From positions 64,001 to 128,000 of the forward strand of contig CAWEQH010000008.1 in assembly GCA_963811165.1 (NCBI GenBank): DNA of 64,000 bases, written 5' to 3'. Positions 1 through 64,000 of the stretch are shown piece after piece. The stretch comes from an uncultured Nitrospiraceae bacterium (GTDB lineage: Bacteria; Nitrospirota; Thermodesulfovibrionia; Thermodesulfovibrionales; UBA6898). Every line of letters begins with the position of its first letter. Positions within the stretch are counted from its first letter, which is position 1. The notes beneath the pieces were generated by a model. It saw only the letters and a program-made list of their open reading frames with translations, was not told the DNA's origin and did no database searches. A program made the position numbers and the translations under genes.

Positions 1-666
1 TTCACAGCCGGGATCAAACCGCAGGGCATCTCTGTAATTCACCTCCGCCTTCTTCGTCTCATTTCCCGTCTCGTAGATCCGCCCGAGGATGACACGGGCC
101 TTTACCGCATCCGGATTAAGCTCAACATGTCTCAAAAGGTTTATTATTGCAGTTTTGAAGTCTCCTTCTCTGAAGGCCTTTGCCCCTTTCCTGTAATGAG
201 ACATGTCTACGACCAGCAAAAGCGCAAACCTTTTGTCCTTAAGCATAATCAACCTGCTGACGCCGCCTTCCCCTAACTGAAGCGCTGCTTCCTTGAGCGG
301 CTTATCGAGGCCCTCAAAGGCGGCCGCCTCGATCTCTCCAAATCTTTCCCTGCTATGTTCGTCGATGGACCTTTCTTTTGCTAAGGAAGCGAACGATCTG
401 CCTTTGTCTAGTTCGGAAAGGATGCCTTCCGCCTCTGACTGCGTGTTCACTACGATGATCCTTACGACAGGACTTTTTGCCGCATGGAGCGGCGACGCAA
501 TGAGAGAGATAAGGGCGATAACGGCGAAGCAAAGAAGGGAAAAAACAAGACCTTTACATAAGTCGCTCCGCTTAAGGCAAAAGAGCTTTGCCCGTTCTTC
601 TATAGAGCTGATATATGAAACTGCCGATTTCCCGGAGGGAGGGTATTTTCTTTTACGTGACATCAT
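1..666 (-). CDS. Exported parvulin/PpiC-like plus TPR-repeat protein (runs off window edge)
   Basis: Hand-translated open frame from ATG 666: hydrophobic segment LVFSLLCFAVIALISLIA, parvulin-like VRIIVVNTQSEAEGILSELDKGRSFASLAKERSID, then TPR-like helices (ELNPDAVKARVILGRIYE...YRDALRFDP). Not in the ORF track. Confidence 0.7.
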   Translation of the reverse strand, partial: MMSRKRKYPPSGKSAVSYISSIEERAKLFCLKRSDLCKGLVFSLLCFAVIALISLIASPLHAAKSPVVRIIVVNTQSEAEGILSELDKGRSFASLAKERSIDEHSRERFGEIEAAAFEGLDKPLKEAALQLGEGGVSRLIMLKDKRFALLLVVDMSHYRKGAKAFREGDFKTAIINLLRHVELNPDAVKARVILGRIYETGNETKKAEVNYRDALRFDPGCE

Positions 667-699
667 CGTATTTACGTCTTTATGAATCGATAGGGTATT

Positions 700-1968
700 T
701 TATTCCTCTTCCCCGTTTATCCCGTAGAGTTTCTTTATCATCGCGATGAGTTCGTCCTTGTCTTCGGTATCCTCTTTAAGCGCTACCGTAGGGGGGTGAA
801 TGAGCTTGTTGATGATCGCAGCCGCCATATATTCGACGGCCTTCAACTTCTCCTCATCGAGGCCGGAAAGCCTGCCCTTGAGTTTTTCAAGTTCCTCCGC
901 CTTTATCTCCTCAGCCTTCTGTCTGAGGGCAATGATCGTTGGGACCGAATCGAGCGACGACATCCATCTAATAAATTTTTCTACCTCTTCGTCGATTATC
1001 TTTTCGGCCTTTTCCGCCTCGATTTTTCTGCCGTGGATATTGGTGTCGACCACCTCCTGCAAATCATCGACACTATAGAGGTAGACGTTGTCGAGCTTGT
1101 TTATCTCAGGGTCTATATTCCTGGGCACTGATATATCGATGATAAAGACGGGCCTGTGTTTCCGCTCCTTCATGACTTTGTGCATCTGCTCTTTCAAAAG
1201 GACATAGGATGGCGCTCCGGTTGAGCATATGATGATATCCGTATGGACCAGTTCAGTCAAAAAATCTTCGAACTTCACCGGCTTGCCGTTAAATTCGCTG
1301 GCCAACTCGCATCCCCGCTCATAGGTACGGTTGACGACCATGACGTCTTGGACACCGTTGTTCATGAGATGGCGGGCCGCCAGTTCTGCCATCTCCCCGG
1401 CCCCCATAAGCATGAAGGACTTACCGCTAAGGTTGGTGAATATTTTTTTTGCGAGTTCCACCGCAGCAAAACTGATCGAGACCGCATTTTCGGCTATCTT
1501 TGTCTCGGTCCTCACCCTTTTGGCCGTTGAGATGGCCTTTTTCATAAGTTTATTCAGAAGCACCCCGGTCGTTTTCTTACGAAGGGCAAAATCAAAACAG
1601 TCTTTTATTTGACCGAGTATCTGAGGTTCCCCGACGACCATCGAATCGAGGCTCGATGAGACCCTGAAGATATGCCGTATGGCGTCCTCTCCTTCATGCA
1701 CATAGAGGGATTTTTCGAAATCCTGCCTCTTAAGACCGTGGAAGCCGGAGAGAAAATCCTTGATATTGTCGGCCGCAGCCCCCCTCTTGTTCGCACAGAT
1801 ATAGAGTTCCACCCTGTTACAGGTCGACAAAACGGCGGCCTCCCTGACTTCGGGGATCTTCCTTAAGCCAAACACCCCTTCTTCGAGCTTTGGCCCGTTG
1901 AAGGCGAGCTTCTCCCTGATCTCTACATTCGCTGTCTTGTGGCTTACCCCTACTACGAGAACCTTCAT
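700..1968 (-). CDS. hemA: Glutamyl-tRNA reductase
   Basis: LSTCNRVELY catalytic motif, SLDSMVVGEPQILGQ, GAGEMA NADPH-binding motif. Confidence 0.98.
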   Translation of the reverse strand: MKVLVVGVSHKTANVEIREKLAFNGPKLEEGVFGLRKIPEVREAAVLSTCNRVELYICANKRGAAADNIKDFLSGFHGLKRQDFEKSLYVHEGEDAIRHIFRVSSSLDSMVVGEPQILGQIKDCFDFALRKKTTGVLLNKLMKKAISTAKRVRTETKIAENAVSISFAAVELAKKIFTNLSGKSFMLMGAGEMAELAARHLMNNGVQDVMVVNRTYERGCELASEFNGKPVKFEDFLTELVHTDIIICSTGAPSYVLLKEQMHKVMKERKHRPVFIIDISVPRNIDPEINKLDNVYLYSVDDLQEVVDTNIHGRKIEAEKAEKIIDEEVEKFIRWMSSLDSVPTIIALRQKAEEIKAEELEKLKGRLSGLDEEKLKAVEYMAAAIINKLIHPPTVALKEDTEDKDELIAMIKKLYGINGEEE

Positions 1969-2780
1969 CAGAATACGTGTTTGCTCTGCAAGATAAAGTT
2001 AACGCCGAAGAACGTAAACAAGACGATGCAGAAACCGAAGATAGAGAGTATGGCGGCCCGTTTTCCCCTCCAGCCTGCGATGAGCCTCACATGAAGTACT
2101 ACGGCGTATATGAACCAGGTGATCAAAGACCAGACCTCCTTCGGGTCCCACCTCCAGTAACTCCCCCAGGCGCTTTCGGCCCATAAGGCTCCGGATATGA
2201 TCGCAAGGGTCAGAAGAGGGAATCCCAGGGTGATGAGTCTGTAGTTGATCTCGTCGAGTATCTGGAGGCTCGGCAGTCTTTGAAACAGTCCGCCCAAATG
2301 CTTTGACTTTACATAGTGTTCCTGCAAGAGGTACATGATCCCTATACCAAAGGCCATTGCAAAGGCGGCATCCCCCAGGAATGCAAGTATGGTATGTATC
2401 CCCAGCCAATAACTCTGAAGCACCGGGCTTAAGGGTTCGATCTTGCGCGGCAGCATTGATGACGACAGCATAAGGATGAATACGACCGGCATGATAAAGG
2501 AGCCTAGGAGGCCGATCCTGTATCGGTATTCAAGGAACAAAAACAGCATGACGATGCACCAGGAAAAAAAGGAGGCGGCCTCATGGAGGTTTGCGATGGG
2601 GATATGCCCTGAAATCACATAGCGGGCGACGATATTAGAGGTATGGAAGAGAAACCCGATGATCGCGAGACTCAGCATGATTATCGAGGTGGTCTTTGTT
2701 CCCTTGAAGAGCTCCATCACGCAGACGATCGCTGCTGCAAAATAGAAGGTGAGGGCGATTTCAAAGAGGTATATTTCCAT
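1968..2780 (-). CDS. ccsA: Cytochrome c biogenesis protein, system II (CcsA/CcsB family)
   Basis: WWD motif WAESAWGSYWRWDPKE and multiple TM helices; start revised to ATG 2780 (MEIYLFEI); stop overlaps the hemA start. Confidence 0.93.
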   Translation of the reverse strand: MEIYLFEIALTFYFAAAIVCVMELFKGTKTTSIIMLSLAIIGFLFHTSNIVARYVISGHIPIANLHEAASFFSWCIVMLFLFLEYRYRIGLLGSFIMPVVFILMLSSSMLPRKIEPLSPVLQSYWLGIHTILAFLGDAAFAMAFGIGIMYLLQEHYVKSKHLGGLFQRLPSLQILDEINYRLITLGFPLLTLAIISGALWAESAWGSYWRWDPKEVWSLITWFIYAVVLHVRLIAGWRGKRAAILSIFGFCIVLFTFFGVNFILQSKHVF

Positions 2781-2950
2781 TAAAAGCAACCGAGCTGACA
2801 GTCTTTGATCTTTATTCCCAATTCGTTGGCAGCGGCACCTACTTCTTTGTAAGGCAGGCCGAGTTTTTCGGCCAACTCTCTTGCTACGGCGCAAGAGAGC
2901 CTCCCGTTAATAGCCTTCCTCAGCATCTCTTCCTTTAGCTCTTCCTTCAT
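2780..2950 (-). CDS. Small 56-aa Cys-containing protein ending CQLGCF
   Basis: Hand translation MKEELKEEMLRKAINGRLSCAVARELAEKLGLPYKEVGAAANELGIKIKDCQLGCF; TAATG overlap with ccsA start; below the ORF-track cutoff. Confidence 0.8.
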   Translation of the reverse strand: MKEELKEEMLRKAINGRLSCAVARELAEKLGLPYKEVGAAANELGIKIKDCQLGCF

Positions 2951-3051
2951 TAAATGCCCAAGATTTATTTAAAAACAAATACTTCCGGATATTTTACGGA
3001 TCACAGGTAGATGTAATTTTACCTTATTATCCCCTAAAAACACAATCGGGC

Positions 3052-4047
3052 TCAGTAACCGACAGGTATCCCAGATTCGAACATTTTTTTAGCGACCCCG
3101 AGTTCATCGGATGCCAGTAGTCGTGGCATCATAACAGACAGAGAGCGCAGGATCGGCAGGAACTTTCCGTTGCCATAGCGCCCAATCTCAATTGCCACTT
3201 CCCTGCCCGGCATCCTCAATTCAAAAAAACCTCTTCCGACTCTGCCCTCTAACTTCATATCTAAAAAAACGTCCCTGCTTACTCTCAGGGATTCGCTCCC
3301 TGTCACATCGAATACGCGCATCGTGAACCCGTCTTTTGCCTCCGGCACTTCTTCTTTTTTTATCTCCCAGTCGACAAATACGACGTTGGGGTCCACTGCC
3401 ATCAAAATCAGCTCGTTCTCTCCGTATTCTTCGGGCAATTCCGCCCGGACGATATCTTCGAGTACCTTATCGCCCCTTTCCCGGGGAACGCTTTTTGTCT
3501 TCCGGTTCTTTGCCCCGCCGCCAACCTTCCGCTTTTGTTTCGGAAGTACAGGTTTAATAAGCCGCATCTTAGCTTTTTTTGTCCCGGCCGCCTCTCTGGG
3601 CTTTGTCTTTTCCGAAACTTTTTTCTTCTCAACCCGAAGGGATTTTTTAGAGGCCTGCGCCGCTTCAGGGAGTGCAATCTTTGAGGGTCTATTTCCCGCC
3701 GTCTTTCTCACGGCAAGAGCTGTCGCTATCTTCTTTTTGACAGTCTTTGACTTGGCCCCTGCCGGTTTCAACGGCGGTTTACCTGCGGACTTTTTCTTGG
3801 CGGCCGGGGCAGGACCCGCCGGTAAATTTTTCCTCACCTTTAAGGATTTCTTTACTGCCTTCTTTAAAGAAAGGGATCTTTCGCCTGCTTCCGCGGATTT
3901 TTCAGGCGGTTTTCCGGCGGACTTAGCCTTTTTTTTGGCAGAAGTGAGGGAGGGAGGATTTTTCCCGGGGGCGTTTTTCTTTGCCGGCACTGCCTTTGCC
4001 GGGGGGATGGTCTTTCCCTTTGTATTTCGGGTCTTCATGCTTTCCAA
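3052..4047 (-). CDS. DUF4912-like protein with long Lys/Ala/Pro-rich N-terminus
   Basis: C-terminal ELPEEYGENELILMAVDPNVVFVDWEI resembles DUF4912; preceded by about 190 aa of basic low-complexity sequence. Confidence 0.75.
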   Translation of the reverse strand: MESMKTRNTKGKTIPPAKAVPAKKNAPGKNPPSLTSAKKKAKSAGKPPEKSAEAGERSLSLKKAVKKSLKVRKNLPAGPAPAAKKKSAGKPPLKPAGAKSKTVKKKIATALAVRKTAGNRPSKIALPEAAQASKKSLRVEKKKVSEKTKPREAAGTKKAKMRLIKPVLPKQKRKVGGGAKNRKTKSVPRERGDKVLEDIVRAELPEEYGENELILMAVDPNVVFVDWEIKKEEVPEAKDGFTMRVFDVTGSESLRVSRDVFLDMKLEGRVGRGFFELRMPGREVAIEIGRYGNGKFLPILRSLSVMMPRLLASDELGVAKKMFESGIPVGY

Positions 4048-4086
4048 GCATGTATTCTACCAAATAAGACGGGGTTAATATAGTCT

Positions 4087-6726
4087 TTAGTGCGCCTCGT
4101 CCCAGTTTCTGCCGTGCCCCACCTCGACCTTTACAGGAACGGACAATATCGCCGCCCCTTCCATTTCTTCCCTTGCAATGCTGCGGACCTTTTCTAGCTC
4201 CTCCGCCGGAAACTCGAACAAAAGTTCATCATGCACCTGCAGTATCATTTTTGCCCGGACCGATTCTTCCCTGAATCTTTTCTCTATCCTTATCATCGCA
4301 ATTTTAATGATGTCTGCGGCCGTGCCCTGTATCGGAGAATTGACCGCGAGTCTTTCGCCCTGCTGCTGCGTATTTTTATTATGGCTTTTTAGTTCAGGTA
4401 CCGGTCTTTTCCTTCCGAAAAGCGTTGCCACGTAGCCACGCCCCCTCGCCTCCGCAAGGACGGTTTCCGTGTATGTCCTGACGCCGGGATGCCGGTCGAA
4501 GTACCTGGTGATATATTTCTGGGCATCCGCTCTCTCTATATCGAGAGTCTCCGAAAGGCCGAAGGCAGATATCCCGTAGATAACGCCGAAGTTTACGGTC
4601 TTTGCGGTCCTCCTCATATCAGGCGTCACCTCATCGAGGGGCACGCCGAAGAGTTCGGCAGCAGTCCGCATATGAATATCGAGTCCGTTATGAAACGCCT
4701 CTCTGAGCCCTTCGTCGCCGCTCATATGCGCCAGCACTCTCAACTCCACCTGCGAATAGTCTGCAGAAAGAAGGAGGTTGCCCTCTTCGGCAATGAATGC
4801 CTGCCGAATGCGCTTCCCCCATTCCCCCCTTATCGGAATATTCTGGAGGTTTGGGTCGCTGCTGCTAAGTCTGCCTGTGGCGGTGGCTGTTTGATTGAAA
4901 GACGTATGGACGCGGCCGGTTTCCGGGTTTACGAGCGCGGGCAGGACATCGAGGTATGTTGTCTTAAGTTTGGTCAGGCTCCTGAAGTGCAGTACCTCCA
5001 TCGGCAGGGCATGATGTCCGGCAAGCTCCTCAAGCACGTCCATATCAGTCGAAAATCCCGTCTTTGTCCTTTTAGTCGGGCTCAGCCCGAGACTTTGGAA
5101 AAGGACCCTGCCTAATTGTTTCGGTGAGTTAATGTTGAATTCTTCTCCCGAGAGGAAGAATATCCTCTTTTGGATGCTCTCTATCTCAACCGCCATCTCA
5201 TCAGCCAGGGCTTTCAAAAGCACCGCATCAACCTTGATGCCGGACCTCTCCATGCCTACGAGCACTTCAATAAGCGGCATCTCGATATCGGTATAGATCT
5301 TTTCGAGGCCCTCCTCACGGAGTTTCTTAAAAAGCACATCCCGCAGTTCGAAACTGAGCGCTGCATCTTCGGCCGCGTAGGAAGTGGCCTCTTCAATGGT
5401 GACATCTGCAAAGGACTTTCGCTTCTTTAATACCTCGACAAAAGACTTTTTCTTCGATGAAAGGTATTCAAAAGAGACCTCCTCAAGGGTATGGCCCGCC
5501 TTGTTTGGGTTCAAAAGATAGGCGGCAATCATCGTGTCGTACAATCTGCCGGTAACGGGGATCCCTTCCCGTCCCAAAAGCATGACGTCATATTTTAGGT
5601 TGTGGCCTATCTTTGCAATCTGCGCGTTCCCAAGCAATGGACGGATAAGGCGAAAGACATCGTCCTTGGCGGGCTGTTTCTTTGTGTCGGGATAAGAATG
5701 TGAGATCGGCACATAATACGCCTTCTCTTTGTTATAGCAGAAGGCGATCCCCACAAGATGGTCGGTCAGGGGGTTCCTGCCGGTTGCCTCTGTATCGAAG
5801 GCGACCTCATCAGGGACTAAAGAAAGGATCTCTTGAAGCCTCTCAGGAGAGTCTATTGTTTCGTGCTCCCGGACCGTCTCGGCCGAGGGGATGAGCTTCA
5901 TAAAGCTCGATAATTCGAGTTCCCTAAACAGAGAAAGAAGGGAAAGCCAATCCGGTTCCCCGAGCGTGAAATCGCTTACTTCGATATCTAAAGGGACAGA
6001 TATGTCGATAGTCGCCAGCCTCCTGCTAAGAAGTACGATCTCCTTGCTCGAAGAGACCATCTCCCTAAGCCTTTCCTTTTTTATGCGTTCCGGGTGCTCA
6101 AGCAGGTCCTCTATGCTTTTGAAATGGGCGAGGAGTTCCTTCGCCGTCTTTTCCCCCACACCTTTAATGCCGGGGATATTGTCTACGGCGTCGCCGGTAA
6201 GGGCCATAAATTCAGTCACCCTCCCGGGGCCGACGCCGAACTTTTCCCTGACGTAGTCTCTGTCAAGGACCCTCTCTTTCATCGGGTCGTATATCTTGAT
6301 ATTCTCATCTACGAGTTGAAGCATGTCCTTGTCCGCCGTCACGATAAAGACCCTGTTTCCCTCCCCTGCGGCCCTTTTCGCTATGGTGCCGATGAGGTCA
6401 TCGGCTTCGTAACCCGGGACCTCAAAGGTCCTGATACGAAACGCCGATATGATTTTTCTGATATACGGAAGCTGGACCACCAGTTCTGAAGGGGCCTCGG
6501 GTCTGTGCGCCTTGTAGTCTTCGAACAGCTCATGTCTTTCCGTACGGGCCGGCGAATCGAAGCAGACCGCAAGACCGTCGGGGCCTTTCTCTCTGAGTAT
6601 CTTCAGCAGCATATTCGTGAAGCCGAATGTGGCATTTGTCGGGAAGCCCTTTGAATTCGTCAGCCCTTTAATTGCGTAGAACGCACGGTAGACATACGAA
6701 TTTCCGTCGATGAGATAAAGGTCCAT
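4087..6726 (-). CDS. polA: DNA polymerase I
   Basis: 5'-3' exonuclease (LIDGNSYVYRAFYA), 3'-5' exonuclease (FDTEATG), polymerase motifs DYSQVELR and QVHDELL. Confidence 0.98.
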   Translation of the reverse strand: MDLYLIDGNSYVYRAFYAIKGLTNSKGFPTNATFGFTNMLLKILREKGPDGLAVCFDSPARTERHELFEDYKAHRPEAPSELVVQLPYIRKIISAFRIRTFEVPGYEADDLIGTIAKRAAGEGNRVFIVTADKDMLQLVDENIKIYDPMKERVLDRDYVREKFGVGPGRVTEFMALTGDAVDNIPGIKGVGEKTAKELLAHFKSIEDLLEHPERIKKERLREMVSSSKEIVLLSRRLATIDISVPLDIEVSDFTLGEPDWLSLLSLFRELELSSFMKLIPSAETVREHETIDSPERLQEILSLVPDEVAFDTEATGRNPLTDHLVGIAFCYNKEKAYYVPISHSYPDTKKQPAKDDVFRLIRPLLGNAQIAKIGHNLKYDVMLLGREGIPVTGRLYDTMIAAYLLNPNKAGHTLEEVSFEYLSSKKKSFVEVLKKRKSFADVTIEEATSYAAEDAALSFELRDVLFKKLREEGLEKIYTDIEMPLIEVLVGMERSGIKVDAVLLKALADEMAVEIESIQKRIFFLSGEEFNINSPKQLGRVLFQSLGLSPTKRTKTGFSTDMDVLEELAGHHALPMEVLHFRSLTKLKTTYLDVLPALVNPETGRVHTSFNQTATATGRLSSSDPNLQNIPIRGEWGKRIRQAFIAEEGNLLLSADYSQVELRVLAHMSGDEGLREAFHNGLDIHMRTAAELFGVPLDEVTPDMRRTAKTVNFGVIYGISAFGLSETLDIERADAQKYITRYFDRHPGVRTYTETVLAEARGRGYVATLFGRKRPVPELKSHNKNTQQQGERLAVNSPIQGTAADIIKIAMIRIEKRFREESVRAKMILQVHDELLFEFPAEELEKVRSIAREEMEGAAILSVPVKVEVGHGRNWDEAH

Positions 6727-6881
6727 GGGTGATTATAACCGGACGGGAAAAGACATGCAAATCGCTTTCCTCCGGACCCCTACTCGAAATAATCCCTCGA
6801 TTTCTGTTATAGTTTCTATCGGGCATTTTTTCCTGAGGTAAATTTGAGAGGTGAAAAATATTTTTTTGAAAGGAGAGCATC

Positions 6882-7556
6882 ATGAATATCTTGATTTTCG
6901 GTCCTAATGGAAGCGGTAAGGGGACGCAGGGTGCGATTATCCAGAAGAAATACGGGATAACCCACGTAGAGTCGGGCGCCATATTCAGAAAAAATATCGG
7001 CGGCGGCACTGAACTCGGCAAAAAGGCGAAGGTGTATATCGACAGGGGGGACCTTGTGCCGGATGATATCACCATCCCGATGATCCTCGACAGGCTGAAA
7101 GAGGATGACTGTAAAAAGGGCTGGCTATTAGACGGGTTCCCCAGGAACCTGGTGCAGGCCGAGACGCTTCATAAGGCGCTTAAGGATGCCAATATCAACC
7201 TTGACTATGTCATCGAAATATCGCTTGACCGTAAGACCGCAGCAGACAGGATTATGGGAAGAAGGCTTTGCGTCAACGATAATAACCATCCTAACCATAT
7301 CCATATCGACGCGATCAAGCCCATTGAAAAAGACGGGAAACTCGTCTGCCGCGTATGCGGAGGGGAACTAAAGACGAGGGCCGATGACCAGGATGCCTCG
7401 GCGATCAATAAAAGACACGACATCTATTATGACGAAAAGACCGGCACCATGGCAGCGGTCAATTACTTCAAAAAGATCACCGGGCCTAAGGTAATCACCG
7501 TAGACGGCGCGCCTCCGATCAATGCAGTTTCAGAGAAGTTAATGGCCCAGCTGTAG
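6882..7556 (+). CDS. adk: Adenylate kinase with metal-binding LID
   Basis: GPNGSGKGTQ P-loop, LLDGFPR, LID C-x5-H...CRVC. Confidence 0.96.
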   Translation: MNILIFGPNGSGKGTQGAIIQKKYGITHVESGAIFRKNIGGGTELGKKAKVYIDRGDLVPDDITIPMILDRLKEDDCKKGWLLDGFPRNLVQAETLHKALKDANINLDYVIEISLDRKTAADRIMGRRLCVNDNNHPNHIHIDAIKPIEKDGKLVCRVCGGELKTRADDQDASAINKRHDIYYDEKTGTMAAVNYFKKITGPKVITVDGAPPINAVSEKLMAQL

Positions 7557-7580
7557 AAAGTTTTCTCTTCCCTTGCAATT

Positions 7581-7615
7581 AACGGCCGGCCTACGAAGAA
7601 AGTGAGCCGGCCGTT
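7581..7615 (+). terminator. Hairpin after adk
   Basis: AACGGCCGGC...GCCGGCCGTT inverted repeat. Confidence 0.5.
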
Positions 7616-7618
7616 TCT

Positions 7619-7840
7619 ATGACGGGCGGCGCAACCCTTGTGCCTCAATCGAAGGAAAGTCTTTCGAGAGCGTCACAACTAATGGAGAAATATAGAGATG
7701 TTCCAATGGATTTTGCCGACGCTACACTTGTAGTCTTGGCGGGGGAAATGGAGGTCGAGGAGATATTCACATTGGATATTAGAGGGTTCGGAACGTATCG
7801 CATCACAGGGAAGAGGGCCTTTAAGATATGGCCGAAGTAG
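7619..7840 (+). pseudogene. 5'-truncated PIN-domain (VapC-like) toxin
   Basis: KYRDVPMDFADATLVVLA...IFTLDIRGFGTYR is the PIN C-terminal half; the N-terminal DT motif and an antitoxin gene are absent. Confidence 0.75.
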
Positions 7841-8008
7841 AAAACCTTGGAGAATCCGGTAATTCAAGGGGCAAGATTACCTAGAGCCGATAGTGGAAAT
7901 AAAGCCGGCGGAAGATCGGTGCTCCGAAGAGCCTTTGCGGCAAGATCGGCCGCGGTTAACACCACGCTATACGTAACAAAACCTGCTTTTTCTTTTGTTG
8001 TCAGTAGG

Positions 8009-8941
8009 TTAAAGCCTACTATTTATAAGCTCTTTTTGTTCCCATTCAAAGTTATCAGCTCTTATCGGCTGGGTATTCTGCAAAACAATCTTTATCGCTT
8101 TGAAGTAATCTCTCTGTACTTTGAGATTGGAGACTCTACAGTAACATTGAGTTGTTGTAATCCGGCTGTGGCCCAATAGATCCTGTATGGTAACGAGATC
8201 GGCATCGGCGTTCAGGAGCTGTGTTGCCATAGTATGTCTAAGGTGATGACAGGATACCGCAGTCCCGGTCCTCTGTGCATAGTATTCAATCCTCTTTTGA
8301 ATGCCGCGAACTGATATCGGCTTTCCCCTCAGCGGCCCCTTCTGCACTAAGAACACTCTTTTCTCCTTCGACCATTTCCGTTTCTGCATATACGCCTCTA
8401 AGGCACTCTGGGCATCTTCGCTGAGATAGACAACCCTGTCCTTGCTGCCTTTGCCATTGAAGACATAAAGCTGTCTGCTGCGATACTCTATCGCATCTAC
8501 TGTCAGTCGTGCAACCTCCTCAACTCGCAAACCGCACCTGAGCATGAGCATGAACATGGCCCGATCCCTGGCGTCATTGATCTCCCTAAAGAGAGTCACA
8601 ATCTGTTCGTCTCTTAGATGTTTGGGCAATGGCCTGGGCAGACGAAGCCTATAATTCTTTCTTACCGGATTGGTAAGAGGCATTCTCTCATCTTCGATCA
8701 GATAATCGTAGAAGGCATGGATGCAGCCGAAATGACAGTTGATAGTCTTTGGTTTCATTCTCCTTCTCAATAGATGGTCCATATACGCATCGGTTTCTTT
8801 GTGGGTTATTTGCTCCAAAGAAACCTGCGACCAGACATTGAAGTGACCGAGGATATTCATGTAGTTTTTTACAGTGTTGGCCGAACAGTTCCTTCGCTTT
8901 AGGAACCTTCGGTACTTGGCAATCAGATCAGTAAGCCCCAT
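8009..8941 (-). CDS. Tyrosine recombinase B (XerC/D-like)
   Basis: GLRVEE, HHLRH, LLGH, TQCY catalytic residues and SAM-like N-terminus; start revised to ATG 8941 with GGGAGG RBS. Confidence 0.92.
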   Translation of the reverse strand: MGLTDLIAKYRRFLKRRNCSANTVKNYMNILGHFNVWSQVSLEQITHKETDAYMDHLLRRRMKPKTINCHFGCIHAFYDYLIEDERMPLTNPVRKNYRLRLPRPLPKHLRDEQIVTLFREINDARDRAMFMLMLRCGLRVEEVARLTVDAIEYRSRQLYVFNGKGSKDRVVYLSEDAQSALEAYMQKRKWSKEKRVFLVQKGPLRGKPISVRGIQKRIEYYAQRTGTAVSCHHLRHTMATQLLNADADLVTIQDLLGHSRITTTQCYCRVSNLKVQRDYFKAIKIVLQNTQPIRADNFEWEQKELINSRL

Positions 8942-9928
8942 TAATGCCTCCCTGCTCGATGATTTCCATGGCACGGAAGTACTCCTCTTCACGGCTCTTA
9001 TCTGTCAGGCGGGCATATCGTCGGGTCATCTCTATATCGCGGTGGCCCAACAAAAATTGCAAGACATTCCAGGCGCATGCCGGCATTGAGCAGTTCACTT
9101 GCAAAGGTATGACGAAGACTGTGTATTGTATAGCCTTTGTGTTGGAGCCCTGTTTCTCTCAAGTATCGCGTGAAGATATTACGGGCCGAGGTATAACACA
9201 AGTGACTCCTCAGACCATGGAAGAGATATTCTTTTGTCTTATCTCTCTTTTTAAGCCAGAGCCCTAAGGCCATCAGTGCATCATCACTCAGATAAACCAC
9301 TCGCCCAAGATAGTTCTTTTCGCCCTCATAGATGTGTATCTTCCTCTCACGGACATCAAGATCTATCATCTTCAAGCTGAGAAGCTCACCGATTCTCATG
9401 CCTGTCCGTAAGAGCACGAGGATTAGGGCACGGTCACGAATCTCCTTAATGACACCAAGAATCTTTCTGACATCGCCCGGCGCAATGGCCCTCGGCAGGA
9501 AATCCGGCACTTTGAGTTTTATCTTGCGTTTGAGTATGCGTCCGTCAATGATATCCTGTTCGATCAGAAAACGAAGAAAAGCAAAAAGGCAATGAAGCCG
9601 TGTTCTGACTGATGTGACCTTGAGTCCCCGATCCTGCTCGTGTTCAATAAATGCTTCCAGATCGTTACCGGCAATCTCCTCGATATGACTCTTCCCAATG
9701 GTCGCCATAGAAAATGAGAAAGGAACTCACCGAGAGGAAGCTCGCCCAAAGAGTGCTTGGCTTGTGATTCATTCTCCACTTATAAAGCATGTAGCTCTCG
9801 AAATGCTCTCTGCCGGGAAGGTCTAACTTAGAGATCCTCTGAAGAATACGATCAATGGGGGGCTGGTAATTGACTACTTCGATGTCACTGACGATTGCTT
9901 TGAGAATTGAACCTGCTTTGGTCATCAT
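8928..9928 (-). CDS. Tyrosine recombinase A, two frameshifts (near 9700 and 9060)
   Basis: ORFs 9665-9928 and 8998-9708 plus a third-frame tail QFLLGHRDIEMTRRYARLTDK...GAY* join into one integrase with GMRIGE, HSLRH, LGH, RRY. Confidence 0.85.
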
Positions 9929-10247
9929 TCCTCCTCTTTCTATATGAAAAAGCAGGATTTATCATGACCCTCAGTGCACTTGAGGTTCAATCCATTTTGT
10001 TACGTATAGCACCGACAAAGAAATAGTTATAGGAAATTGAAACAATTGAAGATTACCGTGAAAACAGACACAAAAAGGGCGAGTAATTTACATCTCGCCC
10101 CTGTATGGGTTATTTTAGAAAGTTCTTTTATTTGTAAGCTCTTACTCTGTCTCCTTAGATAGTCACTCGACCCAAGCTCTGCAAGAACATGAAGATTATC
10201 GCGCCCGCTTGGAAAGCGTGGAGATGGCAGTGGCAAAGTCCATCCCG

Positions 10248-10288
10248 GTGATATAAGGGTCTAATGGTCCCATGCCGTCTTATATCAC
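10248..10288 (-). terminator. Hairpin downstream of the secreted-protein gene
   Basis: GTGATATAAG...CTTATATCAC perfect 10-bp arms. Confidence 0.4.
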
Positions 10289-10294
10289 TTTAGA

Positions 10295-11343
10295 TCAATA
10301 ACACTGCCATAGTACCCTGTACTGGTTTGAGGCCGTACCTTGATCATACAGGATAGTTGGTATGCATCATCCTGACTGAAGGTTGGCCCGTATAGAGGGC
10401 ACAATGGCAATTATCTCATTGGTCTGCCCCGATGACCAATTCCAGAAGAAGACACCGCCGCCTGTTGCCCTTGTCCAATCCTGCCCCTGCCCGTAGCCGT
10501 GTGCTGCAAATTCAGCATTATAATCCGCAAGGGTAGGCCATGCAGGAGAAGCACCGTGATTCATGCTTTTTACAAGCAACTGCCCATCGCCGCCTGTCAG
10601 GCGCACATTTATCATGATTATGTTCAGCCACGTATTAAGAGAAGTGCTGCAACCACCAGCAGGAGTGGTAAGGTTGAAATACTGCATTTCGTGCGAAGCC
10701 AATGTCACAGAGTATTCCTGGTTTATCGCCATGTTTATCGGTGGGGCGGCCTGGCCGTCGGTTTCCAGGGCAATAATACCCGAATTAATACCAATAAAGA
10801 ATTGAGAGTTGAAATCGAGCCATGAAGGAATACTACTTATTGTCCCGGATACTGTTTGTCCTTGATAAATATAATCACATCCGTTCCAACCCCCCGAAAA
10901 TGTTATGAGGGCAGTATTAGTATCGGCCCCAAATGTGCTCAAGTCAAAAGTGTAGTTGCCCTGCATAAATCTATAATCCCCGGCCACACAAACAAAAGGA
11001 TTCCCTGTGCCCGGACTAAAGGAAATATTGAATGTCTGATCCGCATTAGACTTTAATGTCACATAATAAGAGGTAGAATCATCGACAACCAAAAAATTCC
11101 AAGTTTTCTCTATAACAGCAACTTCCCGGCCATAAGCAGTCGGGACAAGATCAGTTGATTGGGATCCCATTTTAAATCTGCCCAATATTTACCGGGCTTC
11201 CCAATAACAGTAACACCCGAAGCACGGATAGATGTTGAATCCTTGACCTGGATGCTCGCGCCAGTAAGATCGATATCGAACACTCCGAAGGCCATACCAG
11301 ACAACGAAAAAAGAATGATGGCAACTAAAAAGAACTTCTTCAC
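10295..11343 (-). CDS. Secreted hypothetical protein, frameshifted
   Basis: GTG 11343 after AAGGAGGAG RBS, signal peptide MKKFFLVAIILFSLSGMAFG; continues into ORF 10367-11185 via a shift near 11150; probable further shifts near 10400-10350 to a stop at 10295. Confidence 0.65.
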
Positions 11344-11429
11344 TTTGCTCCTCCTTAAGCTCCGATTGTTTATCGCACCCGGTTCATGTCTATCACAATA
11401 CTCATTGTAGCAGAGCAAGACTCAAGAAA

Positions 11430-11452
11430 GATTCCCGGCAGGCGGGAATGAC
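11430..11452. repeat. REP-like palindrome (ATTCCC-N7-GGGAAT)
   Basis: GATTCCCGGCAGGCGGGAATGAC, intergenic. Confidence 0.55.
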
Positions 11453-11566
11453 AGAAAATAATGTAAGAATATTTCAATGACTTATTCCATATTCGTCAGA
11501 GCATATGCTCTCCGAAAACCGGCGGGTCCCCTTGCGAAACAATCCTTCCAGTCTTTAAAATGGTCT

Positions 11567-13243
11567 ATGCCGATAATAAAGGTCCTTCCTGTAGACGTAA
11601 GAAATAAGATAGCCGCCGGAGAAGTGGTAGAGCGGCCGGCCTCGGTGGTAAAGGAGCTCATAGAAAACGCCATAGACGCCGGGAGTACGGAGATCAGGAT
11701 CGATGTGCTTTCCGGCGGGAAGCGGATGATTAAGGTCTCCGATAACGGTTCGGGGATGGAAAGGGAGGACGCCATCCTCTGTTTCGAACGTCACGCAACA
11801 AGCAAGCTTCTAAGCGAGAGAGACCTCTTTGATATAAGGACACTTGGATTTAGGGGGGAGGCCCTCCCCTCTATCGCATCGGTCTCGAAGATAAAGCTCG
11901 TGACCGGGCTGAAAGGTTCCGATACCGGCATCGCCTTGGAACTTCACGGCGGCCAGATGAAGGAGGAAAGGGAATCTGCCTTCTCAGGGACTTCTGTTGA
12001 GATAAGGGACCTCTTTTTTAATACTCCGGCAAGAAAAAAATTCCTCAAGTCAACCACGACGGAGGCCCTTCATATTGTCGACATCGTGACAAGGGAGTCG
12101 CTCTCTCATAGCGGCATCCATTTTGTGCTGTTTACCGAAGGCCGGGAGACGATGCTTTTGCCCAGGGCATCCGGTTTCAGGGAGCGGATAATGCAGATCT
12201 ACGGCGAAGAGTTTGCCCGGGGGCTTGCCGAGGTCTCTGGGGAGCAGGAAGGAATGCGGCTGCAGGCCTTTATTTCGAAGTCCGGCAACTTCAGAAACAG
12301 CAGGTCCCATCAATTCATATTCGTCAACGACCGCCCGATAAAAGACCAGTCTCTTACCCATGCGGTGTACGGCGCATACGAGGGGATACTCCCCAGTGAC
12401 AAACATCCGGTATTCTTTCTCTTCCTCGAACTGGACCCTGAAAGGGTCGATTTTAACGTCCATCCTACAAAGCGGGAAGTGAGGTTTGAGGAAAAGGAGA
12501 GGATCTATAGGTTCATAAATTCCCATGTGAGGGAGGCCGTAAAAAGCGAGAGGAAGGATTTTACTGGACCTTTTCTTGAACCTTCCGGCGGCAAAGAAGA
12601 GAAATTCCAAACCCCTTATCCTTCCCATTTTTCTCAGGCCTTCCCCGGGACCGCGATATCGGAGGATATCGAACTGGCATATAAACCCGAGCTGCCTTTT
12701 ATTTATCTCGGCGACACGTTCATCGCGCTTTCGGGAAAGGGCGGGCTCACCCTTATAGACCACCATGCCGCACACGAAAGGGTGCTCTATGAAAGGCTTC
12801 TGAGAGGCGTCAGGTTGCAGCCCCTTCATCTTCTTTTCCCTCAGCAGGTGAAGCTCTCGCACGGGGAGTACAGGGTAGTGCTCGAAAATAAGAGTGTCTT
12901 ACAGGAATTGGGTATTGAGCTGGATGATTTCGGGCACGACACGATTGTCGTTCGCTCGGTCCCTCACGATCTGGGGGAGGCGGACTTAAGAGGGACGCTC
13001 TCCGATGCAGCATCAGTCTTTACCGGAGAACCCAGAAGAGGGATGTCTCTTAAGGAGTCCCTTGCCGCCAGTATCGCCTGTCATAGTTCTGTACGCGGCA
13101 AGGAGATATTGAGCCGTGAAGAGGTTTCAAGACTGCTTGCGGACCTTGAACAGACGGAGTACCCCGACCAATGCCCTCACGGAAGACCCACGAGGATATT
13201 TTATTCCCTCGACGACCTCAAAAAGATGTTCAAAAGGAAATGA
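11567..13243 (+). CDS. mutL: DNA mismatch repair protein MutL
   Basis: KIAAGEVVERPASVVKELIEN, GFRGEAL, DHHAAHER, CPHGRP; start revised to ATG 11567. Confidence 0.97.
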   Translation: MPIIKVLPVDVRNKIAAGEVVERPASVVKELIENAIDAGSTEIRIDVLSGGKRMIKVSDNGSGMEREDAILCFERHATSKLLSERDLFDIRTLGFRGEALPSIASVSKIKLVTGLKGSDTGIALELHGGQMKEERESAFSGTSVEIRDLFFNTPARKKFLKSTTTEALHIVDIVTRESLSHSGIHFVLFTEGRETMLLPRASGFRERIMQIYGEEFARGLAEVSGEQEGMRLQAFISKSGNFRNSRSHQFIFVNDRPIKDQSLTHAVYGAYEGILPSDKHPVFFLFLELDPERVDFNVHPTKREVRFEEKERIYRFINSHVREAVKSERKDFTGPFLEPSGGKEEKFQTPYPSHFSQAFPGTAISEDIELAYKPELPFIYLGDTFIALSGKGGLTLIDHHAAHERVLYERLLRGVRLQPLHLLFPQQVKLSHGEYRVVLENKSVLQELGIELDDFGHDTIVVRSVPHDLGEADLRGTLSDAASVFTGEPRRGMSLKESLAASIACHSSVRGKEILSREEVSRLLADLEQTEYPDQCPHGRPTRIFYSLDDLKKMFKRK

Positions 13244-14148
13244 AGCGGGTCATTATCCTTCTCGGGCCGACGGGAGTCGGCAAGACAGGCGCCTCTATAT
13301 TGCTTGCGCAAGCGCTCGGCACAGAGATAATCAGCGCAGACTCGATGCAGATATACAGGGGTATGGACATCGGTACCGCAAAGCCCTCGAAAGAGGAAAG
13401 GGCGGGCGTGAAACACCATATGATCGATATCGTCGATCCCACCGAGTCTTACAGTGCAGGGGAGTATATAAGGACGATCACCCCGATCATCGAGGACCTC
13501 CACGCCAGAGGGAAGGTGCCCCTTATGGTCGGGGGCACCGGTCTTTACATCAAGGCCGTTACGCGCGGTATCTTCGGAGGCCCTTCCGCAGATTGGGACC
13601 TCAGGGAGGAACTTCTGTCGGCCGAGGAGGCTGAGCAGGGCTCCCTGTATGCATATCTTTTGAAGGTCGACCCGGATGCGGCCGTCAGGATCGAGCGTAA
13701 CGATACCAGGCGGATTGTGAGGGCATTGGAGGTTTGCCTGAGAGGCAAAGACAGGATTTCAGTCCTTCAGGACAGGCTGACAAGGCCCCTTCCCTACGAC
13801 TTCGTCAAGATCGGTCTTACGAGAGAAAGAAAGGAACTCTACAGGTTGATAGAGCGCCGGATTGAGCGCATGCTGGAGGCGGGGCTGATAGAAGAAGTGA
13901 AGGCCTTTATCGGAAAAACGCCTGACAGGACCCCACTTCAGGCGATAGGCTATAAAGAGATCGCGAGCTATTTAAGAGGCGAGATTCCGCTTGATGAGGC
14001 AGTCAGACTTGTCAAGAGGAACACCAGGAGATATGCCAAGAGGCAGTTCACGTGGTTCAAAAAGGAAGAGGGGATCAAGTGGATAGAGGTGACAAGGGTA
14101 TATAATAGCGGGGACGTTTTCAGAAAAATAATGAATACTCTTGAATAA
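13240..14148 (+). CDS. miaA: tRNA dimethylallyltransferase
   Basis: GPTGVGKT, DSMQIYRGMDIGTAKP, YAKRQFTWF; ATGA overlap with mutL. Confidence 0.97.
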   Translation: MKRVIILLGPTGVGKTGASILLAQALGTEIISADSMQIYRGMDIGTAKPSKEERAGVKHHMIDIVDPTESYSAGEYIRTITPIIEDLHARGKVPLMVGGTGLYIKAVTRGIFGGPSADWDLREELLSAEEAEQGSLYAYLLKVDPDAAVRIERNDTRRIVRALEVCLRGKDRISVLQDRLTRPLPYDFVKIGLTRERKELYRLIERRIERMLEAGLIEEVKAFIGKTPDRTPLQAIGYKEIASYLRGEIPLDEAVRLVKRNTRRYAKRQFTWFKKEEGIKWIEVTRVYNSGDVFRKIMNTLE

Positions 14149-14220
14149 TTAAGAAAAATATTTTATGGTAAATGAAAACTGTGAAGAGAAAAAACCAAAG
14201 AAAGATGAGGGTGGCAGGGG

Positions 14221-14457
14221 ATGACAAATAGCAAGAGCCAGAGTCTCCAGGACAATTACCTGAACCAGCTCAGGAAAGATAAAATACCCGTTGTGGTCTA
14301 TCTGACTAATGGTGTCCGCCTGAAAGGAGTAGTAAAGGCATTCGATAATTTCGTCATCCTTTTGAAGGAGGCGACCCAGCAGCTCGTCTATAAGCATGCG
14401 GTCTCCACTATCGTGCCTGAAAGGGACATAGATACACGGTTTGAGAACCAGCAGTGA
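14221..14457 (+). CDS. hfq: RNA chaperone Hfq
   Basis: [11 protein letters not shown]...[10 protein letters not shown]; conserved miaA-hfq order. Confidence 0.97.
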
Positions 14458-14848
14458 ACACAGCAACCCGTTTCCTACCGTAGACATCATCATCAAGTAC
14501 ATGGGGGGGATCGTTTTAATCAGGAGAAAGAACCCTCCTCCCGGCTGGGCCCTTCCCGGGGGGTTTGTCGATTACGGGGAGACCCTCGAGGATGCCGCGG
14601 TGCGGGAGGCGAGGGAAGAGACGGGACTCGATGTGAGGCTGCTTCGGCAGTTTCACAGCTATTCAGACCCCGGCCGGGACCCGAGATTTCATACCATATC
14701 GACGGTGTTTTTGGCTGAGGCCGCGGGGCAGGCCTTGGCAGGAGACGATGCAGCAGAAATCGGCGTTTTCAGCGCCGCGGAGCTGCCTGACAACCTGGCT
14801 TTCGACCACAGGCAGATACTAGAAGATTACATTACAGGGAGGTATTGA
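14441..14848 (+). CDS. NUDIX hydrolase
   Basis: Nudix box [24 protein letters not shown]. Confidence 0.92.
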
Positions 14849-14852
14849 TCAG

Positions 14853-15527
14853 ATGCTCAAGGTTATGCGGCACCACGCAAAATACTTTTATGTGCTTTTT
14901 TTCATCGTGATACTTTCGTTCATTTTCTGGGGAGTAGGCTCGGTGGATAAGACAGATAGGAGAGACGTCGTAGCGGAAGTCGGGAAATACAAGATAACGG
15001 GCGAAGAGTACTCGCGGACCTATGGCAGGATGTTCGATTTCTACAGGGACATGTACAAGGAAAAATTCGACGAGGAGATGCAAAAAAAGCTCAACCTCAA
15101 GGAAGGCGTACTGTATTCGCTTGTCAACAACAGGGTGCTCCTCATCGCTGCTAAAGAAAACGGCATTACGGTCACCGACGATGAGCTCAATGAGGCGATA
15201 AAGAACGAGCCGGCTTTTACAAAAAACGGATCTTTTGACATGGAGGTCTATCAAAACAGGCTAAGACTGATGAGGCTCACTCCCGAGGCTTTTGAGGCCG
15301 CAAAAAAACAGGAACTGATCCTGGCAAAAATGAGACGGTTTATCGAACTGTCGGCGCCCGTGCCTACGGCTGATGAACTTGCAAAGATCTCGGGCCAAGA
15401 TGATCAGGCCACGAAGGCGCTTCAGGAGGCGATGGTCGAGAATGCAAAGACGACCGCGCTGAGGGCCTATATCGAGGGGGTAAAGAAGGGTCTTAAGATC
15501 AAGCTCTATACGGACCGTATATCGTGA
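14853..15527 (+). CDS. SurA/PpiD N-terminal-domain protein
   Basis: N-terminal TM anchor, VAEVGKYKIT, GITVTDDEL; no parvulin domain. Confidence 0.8.
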   Translation: MLKVMRHHAKYFYVLFFIVILSFIFWGVGSVDKTDRRDVVAEVGKYKITGEEYSRTYGRMFDFYRDMYKEKFDEEMQKKLNLKEGVLYSLVNNRVLLIAAKENGITVTDDELNEAIKNEPAFTKNGSFDMEVYQNRLRLMRLTPEAFEAAKKQELILAKMRRFIELSAPVPTADELAKISGQDDQATKALQEAMVENAKTTALRAYIEGVKKGLKIKLYTDRIS

Positions 15528-16489
15528 AGGGGAAAACCCCGAGGGACATCGGCTGGCTGAGACGTATATCAGCCTTCTCACCTTCGAGGATCATCCTCAC
15601 TTCAAACAATTACCGCATCTTCGATTACCTTGACGGCAGGGGCAGGACCGCTGCGGCGCTTTCCAAAATAATCAGGACTGACGGAAGGGCGACCGAACTT
15701 CTCTTAAACAGCCTTGCGGCAATCGGGCTTTTGGAAAAGAGGGGCGGAAATTACAGGAATGCCTGGGTCGCGTCGCGATATCTCGTAAAGGGAAAGGCTG
15801 ATTACCAGGGAGATATCCTTACGCATAATGATGTTCTCTGGGACAACTGGTCCGGTCTGGACGAGGTGGTAAAGACCGGCAGGCCCTATCGAAAAGCGCA
15901 CGATCATGAGTCTTTTATCCTCGGCATGCATAATCTGGCCCTGCAAAAAGTCAAGGGGGTCATGAAGAATCTCGACCTAAAAGGGATGAAAAAGGTATTG
16001 GACCTCGGTGGGGGGCCCGGTACCTATTCGTTGGCTTTTGCGAAGAAAAAAATGGACGTGACGCTCCTCGATTTTCCTGATACCCTTAGAATCTCAAAGA
16101 GGGTAATTACTTCAGCCGGGATGGAAAAAGATATAAGACTTCTTCCCGGCGATTTCATGAAGGACAAGCTTGGCAGCGGATATGACATGATCTTTATTTC
16201 ACAGATATTTCACGCCTACGGCCCTGATGAGTGCACCGCCCTGCTCAGAAAGTGCCGCGCCTCTTTGCAAAAAGGAGGGCGCGTCGTCGTCCAGGAATTT
16301 TATCTTGAGGAGTCGAGGACCAGTCCCCTCCAAGGTGCGGTATTTGCGATCAATATGCTGGTGAATACTCCGCACGGGAGGACTTATACTCCCAATGAGA
16401 TGTCTGCCTGGATGAAAAGGGCGGGTTTTACAGGCATAGCGAAAAAGATCCTCGATGAGACCGTGTTGATGATTGGGACGAAGAAGTAG
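15524..16489 (+). CDS. SAM-dependent O-methyltransferase with dimerisation domain
   Basis: VLDLGGGPG, GDFM, IFISQIFH motifs. Confidence 0.88.
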   Translation: MKGKTPRDIGWLRRISAFSPSRIILTSNNYRIFDYLDGRGRTAAALSKIIRTDGRATELLLNSLAAIGLLEKRGGNYRNAWVASRYLVKGKADYQGDILTHNDVLWDNWSGLDEVVKTGRPYRKAHDHESFILGMHNLALQKVKGVMKNLDLKGMKKVLDLGGGPGTYSLAFAKKKMDVTLLDFPDTLRISKRVITSAGMEKDIRLLPGDFMKDKLGSGYDMIFISQIFHAYGPDECTALLRKCRASLQKGGRVVVQEFYLEESRTSPLQGAVFAINMLVNTPHGRTYTPNEMSAWMKRAGFTGIAKKILDETVLMIGTKK

Positions 16490-16526
16490 AGTTGGGTTGT
16501 GTTCGTAGTGCGGTTCTCTCCTGTTG

Positions 16527-16967
16527 CTAGTTTTTCTCGATGGCAGACTCTACGGTCTCTTCCCCGCGGACTTCTTTGTACCGGGAGACCCTGTACCGGG
16601 AATGGGCGGCACTTTTGTGGTCATAAAGGTAGATCGTGTCTCCCCTGACGTTACCGATATAGTATGCGGAGCTGCCGCAGACATGGACGATGAAGGTCTT
16701 GAGGTTGACGAAGATCTCTATGGAGTAGCCTGACCCGGAAGTAAATCGGTAGCTGCAGTCGTTGGCATAGCCGGGGATGTAGTCCTTATGCTGCTCGTCG
16801 AATTCCCTGAGGAACCCTTCAGTGATAAGCGCTGCCATATCGATCTCAGCCGATCCTGAGACATCATAGAGGACGGCTATTTTTTTGCCGGTAATAAGGC
16901 GGCAGACTATATAGGCAATGCCGGCGTGCGTGAATTGGCTCATGATTTCATCTCCTAAATATTCCAT
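16527..16967 (-). CDS. Hypothetical protein
   Basis: Open frame downstream of nrdJ with GAGGGG RBS before ATG 16967. Confidence 0.65.
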   Translation of the reverse strand: MEYLGDEIMSQFTHAGIAYIVCRLITGKKIAVLYDVSGSAEIDMAALITEGFLREFDEQHKDYIPGYANDCSYRFTSGSGYSIEIFVNLKTFIVHVCGSSAYYIGNVRGDTIYLYDHKSAAHSRYRVSRYKEVRGEETVESAIEKN

Positions 16968-17032
16968 GTCCCCTCTATCCACTCCTCGGGCCCTTCAGGA
17001 TGTTTTACTATAAGACCTCATAGTTCACCTTC

Positions 17033-19267
17033 TCAGCCGCATTTCGTGAATCCGCAGCTACGGCAGACCGCGCACCCTCCTTCGTGCTCTACCGCTCCGC
17101 CGCATTCGGGACACTGTCCTATGCGCATTATCTCGCCATGGCCGTTGCCGCCGTTGCCGTTGCCCTTTTCGCCCCTCTGGAGATATTTTTCCAGGGCCTT
17201 CGCGATCGCGTCCGAGCAGGAAGTGATCTTGCCGCCGTTTGCCCATGTCTGCTCATGGCAGGTGATGCCCTTGAGCTGGCTGATTATTACTTCCGGTTCT
17301 ATATTGGATCGGAGGGCCAGGCTTACGAGTCTGCCTATCGCCTCCGCCTGGCTTGCGGCGCATCCCCCGGCCTTGCCCATATGGGTGAAGAGTTCGAAGA
17401 CCTGGCCGTTTTCGTCCTCATTTACCGTTATATAAATGTTGCCGCAACCGGTCTTCATGCCTCTTGTCTCGCCCTTAATGTTCTCGGGCCTCTTCCTCGG
17501 CACGATCTTCATCTGTTCCGGGCGGACGGGCTCCGTCTCTTTATTCGTCTTGCCGGTAGAGAGTACCTGGTCTTCCCTAGAACCATCGCGATAGACGGTG
17601 ACGCCCTTGCAATTAAGCGTATAGGCGAGCATGTAAACGTCCTCCACGTCATTAGGTGAGGCGTCATGGGAGAAGTTGACCGTCTTAGAAACCGCGTTGT
17701 CTACATATTTCTGGAAGGCGGCCTGCATGGCGATATGCTCCATAGGTGAAATGTCGTGAGCGGTCACGAATACCGCCTTGACGTCCTCGGGTATCTCCGT
17801 GAAGTCATGGAGGGAGCCTTTGTCTGCGATCCTCTCCATGAGGTCTCTCGACCAGAAGCCGCGCTCTTTCGCGACTTTTTCGAAATATGGGTTGACCTCG
17901 AGGAGCTTTGTCCCTTCCATCACATTTCGAACAAATGAGACGGCAAAGAGCGGCTCTATGCCCGAGGAGCATGAAGCGATAATCGAGAGCGTTCCCGTCG
18001 GTGCGATCGTCGTCACGGTTGCGTTTCTTAACCGCGCCTTCCCGCTGAATATACTGCCTTCATAGTTTGGGAAGACGCCTCTGTCTTCGGCGAGGGCAGC
18101 CGATGCAGACTTTCCTTCCCTTTGTATGAACCCCATGACCTCTTCGGCGAGATGTATCGCACTGTCGGAGTTATAGGGGATGTTCATCTGTATGAGCATA
18201 TCGGCAAATCCCATCACGCCGAGGCCTATCTTCCTGTTGGATTTAGTGACCTCATCGATCTTCTTAATAGGGTATTTGTTTACGTCAATTACGTTATCGA
18301 GGAAGTGGACCGCCTTCCATACGGTCCGCTTCATCTTTTCGTAGTCGACGGCACTGTCTTTGACCATCTTTGCGAGGTTTATCGACCCCAGATTGCAGGA
18401 CTCAAAAGGCAGAAGAGGCTGTTCGCCGCAGGGGTTTGTTGACTCGATCCGTCCTATCTTCGGTGTGGGATTGGACTTGTTGATCCTATCAATAAAGACA
18501 ATGCCGGGCTCGCCGTTTTTCCATGCGTGGGTAACGATCAGGTCGAAGACCTCCTTTGCCCTGAGGCTATGCACCACCTTCTTCGTCCTGGGGTTTATAA
18601 GGTCGTATTTGTCGTCTTCTTTCACGGCCTTCATGAATTCGTCGGTGATGGCGACGGAGATGTTGAAGTTATTGAAACGGGAGTTATTGTCCTTTGCGGT
18701 AATGAAATTGAGGATGTCGGGATGGTCTACGCGCAGTATCCCCATGTTGGCACCGCGCCTTGTACCGCCCTGTTTCACCGCCTCCGTTGCGGTATCGAAG
18801 ACCGTCATGAAGGATATTGGCCCAGAGGATACGCCCTTCGTAGACCCCACAATGTCGCCGCTGGGTCTCAGATTTGAAAAACTGAACCCTGTTCCCCCTC
18901 CCGATTTGTGTATAATCGCCGTATTTTTGACCGCATCGAAGATCGACTCCATAGAATCATCAACCGGCAGCACAAAGCATGCGGAGAGCTGGCCGAGTCT
19001 CCTTCCGGCATTCATAAGCGTAGGGCTGTTGGGAAGAAAGTCGAGGGATGTGATGATCGAATAGAACTCCTCCTCAAGGAGCACTACGTCGGCCTCAGAT
19101 TTGCCGTATTTCATATCTGCAGAGGCTATTGTCTTTGCGATTCGCCTGAAGAGTTCTTCGGCGGTTTCGATAACTTTTCCATCTTCGTTTTTTTTCAGAT
19201 ACCTCTTCTCAAGGACTTTTAACGAGTTGGGCGTGAGATTGATTTTAGAAGAAAAAGAAGTTTCCAT
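17033..19267 (-). CDS. nrdJ: Class II (adenosylcobalamin-dependent) ribonucleotide reductase
   Basis: PNSPTLMNAG, LSACFV, TNPCGEQPL, TIAPTGT, C-terminal TSCSD and Cys ribbon; no nrdB alongside. Confidence 0.93.
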   Translation of the reverse strand: METSFSSKINLTPNSLKVLEKRYLKKNEDGKVIETAEELFRRIAKTIASADMKYGKSEADVVLLEEEFYSIITSLDFLPNSPTLMNAGRRLGQLSACFVLPVDDSMESIFDAVKNTAIIHKSGGGTGFSFSNLRPSGDIVGSTKGVSSGPISFMTVFDTATEAVKQGGTRRGANMGILRVDHPDILNFITAKDNNSRFNNFNISVAITDEFMKAVKEDDKYDLINPRTKKVVHSLRAKEVFDLIVTHAWKNGEPGIVFIDRINKSNPTPKIGRIESTNPCGEQPLLPFESCNLGSINLAKMVKDSAVDYEKMKRTVWKAVHFLDNVIDVNKYPIKKIDEVTKSNRKIGLGVMGFADMLIQMNIPYNSDSAIHLAEEVMGFIQREGKSASAALAEDRGVFPNYEGSIFSGKARLRNATVTTIAPTGTLSIIASCSSGIEPLFAVSFVRNVMEGTKLLEVNPYFEKVAKERGFWSRDLMERIADKGSLHDFTEIPEDVKAVFVTAHDISPMEHIAMQAAFQKYVDNAVSKTVNFSHDASPNDVEDVYMLAYTLNCKGVTVYRDGSREDQVLSTGKTNKETEPVRPEQMKIVPRKRPENIKGETRGMKTGCGNIYITVNEDENGQVFELFTHMGKAGGCAASQAEAIGRLVSLALRSNIEPEVIISQLKGITCHEQTWANGGKITSCSDAIAKALEKYLQRGEKGNGNGGNGHGEIMRIGQCPECGGAVEHEGGCAVCRSCGFTKCG

Positions 19268-19325
19268 GTCCTATCCCCCGGGTCTCTTAATTTAATAGTT
19301 TACTGCCATTATTAGAAATGATGGC

Positions 19326-19379
19326 TTACAACAATTTGTATGTTTAAAGAATTAAACCACAACATATTGTGCATGTCAA
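19326..19379 (-). promoter_or_regulatory. Sigma70 promoter of nrdJ with two NrdR boxes
   Basis: TTGACA-N17-TTTAAT (19379-19351); palindromes TTACAACAATTTGTAT (19326-19341) and CCACAACATATTGTGC (19357-19372) 31 bp apart. Confidence 0.8.
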
Positions 19380-19511
19380 GACAAAAAAAAAGAAAAAATC
19401 AACCATTTGATTTTTAATAATTTTTCCAGTGAAATGCCTGTTTGCTATTTGTCAGTTCAAAATCACGGCCGATCATGTATTATAACGAATGGCCGGAAAA
19501 GGTTGCCAGTT

Positions 19512-20417
19512 ATGAAAATTACCTCCATATTTTTGAGTATCCTGCTAATCTTCTCACTTATCATTTATTTTTTCGCCAGGGAAGTGATGATAGCCCAGCC
19601 GGCCATCTGTAAGGCTTGTCATTTCATCTACCCGTATTACAACAAATGGGAAAGGTCAACGCATAAGATGGTGCCTTGCCTAAAGTGCCACGAGTACGGG
19701 CCCCTGAATGCGATTTCAGGACAACTCCGCTTTATCGCAGGCACTTATAACCCCAGGCCGCTTACGAATGTGCCTGATTCCAAGTGCCTCCAGACAGGGT
19801 GCCATGAGATGAGACTGATAGAATCGAAGGTAAATTTTACGCGGCAGATGATTGTATTTGATCACAAACCCCATTTCACCCAGCACCGCAGGGGAATAAA
19901 CCTCCACTGCCGGAGCTGCCATTCCGATATCGTCCAGGGTGAGCATATGAAGGTCTCCGTAAACGTCTGTTTCCTCTGCCATCTGAATGTCGGGGACGCT
20001 TCCGAGAACAAAAAACGATGCACAGTCTGCCATAATGAGCCGAAGGCAACCGTTCAGTACAAAGGGTTTTCCTTCAAACACATCAAACCGCTTGAAAAAG
20101 GGTATTTATGCATCGACTGCCATACGTCGGTAAAGCTCGGTGATGGTGCTGTCCCGAAAGAAAGGTGTTTTTTCTGCCACGTCGACAGGACTGAAAAATT
20201 CAAGGACCCGGAATTCGTTCACAGGCAGCACGTTACGAAAAAGCAGATATCCTGTTTCTTCTGTCATGAACTCGTTGAACACGGAAGTGTCAAGATTGAA
20301 AACGTAGAAAGGATATTACAGGACAAAACGCCCAAAAATAAGGGGCACGGGATAGACGTACGATCGCCCGATGACTGCCGTAACGAAAGAGGAGACGATG
20401 CCGGGGCGTTTTCCTAA
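19512..20417 (+). CDS. Membrane-anchored multiheme cytochrome c (NapC/NirT-like N-terminus)
   Basis: N-terminal TM helix, 8 CxxCH plus one Cx4CH (CLQTGCH). Confidence 0.88.
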   Translation: MKITSIFLSILLIFSLIIYFFAREVMIAQPAICKACHFIYPYYNKWERSTHKMVPCLKCHEYGPLNAISGQLRFIAGTYNPRPLTNVPDSKCLQTGCHEMRLIESKVNFTRQMIVFDHKPHFTQHRRGINLHCRSCHSDIVQGEHMKVSVNVCFLCHLNVGDASENKKRCTVCHNEPKATVQYKGFSFKHIKPLEKGYLCIDCHTSVKLGDGAVPKERCFFCHVDRTEKFKDPEFVHRQHVTKKQISCFFCHELVEHGSVKIENVERILQDKTPKNKGHGIDVRSPDDCRNERGDDAGAFS

Positions 20418-20680
20418 TCGAAGAGGCCTGTAAGGGCGTTGGCCCTTTCCTCTATATTCTTGGTTATGCTTTCCTGGGCTTCTTTTAACTTCTGCAATTC
20501 GTCGGCGATGTTCAGGGACGCAAGGATTGCGGCCTTTAGCGGTGATATCCCCGGCGAGGAGTTATAGACCTCCTTGAGTTTCTCATCTACGAATGAGGCC
20601 AGCCCTTTAATATAGTCTTCCGGAGCGTCTCCCTTGAGAGTATATTTTTGACCCAGGATAGTGACCTCGATGCTCCCCAT
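20414..20680 (-). CDS. zapA: Cell division protein ZapA
   Basis: IEVTILGQKYTLK...AAILASLNIADEL. Confidence 0.9.
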   Translation of the reverse strand: MGSIEVTILGQKYTLKGDAPEDYIKGLASFVDEKLKEVYNSSPGISPLKAAILASLNIADELQKLKEAQESITKNIEERANALTGLFD

Positions 20681-20687
20681 ATCCGCC

Positions 20688-21014
20688 TCAGCTCTCTATC
20701 GTTTCGAGTTCGTTAAGGAGCTCTTCCAACTGAAAGCCGATAGAACTTTTCTCCGTCTTCAACGATTCTACCTCCTGGTTCTTCTCGTCCAGAAGCGCCT
20801 CGAGCTTTTTTATCTTTTTTTCGAGATCTATTTTTTCTTCCTTCAATGCCTTTACCCGCTCCACTGCGGCGGTGATCTTTTCCTCAAGATTTTTCAGTCT
20901 ATCCAATGGCTGGACCTCCCTGTTTATTTTGGAAGAATCTGTCCTTATTTTCCCGGCGGATTCTTTTCCATGGGTATCATCGTCAAATAGGGTTTTTCCC
21001 CATTCCATTTTCAT
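20688..21014 (-). CDS. ZapB-like coiled-coil protein (start uncertain)
   Basis: Heptad-rich coiled coil directly upstream of zapA. Confidence 0.7.
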   Translation of the reverse strand: MKMEWGKTLFDDDTHGKESAGKIRTDSSKINREVQPLDRLKNLEEKITAAVERVKALKEEKIDLEKKIKKLEALLDEKNQEVESLKTEKSSIGFQLEELLNELETIES

Positions 21015-21077
21015 AAAATACCAAATGTAAACCCTGTCTGTCTATACACCCGATACAGAAGTTACATGAATACTCTC

Positions 21078-21599
21078 TTACTGGCCCCTGTCGTGTCCCT
21101 CGCTGCCGCCGCTGAGCATTTTTTCTACGGAAGGCAAAAGCCTTATCTTGACGACCACCTTGCCGTCTTTGACCCTATAGTCCGTGTCAAGAACATCATC
21201 GATCCCGAAGACAAAAGGAAGATAAAGGGGCCGTATCTCGTACCCGAGCACATCTCCCTTTGCATCGACAAGCTCGCCTAGCTGGGCCCTGTGAAATGCG
21301 GGGTTACAGCCAACAAACTTCCGGGCCACTTCAAGGGCCTCCTTTGCGGGAACCCCCTTTACGGTGCGGTAATTAAAATCAGGGGCAAAAATATCAAAGA
21401 CATACGGGCCGCCTTCCTTTGCGAGTATCGCGACCGATTCGAGGTCGTCTTGGTAGCTGCAGCCATAAAGTATCAGCGTATAGCTTCCGGTTACCGTGCT
21501 CTCGGTGGTTGATTTTATATCCAGCCGATTTCCAAGGGAGCATGAACCCAGGGTCATCGCCAGGACAGCCAGCAAAATTATGTACATAACCCTCTTCAT
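21078..21599 (-). CDS. Putative lipoprotein
   Basis: Signal peptide with lipobox-like LGSC. Confidence 0.75.
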   Translation of the reverse strand: MKRVMYIILLAVLAMTLGSCSLGNRLDIKSTTESTVTGSYTLILYGCSYQDDLESVAILAKEGGPYVFDIFAPDFNYRTVKGVPAKEALEVARKFVGCNPAFHRAQLGELVDAKGDVLGYEIRPLYLPFVFGIDDVLDTDYRVKDGKVVVKIRLLPSVEKMLSGGSEGHDRGQ

Positions 21600-21625
21600 G
21601 GTTATATTATAGCTCTTTTTTCAAG

Positions 21626-22290
21626 CTATTGCGAAATGAGTTCCCTGAAATCATCAAGGGACGGGAACTCCCTAGAACTCCCCTTTTCCGCCTTTGAACT
21701 TGAGAACGATTTATAAAGAATATATCTTATCCCGAATTTTTTTGCCGCCCTAAGTACCGCCTTGGTATCGTCTATAAATAAGGACTCCTCCTTCTTAAAC
21801 CCGAGTCGTTTTTCGGCCTTTTCCCAAAATTCCTGCATCTCCTTGGGATAGCCTATTTCAAACGACGTTACCGTAGCGTCGAAAAACCTTCCAATTCTGG
21901 TCTTTTTCAGTTTGATGTCAAGAACCTTATAGTGGGCGTTTGTGACGAGGAAGACCTTTTTTTTGCGCCGCTTCAGCATCTTGAGGAATTCCTCCACATG
22001 GGGATGTACCTCGATGAGGTGTTTGATCTGCTCTTTAAGGGCCGGGATGTCTATGTCCACCTCCCTGGACCAAAAGTCTATGTCGGTCCAGTTCAGCGTG
22101 CCTTCATGGGCCTTATATTTTACGAGCAGTTCTTCTTTTGCCTTGCCGAAGGTGATGTTTTTTTCTCGGCATATTTCTCCGGCAGAAGGTGTTCCCAGAA
22201 GTAGTCGTCGAAATATTTGTCGAGCAACGTCCCGTCCATATCCAAAAGGACATACCTGATATCGGCTAGTGGAATTATTGTGGTATACAT
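21626..22290 (-). CDS. HAD-family hydrolase (YrfG-like nucleotidase), frameshift in an A-run near 22160
   Basis: N-terminus VLLDMDGTLLDKYFDDYFW read from ATG 22290; continues as ORF 21626-22060 (LVTNAH, LFIDD). Confidence 0.85.
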
Positions 22291-22344
22291 CGCATACTCC
22301 TTATGGGAAGACTGAAGGCGGCCGAAAAGGCCGTATGTGTGCGG

Positions 22345-22932
22345 CTACAGTTTTCCCTTTGTCGAGGGCACGCCTTTTACGCGCGGGTCGATCTCGACCG
22401 CCTGTCTAAGCGCCCTGCCGAGTGCCTTGAAAACCGCTTCGATTATATGATGGGTATTTCTGCCATAAGGGACTAAGACGTGGAGCGTGGTCCCTGAGTG
22501 GCTGACAAAGGCCTGCAGAAAATCCTCGATAAGATCGGGATCAAAATCCTTTAGTTTGCTCTTTTTCGGGAATTCGACCCGGTAAATGAGATAGGGCCTC
22601 CCGCTCATATCGAGATTTACCGAGGCCAGAGACTCGTCCATCGGTACCGAGGCCTGGCCGTAACGGCGTATCCCCCTCATGTCGCCAAGGGCCTGCCTGA
22701 ACGCTTTTCCAAGGACTATCCCCGTGTCTTCTACCGTATGATGGTCATCGATCTCGATGTCGCCCTTTGCCTTTATTTTAAGGTCGAAAAGACCGTGCTT
22801 TGACATAAGGGAAAGCATATGATCCAGAAAGGGGATAGAAGTATTTATCGTGTATCTGCCTGTGCCGTCGAGATCTATCTCTATCTTTATGACTGTCTCT
22901 TTGGTCTTCCTCTCAACCGAGGTTCTCCTCAT
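22345..22932 (-). CDS. hisB: Imidazoleglycerol-phosphate dehydratase
   Basis: [25 protein letters not shown]. Confidence 0.97.
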
Positions 22933-22960
22933 GTAAGTCTCCCTTTCAACGAAGCGGACA

Positions 22961-23992
22961 TCATAGCCCGATTTCCCTTAAAGCTCCTAAAAAGGCGGTA
23001 TTTTCCGAAGGCTTGCCGACGGTAACCCTCAGGCACCCCCTGACGGCGGCCGTCATATTTCTTACGAGAATGCCCCGGTTAAGAAGTGAATTATATACGC
23101 TATCCGGGTAATTTACCGAAAAAAGTATGAAATTGGCTTCCGAAGGAAACGGTCTGATGCCATTTATCTTTTTCATCTCCCTAAAGAGCCTCTTTCTTTC
23201 AGAGATGATAGCCCTGACGGAGGAGCTCAGGAGTTTTTTCTCTTTCAGCGCGGCAATTGCAACAGCCTGTGAGAGTGAATTAACATTAAAAGGAAGCCTT
23301 ACCTTGTTGACCTCGCCCACAATAGTGTGATCGGCGATAAGAAAACCGGTCCGAAGCGCGGCAAGGCCTATTTTGCTCAATGTCCTCATAATGACGAGGT
23401 TAGGGTAGTCTTTTTGCATAGGAAGGAAGCCTTCTTCACTCGCAAAAGGCTGATACGCCTCATCAACTACGACAATGCATTTTGACCTCTCGATAATCTT
23501 CAATATTTTTTCCGCTGAAAAGCAGTTGCCGGTCGGGTTATTGGGGCTGCTGAGAAATATAAGCTTAGGCCTCTCTGCTTTGATCGCGGACAAGATCTCC
23601 TCCAGGTCGAGATCGAACTCACCATCCAGGGGGATACCGATATTTTTTTCACCCAGCGCCTGGGCGATAATTCCGTACATCGAAAAAGTCGGCACAGGAT
23701 AGAGGACCGGCCCCCCAAAGGTGGCGATAAGATAATAGATCAGCTCGTCCGAGCCGTTTCCTTGCAAGAGAGCATCCTTATTTACCCCGAGGTCTTTTGC
23801 AAGAAGTCCTCTCAGTCGCCCGGCTTCAGGGTCGGGATACCTGTTCGTCTCAAGTCCGCTCACTGCCTTTAACGCACGGCTAAAGCCGTAAGGGCTTTCG
23901 TTTGCATCGAGCTTTATCCTGCAGGGAATCTCCTTCGCATTATATGCCCTGAGACCGGAGACTTCCTTTTTCACAAGTCTTCTGATATTCAT
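22961..23992 (-). CDS. hisC: Histidinol-phosphate aminotransferase
   Basis: [32 protein letters not shown]; start approximate. Confidence 0.95.
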
Positions 23993-24106
23993 CGCGAGCA
24001 TTATATCATAAAAAGCGCGTAGTTCTCCCAAAAACACGGGGTGTAGCGATGCGCCCGGAATTGTTATAAAATATGAACAAGATTTTTAAAGAACGGAGGA
24101 TGAGAG

Positions 24107-24298
24107 ATGAAGATACCAGTTATTGATTTCGAGGCGTGCGAAGGATGCGGTACCTGCGAAGCCCTCTGCCCGGATGTCTTTAAGGTAAAAGAGGACGGCA
24201 AAGCGTATGTGATTAACGCCAAGGCGTGCGAGACATGCGACTGCCAGGAGGCTGCCGATTCGTGTCCGGTCGAATGCATAAAAATGGAGGAGGCGTAA
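24107..24298 (+). CDS. Small ferredoxin
   Basis: CEGCGTCEALCP...CPVECI. Confidence 0.92.
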   Translation: MKIPVIDFEACEGCGTCEALCPDVFKVKEDGKAYVINAKACETCDCQEAADSCPVECIKMEEA

Positions 24299-24307
24299 CA
24301 GGGACCC

Positions 24308-24339
24308 CATAAGCCTGCCGTGACCCCGGCAGGCTTATG
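24308..24339. terminator. Hairpin between convergent genes
   Basis: CATAAGCCTGCCG...CGGCAGGCTTATG perfect 13-bp stem. Confidence 0.65.
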
Positions 24340-25015
24340 CCTCAGGCAGTGTTTTTGATTTCCTTTTTTGGGCCGCCTCATCCAGGGCGAAATTTGTCCA
24401 GACGAGATTAAAGACGTCTCCGTAATCTCTCAGATAATCCTTTATCGAGCCTGAGCTGTCGACATTTTTTATATACCTCTTAAACTGCTTGTTGACTGAG
24501 GTGAGCACGTCTTGCTTTCTGTCTGCGGTATACGGATAGACGCATCCACTCATGACAGTGTTGCCGTCAAGGTTCAGGAGCCTTGTCGCAAAGATATCGC
24601 CTTTCTTGAGCCCCTTTGCGAGGTTCTTGTCGCGAAGTGAGAATTCTTCTTCCCGCAAAAGGTCTTTAATGACGACCCTTTTGTCTTTCGAAACGGAGAG
24701 CACCTCGTAAAGACTCAATATCGATCCCTTTATCTTTTTGATAATGTCCAGCTCTTCATCTTTCAAGTCCTTGTTGTCCCTTACGTAGATGTCCAGAAAA
24801 GTCTCCTTCTCCTCATTCACCTTGTGATCGAATATAAGCCAGTCTTCGAAATTGATAAACCCCAGTTCTAAGGCGGTGCCGGTCAGGAATTCGTCAGGGG
24901 AGTGTTCGTCCCAAAAAAATATATATGCCTTATCGATAGTTTCTGCGTGGTTTGTCCTTATCCACTGTATGATCGATTGAAACAACCGCGTTTTAAGGTC
25001 CTCTTCTTTTCCCAT
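24335..25015 (-). CDS. Hypothetical protein
   Basis: 226-aa ORF with AAGGAG RBS and globular composition. Confidence 0.8.
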   Translation of the reverse strand: MGKEEDLKTRLFQSIIQWIRTNHAETIDKAYIFFWDEHSPDEFLTGTALELGFINFEDWLIFDHKVNEEKETFLDIYVRDNKDLKDEELDIIKKIKGSILSLYEVLSVSKDKRVVIKDLLREEEFSLRDKNLAKGLKKGDIFATRLLNLDGNTVMSGCVYPYTADRKQDVLTSVNKQFKRYIKNVDSSGSIKDYLRDYGDVFNLVWTNFALDEAAQKRKSKTLPEA

Positions 25016-25270
25016 TTATCGTTCTCCTTGGCGTTTTTTGTCGGCTTGAGAGGAAATATATTAACTCTCCGGAAGGGTTTCCCGCAATGTCCCGGTGCCA
25101 AAGGGCAGTGTCCAGGGGACACTTTAGCGCAAAGGCATCCGATCCCGGCGTCGGGGTGTCCTTGACAACAGTGCCCGGCATTGATTAAAAAGGGATATGC
25201 ACGGCGGCCAGAGGATGTTTGAATGTGTATGCGTAAAGGCGTTAAGGGACCGATGTAGCATGGAGATAAA

Positions 25271-25972
25271 ATGCTGATCATCACGGGCACGGGGAGGTGC
25301 GGGACCGTCACACTTGCGAGGATGTTTGGAGGCCACCATGAATTCCGGGTGCAATATATCCTCGATAAATATTTCCTCAAGGCCGACCCCTTTTCAGACC
25401 TCTTTGGCACCATTGAAAAAAGGATTGAGGTGATGCTCGATCTTCACCAGGGGATAAATCGCAGTACCTTCATCGATTCATCGAACCTCTATATATATTT
25501 TATCGACGCCCTGTATGCGCTTGACCCCTCCACCCGGGTCATTCTTTCGGTAAGAAACGGGAAAGATTTTGTAAGGTCGGCACTAAGCCGCAGATGGCAT
25601 GAACAAAATATCTTCGGGACCCTGCCCTTTCGTAACGACCCCTATTATGAAAAATGGCCGTCCATGACCCCACTTCAAAAGAATGCATGGATATGGGTCT
25701 TTAGGAACAATAAGGCGTTAGAAGGGCTAAAGAAGGCGCCGGAAGGCAATAAGATGATCGTGAGGATAGAGGACATCAGAAAAGAAGATACCCTCGAAAA
25801 GCTCAAGGTCTTTACGGGGACAGGACTTAAGGAAAGGGAATGGGCTTCAAAAAGGGTTAACGCGAACCCCTCTTTCGATCTGCCGCCTAAAGAGGAATGG
25901 TCCGACAGCATGAACAGAGACTTTGATGAGATAGCAGGCGGGATGATGCGGTTTTTCGGGTACGCGTCCTAA
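25271..25972 (+). CDS. Sulfotransferase-like P-loop protein
   Basis: IITGTGRCGT (5'-PSB-like) and SVRNGKDFVRS (3'-PB-like) motifs. Confidence 0.65.
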   Translation: MLIITGTGRCGTVTLARMFGGHHEFRVQYILDKYFLKADPFSDLFGTIEKRIEVMLDLHQGINRSTFIDSSNLYIYFIDALYALDPSTRVILSVRNGKDFVRSALSRRWHEQNIFGTLPFRNDPYYEKWPSMTPLQKNAWIWVFRNNKALEGLKKAPEGNKMIVRIEDIRKEDTLEKLKVFTGTGLKEREWASKRVNANPSFDLPPKEEWSDSMNRDFDEIAGGMMRFFGYAS

Positions 25973-25981
25973 TCCGGATGA

Positions 25982-26356
25982 TCAGTATCTCTCAAGTCTT
26001 ATGGCCGCCGAACCTTTGGCCCTTCGCAAAATTGTTGCGTCGCCGGCGATCCTCCCTACTATATTTACCTCGCTTGCAGGCACCGGCTCAGGACCCTTGC
26101 TCATCGGCGTCGGCCCAAAAAAGATTGCGAGGGCGTTTCCAGGCGGCCAATAGCCTATGTCGCCGATCGATACCTTCGTCGTTGCAGTCTCATCCAGGGG
26201 CATCCTGACCGGGATCTCAAAATAAAATTCGTCTCCCCATTCATTGGGTTTCACTTGGATAGGAAGTATGTCAGCAATGGCCTTTGCCGTGGCTGTGTCG
26301 AAAAGCTCGGCATCGAGCATAATATCTTTGATTACGATCTTTATCTTCACAGGCAT
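25982..26356 (-). CDS. Cyclophilin-like fold protein
   Basis: WGDEFYFEIP, GDIGYWPPGNALAIFFGPTP. Confidence 0.85.
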   Translation of the reverse strand: MPVKIKIVIKDIMLDAELFDTATAKAIADILPIQVKPNEWGDEFYFEIPVRMPLDETATTKVSIGDIGYWPPGNALAIFFGPTPMSKGPEPVPASEVNIVGRIAGDATILRRAKGSAAIRLERY

Positions 26357-26648
26357 ATGAGTCCCTTGTTGTTAATTGTACCACGCATAAGCCGCACACG
26401 CCCGATATTTGTAGTGGTTTAATTAACCCATTACCCGATATTTCCCCCGGCATAACGGAGGCGAGGAAAAGGAGAAGAACCTGATAACTGATAGGTCTAC
26501 GCAATCGCAACTGTTGAAGAGTTCGTCCCGGCATACGCACCCGTTTTTTTCAACTGACAGGGTCACTCTTTTTCGGACTCAGCGTGCGGCGAGAGATAAG
26601 CCGACGTTTGTTTCATTCTGAGCTTTCCCCGATAATGTGGACACTTGG

Positions 26649-27535
26649 TTAAGTTTCATCAAGGAGCCGTTCAAATTGCTCTGGGCTCCTGTACCCTAAT
26701 GCCGAGTGTCTCCTCTGACGATTATAAAACACTTCTACGTACTCAAAGATACTAAGCCTTGCCTCAAGCCGTGAACGGTACTTCTCACCGTGGACCAATT
26801 CCGTCTTGAGCGTTCCGAAAAATGACTCCGCATAGGCATTGTCATAGCAATTGCCACTTCTGCTCATACTCGGAGTAATGCCGTATTCTCTGAGAAGCTC
26901 CTGATATGCATAACTCGCGTACTGCCTGCCTCGATCGGAGTGGTGGATCAACCCCTCAGGAGGGCTCTGCCTGCTGGCTGCCGCTTTTAGCGCATCAGAG
27001 GCGAGTTCCTGAGAAAGTTTATCGCTCATGGACAACCCTATAACTCTTCTGCTTTTCACATTTATCACAGCTGCCACATACAACCACCCCTCGGAAGTAG
27101 GAACAAACGTAATATCTGATGCCCATACCCCATCGGTCTGTCTCTTGCCAATCAGCAGGTTTGCCGCCAGAGCATAATCATGCCGTGAATCGGTAGTCCG
27201 CCTAAACCTCCTCCTCTTCACTTCCCCGCATATGGCATGATCCTTCATGATCCTGGCTACCCGGTTCTTCCCGCATTTGACACCCTCATCATTGAGTTCA
27301 GCCGTGATCCTTAGGCTCCCGTACAGCTTCCTGCTTCTTCTGTGGATCTCCTGTATGTGTCCCAGCAACTCCTGGTTGTCCTTTTGCCTCCTGCTAAGCG
27401 GACGGCTGCGCCACGCATAATACCCACTCCTGGATACCTTTAACACCTTGCACATGCTTCCCACCCTGTACTTCTCCCGATGCTCTTCCATCAACCCGTA
27501 CTTCGTCTGCTGCGTTTGGAGAATACGGCCAAGGC
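26649..27535 (-). CDS. IS3 transposase OrfB (DDE), reached by -1 frameshift
   Basis: WASDIT, HHSDRGRQY, GNCYDNAYAESFF; A7G slippery site at 27542-27535. Confidence 0.92.
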
Positions 27536-27805
27536 TTTTTTTAAAATGTCCCTCTCTTCCCTCACCCTTTCCAATTCCTTCCGAAGCTGCTTTATCTCCG
27601 CTCCCTCCGGACTTGAATGGCCTTTCCCCACAAATCCCTTCTCCCCGTCTTTCAGCAACCTCCTTCTCCATAAATGAAGTAAGTTGGGATGAATATCAAG
27701 GTCCCGAGCTACCTTCCCTACCGGCATACCCTTCTCCGTCACAAGGTGAACAGCATTCCTCTTGAACTCTCTCGTGAAATGACGACGCCTATCCTCTTTC
27801 CCCAT
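27491..27805 (-). CDS. IS3 OrfA (HTH)
   Basis: RRHFTREFKRNAV...VARDLDI...ERDILKKA; AAGGAGG RBS. Confidence 0.92.
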   Translation of the reverse strand: MGKEDRRRHFTREFKRNAVHLVTEKGMPVGKVARDLDIHPNLLHLWRRRLLKDGEKGFVGKGHSSPEGAEIKQLRKELERVREERDILKKALAVFSKRSRRSTG

Positions 27806-28044
27806 ACACACACCTCCTTTTCCATCTTACAAATCTTTAGGTGTGTCCATCAATTCGGGGAAGGCTCATTCGGTAATCAATAGGCAACGTCACGCCTGAC
27901 AGAAACACAGTTCCGCCCCGAATTCCGCATTGCTCCTGAACAGTGAATGAGGTAGTGCTGCGATCTCGGCTCCACCACTAACCCGCAAAACTAGCTCCTT
28001 GCTGAAATAAAGATTTCCGGTACAACCACGCATATTTTTTTGAG

Positions 28045-28274
28045 CAGTGGTTCGCGCCTCCAGTGCCATCTTTGTCTTGAACACTGCTCCGTGATTCTTT
28101 CTCGGTCTTTTTGCCATCTTAGCTGCTCTTTTTTGCTTTTTACAGGGGTCAATAGCAGAAATCGGTTTCGCCATTTGCCCCATACGTAGCGATCATGACA
28201 TGTCTAGATGTCTGATGCACCCTGTGAGCAGCTTTATCACTTATGTCTCTGTCCGGTTTTTCCGGGACAGCTCC
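28045..28274 (-). mobile_element. Remnant of a second IS3-family element
   Basis: End-like GGAGCTGTCCCGGAAAAACCGGACA and OrfA start MAKRPRKNHGAVFKTKMALEA, after which similarity is lost. Confidence 0.6.
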
Positions 28275-28464
28275 TGGATGGGGTTAGATTAAGAAGTATT
28301 AATAAGTTCTTCATGTTGTCTTAATGTCTATCCCTTAAAGTTCAGAGGGTTGAGCGATATATAAGATGGCGCAAGGAATTAAGGACATCGTTGGAAAAGC
28401 CGGTACTCTCGTGCCGGGAGAACCCGGCAATCACTCATTGGTAGAGGCTGCGGAGGTATAGAGT

Positions 28465-29988
28465 ATGTTGAGAAGGCATGCCGTTTGGAGATATTTAATA
28501 CAAAAAATTCCGTATCTTTTTCTTTCATCTCTTTTTTTGCCTGGGATGGTTGCGATATGCATTTTGGCTCCGCAGTATGCTTTTTCGGCGCAGGCCACGC
28601 TAACCTGGGACGCTCCGACCACAAATATTGATGGGACTCCTCTGACGGACCTTGCAGGCTATAAGATTTACTATGGCACTGCATCCGGCAATTATTCTCA
28701 GACTGTCGATGTTGGAAATGTAACGAGTTCAGGCGTTTTGAATCTGTCCGACGGAACTACCTATTACTTTGCAGTTACGGCATATGATACATCAGGCAAT
28801 GGAAGCGGTTATTCCAATGAAGTGAGTAAAACAACGCCGGCCGGACAGCAATATTCGGTATTGATAACAAAGAGCGGGACCGGGTCAGGTACTGTAACAA
28901 GTTCTGCGGGAGGGATAAATTGTGGCTCGTCCTGCACAGCGACTTACAATTCTGGTTCAGTAGTAACGCTGACAGCAACGCCTGCGGGTGGTTCGACGTT
29001 TACAGGTTGGTCAGGGGGAGGTTGTACAGGCACCGGCACATGCTCATTGTCAATGAGCGGCAATGTAACGGTAACGGCTTCCTTTGCGGTTAGCTCTTAC
29101 ACTGTTACTGCAACGGCTGGGACCGGCGGGACAGTATCCCCGTCTGGTTCGGTAGCTGTAAATAGCGGAGCAAGCAAGACATTCACGATAGCCCCGAATA
29201 CGGGTTATACAGTGTCGGGTGTGAAAGTGGATGGCGCATCGGTCGGGGCTATTACGACGTATACCTTCACCAACGTGACAGCAAACCACACGGTAGCCGC
29301 AACCTTCACCTATGTGGTTGCAGCAGCACCGACGGTCACCAGCATTTCGCCTCTGGCCGGGTCGACAGCGGGAGGCACAGCTGTGCAGATCACCGGCACC
29401 GGCTTTATCTCAGGCAGCGCGGTTAAGATAGGGGCTACGAATGCAACGGGTGTAGTTGTCAATAGCGCCACGAGTATAAGCGCAGTTACATCTGCCGGTG
29501 CAGCAGGCGCTGCTGATGTAGTCGTAACGAATACCAACGGAACAGGCACGCTCGCAGGCGGGTTTACTTACGTGGTTTCAGCACCCACAACAATCACCTT
29601 TGACAATCCTGTTCCATCAGGCGGTTCGGGAAGTTACTTGAACGGTCTCTTCCAGGGCATAAATTTCGGGACTAATCAGTGGCGGTGGGAAACTGCCTGG
29701 TTGGTTGATAGTACCAGGCATATCTACTTTGCCTCCTCTTCAGGCACTTCGCGCACCTTCACTTTTTCACCGGCGCCCAGGTTCCTCATCAGCATGAGAG
29801 TATTCGCGGGGCAAAATGGTACCCTCACGCTGAAGGATAACCTGGGGCAGACCATTACACAGGCAGTTACGACGGGTTCGATGCAGACCGTGACAACGGG
29901 CTGGACTCGGGCGTCTACGACAATCACGGTTCAATTTACCGCAGGCTGGGAGCTGGCAGTTGATGATATCACATTCAGAGCACCATAG
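28465..29988 (+). CDS. Secreted or surface protein with FN3, InlB-B-like repeats and an IPT/TIG domain
   Basis: Signal-like N-terminus, LTWDAP...YYFAVTAYD (FN3), VTLTATPAGGSTFTGWSGG, PTVTSISPLAGSTAGGT (IPT); Thr/Ser/Gly-rich. Confidence 0.87.
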   Translation: MLRRHAVWRYLIQKIPYLFLSSLFLPGMVAICILAPQYAFSAQATLTWDAPTTNIDGTPLTDLAGYKIYYGTASGNYSQTVDVGNVTSSGVLNLSDGTTYYFAVTAYDTSGNGSGYSNEVSKTTPAGQQYSVLITKSGTGSGTVTSSAGGINCGSSCTATYNSGSVVTLTATPAGGSTFTGWSGGGCTGTGTCSLSMSGNVTVTASFAVSSYTVTATAGTGGTVSPSGSVAVNSGASKTFTIAPNTGYTVSGVKVDGASVGAITTYTFTNVTANHTVAATFTYVVAAAPTVTSISPLAGSTAGGTAVQITGTGFISGSAVKIGATNATGVVVNSATSISAVTSAGAAGAADVVVTNTNGTGTLAGGFTYVVSAPTTITFDNPVPSGGSGSYLNGLFQGINFGTNQWRWETAWLVDSTRHIYFASSSGTSRTFTFSPAPRFLISMRVFAGQNGTLTLKDNLGQTITQAVTTGSMQTVTTGWTRASTTITVQFTAGWELAVDDITFRAP

Positions 29989-30412
29989 CTGATAATGAGC
30001 CGTCTCGGTTAAGCACACAACTACAGCGTTTTTTTTAAGATGAGATGGAAGGTGCAGTTGACCCTCTACCCAAAAAGGAAAACTTTGGCCCTTATCTTGA
30101 GTCCGCTATCGTTGAAGGTTTATTCCGGCATTTGACACGGGAGAAAGTGGACTCCCAAATCTTTTCGAAGTAAGGCAACGAGTCGAATGCCAGAGGGACT
30201 CCTAAAGATGCGGGACGAACTCCTCAGTTATCGCGAATTGAAACTCGCGTTTAGTTTTGTGAGTATCTGTCATAGGATCTTTTATCACTAGAATGGCCGA
30301 AAGAAACACCCTCCGGCTTTCCCGGTCTTTGTGGCTGAGTTGATGTGCGCTGAAAACTCTGAGGATAACGGGGGCTCAGGCCGGATCACAGAGGGGGCTA
30401 AGGGACTGACTT

Positions 30413-31027
30413 TTAGGCTTCCTTCACAGGAACAGGCTTTCTTACTCTTTCCGTCAACTTCCCTTCTTCATCAAACAAAAGTATATCCCCTGCTTCGCAC
30501 GCCACCCCCTGGACTACCGCGTCTTCGGTGAGCCTGTAATTGTCTAGCATGCCGTTCCCGTGGAAAGAGGCCCATGCCCCCTGGCTGAGCGTTACGCCTG
30601 AGACTTTAGTGTCTTCAGCGAGAAAGCATCTTTTTAGACCGCCGGCATCATAAAACCCTATCCAGCGTCCCTCCATACAGGGAATCCCCTGATAAAGGAT
30701 GTTTTCTGAAAGCCTGCAGGCAGAAAGGGCGCCATTGTCATGAAAGAGCAGAAACGTATCGGACCGCACCGGTATTCCTTTTACCATACTGTCTTCCGGC
30801 AAGTTGCATCTGAGCAGCCTCCCGTTTTCGTGGAAGTAGACCTTTGAGCCTGCCCTGCAGGGAACCCCGTCAATCACCTTATCAAAAAGAGGCACGAAGC
30901 TTGAGACGCCACCGCGCAGATGAAACCATACCCAGGAACCGGCCCTGCATAGTATCTTTCCCGCATCTTCATCGGAAGCAAGGAGTTTTCCCTGCAAACT
31001 GCCGTTGGGGTAATAAAGCGTTGTCAT
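30413..31027 (-). CDS. Protein of about 6.5 tandem 30-aa repeats (MORN-variant-like)
   Basis: Repeat FHxNGxLxxCxLxEDxxVxGIPCxAGxxVx. Confidence 0.8.
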   Translation of the reverse strand: MTTLYYPNGSLQGKLLASDEDAGKILCRAGSWVWFHLRGGVSSFVPLFDKVIDGVPCRAGSKVYFHENGRLLRCNLPEDSMVKGIPVRSDTFLLFHDNGALSACRLSENILYQGIPCMEGRWIGFYDAGGLKRCFLAEDTKVSGVTLSQGAWASFHGNGMLDNYRLTEDAVVQGVACEAGDILLFDEEGKLTERVRKPVPVKEA

Positions 31028-31665
31028 GAGCGGTAGTCAAGCAAAGCGCCGTCTTCCCTGAAGACAATAAGCTCGCCGGCCTTGTAGAGATCGCCCTGTA
31101 TTATTACATCCCGGCCGGCGGTACATGCGGAGAGCCGTCTGTCTTCCCGGAGCCAGACGCGCGTACCTGCTTTGCATGATATCCCTTCGATGGCGCAGTC
31201 TTCAGAGAGATAAAAGGCTGACAATCGGCCGTTATCGAAAAAACAGACGTCTCCCCCGCAACGAACAGGGTACCCTTCGATGGACGTGTCATGAACCATA
31301 TCACATTTGAAGAGGCTACCATTTCGGTGAAACATGACCAAGGATCCTGCAACTGAAGAGATGCCCCCGATCTGCGTATCCGCCGAAAGCACGCACGAAA
31401 GAACGTTTCCTTGGGGGAAGAATTCCACTTCACTATTTGCCTTGCACGGCAAGCTGTTTATGACCGTGTCTTCGGAAAGATTGCATCTCCAGAGCGTCCC
31501 GTTTTCATCGAAGCCTAAGATTGAAGCCTTTTTAAAATGAACCCCATGGACTACGAAATCTTCGGAGAGGGCACCGGATTTAATGACTTTTGATGCCGGG
31601 TAAGTGACGGTTGAGTCTTCGGTGAAGGGGATTTCCTCAGTTCCGGCCGCCACTAGATCCTGCAT
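31024..31665 (-). CDS. Paralogous protein of about 6.5 tandem 30-aa repeats
   Basis: Same 30-aa period; ATGA overlap with the downstream paralogue. Confidence 0.8.
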   Translation of the reverse strand: MQDLVAAGTEEIPFTEDSTVTYPASKVIKSGALSEDFVVHGVHFKKASILGFDENGTLWRCNLSEDTVINSLPCKANSEVEFFPQGNVLSCVLSADTQIGGISSVAGSLVMFHRNGSLFKCDMVHDTSIEGYPVRCGGDVCFFDNGRLSAFYLSEDCAIEGISCKAGTRVWLREDRRLSACTAGRDVIIQGDLYKAGELIVFREDGALLDYRS

Positions 31666-32017
31666 TGCCCTGACCGAGGCCTCTGTAGAAGGCCCTGACC
31701 GAGGCTTCTTTGACGTCTTCCATCATCTCTGCCTTTGCTTTTTCAAGACGGCCGACCTCGACGCCCAATTTCTTTGCCATGCCATCGAGGGAGACCCCTT
31801 TTGTGAAATGCTCCTCTCCAATAAGGACCTTCAACATGTCGTCGATGATGCTCTTCCTGAGTTCTTCGTCCTCTACCGTAACGGCTGCACAGGCACTGTC
31901 GAAATCAAGACCCTGGTCGAGCTTCTCCCTGATTATCGCTTCGGCCTTTTCGTATATCTTGGCGGTATCGGTCTTAAACGCGTCATCCGGCAGGCCCTCA
32001 TACCATTTTTCAGCCAT
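31637..32017 (-). CDS. Acidic helical hypothetical protein
   Basis: AAGGAG RBS; overlaps the next gene. Confidence 0.75.
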   Translation of the reverse strand: MAEKWYEGLPDDAFKTDTAKIYEKAEAIIREKLDQGLDFDSACAAVTVEDEELRKSIIDDMLKVLIGEEHFTKGVSLDGMAKKLGVEVGRLEKAKAEMMEDVKEASVRAFYRGLGQGNAGSSGGRN

Positions 32018-32123
32018 GGGTACTCCTTCACATTAATCCGACTTTAAAAAATATCGTATCATAAAACACGGGGTTATTTGAACTGCGGGCGGATAATCCG
32101 GGTGCCGTAAGAGACCGCATGCG

Positions 32124-32153
32124 TTGACATCGGGACTGAATAGACCCTAAAAT
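32124..32153 (+). promoter_or_regulatory. Sigma70-like promoter of icd
   Basis: TTGACA-N18-TAAAAT. Confidence 0.55.
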
Positions 32154-32188
32154 TATCAACTCTAACCTTATTAATACGGGGGAATACA

Positions 32189-33397
32189 GTGGCAATTAAA
32201 GTTAAAAATCCTATTGTAGAGATGGACGGCGATGAAATGGCCAGGATAATCTGGCATATGATAAAAGAGAAGCTCTTGTCCCCTTTTCTGGATATGGAGA
32301 TCCGCTATTTTGACCTGGGGATCAAACAAAGAGACGCGACAGACGACAAGGTGACCGTTGACGCTGCGGAGGCGATCAAGGAGACCGGAATCGGGGTGAA
32401 GTGCGCCACGATCACCCCAAATGCCGCAAGGGTGAAGGAATATAACCTCAAGCAGCAGTGGAAAAGTCCAAACGGCACGATCCGCTCGATCCTGGACGGA
32501 ACCGTTTTCAGGAAACCGATTATTCTTAAGAACATACCCCCTGCAGTGCGTACATGGAAGAAGCCTATTATGATCGGCCGTCACGCCTACGGCGACATAT
32601 ATAAATGCACGGAACTTGTTGTTGATGCTCCGGGCACGGCGGAGCTTGTGTTTGCTCCGGCCAACGGAGGGGAAAAGAAAGTCCTGAAGATCCATGACTT
32701 TAAGGGCAGGGGAGTTGTCATGGGGATGCATAATACGGAGTCCTCCATCAGGAGTTTTGCGAAGGCCTGCATTAATTACGCGCTCGGCGAGCGCGTCAAC
32801 CTCTGGTTTGGTGCGAAGGACACGATCTCCAAACAGTACCATGGTTTTTTCAGGGACATCTTTGCGGAGGAGATAGCTAAAGTAAAGGGGCGCTTTGATG
32901 CCGCGGGCATATGCTACCGGTATCTGCTTATTGATGATGCGGTGGCACAGATAATGAAGTCGGAAGGCGGAATGCTCTGGGCCTGTATGAACTACGATGG
33001 CGACGTCATGTCTGATATGGTGGCTACAGGATTTGGCAGCCTGGGCCTTATGACCTCAGTCTTGGTTTCTCCTGACGGCAAATACGAATTCGAGGCAGCC
33101 CACGGGACGGTGGTAAGACATTACTACGAGCATCTCAAAGGTAATCCCACTTCAACTAATTCAATCGCCTCTATCTTTGCATGGACCGGCGCCCTTGCGA
33201 AGCGTGGGGAGATGGACAATACTCCGGAAGTGGTCAATTTCGCCCGCACTCTCGAAAGGGTGGTCATCGAAACAGCCGAAAGCGGGATCATGACGAAAGA
33301 CCTGATGCTTATTGCGGAACCCAGGGCTTCAAAATATGCGCATACCGAAGAGTTTATCGATGCCGTGGCGGAGAGGCTGAAAAAAAATATTTTGTAG
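32189..33397 (+). CDS. icd: NADP-dependent isocitrate dehydrogenase
   Basis: [39 protein letters not shown]. Confidence 0.97.
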
Positions 33398-33419
33398 GGG
33401 CGGGGTAACCTGCCCTTAC
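33394..33419. repeat. GTAG-class REP-like palindrome
   Basis: GTAGGGGCGGGGTAACCTGCCCTTAC overlapping the icd stop. Confidence 0.6.
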
Positions 33420-33427
33420 ATTGTTCC

Positions 33428-34000
33428 TTACTCTTTTCCTGTCACCCACCAGTCGCTCTTGTCTGAAAACCACCAAAGGGAAGAATCTGTTTCGAGGATC
33501 GTCTGGGCCAAATTACGTGCGGTATCCGTCTTTAAACGCTTTAACGCATATTCGAGCCATTCATCGGCGTATTTGTTACCAACATCTTTATATTCTTTTA
33601 GCGCCAGTATCAACTCCAGCTGGTCGGCGTCATGGGCCAACAGCGCCTCAAGACTCTCGCCTTTTTCGAATTCTTCGATAAGTTCTTTGATCTCATTGCC
33701 GAAAGGCACGGTCGCGGCAAGGTCCCGCACAGCCTTTCCTATGTCGGCCTTTACATATTTTTTGTTTACGTAATTCAGATCTCCGGTACGTGCTTCGGGA
33801 AGGTCATGGAACAGGCACATCTTGATAAGCCTGTCTGTATCAGCGTCCTTCACAAGTCGGCCAAGGGTATAGCCGATATAGACGGCCCTGAATATGTGTT
33901 CGGCAACCGATTCGGCCCCGGATCCGAGGAACTGAAACCCTGTCCTCGGCGTGCGTTTGAGCATGCCTGCTTCGAACAAAAAATTAGCAATGTTATTCAT
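33428..34000 (-). CDS. HD-domain phosphohydrolase (YfbR/HD_3-like)
   Basis: LKRTPRTG, ESVAEH, CLFHDLPEARTGD, HDADQLE. Confidence 0.9.
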   Translation of the reverse strand: MNNIANFLFEAGMLKRTPRTGFQFLGSGAESVAEHIFRAVYIGYTLGRLVKDADTDRLIKMCLFHDLPEARTGDLNYVNKKYVKADIGKAVRDLAATVPFGNEIKELIEEFEKGESLEALLAHDADQLELILALKEYKDVGNKYADEWLEYALKRLKTDTARNLAQTILETDSSLWWFSDKSDWWVTGKE

Positions 34001-34010
34001 GGAATATACC

Positions 34011-35507
34011 TCAATCTATCTTTTCTTTCTCGATAAACGCATCTTTTAAAAGCCTGGACTGCCTCTCGAATGCCTGCCTCGGATTTTTAGAGTCCTTCAT
34101 TAAAGCGATTTCCTGGGTGATGAGTCTCGCGAGGTTGAGGATATGCGTGTCGGCCTTTCCTGATTCTCTCCTGTAAAGCGGATGGTCCCTGTTGATGTAA
34201 ATAGTCGTCTCCTCCGTAAAGACCTCAGATCCCTCTTCTCCGAAGCTGTCCACGACACAGGAAACACCATATTGCCCGAACTTCATTTTTTTGATGACCG
34301 CATTTGGGGTAAGCCGCTTTACTTGGGGCCTCTTCTTTCTCTTCTTTATTTCAGGCGTTTTTACCTTTTCTTTACCTATCGGCGAGGCGTTACCTGCAAT
34401 GCCCGTCTCCTCAGCCTTCTTTTCCGATAAAAGCCCTGCTCCTCCGATACCTTTGGTCTCATCATCCGCAACCGGAAGTGCGCCGAAGGGCGAAAGTTCG
34501 GGGTTATGAGACAATGCCCTATAGACTCGGTGTAATGCCTCGTTCAAGGCACGGCTGACAATCCTGCCTTCCTTTTTTGCCGTGAGCCTGTGAAGTGCTT
34601 TCTTTATCTCCTCGATAACCTTCTCCATAACAGCCAGAAACGCTCTGTATTCCGGCGAATCTTTTATAAAGCCCGTCCTGTCGCTCGTTACGGGAAGAAA
34701 GTCGGCATTCACTTCTCCTCTGACCCGCGCCATGACCTTCCCCCATGTCTCCATGCCGAAGAGCTCCCGCCTAACAGTAACCTGTTTGACTTTGATCTCT
34801 ACCCCAAGAGCCTCCGTAGAGGCCATTGTCTGTGGAAGGATTATTATTTCTCCATGCACCGGCCCGAATTCAGTTCCCTCAAGGAATGGGATTTTATGGC
34901 CGGCGAGACTTCTTGGGGTAATTGTGTGGCTATTTAGCCTGACTCTGAAATTCGGCGCTTTGAGTGGTGTCCCTTCGATTATTCGCGCTTCGATGTCATT
35001 TAGTTCAAACCGCCTGTTCAAGCCTGTCAGCATGACTGTTGTTCCATCTGTTTTCCTGAAGTCGGTCGGCAAAAGATCGAGGGGGAGATTCCACGTGCCG
35101 CCGGCCTTTTCCCACTCGGCTTTATCAAAGATGACCCGTGCGACAAACTCACCCTTTCTTGTCAAGACCTCAAAACGCTCACAGGCGGACAGGCTTGCGA
35201 ATTTTCCTATGCCGAACTGTCCTATCCGGTCTCGGTGATATAGCGGAGATTTCGATGAATGGAGTTTGAGCTGGGAGCCGATGCTGAAATACTGTCTGAG
35301 CCCTTCCCTGTCCATCCCTGAGCCGTTATCCTTGATCTCGATACTGTCTTCTGAAACTGTGATATCGACAAGAGTGGCATCGGCATCGTAGGCGTTGTTC
35401 ACGATCTCCCTGACAAACTCGATGCTCTCGGTATAAAGCCTTTCACCAATGGTGATGATATGACTTTTATCGACAGTGACGGGGATATATTCTTTTTCAG
35501 GGTCCAT
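34011..35507 (-). CDS. MORC-like GHKL ATPase (HATPase_c_3 type)
   Basis: REIVNNAYDA, DNGSGM, GQFGIGKFA, DGTTV; S5-like GEVNADFL; C-terminal IYINRDHPLY. Confidence 0.85.
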   Translation of the reverse strand: MDPEKEYIPVTVDKSHIITIGERLYTESIEFVREIVNNAYDADATLVDITVSEDSIEIKDNGSGMDREGLRQYFSIGSQLKLHSSKSPLYHRDRIGQFGIGKFASLSACERFEVLTRKGEFVARVIFDKAEWEKAGGTWNLPLDLLPTDFRKTDGTTVMLTGLNRRFELNDIEARIIEGTPLKAPNFRVRLNSHTITPRSLAGHKIPFLEGTEFGPVHGEIIILPQTMASTEALGVEIKVKQVTVRRELFGMETWGKVMARVRGEVNADFLPVTSDRTGFIKDSPEYRAFLAVMEKVIEEIKKALHRLTAKKEGRIVSRALNEALHRVYRALSHNPELSPFGALPVADDETKGIGGAGLLSEKKAEETGIAGNASPIGKEKVKTPEIKKRKKRPQVKRLTPNAVIKKMKFGQYGVSCVVDSFGEEGSEVFTEETTIYINRDHPLYRRESGKADTHILNLARLITQEIALMKDSKNPRQAFERQSRLLKDAFIEKEKID

Positions 35508-35644
35508 AGCCGGTGAATGCTATTTTAGCATAGGTGAGGCGCCTCTTCCCTCAAATACCCTTTTCTGGTATTATTGTCTTAGTTTATTGGAGTAGAGACC
35601 TGCAACTTACAAGCTTGCATAATATATTTCTTAAGGAGAATGCC

Positions 35645-36937
35645 ATGGCTGACCTTAAAAAGATGTACAGGACTATTATGGACGATAATTTCCCTGATGA
35701 GATGACGATAAAGTTCGGCGACCAGACTCTTCTCTACAGAAAGAGGGCATGGAGGATACCTGATGAAAAAACAGGTGAACTCATCGAAAAAGGGCTTCGC
35801 TACGGCGAAAACCCCGACCAGCAGGCGGCGCTTTTCGAACTCGTAAACGGGAACCTGGTGCTGGGAGACTGCAAATTTATCGAGGCGGGCAATGGCCTGG
35901 TGAGCAGCATTACCGAAGAAGACATGATCCAGGCCGGAAAGCATCCCGGCAAGACGAACCTCACCGACCTCGACAACGCCCTTAATATCCTCAAATTTCT
36001 CTCTTCCGGCCCGGCGGCGACGATTATGAAGCATAACAACCCCTGCGGTGTGGCCTACGGTAAGAACGTTGCAGAGGCTTATGACAGGGCGAACATGGCC
36101 GACAGGATCGCCGCCTTCGGTGGTTGTCTTGTTGTCAACCGGGCCATGGATAAGGCCTGTGCGGAAATGGTGAGCGGCAACTACCTGGAGGTCGTCGGCG
36201 CGCCCGACTTTGAAGAGGGCGTGGTGGACATCCTTGCGAAGAGGAAAAACCTGAGAATAGTCAGGATACATAAAATCGGCGCTCTGGAAAAATACAGGTC
36301 TACTCGTTTCGTGGATTTCAAGTCGCTTATTGACGGAGGGATTATCGTCCAGCAATCGCCTTTGAACAGGATAAAGACGAAAGAGGATTTTCTCCCGGCG
36401 AAAACGCTCTATAAGGGCAAAGAATATGCGATTGAGCGTCGGCCTACCGACAAAGAGTATGACGACATGCTTTTCGGCTGGAGTGTCGAACAAGGGGTCA
36501 CTTCAAATTCCGTCCTGTTTGTGAAGGACGGGGTGACCGTGGGCATTGGCACCGGCGAACAGGACAGGGTGGGAGTCGCCGAGATAGCTGTCTTCAAGGC
36601 TCACACAAAATATGCCGATGCCCTCTGCTTCAGGAAATACGGCGTGCCCTACAAGACCTTCGAGCTTGAGGCGTCACAGGGCAAAAGGGATGCCGCGGCT
36701 CTCAAAGAGATAGATGAAGAGACAAAGAAAAAGAAGGGCGGCCTTATCGGCTCGACTATGGTTTCCGACGCTTTTTTCCCCTTTAGAGACGGGGTGGATG
36801 TCGGAATCAAGGAAGGGATCGCGGCGATTGTACATCCGGGCGGCTCCGACAGGGATTTTGAATCCATCGAGGCATGCAATCAGGCCGATCCGAAAGTCAC
36901 AATGGTCTTTACCGGGCAGAGGGCCTTCAAACACTGA
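35645..36937 (+). CDS. purH: PurH-family AICAR transformylase variant
   Basis: LRYGENPDQ, MKHNNPCG, AAFGG, SDAFFPF, FTGQRAFKH; lacks the usual N-terminal MGS-like domain; start revised to ATG 35645. Confidence 0.8.
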   Translation: MADLKKMYRTIMDDNFPDEMTIKFGDQTLLYRKRAWRIPDEKTGELIEKGLRYGENPDQQAALFELVNGNLVLGDCKFIEAGNGLVSSITEEDMIQAGKHPGKTNLTDLDNALNILKFLSSGPAATIMKHNNPCGVAYGKNVAEAYDRANMADRIAAFGGCLVVNRAMDKACAEMVSGNYLEVVGAPDFEEGVVDILAKRKNLRIVRIHKIGALEKYRSTRFVDFKSLIDGGIIVQQSPLNRIKTKEDFLPAKTLYKGKEYAIERRPTDKEYDDMLFGWSVEQGVTSNSVLFVKDGVTVGIGTGEQDRVGVAEIAVFKAHTKYADALCFRKYGVPYKTFELEASQGKRDAAALKEIDEETKKKKGGLIGSTMVSDAFFPFRDGVDVGIKEGIAAIVHPGGSDRDFESIEACNQADPKVTMVFTGQRAFKH

Positions 36938-37098
36938 CATTTATACTGATAGGGAGTACTTATAAAAAGAATGAGAAATAGTATGTCTTGGGGCCTTTAC
37001 TTTACTTAATAATGTTGTGGTATAATATCTCTTCCAAGCCGTAGACCAACGCAGGTTTTTTTGTGGCGGTGATTTTTTTCCCGGATAGCCCAAAAAAC

Positions 37099-37127
37099 TT
37101 GACAAATATATTTTTCTCTGGTAAAGT
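37099..37127 (+). promoter_or_regulatory. Sigma70 promoter of the str operon
   Basis: TTGACA-N17-TAAAGT with extended TG; a second TGnTATAAT lies at 37018-37026. Confidence 0.7.
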
Positions 37128-37186
37128 TGTAAGGTTTTTCCCAGAGCATCAAGAATTATTTGACTCGTTAATTTTATGGAGGAAAA

Positions 37187-37558
37187 GTGCCCACAATAGC
37201 ACAATTAGTCAGGCAGGGACGTAAAAGTTTGGTGGTCAAAACGAAGAGTCCTGCGTTAAAGTCCTGTCCCCAGAAAAGGGGGGTATGCGTGAGGGTCTAT
37301 ACGACTACGCCGAAGAAGCCGAACTCGGCATTGAGGAAGGTCGCAAGAGTAAGGCTGACGAACGCGATGGAAGTCACCGCGTATATCCCGGGTGTGGGAC
37401 ATAACCTGCAGGAGCATTCTATAGTCATGATAAGAGGCGGAAGGGTTAAGGACTTGCCCGGCGTCAGATACCATATTATAAGAGGCACGCTCGACTCTAC
37501 CGGTGTGAACGACAGGAGACGCAGCAGATCGAAGTACGGGACAAAGAAGCCTAAGTAA
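37187..37558 (+). CDS. rpsL: 30S ribosomal protein S12
   Basis: [20 protein letters not shown]. Confidence 0.99.
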
Positions 37559-37582
37559 TACGGAGCATAAACGGAGTAAATA

Positions 37583-38058
<476 letters not shown>

Positions 38059-38079
38059 AGAGAGTAGAGGAGAGAGATT

Positions 38080-40160
38080 TTGTCAAAGGTCCCGCTGGAA
38101 ACAACACGCAATATTGGAATCATGGCCCACATCGATGCCGGGAAAACCACGACCACGGAAAGGATTCTCTACTATACGGGTGTTACCTATAAGATAGGCG
38201 AGGTCCATGAGGGGACCGCTGTTATGGACTGGATGGTCCAGGAACAGGAAAGAGGCATTACCATAACATCCGCAGCAACGACTTGCTTTTGGAGAGACCA
38301 CAAAATAAATATCATAGATACCCCGGGGCATGTTGATTTTACGATCGAGGTGGAAAGGTCATTGAGGGTGCTGGACGGGGCGGTGGCGGTATTTGATTCG
38401 GTGGCAGGGGTCGAACCTCAGTCCGAGACGGTCTGGCGGCAGGCGAACAAGTATAATGTGCCCAGGATCGCTTTTATGAATAAAATGGACAGGATGGGAG
38501 CAGATTTTTACATGGCGGTAAACAGTATGGTCGACAGATTAGGCGCTAACCCCGTCGCGGTCCAGCTTCCGATAGGCGCGGAAGATAATTTCAGGGGACC
38601 GATCGACCTTGTGACGATGAAGGCCCTCTATTATGACGACGAGACTCTCGGCGCAAAATTCGTAGAAGGGGACATCCCTGACGAGCTTATGCCGCAGGCG
38701 AAGGAATACAGGGAAAAGATGATCGAGGCGATCTCCGATGTCGATGAGAAAATCATGGAGAAGTATCTCGGCGGCGGTGAGATCAGCGAAGATGAGATAA
38801 GGGCGGCCCTAAGGAAAGGTACGGTGGAGATGAAGTTTACTCCCGTCCTCTGCGGGACCGCATTCAAGAATAAAGGGGTCCAGCAGCTTCTTGATGGTAT
38901 CGTCGACTACCTGCCCTCCCCGCACGATATCCCTCCGGTTATTGGTAAGGACCCGGACAGTGGAGCCGACGTATTGAGAAAGGCCGATGACAAAGAACCC
39001 TTTTCTGCATTTGCCTTTAAGGTGATGACAGACCCGTTCGTGGGCCAGCTTACCTTCCTTAGGGTATATTCAGGTGTAATGGCTGCAGGCTCATATGTAT
39101 ATAATTCGACAAAGGGCACGAAGGAGAGAGTCGGCAGGCTGCTTAAGATGCACGCCAATAAGAGGGAAGATATAAAGGAAGTTTCTGCCGGTGATATTGC
39201 TGCGGCCGTCGGGTTGAAAAGCACGCTTACCGGGGATACCCTCTGCGACGAAAAGAAGCCGGTAATACTGGAAGCGATGGAATTCCCGGAACCGGTTATT
39301 CGGTGGCGATAGAGCCCAAGACAAAGGCCGACCAGGAGAAGCTCGGCGCAGTCACTCGGGAAGCTGATGCAGGAGGACCCTTCTTTTAGGGTAATACCAA
39401 TGAAGAGACAGGCCAGACGATTATCTCGCGGTATGGGCGAACTGCATCTGGAGATTATAGTAGACAGGCTTTTAAGAGAGTTTAAGGTAGGAGCGAATGT
39501 CGGCAAGCCCCAGGTTGCATACAGAGAGACGATAAAGATACCTTCGAAGGCGGAAGGGAAGTTTGTCAGGCAGATCCGGCGGCCGCGGCCAGTACGGACA
39601 TGTGTATATTGAGCTTGAACCCCATGAGCCCGGAAAAGGCTATGAGTTTGTGAGCAAGGTTGTAGGCGGCACCGTACCGAGGGAGTACTGGTCGGCTGTC
39701 GATAAAGGCATAAAAGAGGCGCTGGACGAGGGAATACTTGCCGGGTATCCTGTTGTTGACATCAAGGCGATCCTCTATGACGGCTCCTATCACGAAGTAG
39801 ACTCATCTGAGATGGCCTTTAAGATCGCCGGCTCGATGGGATTTAAAGAGGCGGCGAAGAAGGCGAAGCCGGTCATCCTCGAGCCGATCATGAATGTCGA
39901 AGTGGTGACGCCCGAGGAATATATGGGCGACGTTATCGGAGATCTTAATTCCCGCAGGGGCAAGATACAGCAGATGGAAAAACGCGGCAAGGCGCAGGTG
40001 ATCAAGGTCTCAGGTCCCTCTCTCCGAGATGTTTGGATATGCCACTGACCTCAGGTCCAAGACCCAGGGCAGGGCAACGTACACGATGCAGTTTGCAAAT
40101 TACGATGAAGTGCCCAAGAGTATCGCTGAAACGATTATCGCGAAGGTTAAAGGCGAATAG
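38080..40160 (+). CDS. fusA: Elongation factor G (several frameshifts)
   Basis: [38 protein letters not shown] in successive frames. Confidence 0.96.
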
Positions 40161-40226
40161 AGAGTAACCAGGTATGACGCCGGATTATCCCGGCCGCACT
40201 GCAAGAAGATATAGGAAGGAGGCAAG

Positions 40227-41426
40227 ATGGCAAAGGCAAAATTTGAGAGGACGAAACCTCATTGCAACGTAGGGACGATAGGGCACGTAGACCACGGCAA
40301 GACGACATTGACGGCTGCGATAACGAAGGTGCTGGCGTTTACCGGTCAGGCGACGTACCGGGCGTATGATTCGATAGATAACGCACCTGAGGAGAAGGCC
40401 AGGGGTATAACGATTGCTACGGCGCACGTTGAGTACGAGACGGCCAACAGGCATTATGCGCATGTAGATTGTCCTGGACATGCGGACTATGTGAAGAACA
40501 TGATCACCGGGGCGGCGCAGATGGACGGGGCGATACTGGTGGTGAGTGCAGCAGACGGGCCGATGCCGCAGACGAGGGAGCATATACTGCTTGCAAGACA
40601 GGTAGGGGTACCGTACATAGTGGTGTACATGAACAAGACGGACATGGTGGACGACCCTGAACTATTGGAGTTGGTGGAGCTTGAGGTGAGGGAGCTATTG
40701 TCAAGTACCAGTTTCCTGGGGACAAGATACCGATCATAAAGGGCAGTGCGCTTAAGGCGATAGAGAGCACGTCTACGGACCCCAAGGCTGAGGAGTACAA
40801 GAGCATACATGAGCTGATGGAGGCGGTGGACAGCTATGTACCGACGCCTGAGAGGCCTATAGACAAGCCGTTTTTGATGCCGATAGAGGACGTATTTTCG
40901 ATCTCCGGCCGTGGGACGGTGGTGACGGGCAGGGTAGAGAGAGGCATAGTGAAGGTAGGCGAGGAAATGGAGATAGTGGGGTTAGGGGAGACGAGGAAGA
41001 CGGTAGTGACGGGGGTAGAGATGTTCCGGAAGCTGCTGGATGAAGGCAGGGCAGGGGACAACATCGGAGCGCTGCTTAAGAGGAATAGGGAAGGACGACG
41101 TGGAGCGTGGACAAGTATTGGCGAAACCTGGTAGTATAACGCCTCATACGAAGTTCAAGTGCGAAGTATATATATTGACGAAGGAAGAGGGTGGCAGGCA
41201 TACGCCGTTTTTCAAGGGGTACCGGCCGCAGTTTTATTTCAGGACGACGGACGTTACAGGAGTGGCGCAGTTGCCCGATGGAGTTGAGATGGTGATGCCG
41301 GGGGACAACGTGAGCCTCTCGGTTGAGCTGATCTCTCCGATCGCGATGGAGAAGGAACTGAGGTTTGCGATAAGAGAAGGCGGCCGCACCGTCGGAGCCG
41401 GAGTCGTTACCGAGGTATTGGAGTAA
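40227..41426 (+). CDS. tuf: Elongation factor Tu (frameshifts near 40700 and 41075)
   Basis: [31 protein letters not shown]. Confidence 0.97.
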
Positions 41427-41428
41427 AC

Positions 41429-41734
41429 GTGAATCAAAAGATAAGGATAAAACTAAGAGCATACGATCACAGGGTCCTCGACCAATCTCTAAAAGAGATC
41501 GTCGATACGGCGCAGAGGACCGGGGCGAGGGTTGCCGGACCGGTTCCGCTGCCTACCCATATCAGCAAGATAACGGTCCTCAGGTCTCCCCATGTGGACA
41601 AGAAGTCGAGGGAGCAGTTTGAGATCAGGACCCATAAAAGGCTCATCGACATTCACGACGCAACGCCTCAGACAGTAGACGCCCTGATGAAGCTGGAACT
41701 GGCGGCAGGGGTGGACGTGGAGATAAAACTATGA
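41429..41734 (+). CDS. rpsJ: 30S ribosomal protein S10
   Basis: [14 protein letters not shown]. Confidence 0.99.
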
Positions 41735-42345
41735 TCGGGATTTTGGGAAGAAAGCTCGGGATGACCCAGGTCTTTGACGAAAGCGGCAGGATGTTTCCTG
41801 TCACCGTAGTCGAGGCGGGGCCATGCTGCGTTATTCAGGTGAAGACCAGGGAAAAAGACGGCTATGAAGCGGTCAAGATCGGGTTTTCCGAGATCAAGAA
41901 GGAAAAGAATGTCAATAAACCCATGGGCGGCATTTTCAAGAAAATCGGGGTCAAACCCTATAAAATGCTCAAGGAGTTCCCGATGGGTAACCTCAAGGTC
42001 GGCGAACTCGTGACGGTCGAGAAGTTTACTAAAGGCGATACGATTTCGGTGTCGGGAGTCACGAAGGGTAAGGGGTTCCAGGGTGTGGTAAAGAGACACC
42101 ATTACGCGGGGGGCCCCGCGTCGCACGGATCAATGTTTTATCGAGCACCGGGTTCGATAGGCGCGAGTTCATACCCTTCGAGGGTCTGGAAGAACAAAGG
42201 CATGCCGGGCCATATGGGTTCCGAAAGGACGACGGTGAAAAACCTGAAGGTGGTCGATATAAAGGCCGAGCAGAATCTTCTTCTCATTTTGGGGGCGGTT
42301 CCGGGTTCCAAGGGAACGTATCTCGAAATAAGAAAGGAAAATTAG
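41731..42345 (+). CDS. rplC: 50S ribosomal protein L3
   Basis: [15 protein letters not shown]. Confidence 0.98.
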
Positions 42346-42346
42346 A

Positions 42347-42982
42347 ATGCCAGAATTCGAAGTGAAAGATAAGAATAACAAGGCGGTCGGCAAGATCAGC
42401 CTTTCAGACAACGTATTCGGGGTGAAGGCGAAGGACGGAGTCCTTCATAATGCCGTGGTAAATTTCCTTGCCAACCAGAGGCAGGGCACCCACGCAACGA
42501 AGACGAAGGGGCTGGTAAGCGGCGGCGGCAAGAAACCGTGGAAGCAAAAACATACGGGCCGTGCGAGATCGGGCAGCAGCCGCTCCCCGCTCTGGAGGGG
42601 CGGAGGCATAGTATTCGGTCCTCAACCGAGGGATTATTCCTATGCGATACCCAAGAAGGCCAGAAGACTGGCGCTCAAGGTTGCTCTTTCCGGGAAGCTT
42701 TCCGACGGGGAGATTGTTGTGATTGAGGCGCTCCCTCTTGAAAAACCAAAGACGAAGGAGATGATTTCCGTCCTGAAACGCCTGGAACTTGACGGTAAGA
42801 GCACCCTTATTATCGTTCCCGAACATAACGAAGCCATCGTACTTTCTACCCGGAACATCCCCGGCGTTACGGTGACCAGGGTGTCGGACCTTAATTGCTA
42901 CGATGTTGCGGCCCATAGCAGGCTGCTGATGACGAAACAGGCTGCTCAGATGCTGTCGGAGGCTGGTGCCAAAAATGAATAA
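42347..42982 (+). CDS. rplD: 50S ribosomal protein L4
   Basis: KPWKQKHTGRARSG. Confidence 0.98.
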   Translation: MPEFEVKDKNNKAVGKISLSDNVFGVKAKDGVLHNAVVNFLANQRQGTHATKTKGLVSGGGKKPWKQKHTGRARSGSSRSPLWRGGGIVFGPQPRDYSYAIPKKARRLALKVALSGKLSDGEIVVIEALPLEKPKTKEMISVLKRLELDGKSTLIIVPEHNEAIVLSTRNIPGVTVTRVSDLNCYDVAAHSRLLMTKQAAQMLSEAGAKNE

Positions 42983-43265
42983 CGTATATACCGTAATAAA
43001 GAAGCCGCTTTTTACAGAAAAGGGGAGCGCCCTCAAAGAGTCAGAAAACAAGCTTCTTGTCGAAGTCGGCAAGGATGCCAACAAGCTTGAGATAAAGAAG
43101 GCTATTGAAGAGATATTTAAGGTGAAGGTCGAAAAGGTGGCTACGATCAAGACCCATGGCAAATGGAAGAGATACGGCAAGTCGATCGGGAAAAGGTCCG
43201 ACAGAAAAAAGGCTCTGATTACCCTTAAAAAGGGAGAAAAACTTGATTTCATCGAAGGTGCATAA
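42975..43265 (+). CDS. rplW: 50S ribosomal protein L23
   Basis: [14 protein letters not shown]; operon order. Confidence 0.97.
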
Positions 43266-44083
43266 TGGGAATTAAAAAATATAATCCGACATCCCCCGGC
43301 AGAAGGTTTCGTACGGTAGTGGACTATGCGGATGTCACGGCGACAGAGCCGTTGAAATCCCTTGTAAGGCCGTTGAGGAAGACGGGCGGTCGTAACAACA
43401 GCGGATGCGTAACGGCGTGGCAGAGAGGCGGCGGCAACAGGAGAAAATACAGGGTCATCGATTTCAAGAGGGAAAAGTTCGGGGTCCCCGCGGTGATCGA
43501 TACCATAGAATACGATCCGAACCGTTCGGCCAGAATCGCCCTTCTGAAATACAAAGACGGCGAGAAGAGGTATATCATCCTGCCGGCTGGTATGAGTGTA
43601 GGTGATGAGGTCCTTTCAGGCAAGGGTGCAGAGATAAAGACCGGCAATGCCCTTCCTCTTAGCGATATCCCCCTCGGCACTTTTATCCATAACGTGGAAC
43701 TTCGGCCGGGACAGGGCGCAAAAATGGTGAGAAGCGCCGGCTCCCAGGCCCAGCTCATCGCAAAGGAAGAAAACTATGTGCAGGTCAAGATGGCCTCCGG
43801 AGAGGTCAGGCTGGTGCCTGCCAAGTGCATGGCCACGATCGGGCAGGTGAGCAATCCCGACCATGAGAATATTTCTTTGGGCAAGGCGGGAAGAAGCAGA
43901 TGGGTGGGGAAGAGACCGCATGTAAGAGGCGTCGCCATGAACCCCATAGACCACCCTCTAGGTGGTGGTGAGGGAAGGAGTTCCGGAGGAAGGCCGCCGT
44001 GCACACCTTGGGGCGTACCCGAGGGCATAAAGACACGCAACAGTAAAAGGACAGACATGTATATCGTGAAGAGGAGGAAGTAA
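43265..44083 (+). CDS. rplB: 50S ribosomal protein L2
   Basis: [23 protein letters not shown]. Confidence 0.99.
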
Positions 44084-44084
44084 A

Positions 44085-44369
44085 TTGCCACGGTCATTAA
44101 AAAAGGGCCCGTTTGTCGATGAGAAGCTTATGAAAAAAGTGAAAGATATGGTTTCGTCAGGCGAGAAGAAACTGATAAAGACATGGTCTAGACGCTCTGT
44201 GATCCTTCCTGACTTCATAGGGTATACCTTCGCCGTCCATAACGGGAGAAAGTTTATCCCGGTCTATGTTACGGAAAATATGGTTGGGCATAAGCTTGGA
44301 GAATTCTCCCCCACGAGGACATTCAAGGGCCATTCAGGCTCGGGAAAGACTACTACGGTAAAGGGTTGA
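44085..44369 (+). CDS. rpsS: 30S ribosomal protein S19
   Basis: [18 protein letters not shown]. Confidence 0.98.
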
Positions 44370-44373
44370 TAAT

Positions 44374-44706
44374 ATGGATGCAAAAGCGACATTAAAATAT
44401 GCAAGGATCACCCCGAGAAAGGCGCGGAGGATAGTCGACCTCATCAGGGGCAAAAAGGCCGGCGATGCTTTGCTGGCCCTCAGATTTATGCCGTATCGCG
44501 GAGCGAAACATATAGAAAAGATGCTCAAATCGGCCATGGCCAACGCAGAACAGAAGAATGCCAGTGCCGATTCGGAAGCGATGATAGTCAGCGGGGCCGT
44601 GGATCAGGGCTCCATCATGAAACGAGTGGAACAGAGATCGATGGGCAGGGCGAATGTCATAAAAAAGAAGTCCTGTCATATCACATTGAAAATAACAGAG
44701 AAATAA
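44374..44706 (+). CDS. rplV: 50S ribosomal protein L22
   Basis: [14 protein letters not shown]. Confidence 0.96.
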
Positions 44707-44719
44707 TCAGGAGGAGATT

Positions 44720-45379
44720 TTGGGCCAGAAGACGCATCCCATAGGGATTAGATTAGGCATCACAAGAACGTGGGACTCCCGGTGGTATCTGAAGAAGGGA
44801 TACGCCGACCAATTACTCGAGGATTTAGCGATCAAGAAAGAGATCAAGACAAAGCTATTTCATGCGGGGGTTTCGAAGATTGAGATAGAGCGTGCTGGCC
44901 AGAAGATCAGGGTTATTATCCACACGGCGAGGCCGGGAATTATTATCGGGAAAAAGGGTTCGGAGGTCGAAAAACTCCGCAAGGACCTGGAACTGATGAG
45001 CGGCAAACAGGCGATGGTCGATATCAAGGAGATAAGGAAGCCTGAGGTGGACGCCCAGCTCGTTGCCGAAAATATCGCGCTTCAACTCGAAAAGAGGGTT
45101 GCCTTCAGAAGGGCCATGAAAAAAGCCGTCGCATCGGCGCTGCGGTTCGGTGCCCAGGGAATCAAGATTACATGCTCGGGAAGGCTTGCGGGAGCTGAAA
45201 TCGCCAGGACCGAGTGGTACAGAGAGGGGAGGGTGCCTCTCCATACGTTCAGGGCCGATATACATTACGGATTCGCCCAGGCGAAGACGACATACGGAAT
45301 AATAGGTGTGAAAGTCTGGGTCTATACGGGCGACGTATTGCCTGAAGTGAGACCCAGTACGGAAGCAGCGGCTATATAA
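44720..45379 (+). CDS. rpsC: 30S ribosomal protein S3
   Basis: [20 protein letters not shown]. Confidence 0.98.
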
Positions 45380-45391
45380 GGGGACTTTGTT

Positions 45392-45811
45392 ATGTTGATG
45401 CCCAAGAAAGTTAAATTCAGAAAGATGCAGAAAGGCAACATGAACGGCAAGGCCTATGCCGGTTCGGACGTATCCTTCGGCGAGTTCGGTCTTAAGGCCA
45501 TGGAGCCGGGATGGGTAACGTCAAGACAGATCGAAGCTGCCAGGATTGCAATTACAGACACGTAAAAAGAGGTTGTAAGGTATGGATCAGGATATTCCCG
45601 GACAAGCCGATCACAAAAAAGCCGGCTGAAACGAGGATGGGAAAAGGAAAGGGCGCGCCTGAATACTGGGTTGCAGTTGTGAAACCGGGAAGGGTTCTTT
45701 ATGAGATATCCGGTGTAACCGAGTCCCTCGCAAAAGAGGCGCTGCGGCTTGCCTCCCATAAACTTCCTATCTCAACGAAGTTCGTGAGAACGGGAGGAGG
45801 CAGTGATATGA
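45392..45811 (+). CDS. rplP: 50S ribosomal protein L16 (frameshifted)
   Basis: [11 protein letters not shown]...[11 protein letters not shown] across frames. Confidence 0.94.
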
Positions 45812-46005
45812 AGGTCTCAGAACTGAAAGAGCTGGCAGTTGACGAGTTGCAAAGGAAAGAGCAGGATCTGAGAAGGGAGCTCTTTAATCTCAGGTTCCAG
45901 CAGGCCACCGGTGAAATCGAAAACCCTATGCGTATTAGAGCGATCCGGAAGAACATCGCCAGGGTGTTGACGCTGATAACCGAGAGGAACGAGACGAACA
46001 AGTGA
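45808..46005 (+). CDS. rpmC: 50S ribosomal protein L29
   Basis: MKVSELKEL...ELFNLRFQ; fused to L16 in the ORF track only because of an indel. Confidence 0.95.
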
Positions 46006-46042
46006 AATTGCTGGTTATAAAAATTGGGTTGGAAGGTTAAAG

Positions 46043-46303
46043 ATGACTGATAAAACTTATACCGGAAAAGTAGTGAGCAATAAGATGGACAAGACCGTCG
46101 TGGTGGCAATCACGAGACAGTTTCAGCACCCGGTTTACAAGAAGACCGTGAGGAAAGTGGCGAAATTTAAGGCCCACGATGAAAAGAACGAATGCCTGGT
46201 CGGCGATAACGTCAAGATCATTGAGACGAGGCCGATCAGCAAGGACAAGAGATGGCTTGTTCTTGAGATACTGAAGAAGCCGGCAAGGAGCAACGAAAAA
46301 TGA
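46043..46303 (+). CDS. rpsQ: 30S ribosomal protein S17
   Basis: [19 protein letters not shown]. Confidence 0.98.
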
Positions 46304-46668
46304 TCCAGCTCAGGAGCATGCTCGAGGTAGCAGACAATTCCGGCGCTAAGAGAGTTCAGTGCGTGAAGGTCCTCGGTGGATCGAAGAGAAAGTATGCGGG
46401 GCTGGGCGACGTTGTTGTGGTAAGCGTGAAGGAGGCCCTTCCTGACAGCAGTATCAAGAAGGGTTCGGTGACAAAGGCGGTTGTGGTGCGCACCAAGAGA
46501 GAGGCGAGAAGACCGGATGGTTCCTATATACGTTTTGATCAGAACGCGGTAGTCCTGATCAATCCGCAGGGCGAGCCCGTGGGGACGAGAATATTCGGAC
46601 CGGTTGCCAGAGAGCTGAGGTGGAGGGAATACATGAAGATAATCTCTCTTGCCCCAGAGGTTCTGTAG
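46300..46668 (+). CDS. rplN: 50S ribosomal protein L14
   Basis: [20 protein letters not shown]. Confidence 0.99.
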
Positions 46669-46676
46669 GAGGATAT

Positions 46677-46994
46677 ATGGCTTTAGGAATAAGGAAAGAA
46701 GATACGGTTCACGTCACAACAGGCAAGTACAGAGGTAGAACTGGGCGTGTGCTTAAAGTCGACAAAGGAAAAGGCGCGATATTGATAGAGAAGATCAACA
46801 TCATCAAGAAACATATGAAACCGAATAAGACATACACACAAGGGGGCATCATCGAAAAAGAGGCCCCGATACAGCTGTCCAATGTCATGCTTGTCTGTCC
46901 GAAATGCGGCAAACCGACCCGCGTAGGCGCATCGGTATTCGAAGGCAGCAACAAACACAGGATGTGCAAAAAATGCAAGGAGGTCATTGACTGA
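46677..46994 (+). CDS. rplX: 50S ribosomal protein L24
   Basis: KOW motif, [10 protein letters not shown]; start revised to ATG 46677. Confidence 0.96.
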
Positions 46995-46996
46995 TA

Positions 46997-47539
46997 ATGA
47001 CTCCAAGGCTGAAGGAAAAATACAAGAAGGACATCATCCCGGCGATGATGAAGGAGTTTTCTTATAAGAACATCATGCAGGCACCGAAGGTGCTGAAAGT
47101 GGTTCTGAACGTCGGGCTGGGCGAGGCGATATCGAACATCAAACTCCTCGATGCCGCGCAGAAGGAGCTTGCGATGATCACGGGGCAGAAGGCGGTCGTA
47201 ACAAAGGCCAAGAAATCGATAGCGACATTCAAATTGAGACAGGGAATGCCGATAGGCTGCAAGGTCACGCTGAGGGGAAACACCATGTACGAATTTCTCG
47301 ATAGGCTGATCAGTACCGCACTCCCGAGGATCAGGGACTTCAGAGGGGTTTCCGGAAAGTCCTTTGACGGCAGGGGCAATTATGCCCTTGGGTTAAAGGA
47401 GCAGTTCATTTTCCCGGAAGTAGATTACGATAAGGTCGAGATGGTTCACGGGATGGACGTCATCATCTGTACGTCCGCGAAGACAGATAAAGAGAGCAAG
47501 GCGCTTTTGCGGCATCTAGGCGTTCCGTTTAGAAACTAG
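46997..47539 (+). CDS. rplE: 50S ribosomal protein L5
   Basis: [16 protein letters not shown]. Confidence 0.98.
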
Positions 47540-47555
47540 AGAGAGGTATTATTCA

Positions 47556-47741
47556 ATGGCGAAAACATGCATGATAGAAAAATCGAAGCGGCCGCCGAAG
47601 TTCCAGGTGAGGGCATATAACCGGTGCAAGGTCTGCGGCCGGCCGAGAGCCTACCTGAGACAGTTTGGCATGTGCCGTATCTGTTTTAGAACGCATGCGC
47701 TCCGGGGGGAGATACCCGGGGTGACGAAATCAAGCTGGTAG
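47556..47741 (+). CDS. rpsN: 30S ribosomal protein S14, zinc-binding type
   Basis: RCKVCGR...MCRICFR, 61 aa. Confidence 0.97.
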
Positions 47742-47751
47742 GGGTGAACTG

Positions 47752-48147
47752 ATGATGACAGATCCGATTGCAGATATGCTTACAAGGGTAAGAAATGCCG
47801 TCATGATAAAGTCCGAGAAGGTCGATGTTCCTGCATCGAGGATGAAGCTCGAGATAGCAAAGATCATGAAGGAAGAAGGATTCATACGGGCTTACAAAAT
47901 ACTGAAGGACAAAAAGCAGGGCATACTGCGAATCACCCTTAAGTATAATGTCGACGATGCGGCAGTTATTTCGGGTATTAAGAGGATCAGCAAACCAGGC
48001 AGAAGGGTCTATGCCGATAAAGATTCAATACCCACCGTGATGGGCGGTGTCGGCATCTCAGTGCTCACTACGTCAAGGGGAGTGCTCGGGGACAAGGCAT
48101 GCCGCCGGGAAAAGGTCGGCGGAGAAGTTCTCTGCCATATCTGGTAA
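47752..48147 (+). CDS. rpsH: 30S ribosomal protein S8
   Basis: DPIADMLTRVRN, SKPGRRVY. Confidence 0.98.
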   Translation: MMTDPIADMLTRVRNAVMIKSEKVDVPASRMKLEIAKIMKEEGFIRAYKILKDKKQGILRITLKYNVDDAAVISGIKRISKPGRRVYADKDSIPTVMGGVGISVLTTSRGVLGDKACRREKVGGEVLCHIW

Positions 48148-48159
48148 AGGAGAATCGAG

Positions 48160-48703
48160 ATGTCGAGAATCGGTAAGAAACCAGTGGAGATCCCTTCCGG
48201 GGTCGATGTAAAACTGCTGGATAGTACGATAAAGATAAAAGGACCCAAGGGCGAACTTCAGTGGAGTTTCCCGGAGGGCACTACAGTTTCGGTCAAAGGT
48301 AAGGATATCGTAGTTGAGCGTGCCGACGACCAGAAAAAGAACAGGGCCCTTCACGGACTCACGAGGAGTTTGATATCGAACATGGTCTTGGGGGTAGCCA
48401 CAGGGATATCAAAGGGTCCTCGATATTACGGGTGTCGGCTATAGGGCCCAAGTCCAAGGGAGAAAGATCATCCTTACGCTCGGATATTCCCATGCCGTAG
48501 AGTATAATCTGCCCGAAGGGATAAGCGCCGCAATGGACCAGAAGCAGACGCAGATTACCCTTACCGGCGTGGATAAACAGAAGATCGGCCAGGTCGCAGC
48601 GAACCTGAGGGCCTTGAGAAGTCCTGATGCGTACAAGGGCAAAGGAGTCAGATATGGCGGCGAAAGGTTGAAGCTGAAGGTAGGCAAGACAGGCAAGAAA
48701 TAG
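48160..48703 (+). CDS. rplF: 50S ribosomal protein L6 (frameshift near 48405)
   Basis: MSRIGKKP...[11 protein letters not shown] across frames. Confidence 0.95.
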
Positions 48704-48754
48704 TGCCGGCGATATGTTGGTCGCCGCAGATATAAACGGTCGTAGGAGGCTATT

Positions 48755-49117
48755 TTGGCTAAGAGTAAAGAAGAAGGCAGGCAAAGACGCCATGAACGGG
48801 CCAGGAAAAAAGTGGTCGGTACAGACGAGAGATTGCGCCTGTCCGTGTACCGCAGTTTAAACCATATATATGCCCAGATTATCAATGATGCGGAAGGAAA
48901 GACGTTGGTTTCGGCTTCGAGCCTCGACACTTCCCTAAAAGAGTTGAAGCAGCACAAGGGCAACTGCAAGACCGCAAAAGAAGTAGGTGCGCTGGTGGCC
49001 AAGAAGGCGATCGAAAAAGGCATAAAGAAAGTCGTTTTCGATAAAAGCGGGTATCTCTACCATGGCAGGATAAAGGCGCTGGCGGACGCGGCGAGAGAAG
49101 CCGGATTGGAATTTTAA
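48755..49117 (+). CDS. rplR: 50S ribosomal protein L18
   Basis: [24 protein letters not shown]. Confidence 0.97.
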
Positions 49118-49146
49118 CATGACTGAGAATTGTTCAAGGAGGCAAG

Positions 49147-49656
49147 GTGGCAAGGATTGACCCGGAAGGTTTGAACTTAAAGGACAAGGTCGTATATATA
49201 AATAGGGTTGCCAAGGTTGTGAAGGGCGGCAGACGGTTTTCCTTCAGCGCCCTTGTTGTGGTAGGCGACGGGGAAGGAACCGTCGGCACCGGAAAGGGCA
49301 AGGCCTCCGAGGTACCTGAAGCGATACGAAAGGCTGTGGAACAGGCAAAAAAATCCCTCCTGAAATTTCCGCTGAAAGACGGGACGATACCCCACAGGAT
49401 TGTCGGCCAATTCGGATCCGGGTCGGTTGTGATGAATCCTGCCAAGAAAGGGACAGGGCTTATCGCCGGTGGAGCGGTGAGGGCTGTACTCGAAGTGGCA
49501 GGCATTCAGGACATCGTCGCGAAATCCCTCGGCAACCATAACCCTTTCAACACGGTCCAGGCGACTATCAATGGCCTTGTGAACCTGAAGGACCCGGACT
49601 CGGTCATAAAGCTCAGGGGCAGGGGTGAGGAAGAGGTACAGGAGGTCGCTGGTTAG
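49147..49656 (+). CDS. rpsE: 30S ribosomal protein S5
   Basis: [22 protein letters not shown]. Confidence 0.98.
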
Positions 49657-49658
49657 AA

Positions 49659-49841
49659 ATGCTGAAGATCACTTTGAAGAGGGGCTATGTCGGCATACCG
49701 GACAAACAGAAAAGGGTTCTGCAGTCGTTTGGTCTGAAAAAAATAGGAAGTACTGTTATGAAAAATGACGACAAAGCTATGAAGGGAATGATACGCAAGG
49801 TTTCCCACCTTATAGAAGTCGAAAAGGTAGACAACAAATAG
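49659..49841 (+). CDS. rpmD: 50S ribosomal protein L30
   Basis: Size, operon position, GMIRKVSHL. Confidence 0.93.
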   Translation: MLKITLKRGYVGIPDKQKRVLQSFGLKKIGSTVMKNDDKAMKGMIRKVSHLIEVEKVDNK

Positions 49842-49862
49842 TCTGGAGGATTGACTGTTACC

Positions 49863-50304
49863 ATGAGGATAGAAGATATAAGGCCTGCTGAAGGCAGCCG
49901 GAAGCGAAATAAGAGAGTCGGAAGGGGCGTAGGTTCAGGCCACGGAAAGACGTCCTGCAAAGGGCACAAAGGGCAGAAGGCCAGGTCCGGGGGCACAACC
50001 GGCCTCGGGTTTGAGGGCGGCCAGATGCCGCTGCAAAGAAGGCTCCCCAAAATAGGGTTCAAAAACAGGTCGAAAATCGAATACGCCGTGATTAATCTCG
50101 ATAGGATAAACGACCTTAAGGGAATGGACTGTGATTACGCCTGAAATGCTAATGGAAAAGAGAATTATAAGGGACATTAAGGACGGCCTTAAGATACTTG
50201 GCGACGGCAAGATCGAAAGGCCCGTTACCGTAAAGGCCACTGCATTTAGCGCTTCGGCAAGCGAGAAGATTGCGGCTGCGGGCGGCAAGGCAGAGGTAAT
50301 ATAA
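49863..50304 (+). CDS. rplO: 50S ribosomal protein L15 (frameshift near 50130)
   Basis: [24 protein letters not shown]. Confidence 0.95.
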
Positions 50305-50305
50305 G

Positions 50306-51615
50306 TTGGGGCTCCTTGCAAACTTCCAAAACATATTTAAAATCACGGAGCTGAAGAACAGGATATTTTTCACGTCTTGCCCTTTTGACGGTCTATAGGG
50401 TCGGCTGCCATGTCCCTACCCCCGGCATAAACGGCGAGGAGCTGAGTAAGTTTCTGACCCAACAGGCGAGGCTCTTTTATGGGGTTTTTCGACATGTTCT
50501 CAGGAGGGGCCCTGTCAAGGGTCACGATCTTCGCGCTCGGCATCATGCCATACATCAGCGCCTCGATCATTATGCAGTTGCTTACCGTGGTTATCCCTTC
50601 AATCGGGAAGCTTGCGAAAGAGGGCGAGGCAGGCAGAAAGAAGATCACGAGATATACGAGATACGGCACGGTCGTCATCAGTGCAATACAATCTTTCGGG
50701 ATCGCGGCCGGACTGGAGAGTATGTCTCAGGGCGCTTTCGTACAAAACCCGGGCTGGTCGTTCAGGCTGGTCACCATGATAACACTTACCTCGGGGACGG
50801 CCTTTATTATGTGGCTCGGCGAGCAGATCACCGAGCGCGGCATAGGTAACGGCATATCCCTGATCATATTTGCGGGTATCGTCGCGAGGTTCCCCAATGC
50901 AATAATCAGCACCGTAAGGCTGGTGCAGGCCGGTGAACTTTCGATCTTTTTAGTACTTTTTTTGATAGTGATGATGGTCGGCGTCGTGGCTGGTATCATT
51001 ATGATGGAGAGAGGACAAAGGAAGATACCGGTGCAGTATGCAAAGAGAGTAGTTGGAAGAAAGGTGTACGGGGGACAGTCTACTCATCTGCCGCTGAAGA
51101 TCAACACTGCCGGTGTTATCCCTCCGATCTTTGCGTCGTCTATCATCATGTTTCCCGCAACAGTGGCCGGCTTTATATCGATCCCATGGGTCCAGTCGAT
51201 TGCGAAACAGCTGTCACCGGGGACGATAGTCCATACGCTACTGTACGTAAGCATGATCTTTTTCTTCGCCTATTTTTATACGGCCATCGTCTTTAACCCC
51301 GTCGACATTGCCGACAATCTGAAGAAATATGGCGGATATGTGCCGGGCATAAGGCCGGGACAGAAGACATCAGAATACCTTTACCGCGTGCTCACGAGGC
51401 TGACATTTGTGGGCGCGATATATCTTGCGATTATCTGCGTTATCCCTGAGATCCTGATTACGAGGTTCAGGGTGCCTTTTTATTTCGGAGGTACCTCTCT
51501 GCTTATCGCAGTGGGTGTTGCCCTGGATACGGTTTCTCAGATAGAATCGCATCTGGTGACCCGTTCCTATGAGGGTTTTCTCAAGAAGGGCAGACTCAAG
51601 GGCAGAAAGGGATGA
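50306..51615 (+). CDS. secY: Preprotein translocase SecY (5' frameshifts)
   Basis: FALGIMPYISASII, GIGNGISLII, FGGTSLLI; N-terminal part read from TTG 50306. Confidence 0.96.
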
Positions 51616-51735
51616 AGCGTGCGGGGGCCCTCAGGGTCGATACCCGCATTCTGCAACAGACCGATGCCGCGGTCGGCTCCAAGCGTTAAAGCGTGATGGG
51701 AATTACTTCATATAAATTGTTATTTGAGAATTGAT

Positions 51736-52485
51736 GTGATCTTCCTGAAATCTCCCGGGGAGATCGAGAAAATGGCCCGGTCGGGCCGAATTGTGGCGAA
51801 AGTCCTCGATGAATTGAAAGAGGTGGCGGCGATCGGTGTTACGACCAAGGAGATTGAGGATTTCGCGGATGAGCGGATAAAGGCACTCGGGGGCGTCCCG
51901 GCTTTTAAGGGATATAGGGGTTATCCGGCGAGTGTCTGCACTTCTGTTAATGAACAGGTCGTGCATGGAATTCCTTCGCAGCGAGTGCTTAAGGACGGAG
52001 ACATCGTCAGTATAGACATCGGTGTCTACCTGGACGGCTTCTACGGTGACGGTGCGATAACCGTTCCCATCGGTACGATAGACAGGGAAGCGGCCGAACT
52101 CATAAGAGTGACCGAAGAGGCTCTGTATTTGGGAATACGGAATGCGGTTGAGGGCAATCGTCTCTATGATATTTCCAGCGCGATCCAGAGATACGTGGAG
52201 GAAAACGGTTTTTCCGTAGTCAGACTGTTTGTCGGCCACGGAATAGGAAGGGAACTTCACGAAGAGCCTCAGGTGCCCAATTACGGGGTGCCTGGTCAAG
52301 GTCCGAGACTGAAAAGGGGAATGACGCTGGCGATAGAGCCAATGGTCAATGCCGGAGGTCATGAGGTGATCATACTGGACGACGGCTGGACTGCGGTGAC
52401 AAAGGATGGGAAAAAGTCGGCCCACTTTGAGCATACGGTGCTGGTGACCTCGGATAAGCCGAGAATATTGACTAAATACGGTTAA
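51736..52485 (+). CDS. map: Type I methionine aminopeptidase
   Basis: [28 protein letters not shown]; start approximate. Confidence 0.97.
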
Positions 52486-52505
52486 GAAAGTTATACTTCT
52501 CACTT

Positions 52506-52724
52506 ATGGCAAAAGAAGAAAATATTGAAGTTCAGGGCACGATCCTTGAGACCTTGCCAAACGCAATGTTTAGGGTTGAGCTTGAAAACGGCCAGGTTAT
52601 CCTTGCGTACGTTTCCGGCAAGATGCGAATGCACTTTATAAAGATCCTCCCCGGGGACAAGGTGACGATCGAATTGTCGCCCTATGACCTTACAAAGGGA
52701 AGAATTACTTATAGATTCAAATAG
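52506..52724 (+). CDS. infA: Translation initiation factor IF-1
   Basis: [22 protein letters not shown]. Confidence 0.99.
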
Positions 52725-52756
52725 TTGCGCAATTACGCTATAGTGAAGGAGTTATC

Positions 52757-52870
52757 ATGAAGGTTCGTTCATCGGTAAAACCGATATGTGCAAAGTGTAA
52801 GATCATAAAGAGAAAAGGTGTTATCCGCGTTATCTGCGATAACCCCAAGCATAAACAGAGACAGGGATAA
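52757..52870 (+). CDS. rpmJ: 50S ribosomal protein L36
   Basis: Hand translation [37 protein letters not shown]. Confidence 0.98.
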
Positions 52871-52955
52871 AACGGTGATACGTGACGGTAAACGGTGTCG
52901 CCCTGAAGGCGTTAACGGCACTGGTGCTAAACACTGACACTGAAAAGGAGAGCAT

Positions 52956-53332
52956 ATGGCGAGAATCGCTGGAGTTGATCTACCCAAAAATGAACGCATC
53001 GAAATAGCGCTTACGCGCATCTTCGGGATCGGGAGGCCGCTTTCCCGGAAGGTCCTCGGTGAGGCCCGGGTAAGTCCGGACATAAGGGTGAAAGATCTTA
53101 AGGATGACGACGCGGTAAAGATCAGGGCCATTATCGAAAGAGACTTTAGGGTCGAGGGTGATCTCAGGCGTGACATATCGATGAATATCAAGAGGCTTAC
53201 CGATATCGGCTGCTACAGAGGGACAAGACACAGGACTGGGGTTGCCGTTACGGGGGCAGAGGACGAAGACGAACGCCAGAACGACGAAAAGGCCCGAGAA
53301 AAGCGGTCGTCGGCAAGAAGAAGGAGGCGTAG
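52956..53332 (+). CDS. rpsM: 30S ribosomal protein S13 (3' frameshift)
   Basis: [31 protein letters not shown] in the shifted frame. Confidence 0.95.
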
Positions 53333-53335
53333 GGA

Positions 53336-53722
53336 ATGGCTCAGAGAAAAAAAGGAGTCAAGAAGGACAAACGGAATATCACGAGCGGCGCGGCCTATAT
53401 TCAGGCAACCTTTAACAATACGATCGTGACGATAACAGACCCGGCCGGCGGCGTGGTCACCTGGTCAAGTGCAGGGAACCTGGGATTCAAGGGTTCGCGT
53501 AAGGGAACGCCCTATGCGGCCCAGATTGCGGCCGAGTCAGCTGCAAAAAAGGCAATAGACGTCGGGATGAAACAGGTCGATGTATATGTTAAAGGACCGG
53601 GAGCGGGGAGGGAATCGGCGATTAGGGCGCTTCAGGCAGCCGGCCTCGACATCAATCTGATCAAAGACGTGACCCCGGTACCGCATAACGGGTGCAGACC
53701 GCCTAAGAGGAGGAGGGTGTAA
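53336..53722 (+). CDS. rpsK: 30S ribosomal protein S11
   Basis: [21 protein letters not shown]. Confidence 0.99.
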
Positions 53723-53723
53723 A

Positions 53724-54351
53724 TTGGCTAGATATACTGGACCTCAGTGCAGGCTTTGCCGCAGGGAAACGGAGAAACTTTTTCTCAAGGGCGACAGATG
53801 TTTTACCGAAAAGTGCGCGGTAGAAAGGAGGCAATATCCCCCCGGACAGCACGGTCAGAGAAGGGGAAAGTTGTCTGACTACGGCGTTCAGCTCAGAGAA
53901 AAGCAGAAGGTGAGGAATACCTACGGCGTTCTCGAAAAACAATTCAGAAAGTATTTTCATAGAGGCTGAGACGAAAAAGGGCGTTACGGGCGAGGTGCTT
54001 CTGCAGTTTCTTGAGACGCGCATGGACAACGTCGTTTATCGTATGGGGTTCGCCCCTAACAGAAACGGCGCCAGGCAGCTCGTAAGACACGGCCATTTTC
54101 TGGTCAACGGCAAATATGTCGATGTGCCGTCCTTCAGTGTCCGTATTGGAGATGTGGTCGAGGTGAAGACGTCGAGCCGTGATCTTGATGCGATAAAGGA
54201 CAGCATAACCAGGGTAGAACAGAGGGGAATCCCTTCCTGGGTAGAGATGGATTTCCAGAACTTTAAAGGAAAAGTTCTCCAGATACCATCAAGAGAAGAT
54301 ATCCAGTTGACGGCCCAGGAACAGCTGATAGTCGAGCTTTACTCCAAGTAA
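53724..54351 (+). CDS. rpsD: 30S ribosomal protein S4 (frameshift near 53960)
   Basis: [14 protein letters not shown] and [10 protein letters not shown]...IVELYSK. Confidence 0.95.
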
Positions 54352-54436
54352 GGTGGAGCGGTCGCGTGATGGGGATTTTCTTAGTTAAGATTACATTAAA
54401 GAATAAAATATAAATTCGACGCAGATGGGAGGCCTT

Positions 54437-55476
54437 ATGAATCTGAAGAAAAAAGGCTTTCAACTACCTGACAAAATCAGGTTTGATGAAGAGACGCTGA
54501 GCAGTACTTATGGAAAGCTTGTCGTGGAGCCGTTGGAGCGCGGCTTCGGTACCACTATGGGAAATTCACTCAGGAGAGTGCTGCTCTCATCGCTTGAAGG
54601 CGCCGCGATCACAGCCGTAAAGATCGCGGGTGCGCTTCATGAGTTTTCGTACGATTAACGGGGTTAAGGAAGATGTCATAAACATAATCCTGAATCTTAA
54701 GAAGCTGAGGATTAAATTTCACGGAGAAGGCAACAAGATCGGGACCTTTAATGTGAAAGGGCCGGGACATGTAACCGGCGCGGACCTTCAGGTTGATTCG
54801 ACGATCGAGGTCCTGAATCCCGAAACACCGATTGCGACACTCGATAAGGGCGGCCAATTTCGACGCCGAGGTCTATATCAGGAAAGGCAAGGGATATATC
54901 TCCTCTGAACTGAACAAGGAAGACCTGCCTGTCGGGATGATCGCCGTCGACGCGGCCTTCACCCCTCTTAGAAAGGTGAATTTCTGGGTCGAAAAGACGA
55001 GGGTCGGCAGGGAGACGGACTATGACAGGCTGATCATGGAGATCTGGACGGATGGGAGCATCTCTCCCGAGAAGGCGGTATCTCAGGCGGCCTCGATAGT
55101 CATCGAGCATATGGACCTGTTTATATTCGAGGAGGAAGACGAAGACATGCCGGTGTCCGATGAAGTCGGGGTCGGCCATTCCGACAGTGTCGGGTTCTCT
55201 TCGTCAAACGATAACCTCCTAAAGAACGTGGACGAACTCGAACTTTCTGTCAGGTCCTTCAACTGCCTGAAAAACGCCAATATAAAGACGATCATTGAGC
55301 TTGTTCAGAAGACCGAGCCCGAGATGCTTAAAACCAAGAATTTCGGCAGAAAGTCACTGAACGAGATAAAGGAGATACTCGGCAGGATGGGGCTCCACCT
55401 CGGCATGAAGATAGACGTGGACAACCTCGACAAAGAAGCCATGCAAAGCGGAGGTATCAAGCAAAATGCGTCATAA
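54437..55476 (+). CDS. rpoA: RNA polymerase alpha subunit (two frameshifts)
   Basis: [45 protein letters not shown]. Confidence 0.96.
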
Positions 55477-55963
55477 AGTAGATGGAAGATTATTCGGCAG
55501 GCCGGCCAATCAGAGGAAGGCGCTTTTGCGGGGTATCGTTACCGCCCTGTTCGAACAGCAGAGGATAGAGACGACCGTGGCGAAGGCGAAGGAGGCCAAG
55601 AGGATTGCGGAGAGGATGATCACCTTCGGGATAAAGGGAGACCTCCATTCGAAGCGCCAGGTGCTTGCATATGTCACCTGCAGGGATATAGCCTCAAAAC
55701 TCTTCAGTGAGATTGCCCCTCGTTTTCAGGGCAGAAATGGCGGCTACCTGAGGATAGTGCATACCAGGCAGCGGTTAAAAGACTCCGCGCCGATGGCGAT
55801 ACTCGAGTTTATCGATTATGAGAACATAAAGCAGGCCAAAGGGAAAGCGAAGAAAGAAGAGAAGCCCGAAAAGGCCGAAAAGAAGACCGAGAAGAAGACT
55901 GAGAAAAAACCCGAAAAAGCCCAAAAGAAGGCTGAGAAAAAGGCTGAGAAGGCATCGGCATAA
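55466..55963 (+). CDS. rplQ: 50S ribosomal protein L17 with Lys/Glu-rich tail
   Basis: [22 protein letters not shown]. Confidence 0.97.
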
Positions 55964-56103
55964 TGAGCGATTTTCTGATATTACTCGCCGTTGTCGCAGC
56001 GTGGATAATACTGCAGACGGTAGTGCTGCCAAGGATCGGCGTGCCGACCTGAGCAGTGCCTACGGTCCCGGGTAAGACCGACAAAAAATGTAAACGCCAT
56101 TAG
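55963..56103 (+). CDS. Candidate 46-aa membrane selenoprotein (29 aa if UGA 56050-56052 is a stop)
   Basis: TAATG overlap with rpl[57 protein letters not shown]-like hairpin after the UGA. Confidence 0.65.
56063..56080 (+). promoter_or_regulatory. Putative bacterial SECIS element
   Basis: CGGTC-CCGGGTAA-GACCG stem-loop whose GGTC arm starts after an 11-nt spacer from the UGA. Confidence 0.55.
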
Positions 56104-56130
56104 AGGTTCATCTTAGGCGGTGTAATAATC

Positions 56131-56157
56131 AAAGGGCTCTGTGAGGAGCCTTTTTTT
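56131..56157 (+). terminator. Rho-independent terminator of the ribosomal cluster
   Basis: GGCTC-TGTGAG-GAGCC followed by T7. Confidence 0.85.
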
Positions 56158-56228
56158 GTTTTAATTTTTTATCCCGAACTTCTGTTGAATTACACCCCCT
56201 GTAACATGTTTCTTCCCGTTCATATCAT

Positions 56229-56342
56229 TCACTTCTTTTTTTCTTGCAAGGGTTCGTCACTTTCCTTACTAAAAAAAGGCCGAACTGCGGAGGTATTACC
56301 GCAGTTCGGCCCATAGATCAAGCAGTATCCGGCTGGTTCCAT
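56229..56342 (-). CDS. Possible 37-aa peptide
   Basis: MEPAGYCLIYGPNCGNTSAVRPFFSKESDEPLQEKKK; strong GGAGG RBS; upstream TTGACA-N17-TATCGT at 56499-56471. Confidence 0.4.
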   Translation of the reverse strand: MEPAGYCLIYGPNCGNTSAVRPFFSKESDEPLQEKKK

Positions 56343-56613
56343 TCCCTCCCCTCCTAAGGAGGTCTTTCCTTGCCGGTCCACTGCCCTCGGGTGAGAATTG
56401 CCGCTTACCTTCACCCTGATTTACGTCAAGAACCCTAAAATATCCGGGCCCGCCTTATGCTCTTACCCTAACGATACTCCCCAGCCGGAGGGATGTCAAT
56501 TAGGTAATTTCGGTTAATAGGAAGGCTAAAGCAGGTGATTTATGAAGAGGTTCAGCCACCGTTGTTGCCCTCAGTACTTCCGCATTGAGCTTCGTTTCGA
56601 CGAGCAAGGAAAG

Positions 56614-57195
56614 TTAACGAGCCTTTCTTTCGAAGCGTTCCAGGGAATAAAACATCGCCCCCGCCACGAGTACCGCAACGGCTATCACGATCCAGTGGTT
56701 TACCCCCAGGAGCCCGGGTAAGGTCGCAGTTCCCATACCCGATGACATGTAAAAATTTCCCAGGGCAGGATAGACAACCGCAAATAGCAGGGAACCTGCA
56801 ATCAGACCCAACATTGTGACCAAGGCGTCAATTCTGCCGCTTCCGAGGGCCGCGACAGCTGTGCCCGGACAATATCCCGCCACAAGATAGCCCAGCCCAA
56901 AGAGGGCCCCACCGGTAAGCTGCGGCCAGAAATAGGTGGGGACTATCCATACCTTGCTCATATCGAGAAATTTCTGGTCCCCCAGCAGATAAAGACCACT
57001 GGATGCTACGAGTATGGCCGTAAACATCGCCTTCGGCACGGCAAAATCCCTGAGATAAAAGACGCCCGTGAGCTTGTGGGGGTTGCCGAGCCCTCCTCTT
57101 TCCAGAAACAGACCAAAGAAGAACCCTACGATAAGTGCCACGATGAGGCCGGCACCTTCACCGAACAAACCATATTCATAAAGAGGAGCGGTCAT
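56614..57195 (-). CDS. YeeE/YedE-family sulfur transporter, second subunit
   Basis: GGALFGLGYLVAGYCPGT and TM helices; start revised to ATG 57195 (ATGA overlap). Confidence 0.88.
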   Translation of the reverse strand: MTAPLYEYGLFGEGAGLIVALIVGFFFGLFLERGGLGNPHKLTGVFYLRDFAVPKAMFTAILVASSGLYLLGDQKFLDMSKVWIVPTYFWPQLTGGALFGLGYLVAGYCPGTAVAALGSGRIDALVTMLGLIAGSLLFAVVYPALGNFYMSSGMGTATLPGLLGVNHWIVIAVAVLVAGAMFYSLERFERKAR

Positions 57196-57701
57196 GACCA
57201 AAGCCTCCTGAAGATCGCGGCAAATAGAAAGCCGCTTATGAACATTGATGTCACAAATACCCATCCCCCTACCGCTAACTGTGCGCCTCCGGTAAGGGCG
57301 ACTCCGCTTGTGCATCCCCGCGCAAGCCTGCTGGCAAAACCCATCAGAATCCCGCCCCCAAAGGCTGTCAATAGCCTTGTAGTGCTGCTCATGCCGGCTG
57401 CCTTATCGAATGTAAGCCGAAAATTCCGGCTGAGAAGAGCGCCTGTGAGGGCCCCGACCAAAAGGCCGAGGAGCTCGAAAACAATCCAGTCCTTTAGGGG
57501 AGAGCCGGCGCCCAGATAGCGTGAAAAGTATGTAAGGCTTCCCGCATACTCCGGATTTATATTTTTCGTGGCTATCGCAGAGACTATTGAAAAAGCGCTC
57601 GATGCGCCGAGACCTTTTCCCATAATGTAAAACGAGGCGAGAAGGGTCAATCCAAGTCCGATGCCGGCAACGTAGGGAGACCAGAAACTATTTTTTCCCA
57701 T
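57192..57701 (-). CDS. YeeE/YedE-family sulfur transporter, first subunit
   Basis: WSPYVAGIGLG, GGILMGFASRLARGCTSG. Confidence 0.9.
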   Translation of the reverse strand: MGKNSFWSPYVAGIGLGLTLLASFYIMGKGLGASSAFSIVSAIATKNINPEYAGSLTYFSRYLGAGSPLKDWIVFELLGLLVGALTGALLSRNFRLTFDKAAGMSSTTRLLTAFGGGILMGFASRLARGCTSGVALTGGAQLAVGGWVFVTSMFISGFLFAAIFRRLWS

Positions 57702-57917
57702 ACAGCAACTCCTTGCTTACCATGATAATTATAACATATCATGTCTAAACCAGTTCAGCAACTCCGCAACTTTCTGTGCCTAATCAGGACAAGTGGATCT
57801 GACAAGAAGGAGCTTTTTTGTCCAGGGTTGGACACCTGAAAACGCTTGTCAGCATTTTTGCGGTTAGGGTATACTAAAGCACTCTTAAAAACTGGTAACT
57901 CATCTCTTTATTAAATA

Positions 57918-60900
57918 ATGCGCATCGAAAAAATCGAACTAATAGGTTTCAAGTCATTTGCCGACAAGACTACTTTTGCCCTCCATCCGGGCATCACCGG
58001 TATTGTCGGCCCTAACGGCTGCGGCAAAAGCAATATCGTAGATGCGTTCAGGTGGGTCCTGGGCGAACAGTCTGCCAAGAGCCTCAGGGGCGAGAAGATG
58101 GAGGAGGTGATCTTCAACGGCTCCACCTTAAAAAAACCGAAGGGCATGGCAGAAGTGTCAATGGTCATATCCGGCCTTAACGGTGCCGGCGCGTCGGACA
58201 ACGGCAGACAAGGCGATCTGCTGACCATATCGAGACGGCTGTACAGGTCGGGCGAAAGCGAATATATGATCAACAAGGCCAGCTGCAGACTGAAGGACAT
58301 TAAGGACATATTCCTCGATACGGGACTGGACTTCAGGAGCTATTCAATCCTCGAACAGGGCAGGATAGGAGAGATACTCAACTCGAAACCTCTTGAAAGG
58401 AGGTTCATCATCGAGGAAGTCGCTGGTGTCATGAAGTATAAGATAAGGAAGGCCGAGGCCCTCGCCAAACTCGAATCCTCCCGGGCTAACCTCCTCAGAA
58501 TAACGGACATTATAGCCGAGGTAAAAAAGCAGATAAATATCCTCGACAGGCTGGCCAAGAAGGCCGAAAGATACAAGAAACTGTCGGCTGAGATGCACGC
58601 CATTGAACTGAAGATCGCCCGAAACGAGTTCCAGCAGATCAAAGAGGGGCTGGCCGCCATACTTCAGGAATATAACGAGCTCAGGGAAAAAGAGGCGGTC
58701 ATGAACGCCGAGATCTCCGAGGCAGAGACAAAGACCGAATCCAGAAGGCTCACCCTGCTCGAAAAAGAGAAGGGCCTTGAGCTTGTCCAGGGTAAATTCC
58801 AGATTATGGAGCGCGAGATATCCGAGATAGAACGGGCGGTCGCGGTCTGCAAAAACGATATAAGCAACCTCGGAGAATACCAGACAAAGCTGGCCGGCCA
58901 GGAAGAAGAGGTCGAGACGAGGAGCGTCGAGATATCCGCAAAATGCGAGGAGCTGCGGTTGAACGCAGAGAAGCTCTCTGACGAAATCGAGGGCCATACC
59001 GGAACGCTGAGGGAAAAATCTGAGGCGTTCAGGGCGATAGAGGAAGTGCTTGCGGAAAAGGAAGAGCAGATCGAGGACAAGAGACGGGAGATCTTCAGGG
59101 TCTCAGAACAGCTAAGCGGCCTGAGAAACGAACTCGGCAGACAGCAGACCTCCTGTGAGTCGCTTGAACGGCGCGAGGCAGCCACCATGAGAGAGGCCGA
59201 GGATTCAAGAAAAATTCTCGCCGGGATCGAGTCGTCGATCAGTGAGGTGGAGTCCGGGATCCACGGCAGCAATAACGAGGCGCTTCTCCTTAGGGAAAAG
59301 AAAGATGTGCTGATTCATGAATTATCGGGCGCCAGGGAGAGGGTAGAACTCCTTCTAAAGTCCCTGGCCGCTACCCGCGAGGAGTTTGCATCCCTTAACT
59401 CCAGACTCGATTCGCTCAAGGAGATCGTCTTTGACACACCGACCAGGGAGTTGCTTGCATCGACTTCGGAGGTGAACATCCTTGCCTCGATGTCGGACAT
59501 CCTCGAGGTAGATGCCGACTACGAAAGGGCGATAGAAAGCGCCCTCGCGGAGAAGTCAGATTCTCTTATTACCGGCTCGCTCGATGATATCCTCAGGGCG
59601 ATATCTTCGCTTAAGGGGAAAGACGTGGGTAAGAGTGCCTTTATTACCGCTTCTCCGCCGCAGACCATCAGCTATGGCGATGTACCGGAGGGCATCATCG
59701 GCAGGGCATTGGACTTTGTGAAGGTTAAAGAGGGATATGCAAAGGTCGCCGAAAACCTTCTCGGGGGTGTGCTGATTACCAGGGACATCGATACCGCATT
59801 TGGCCTGAGGGCTTCCGATATGACCCACACCCTTGTCACGGTCGACGGTGTGGTTGTGGAACCTTCGGGAGCGGTCGTCTTAGGCGGAGACAAAGGCGTA
59901 TTCCGGAGGAAGCGCGAGATACGAGAGCTCCAGGGAATGGTAGAGGCCAAGAAGGTCCTGATAGAAGATATGAATAACGAGGTGCAGTCTGCGCAGGGGG
60001 ATATCCTTGAGAGGGAAGCGGCGGTGAAAGACGTCGAGACCTCGCTCCATAACCTCGAAAAAGAGATCTCCCTTTCGAGGCTTACCGTTGACAACTATAC
60101 GGAGGAAAAGGAACGTACGAGCAGGAAGCTCTCTTACCTCACACTCGAGACCGAGGAGATAGTGCGCGAGAAGGAAACGCTCCGTGTGGCCATTTCAGCC
60201 GGCGAAGATCGGATCAGGTCGGTCGAGGCTAAGAAGACCGGAGTCGAACAAGAGAGCCTGGTGATCCAGGAAGGCATCTCTCACAGGAAGTCGGAGATGG
60301 AGGAGCACCGCTCGGAGGTCACCGATCTTCGGCTCCTGATCGCATCGAGCAAAGAGAGGCTGGAGGCAGTCAGGAACGAGATCGAGTCGTCTCTGAAGAC
60401 CTTAGAGGACCTAAAACAGAAAAAGATTGAACTTCAGTCCGAGAAAGAGTCTGTTCGGGGACGCATGTCCCAGCGGGAGGAGGAGATACTGGAGCAGGAA
60501 AGCAGACTGAGGAAACTCGTTGCAGACGCCGACGCGGTCAGGACGGACATCTCCGGAAGAAGGGAAGAGATCGAGCGGGAGAACCAGGACCTGTTTGCGG
60601 TCGAGCAGGGCCTTAAGGCGCTGAGGCAGCAGTCTTCCTCTGTGGGGCACAGAATTTCGGAACTTGATGTGGCAAGGGCAGAGCACAAGCTCCGACTGGA
60701 AAACCTCGCGGAGAACGTGAGGAACAACTACGGCTGTGAGATAGAGGGGGTCGAGATCGCCGAGGTCAGCAGCGAAGAACAGGGGAGGCTTGCCGAACTG
60801 AGGAACAAGATACAGGAGATGGGTGCAGTGAACCTGGGCACGCTCGAAGAATACGAGGAACTCAGCACGAGATATGAGTTCATGACAAAGCAGCACGAGG

Positions 60901-61424
60901 ACCTTACCAGGTCGATTGCAGAACTCGAAGAGGCGATTACCAAGATCAACAGCACTACGAGAAAGAAGTTGAGGGATGCCTATGAGGAGTTGAACGCGAA
61001 ATTCGGCGAGGTCTTCAGGACATTGTTTGGCGGCGGGCGGGCCGAACTTGTGCTGACCGATGAAAACAATATTCTCGAATCTGGCATCGATATTATTGCA
61101 CAGCCGCCCGGGAAGAAACTCCAGAACATACATCTCCTTTCGGGGGGAGAAAAAGCCCTGACCGCGCTCTCTATTCAGTTTGCGAGCTTCCTTATCAAAC
61201 CGACGCCCCTCTGTATTCTCGATGAGGCCGATGCCCCGCTCGATGAATCGAATACGGAAAGATATTCGAAGATGCTCGATGACCTTGCCTCTCATACACA
61301 GTTCATCGTAGTAACACATAACAGGACGACGATGGGCGTAGCGCGGCACCTCTACGGCATCACGATGGAGGAGGCGGGGGTCTCGAAGGTGATCTCCATG
61401 CAACTGGCTGAGGTGACGGCATAG
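57918..61424 (+). CDS. smc: Chromosome segregation protein SMC
   Basis: GFKSF, GPNGCGKSN, coiled coils, hinge, LSGGEK, LDEAD. Confidence 0.97.
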   Translation: MRIEKIELIGFKSFADKTTFALHPGITGIVGPNGCGKSNIVDAFRWVLGEQSAKSLRGEKMEEVIFNGSTLKKPKGMAEVSMVISGLNGAGASDNGRQGDLLTISRRLYRSGESEYMINKASCRLKDIKDIFLDTGLDFRSYSILEQGRIGEILNSKPLERRFIIEEVAGVMKYKIRKAEALAKLESSRANLLRITDIIAEVKKQINILDRLAKKAERYKKLSAEMHAIELKIARNEFQQIKEGLAAILQEYNELREKEAVMNAEISEAETKTESRRLTLLEKEKGLELVQGKFQIMEREISEIERAVAVCKNDISNLGEYQTKLAGQEEEVETRSVEISAKCEELRLNAEKLSDEIEGHTGTLREKSEAFRAIEEVLAEKEEQIEDKRREIFRVSEQLSGLRNELGRQQTSCESLERREAATMREAEDSRKILAGIESSISEVESGIHGSNNEALLLREKKDVLIHELSGARERVELLLKSLAATREEFASLNSRLDSLKEIVFDTPTRELLASTSEVNILASMSDILEVDADYERAIESALAEKSDSLITGSLDDILRAISSLKGKDVGKSAFITASPPQTISYGDVPEGIIGRALDFVKVKEGYAKVAENLLGGVLITRDIDTAFGLRASDMTHTLVTVDGVVVEPSGAVVLGGDKGVFRRKREIRELQGMVEAKKVLIEDMNNEVQSAQGDILEREAAVKDVETSLHNLEKEISLSRLTVDNYTEEKERTSRKLSYLTLETEEIVREKETLRVAISAGEDRIRSVEAKKTGVEQESLVIQEGISHRKSEMEEHRSEVTDLRLLIASSKERLEAVRNEIESSLKTLEDLKQKKIELQSEKESVRGRMSQREEEILEQESRLRKLVADADAVRTDISGRREEIERENQDLFAVEQGLKALRQQSSSVGHRISELDVARAEHKLRLENLAENVRNNYGCEIEGVEIAEVSSEEQGRLAELRNKIQEMGAVNLGTLEEYEELSTRYEFMTKQHEDLTRSIAELEEAITKINSTTRKKLRDAYEELNAKFGEVFRTLFGGGRAELVLTDENNILESGIDIIAQPPGKKLQNIHLLSGGEKALTALSIQFASFLIKPTPLCILDEADAPLDESNTERYSKMLDDLASHTQFIVVTHNRTTMGVARHLYGITMEEAGVSKVISMQLAEVTA

Positions 61425-61446
61425 GTGGCCTTATATTGGGCGGCCT

Positions 61447-61475
61447 GTAAAGGCACGTCGCGACGTGCCCCCGAC
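61447..61475. repeat. REP-like palindrome
   Basis: GGCACGTCG-CGACGTGCC perfect palindrome between smc and the next gene. Confidence 0.55.
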
Positions 61476-61492
61476 ATCAACAACCTGCCTGA

Positions 61493-62845
61493 ATGAAAAA
61501 GTTAGCGGAACTACTGCCCGGCAAGATCTCAACTGCTCCGGAAGATCTTCTTTGCTACGGCTTCGACGCCTCGGGCCTCGATGTCGCCCCGGCGGCGGTC
61601 GCCTGGCCGAGAAGTACGGAAGATGTCGTCAAGATACTCGGTTTCGCGCACGCCAATGACGTCCCCGTAATCCCCCGCGGCGCAGGCAGCGGTATGACTG
61701 GCGGGTCCGTCCCCTCCAAGGGAGCGATTGTCCTTAGCCTAGAGAGGATGAACAAGATACTCGATATCGACAGGGAAAACATGAGCGTCGTTGTCGAGCC
61801 GGGTGTCATTAACGGCAGACTCCAGCGCGAACTTGAACGGCACAAACTCTTTTATCCCCCTGACCCTGCAAGCATGAATTTCTGTACGATCGGCGGCAAT
61901 GTGGCGGAAAATGCGGGGGGGCCGAGGGCGATCAAATACGGCGTAACGAGAGATTATGTGATGGGAATCGAGGCGGTGCTGCCTGATGGCCGGGTCATCA
62001 ATACCGGTGTGAAAACAGCGAAGGGCGTTGTGGGATATGATCTTACGCGGCTCATCGTGGGTTCCGAGGGCACCCTTGCAGTGGTAACGAAGGTCAGGCT
62101 CAGGGTCTTGCCCCTTCCCGAAGGCGTGGTAACGCTCCTTGTTTTTTTTAACGATGCCGGCGGTGCGGGAGAAGCGGTGAGGCAGATACTTGCCCAAGGG
62201 ATAATTCTTAGGACCCTCGAATTTCTCGATCAGGGGGCGATAGAGGCGGTCGAAAATTACAGACCCACCGGCATCCCCAAGGATGCGGAGGCCCTGTTTC
62301 TCATAGAGCTTGACGGACATCCCCTGACCATTACCAAAGAGGCGGAGAGAATATCCGAGGTCATAAGGAGACTCCACGGAGAAGTGACAGTGGCCGAAGA
62401 CGAAGACGCCAGGGAGAAGATATGGGAGGCCAGGCGGGCCGTTTCCCCGGCACTATATCACCTGAAGCCTACGAAGATAAACGAGGACATTGTGGTACCG
62501 AGGAGCAAGATACCGGAGATGCTCAACATTTTGAGAAGGCTTTCCAGGGAGACCGGTATAACTCTGGTGAATTTCGGTCACGCAGGGGACGGCAATATTC
62601 ACGTTAACATCATGGTCGACAAAAACAACAAGGAAGAATATGACAAGGGCCTGAGGCTGGTAAAAGATATCTTTAGGGCCACGCTTGAGCTCGGGGGGAC
62701 AATCTCGGGGGAACATGGAGTGGGGCTTACGAAGGCCAATTATATTTCGATGGAGATACCGCCTGCGGAACTGGATATCATGAAAAAGATCAAGGGCGTT
62801 TTTGATCCGAAGAATATCCTGAATCCGGGGAAGATATTCCCTTGA
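61493..62845 (+). CDS. FAD-linked oxidase, GlcD/D-lactate dehydrogenase family
   Basis: PRGAGSG, YPPDPAS, HAGDGNIH, SGEHGVG, LNPGK. Confidence 0.92.
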   Translation: MKKLAELLPGKISTAPEDLLCYGFDASGLDVAPAAVAWPRSTEDVVKILGFAHANDVPVIPRGAGSGMTGGSVPSKGAIVLSLERMNKILDIDRENMSVVVEPGVINGRLQRELERHKLFYPPDPASMNFCTIGGNVAENAGGPRAIKYGVTRDYVMGIEAVLPDGRVINTGVKTAKGVVGYDLTRLIVGSEGTLAVVTKVRLRVLPLPEGVVTLLVFFNDAGGAGEAVRQILAQGIILRTLEFLDQGAIEAVENYRPTGIPKDAEALFLIELDGHPLTITKEAERISEVIRRLHGEVTVAEDEDAREKIWEARRAVSPALYHLKPTKINEDIVVPRSKIPEMLNILRRLSRETGITLVNFGHAGDGNIHVNIMVDKNNKEEYDKGLRLVKDIFRATLELGGTISGEHGVGLTKANYISMEIPPAELDIMKKIKGVFDPKNILNPGKIFP

Positions 62846-62924
62846 CGGGCGGCGCCGCTTACTATTGTGCAATTCGGGACGTTATCGTAAAATAGAAGAA
62901 CAAAAAAACGAGGTGCCTGGTGAT

Positions 62925-63464
62925 ATGGCTGGTGTGAAGAAACTTTTTTTTTGTATCTCCTGTTTCATATTTATGACCGCTATGGGCATGTCTGTGTCCG
63001 CAGGCAATGAAAAGAGACCCGTTTCGCCTTCTGAGATCGACAAGCTCGAAAAGAACAAGGCCCCGGACTTCTCATTAAAGGACCTCAGCGGCAGGCCTGT
63101 AACGCTTTCGTCCCTGAAAGGGAAGGTAGTCCTTCTGAATTTCTGGGCGACCTGGTGTCCTCCCTGCATCTCGGAGATGCCCGTATTCAACAGACTCTAC
63201 AAACAGATGAGAGCGCGTGGACTCGAGATTGTTGCGATTTCAGCGGACCGGTCAGAGGACTATGTAAGGGACTTTACAAGCAAGCACAGCCTTGATTTCA
63301 AAGTAATCTACGATGAAAGCCGCGACGTAGTCAAAAGGTACAAGGTCTTTTCGATGCCGACCACTTTCCTGATAGATAAAAACGGCATTATTGTTGAGAA
63401 GTTTTTCGGCGAATACGACTGGACCGACCAGGAGATAAAGAAGAAGATTGAGAAGCTGTTTTAG
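62925..63464 (+). CDS. TlpA/ResA-family thiol-disulfide oxidoreductase
   Basis: APDFSL, LNFWATWCPPC, signal anchor; start revised to ATG 62925. Confidence 0.92.
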   Translation: MAGVKKLFFCISCFIFMTAMGMSVSAGNEKRPVSPSEIDKLEKNKAPDFSLKDLSGRPVTLSSLKGKVVLLNFWATWCPPCISEMPVFNRLYKQMRARGLEIVAISADRSEDYVRDFTSKHSLDFKVIYDESRDVVKRYKVFSMPTTFLIDKNGIIVEKFFGEYDWTDQEIKKKIEKLF

Positions 63465-63750
63465 CGCATGTGGCGACGTAAGGGGCTGTGAATAAGGCGA
63501 TCTTACGCTTTGGCATTCACCGACTACATTACACTCTCACAGCTCTGGCGATATAACAGTTACTAGTAAAAACAGCCATCCATGGCTGCCTTCCAGAACT
63601 CTTTGTATATCCAGAAGGTCACCGATAGGGAGCTCAAATTACGGAGACTTTCGCACGTTACAAGTTCGCCCTAAAAACTTGACATTGTCTTTTCTTGTTA
63701 TAAGATTAGAGGAAGATGATATAAATGGATAATACGAATCGGAGACTACG

Positions 63751-64000
63751 ATGCATTTAAAACAAGGCTCAAATCTGATTGAACTAATGACACCAAATCA
63801 AATCAGTCCGCAAAGGATGCAGCCCGATAGAGTCGGACATCTTCTTAGGCAAGGGTTGCTTACCGTATTTTTCGGCATCGTATGTGCTGTGCCAGTCATG
63901 GCCGCACCGATCCAGCTGCCGGCAATCGTTGAGCCCGCCAGCCAAGAGCATCACGTTGGGAAAGTTATATTTGTTGAATTGGTGACGCCGGACCTTGCCG
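63751..64000 (+). CDS. Exported VOC/glyoxalase-family protein (partial; start uncertain)
   Basis: Signal-like segment then HHVGKVIFVELVTPDLA; TTGACA-N16-TAAGAT upstream at 63679-63706. Confidence 0.65.
   Translation, partial: MHLKQGSNLIELMTPNQISPQRMQPDRVGHLLRQGLLTVFFGIVCAVPVMAAPIQLPAIVEPASQEHHVGKVIFVELVTPDLA

What the first reader, a model, noticed from the sequence alone, without database searches (positions are those of the whole stretch)
55963..56103. Hidden membrane microprotein with in-frame UGA and SECIS-like hairpin at the end of the ribosomal operon (candidate selenoprotein)
Seen: an ORF missing from the track starts in the rplQ stop (TAATG) and lies inside the operon terminator (56131-56157). 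It encodes one TM helix, then LPRIGVPT-UGA, and the frame stays open for 16 more codons to UAG. After the UGA the RNA reads GCAGUGCCUAC-GGUC-CCGGGUAA-GACC. Known: the E. coli fdhF SECIS reads UGA-CACGGCCCAUC-GGUUGCAGGUCUGCACC, with an 11-nt spacer and loop GGU at codon +7. Both spacings are identical here (AVPTVPG versus HGPSVAG). Inference: a 46-aa single-pass protein with Sec30 and Cys43, co-transcribed with the translation machinery. No sel genes are in this window.
Basis: partly seen in the sequence, partly recalled or inferred. Interest (0 to 1): 0.82.

Follow-up and report, generated by a model that had tools for sequence, protein, structure and literature searches.

The report
Overlooked tiny membrane selenoprotein family
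The apparent stop codon in this tiny gene at the end of the ribosomal-protein operon is almost certainly read as selenocysteine, giving a 46-residue membrane-anchored protein of a widespread family of anaerobic bacteria that databases cut short and that the selenoprotein catalogues I could read do not list.

Summary
The ORF 55963-56103 starts in the rplQ stop and has UGA at codon 30.

- The genome has selA, selB, selD and tRNA-Sec(UCA).
- Relatives occur in 182 of 301 genomes of the class (Thermodesulfovibrionia-like) and 114 of 251 of a second phylum (taken as Desulfobacterota).
- Of 123 loci read base by base, 117 have TGA at codon 30, six have it six codons later, and none has TAA or TAG. 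Terminal stops vary freely.
- The tail after UGA shows codon-type variation and usually a Cys. A G-loop hairpin follows in 65 of 74 class loci (synonymous null 12).
- 17 homologues from other lineages have TGC/TGT there; only 3 of those genomes have selA and selB.
- No Pfam, NCBIfam or PDB family matches.

Caveats: this gene's own hairpin is weak, and read-through was not observed. The ribosomal operon is a lineage-specific site (55 of 74 class loci, 0 of 46 elsewhere). Other sites lie beside secG, a DsbC selenoprotein, thioredoxin or CcdA. The most likely function is a membrane-tethered Sec/Cys redox loop in thiol-disulfide handling (about 55%, inferred).

The parts
55466..55963 (+). rplQ (ribosomal protein L17); its TAA overlaps the start of the small gene
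   Evidence: TIGR00059 E 1.6e-35 and PF01196
55963..56103 (+). small selenoprotein gene, 46 codons plus TAG when UGA is read as Sec (29 aa if UGA stops)
   Evidence: homologues
55972..56028 (+). codons 4-22, single transmembrane helix; W14, L17, Q18 conserved
   Evidence: hydropathy, AlphaFold helix 2-25, alignments
56026..56049 (+). conserved juxtamembrane motif L-P-[RK]-x-G-[VI]-P-T; G26 invariant, P23 and T29 at least 90% in 110 rows
56050..56052 (+). in-frame TGA, codon 30, inferred selenocysteine
   Evidence: TGA in 74 of 74 and 29 of 29 loci; TGC/TGT in 17 homologues
56063..56080 (+). SECIS-like hairpin (5 bp, loop with GGGU at +18 to +21 after the UGA); weak in this copy
   Evidence: family-level enrichment over synonymous recoding
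56089..56091 (+). Cys43 codon, candidate resolving cysteine (13 residues after Sec)
   Evidence: a tail Cys in 69 of 74 class loci and 29 of 29 second-phylum loci
56131..56160 (+). intrinsic-terminator-like stem with T tail closing the operon; a minus-strand site overlaps it, so it may serve the convergent genes too

Best explanation
This is a real gene for a 46-residue single-pass membrane selenoprotein. Ribosomes finishing rplQ restart at the overlapping ATG (inferred). At codon 30, SelB with Sec-tRNA(Sec), bound to the G-loop hairpin 11-28 nt downstream, inserts selenocysteine, and translation runs on to TAG (strongly inferred from comparative data, not observed; about 0.93). The helix probably inserts N-out/C-in (positive-inside rule, inferred), so Sec30 sits just past a Pro-kinked helix end on the cytoplasmic face. 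Most likely function (about 0.55, inferred): Sec30 is a redox-active nucleophile that closes a selenylsulfide loop with the tail Cys (Cys43 here; +5 in the U/C-xxxx-C forms) and is re-reduced by thioredoxin. It would act as a small membrane-tethered relay or switch in thiol-disulfide or persulfide handling at the inner membrane. The site after rplQ mainly gives high constitutive expression in this class.
For: Machinery: selA, selB, selD (itself with a TGA) and tRNA-Sec(UCA) are in the genome. Codon 30 is TGA in 74 of 74 class loci and 29 of 29 second-phylum loci, located with a model of the first 29 columns only. The terminal stops split TGA/TAG/TAA 27/24/23 and 8/6/15; rplQ stops in the same 55 loci split 26/12/17. 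Of 20 hand-picked weak second-phylum hits, 14 have TGA at codon 30 and 6 have it six codons later. After the UGA, all four third bases occur in the Val and Pro codons (three of four for Ala) in 18 AVP-type loci, and the tail Cys codon is TGC 42 / TGT 27. G-loop hairpin: 65 of 74 and 27 of 29 loci against means of 11.7 (max 18) and 6.5 (max 11) for synonymous recodings; Cys genes 8 of 17 against 4.4 (max 8); 147 of 600 control TGA stops. Sec/Cys pair: 17 genomic homologues have TGC/TGT, and 3 of their 17 genomes have selA and selB, against selA in 175 of the 182 matching class genomes (hand count). G154 (same family, 99% complete) lacks selA, selB, tRNA-Sec and the gene. A divergent copy the HMM missed keeps UGA, hairpin, tail and Cys after rplQ (L207). 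Function: C-side net charge median +4; the Cys offset varies (+5, +8, +13 to +15); neighbours include a UxxC DsbC selenoprotein, thioredoxins, CcdA, peroxiredoxin, CMD and rhodaneses.
Against: No read-through, protein or selenium was observed; the RNA run gave only low-depth contigs of relatives. This copy's hairpin misses the strict rule (G third in an 8-nt loop, 15 nt spacing, -5.8 to -6.9 kcal/mol), and only 40 of 74 class loci pass that rule. G196 (92% complete) has the TGA gene but no selA, selB or tRNA-Sec was found. Five of 74 class loci have no tail Cys. Hits were found with models that include the tail, which could under-sample truncated copies. The Cys set was selected by a pattern ending in Cys, so its codon is by construction; completeness of those genomes is not given. 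Redox neighbours are a minority of second-phylum loci (9 of 29; 109 of 166 ORFs scanned; no background control), and five Cys loci are close kin. Six of 12 CcdA-thioredoxin loci lack the gene next door. Topology is inferred from charge only.
Confidence: 0.55

Rival explanations
1. A selenoprotein as above, but an accessory of the translocon or membrane-protein biogenesis machinery (SecYEG, ribosome-associated), a bacterial parallel to human SELENOS, with the Sec/Cys loop as an interaction switch.
For: It lies after rplQ, at the end of the ribosomal operon that also holds a secY-like gene (recognised by eye), in 55 of 74 class loci, overlapping or abutting in 40 of 55. It lies directly after secG in another family (Pfam SecG in L029, L036, L098, L104, L139). 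SecA is divergent at L071 and an FKBP upstream at L114. The U30-C43 loop is Pro/Gly/Lys-rich and about as long as the 15-residue SELENOS loop, which PMC13524514 links to translation and membrane insertion (abstract and passages).
Against: There is no rplQ linkage in 29 second-phylum or 17 Cys loci. rplQ and tpiA-secG are simply strong housekeeping transcripts. No sequence likeness to SELENOS was tested. The gene was not found in 15 of 15 f6 genomes although all have selA, so it is dispensable.
Confidence: 0.15
2. A selenoprotein whose Sec and Cys ligate a soft metal (Cu, Hg, Zn) or an Fe-S species at the membrane, rather than cycling as a redox pair.
For: A fixed C-xxxx-C motif in 17 of 17 Cys loci and U-xxxx-C in 26 of 29 second-phylum loci. 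A like C-xSG-x-C motif occurs in adjacent DUF6132 genes at 7 of 17 Cys loci. MerR, HesB-like and FmdB zinc-ribbon neighbours occur in a few loci.
Against: In this class the spacing wanders from +8 to +18 and the Cys is absent in 5 of 74 loci, which suits a flexible resolving Cys better than a chelate.
Confidence: 0.15
3. Sec is inserted, but the point is regulatory or storage: a selenium-sensing or selenium-sink peptide whose read-through couples selenium supply to the end of a highly expressed operon.
For: A tiny product translationally coupled to very abundant mRNAs; failure to recode leaves a clean 29-residue peptide.
Against: Cys orthologues with a conserved second Cys persist in genomes without Sec machinery, which points to chalcogen chemistry in the protein. 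In this window the gene is last before the terminator, with nothing downstream to regulate.
Confidence: 0.08
4. UGA is a true stop. The product is a 29-residue membrane peptide and the hairpin is an unrelated conserved RNA element.
For: Databases hold many 29-aa forms (8 of 11 hits; 3 of 3). This copy's hairpin is weak. One genome has the gene without detected Sec genes (G196).
Against: TGA is invariant while real stops vary. The tail is coding-like with a Cys. Cys orthologues continue in frame with the same motif. The hairpin is enriched only where the codon is TGA.
Confidence: 0.04
5. UGA is read as Cys or Trp: an opal-reading selC* tRNA-Cys or an altered genetic code.
For: The genome has a long selC*-like tRNA-Cys (C4:471037-471126). 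Opal selC* tRNA-Cys species are described in PMC5389517 (passages). A few database proteins show W at this position.
Against: That tRNA has a GCA anticodon. The only UCA tRNA is a canonical tRNA-Sec (69.5 bits). TGA is the commonest stop of long frames here (729 of 1663). The W forms look like gene calls under another code (inferred).
Confidence: 0.02

Closest known systems
Bacterial SelB/SECIS selenoprotein genes (archetype E. coli fdhF; bSECIS model in PMC13188914, section on SECIS elements read)
   Same: In-frame UGA, a hairpin directly downstream with G's at +18 to +20 (codon +7 GGT, as in fdhF and this genome's fdhA), Sec machinery in the genome, Cys orthologues elsewhere.
   Different: The product is only 43-62 aa, the hairpin covers most of the remaining coding sequence, and this copy's hairpin is marginal against the model.
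The 119 catalogued prokaryotic selenoprotein families (Table 1 of PMC13188914, read in full), including small ones such as KCU-star, CC/Se, dual-CXXC (NF041197), TsoA/C/X/Y and deep-Sep DG/DF
   Same: A Sec/Cys pair with a second Cys nearby; found in Sec-rich anaerobes.
   Different: No listed family has a TM-P-x-x-G-x-P-T-U motif or U-xxxx-C. No NCBIfam selenoprotein model matched any of 110 members at E 0.05.
Human SELENOS (PMC13524514, abstract and passages) and SELENOK (recalled, no call)
   Same: A membrane-anchored selenoprotein with a basic Pro/Gly-rich disordered tail; SELENOS closes a 15-residue Cys174-Sec188 selenylsulfide loop, against U30-C43 here.
   Different: Here Sec comes first and lies about 8 residues after the helix, and the protein is a quarter the size. 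It uses a bacterial in-gene SECIS. No homology was tested or is claimed; this is analogy only.
DUF6132 (PF19628)
   Same: A small membrane protein with C-xSG-x-C after a helix; adjacent to the Cys forms in 7 of 17 loci.
   Different: The profile match is limited to the motif (probability 10.8%, 13 columns); no family member hits PF19628.
ATP synthase subunit b/b' membrane anchor
   Same: Weak NCBIfam hits over the helix (best E 0.0035, 4 of 110 members).
   Different: Profile comparison with this class's own b/b' N-termini gives 2.2%; there is no coiled-coil stalk. Alphaproteobacterial b' was not compared by profile.

Membership tests
Bacterial SelB/SECIS selenoprotein gene | selA, selB, selD and tRNA-Sec(UCA) in the genome | tested here: met
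   all over the curated cut-offs
Bacterial SelB/SECIS selenoprotein gene | UGA conserved in homologues, not exchanged for UAA/UAG | tested here: met
   117 of 123 loci TGA at codon 30, 6 at codon 36, none TAA/TAG
Bacterial SelB/SECIS selenoprotein gene | Coding conservation past the UGA | tested here: met
   third-base variation, TGC/TGT Cys, tails of 13-32 codons
Bacterial SelB/SECIS selenoprotein gene | Cys-containing orthologues aligned to the UGA | tested here: met
   17 genomic loci; invariant C30 and C35 in 97 Cys-form proteins
Bacterial SelB/SECIS selenoprotein gene | bSECIS hairpin at family level (G-loop stem 14-37 nt after UGA) | tested here: met
   65 of 74 and 27 of 29 against synonymous nulls of 11.7 and 6.5; strict rule 40 of 74 and 26 of 29 against 3.1 and 2.3
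Bacterial SelB/SECIS selenoprotein gene | This copy meets the published bSECIS model (G in first two loop positions, 16-37 nt spacing, MFE at or below -7.5) | tested here: inconclusive
   G third, 15 nt spacing, -6.9 for the hairpin and -7.7 for 51 nt. It fits if a C-A mismatch is counted as stem, where same-genus L024 has C-G. bSECISearch itself was not available.
Bacterial SelB/SECIS selenoprotein gene | Selenium shown in the protein | not testable with these tools
   needs 75Se labelling or mass spectrometry
Any catalogued selenoprotein family (NCBIfam/Pfam models) | Match to a family model above cut-off | tested here: not met
   NCBIfam; Pfam; PDB sequence and fold
SELENOS/SELENOK | Sec near the C-terminus decoded by a 3'-UTR SECIS | tested here: not met
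   Sec is 16 residues from the end and the hairpin is in-gene
SELENOS/SELENOK | Sec-Cys selenylsulfide loop on the cytoplasmic side | not testable with these tools
   residues and spacing are present; bond and topology are inferred only
ATP synthase b/b' | Profile homology and a long soluble stalk | tested here: not met
   hhalign 2.2%; protein is 46 aa with a coil tail

The most novel reading that the evidence does not exclude
A minimal bacterial counterpart, by convergence, of the ER selenoproteins SELENOS/SELENOK: a one-helix selenoprotein made in step with ribosomal protein L17 (or SecG in another family), whose Sec-Cys loop acts at the translocon as a redox switch tying selenium and thiol status to membrane-protein biogenesis.
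Probability: 0.15. Interest if true: 0.88.

Novelty: new variant of a known kind. Interest (0 to 1): 0.63.

Why it matters
It adds a family to the bacterial selenoproteome that is common where it occurs: 182 of 301 genomes in this class and 114 of 251 in a second, selenium-rich phylum. Databases hold it only as truncated or hypothetical proteins. At 43-62 residues it is close to a minimal selenoprotein (one helix, Sec, a short loop, one Cys), so it is an easy system for asking what Sec does at a membrane. It has natural U/C pairs and natural loop lengths from 5 to 15. Its coupling to rplQ predicts that it is among the more highly made selenoproteins of these cells, which matters for selenium budgets of anaerobes. 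The decoding mechanism itself is standard.

Tried and rejected
- Complex prediction of a Cys form with its neighbouring CcdA domain gave no verdict.
- Fold search of the model against the PDB found no match. A profile search of PDB sequences found nothing below E 0.18.
- Rfam on 55400-56700 gave three chance-level hits and no SECIS family.
- Viral contigs: none of 5 pattern hits was confirmed; the pattern ended in Cys, so TGA forms could not be seen.
- Longer or fused forms: 2 hits among 8000 scored candidates, both with W at position 30 and apparently spurious extensions. No fusion was seen, which is weak evidence.
- The ESM Atlas returned one unnamed cluster at 0.88, a lead only.
- ATP synthase b homology and DUF6132 homology were not supported.
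- RNA runs held only 5-7% of the words. One showed low-depth contigs over the gene and none over 56102-56249; the other did not cover the gene. Neither shows transcription.
- L064 (Sphaerisporangium) was dropped from the 18 Cys-pattern loci because the match lies in a long frame without the helix.
- A fixed-column covariation count was not run because loop sizes shift the register between subgroups. The synonymous-recoding null was used instead.
- The selA profile inside the class is uninformative (281 of 301 positive).
- Haft and Tolstoy 2025 could not be read; its families were checked only through the review's table and NCBIfam.
- The BSepDB supplement was seen in its first part only (a genome list).

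Full report
1. Observation. The sequence is as described. ATG 55963 overlaps the rplQ stop. There are 29 codons to TGA (56050-52), then 16 codons with Cys43 to TAG. Residues 4-22 form one hydrophobic helix. AlphaFold with a 110-row alignment gives a helix at 2-25 and coil after it, mean pLDDT 75.5. A terminator-like stem follows at 56131-56154. The hairpin at 56063-56080 exists, and codon +7 is GGT as in E. coli fdhF and this genome's own fdhA. Alone it is not significant: 44 of 200 shuffles fold as well.

2. Host and machinery. Proteins from loci of same-order relatives carry Nitrospirota / Thermodesulfovibrionales names, so I take the class as Thermodesulfovibrionia (inference). The genome (95% complete) has selA, selB, selD with its own TGA, and tRNA-Sec(UCA). 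It also has recognisable selenoprotein genes: fdhA, a peroxiredoxin, a UxxC thioredoxin-like gene and a CCAUGG protein (named by eye from motifs), and a UxxC DsbC. The small gene is single-copy.

3. The family. The read-through protein matched 176 of 301 class genomes and a profile matched 182 of 301. All 150 listed of 184 matches hold exactly one TGA. It was not found in 15 of 15 f6 genomes, had one weak hit among 50 f18 genomes, and was not found in 109 of 109 sampled genomes of other classes of the phylum. These absences are upper bounds: a divergent copy after rplQ in G056 was missed by the profile yet keeps UGA, hairpin, tail and Cys. In the phylum of G314 (record titled Desulfobacteraceae; taken as Desulfobacterota) 114 of 251 genomes match, and 116 of 123 matches contain a TGA (hand count). 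A protein search with a mixed alignment gave 1566 clusters at E 0.01 among 2208 candidates; wherever the 120 listed carry a protein name it is 'hypothetical protein'. Sec-type copies are stored as 29-aa fragments.

4. Is UGA a stop? I located codon 30 with a model of the first 29 columns only. It is TGA in 74 of 74 class loci (including this one; 73 distinct proteins) and 29 of 29 second-phylum loci. The terminal stops are mixed (27 TGA, 24 TAG, 23 TAA; 8, 6, 15), and so are the rplQ stops of the same loci (26 TGA, 17 TAA, 12 TAG). Twenty hand-picked weak hits, including six whose match stopped short of the TGA, gave 14 TGA at codon 30 and six copies of a variant ending CPT-TGA six codons later; none had TAA or TAG. 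The tail behaves as coding sequence. In 18 AVP-type loci the third bases vary while the first two are fixed. The first tail Cys is TGC 42 / TGT 27 in the class and 17 / 12 in the second phylum. A Cys is present in 69 of 74 and 29 of 29 tails. Kin are not independent, so I give no P value.

5. Sec/Cys pair and profile. A genome scan whose pattern ended in Cys returned 18 loci; 17 are full homologues, in records titled Planctomycetaceae, Myxococcales/Polyangia, Deltaproteobacteria, Acidobacteria, Bacteroidota, Leptospira and Desulfobacteraceae, all with C-xxxx-C. Three of their 17 genomes have selA and selB (completeness not given). Of the 182 matching class genomes, 175 have selA (hand count). 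Of the seven without, three have selB and tRNA-Sec, G196 (92%) has neither, and three (81-89% complete) were not tested further. G154, same family and 99% complete, lacks selA, selB, tRNA-Sec and the gene, and nothing like it follows its rplQ.

6. SECIS. The relaxed rule was a stem of at least 4 bp, a 3-9 nt loop starting 14-37 nt after the codon, G among the first three loop bases, and -3 kcal/mol or better. It is met by 65 of 74 and 27 of 29 UGA loci. Synonymous recodings of the same peptides give 11.7 (max 18) and 6.5 (max 11) over 40 rounds; Cys genes give 8 of 17 against 4.4 (max 8). The strict rule (G in first two, -5) gives 40 of 74 and 26 of 29 against 3.1 and 2.3, and 3 of 17 for Cys genes. 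Of 600 sampled TGA ends of long frames in this genome, 147 and 57 pass. Stems differ in sequence between subgroups but keep pairing and a GG-rich loop (which by its pattern saw 32 of 34, 25 of 29 and 15 of 17 loci). The window's copy passes only the relaxed rule; same-genus L024 has a C-G pair where this copy has C-A.

7. Context. rplQ is directly upstream in 55 of 74 class loci, overlapping or abutting in 40 of 55, and in none of 46 loci outside the class. Other class sites are after tpiA-secG (Pfam SecG confirmed in five loci) or after a DsbC-type gene (seven loci; the in-frame UxxC was read in three). Eleven of 17 Cys loci have a thioredoxin, CcdA, DUF6132, rhodanese/TauE or HesB-like neighbour; five of these are close kin. 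Nine of 29 second-phylum loci have CcdA, thioredoxin, peroxiredoxin or CMD within 1.5 kb (109 of 166 ORFs were scanned, no background control). Six of 12 CcdA-thioredoxin loci have the gene directly upstream and six do not. The context points to thiol chemistry but not to a fixed partner.

8. Mechanism. Shown: the ORF, the invariant UGA, the coding tail, hairpin enrichment, the Cys orthologues, the machinery. Inferred: translational coupling to rplQ; SelB-dependent Sec insertion (0.93); N-out/C-in topology (N-terminal charge median -1, C-side +4); a Sec30-Cys43 selenylsulfide loop reduced by thioredoxin. The Cys offset is +5 or +6 outside the class but +8, +9, +13 to +15 or +18 within it, and absent in five. 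That suits a resolving Cys on a flexible tail. I put a membrane-tethered redox relay or switch at 0.55, a translocon accessory at 0.15, metal binding at 0.15, a selenium sensor or sink at 0.08, a true stop at 0.04 and Cys/Trp decoding at 0.02.

9. Comparison with what is known. It meets every testable family-level criterion of a bacterial SelB/SECIS selenoprotein gene, and belongs to no modelled family (NCBIfam; Pfam; PDB). Papers and what I saw of each:
- PMC13188914: abstract, the sections on SECIS, on selenoproteins with the full Table 1 of 119 families, and on operons. No family with this motif.
- PMC13326102 (BSepDB): abstract, the content section and the first part of its one supplement. 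Its online database could not be searched.
- PMC12013277 (deep-Sep): passages. Its model reads 300 nt after the TGA, while this gene has about 50, which may explain the miss (my inference).
- PMC13524514: abstract and passages.
- PMC5389517: passages.
- Haft and Tolstoy 2025: not seen; known only from the review's citation and table.
Searches that found no description of the family: (five motif strings, 0 papers). Subscription papers, bioRxiv supplements, figure alignments and NCBI models newer than June 2026 could still hold it. The scan's own notes held no look-alike. A word search returned eight other, seemingly unrelated uncatalogued selenoprotein families, unchecked, which suggests such finds are not rare.

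10. Verdict. A real, widespread, apparently uncatalogued family of single-pass membrane selenoproteins of 43-62 residues, decoded in the standard way, with an unusual minimal anatomy and an unproven function. Novelty: new variant of a known kind. Interest 0.63.

Noticed in passing
window 49851-55476 (rplO, secY, rpsM, rpsD, rpoA): Several ribosomal-operon genes appear broken into frames; rpoA runs through three. Contigs of two other runs lack one base at 54649 and at 54856, so these are probably assembly indels, not biology.
   Followed up: partly
G000 C4:471037-471126: A long tRNA with GCA anticodon and U discriminator scoring 57 bits on Rfam tRNA-Sec: a selC*-like tRNA-Cys, a type reported for Nitrospirae in PMC5389517.
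   Followed up: partly
G000 C4:644207-644298: ARAGORN calls a 92-nt tRNA with ACA anticodon; it does not look like a clean tRNA and may be a false call.
   Followed up: no
L145-L147, L155-L157: A variant of the family in the second phylum with a six-residue insertion, ending F-x-C-P-T-TGA, which would give a CxxU motif. In five of the six genomes it is a second copy beside the standard gene.
   Followed up: partly
window 56614-57701, minus strand: Two convergent YeeE/YedE-type sulfur/selenium transporter ORFs (PF04143) end near the same terminator region; no link to the small gene was tested.
   Followed up: no
L128 213-977; G000 C1:386596-387369: DsbC-type selenoproteins (FDDPE-U-PYC), stored in the protein collection as an N-terminal fragment; the genome also has Cys paralogues.
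   Followed up: partly
G000 C8:343678: An in-frame TGA (RLLKA-TGA-AYDLL) with coding-like sequence on both sides, about 2 kb downstream of the fdhA TGA; a possible further selenoprotein or a chance hit.
   Followed up: no
L207 (G056), after rplQ: A divergent family member with an altered helix and no LPRLG motif but the same UGA, hairpin and Cys tail, invisible to the profile.
   Followed up: partly
window 56277-56312: A strong 14-bp inverted repeat with a T tail on the minus strand, probably the terminator of the YeeE-type genes.
   Followed up: no
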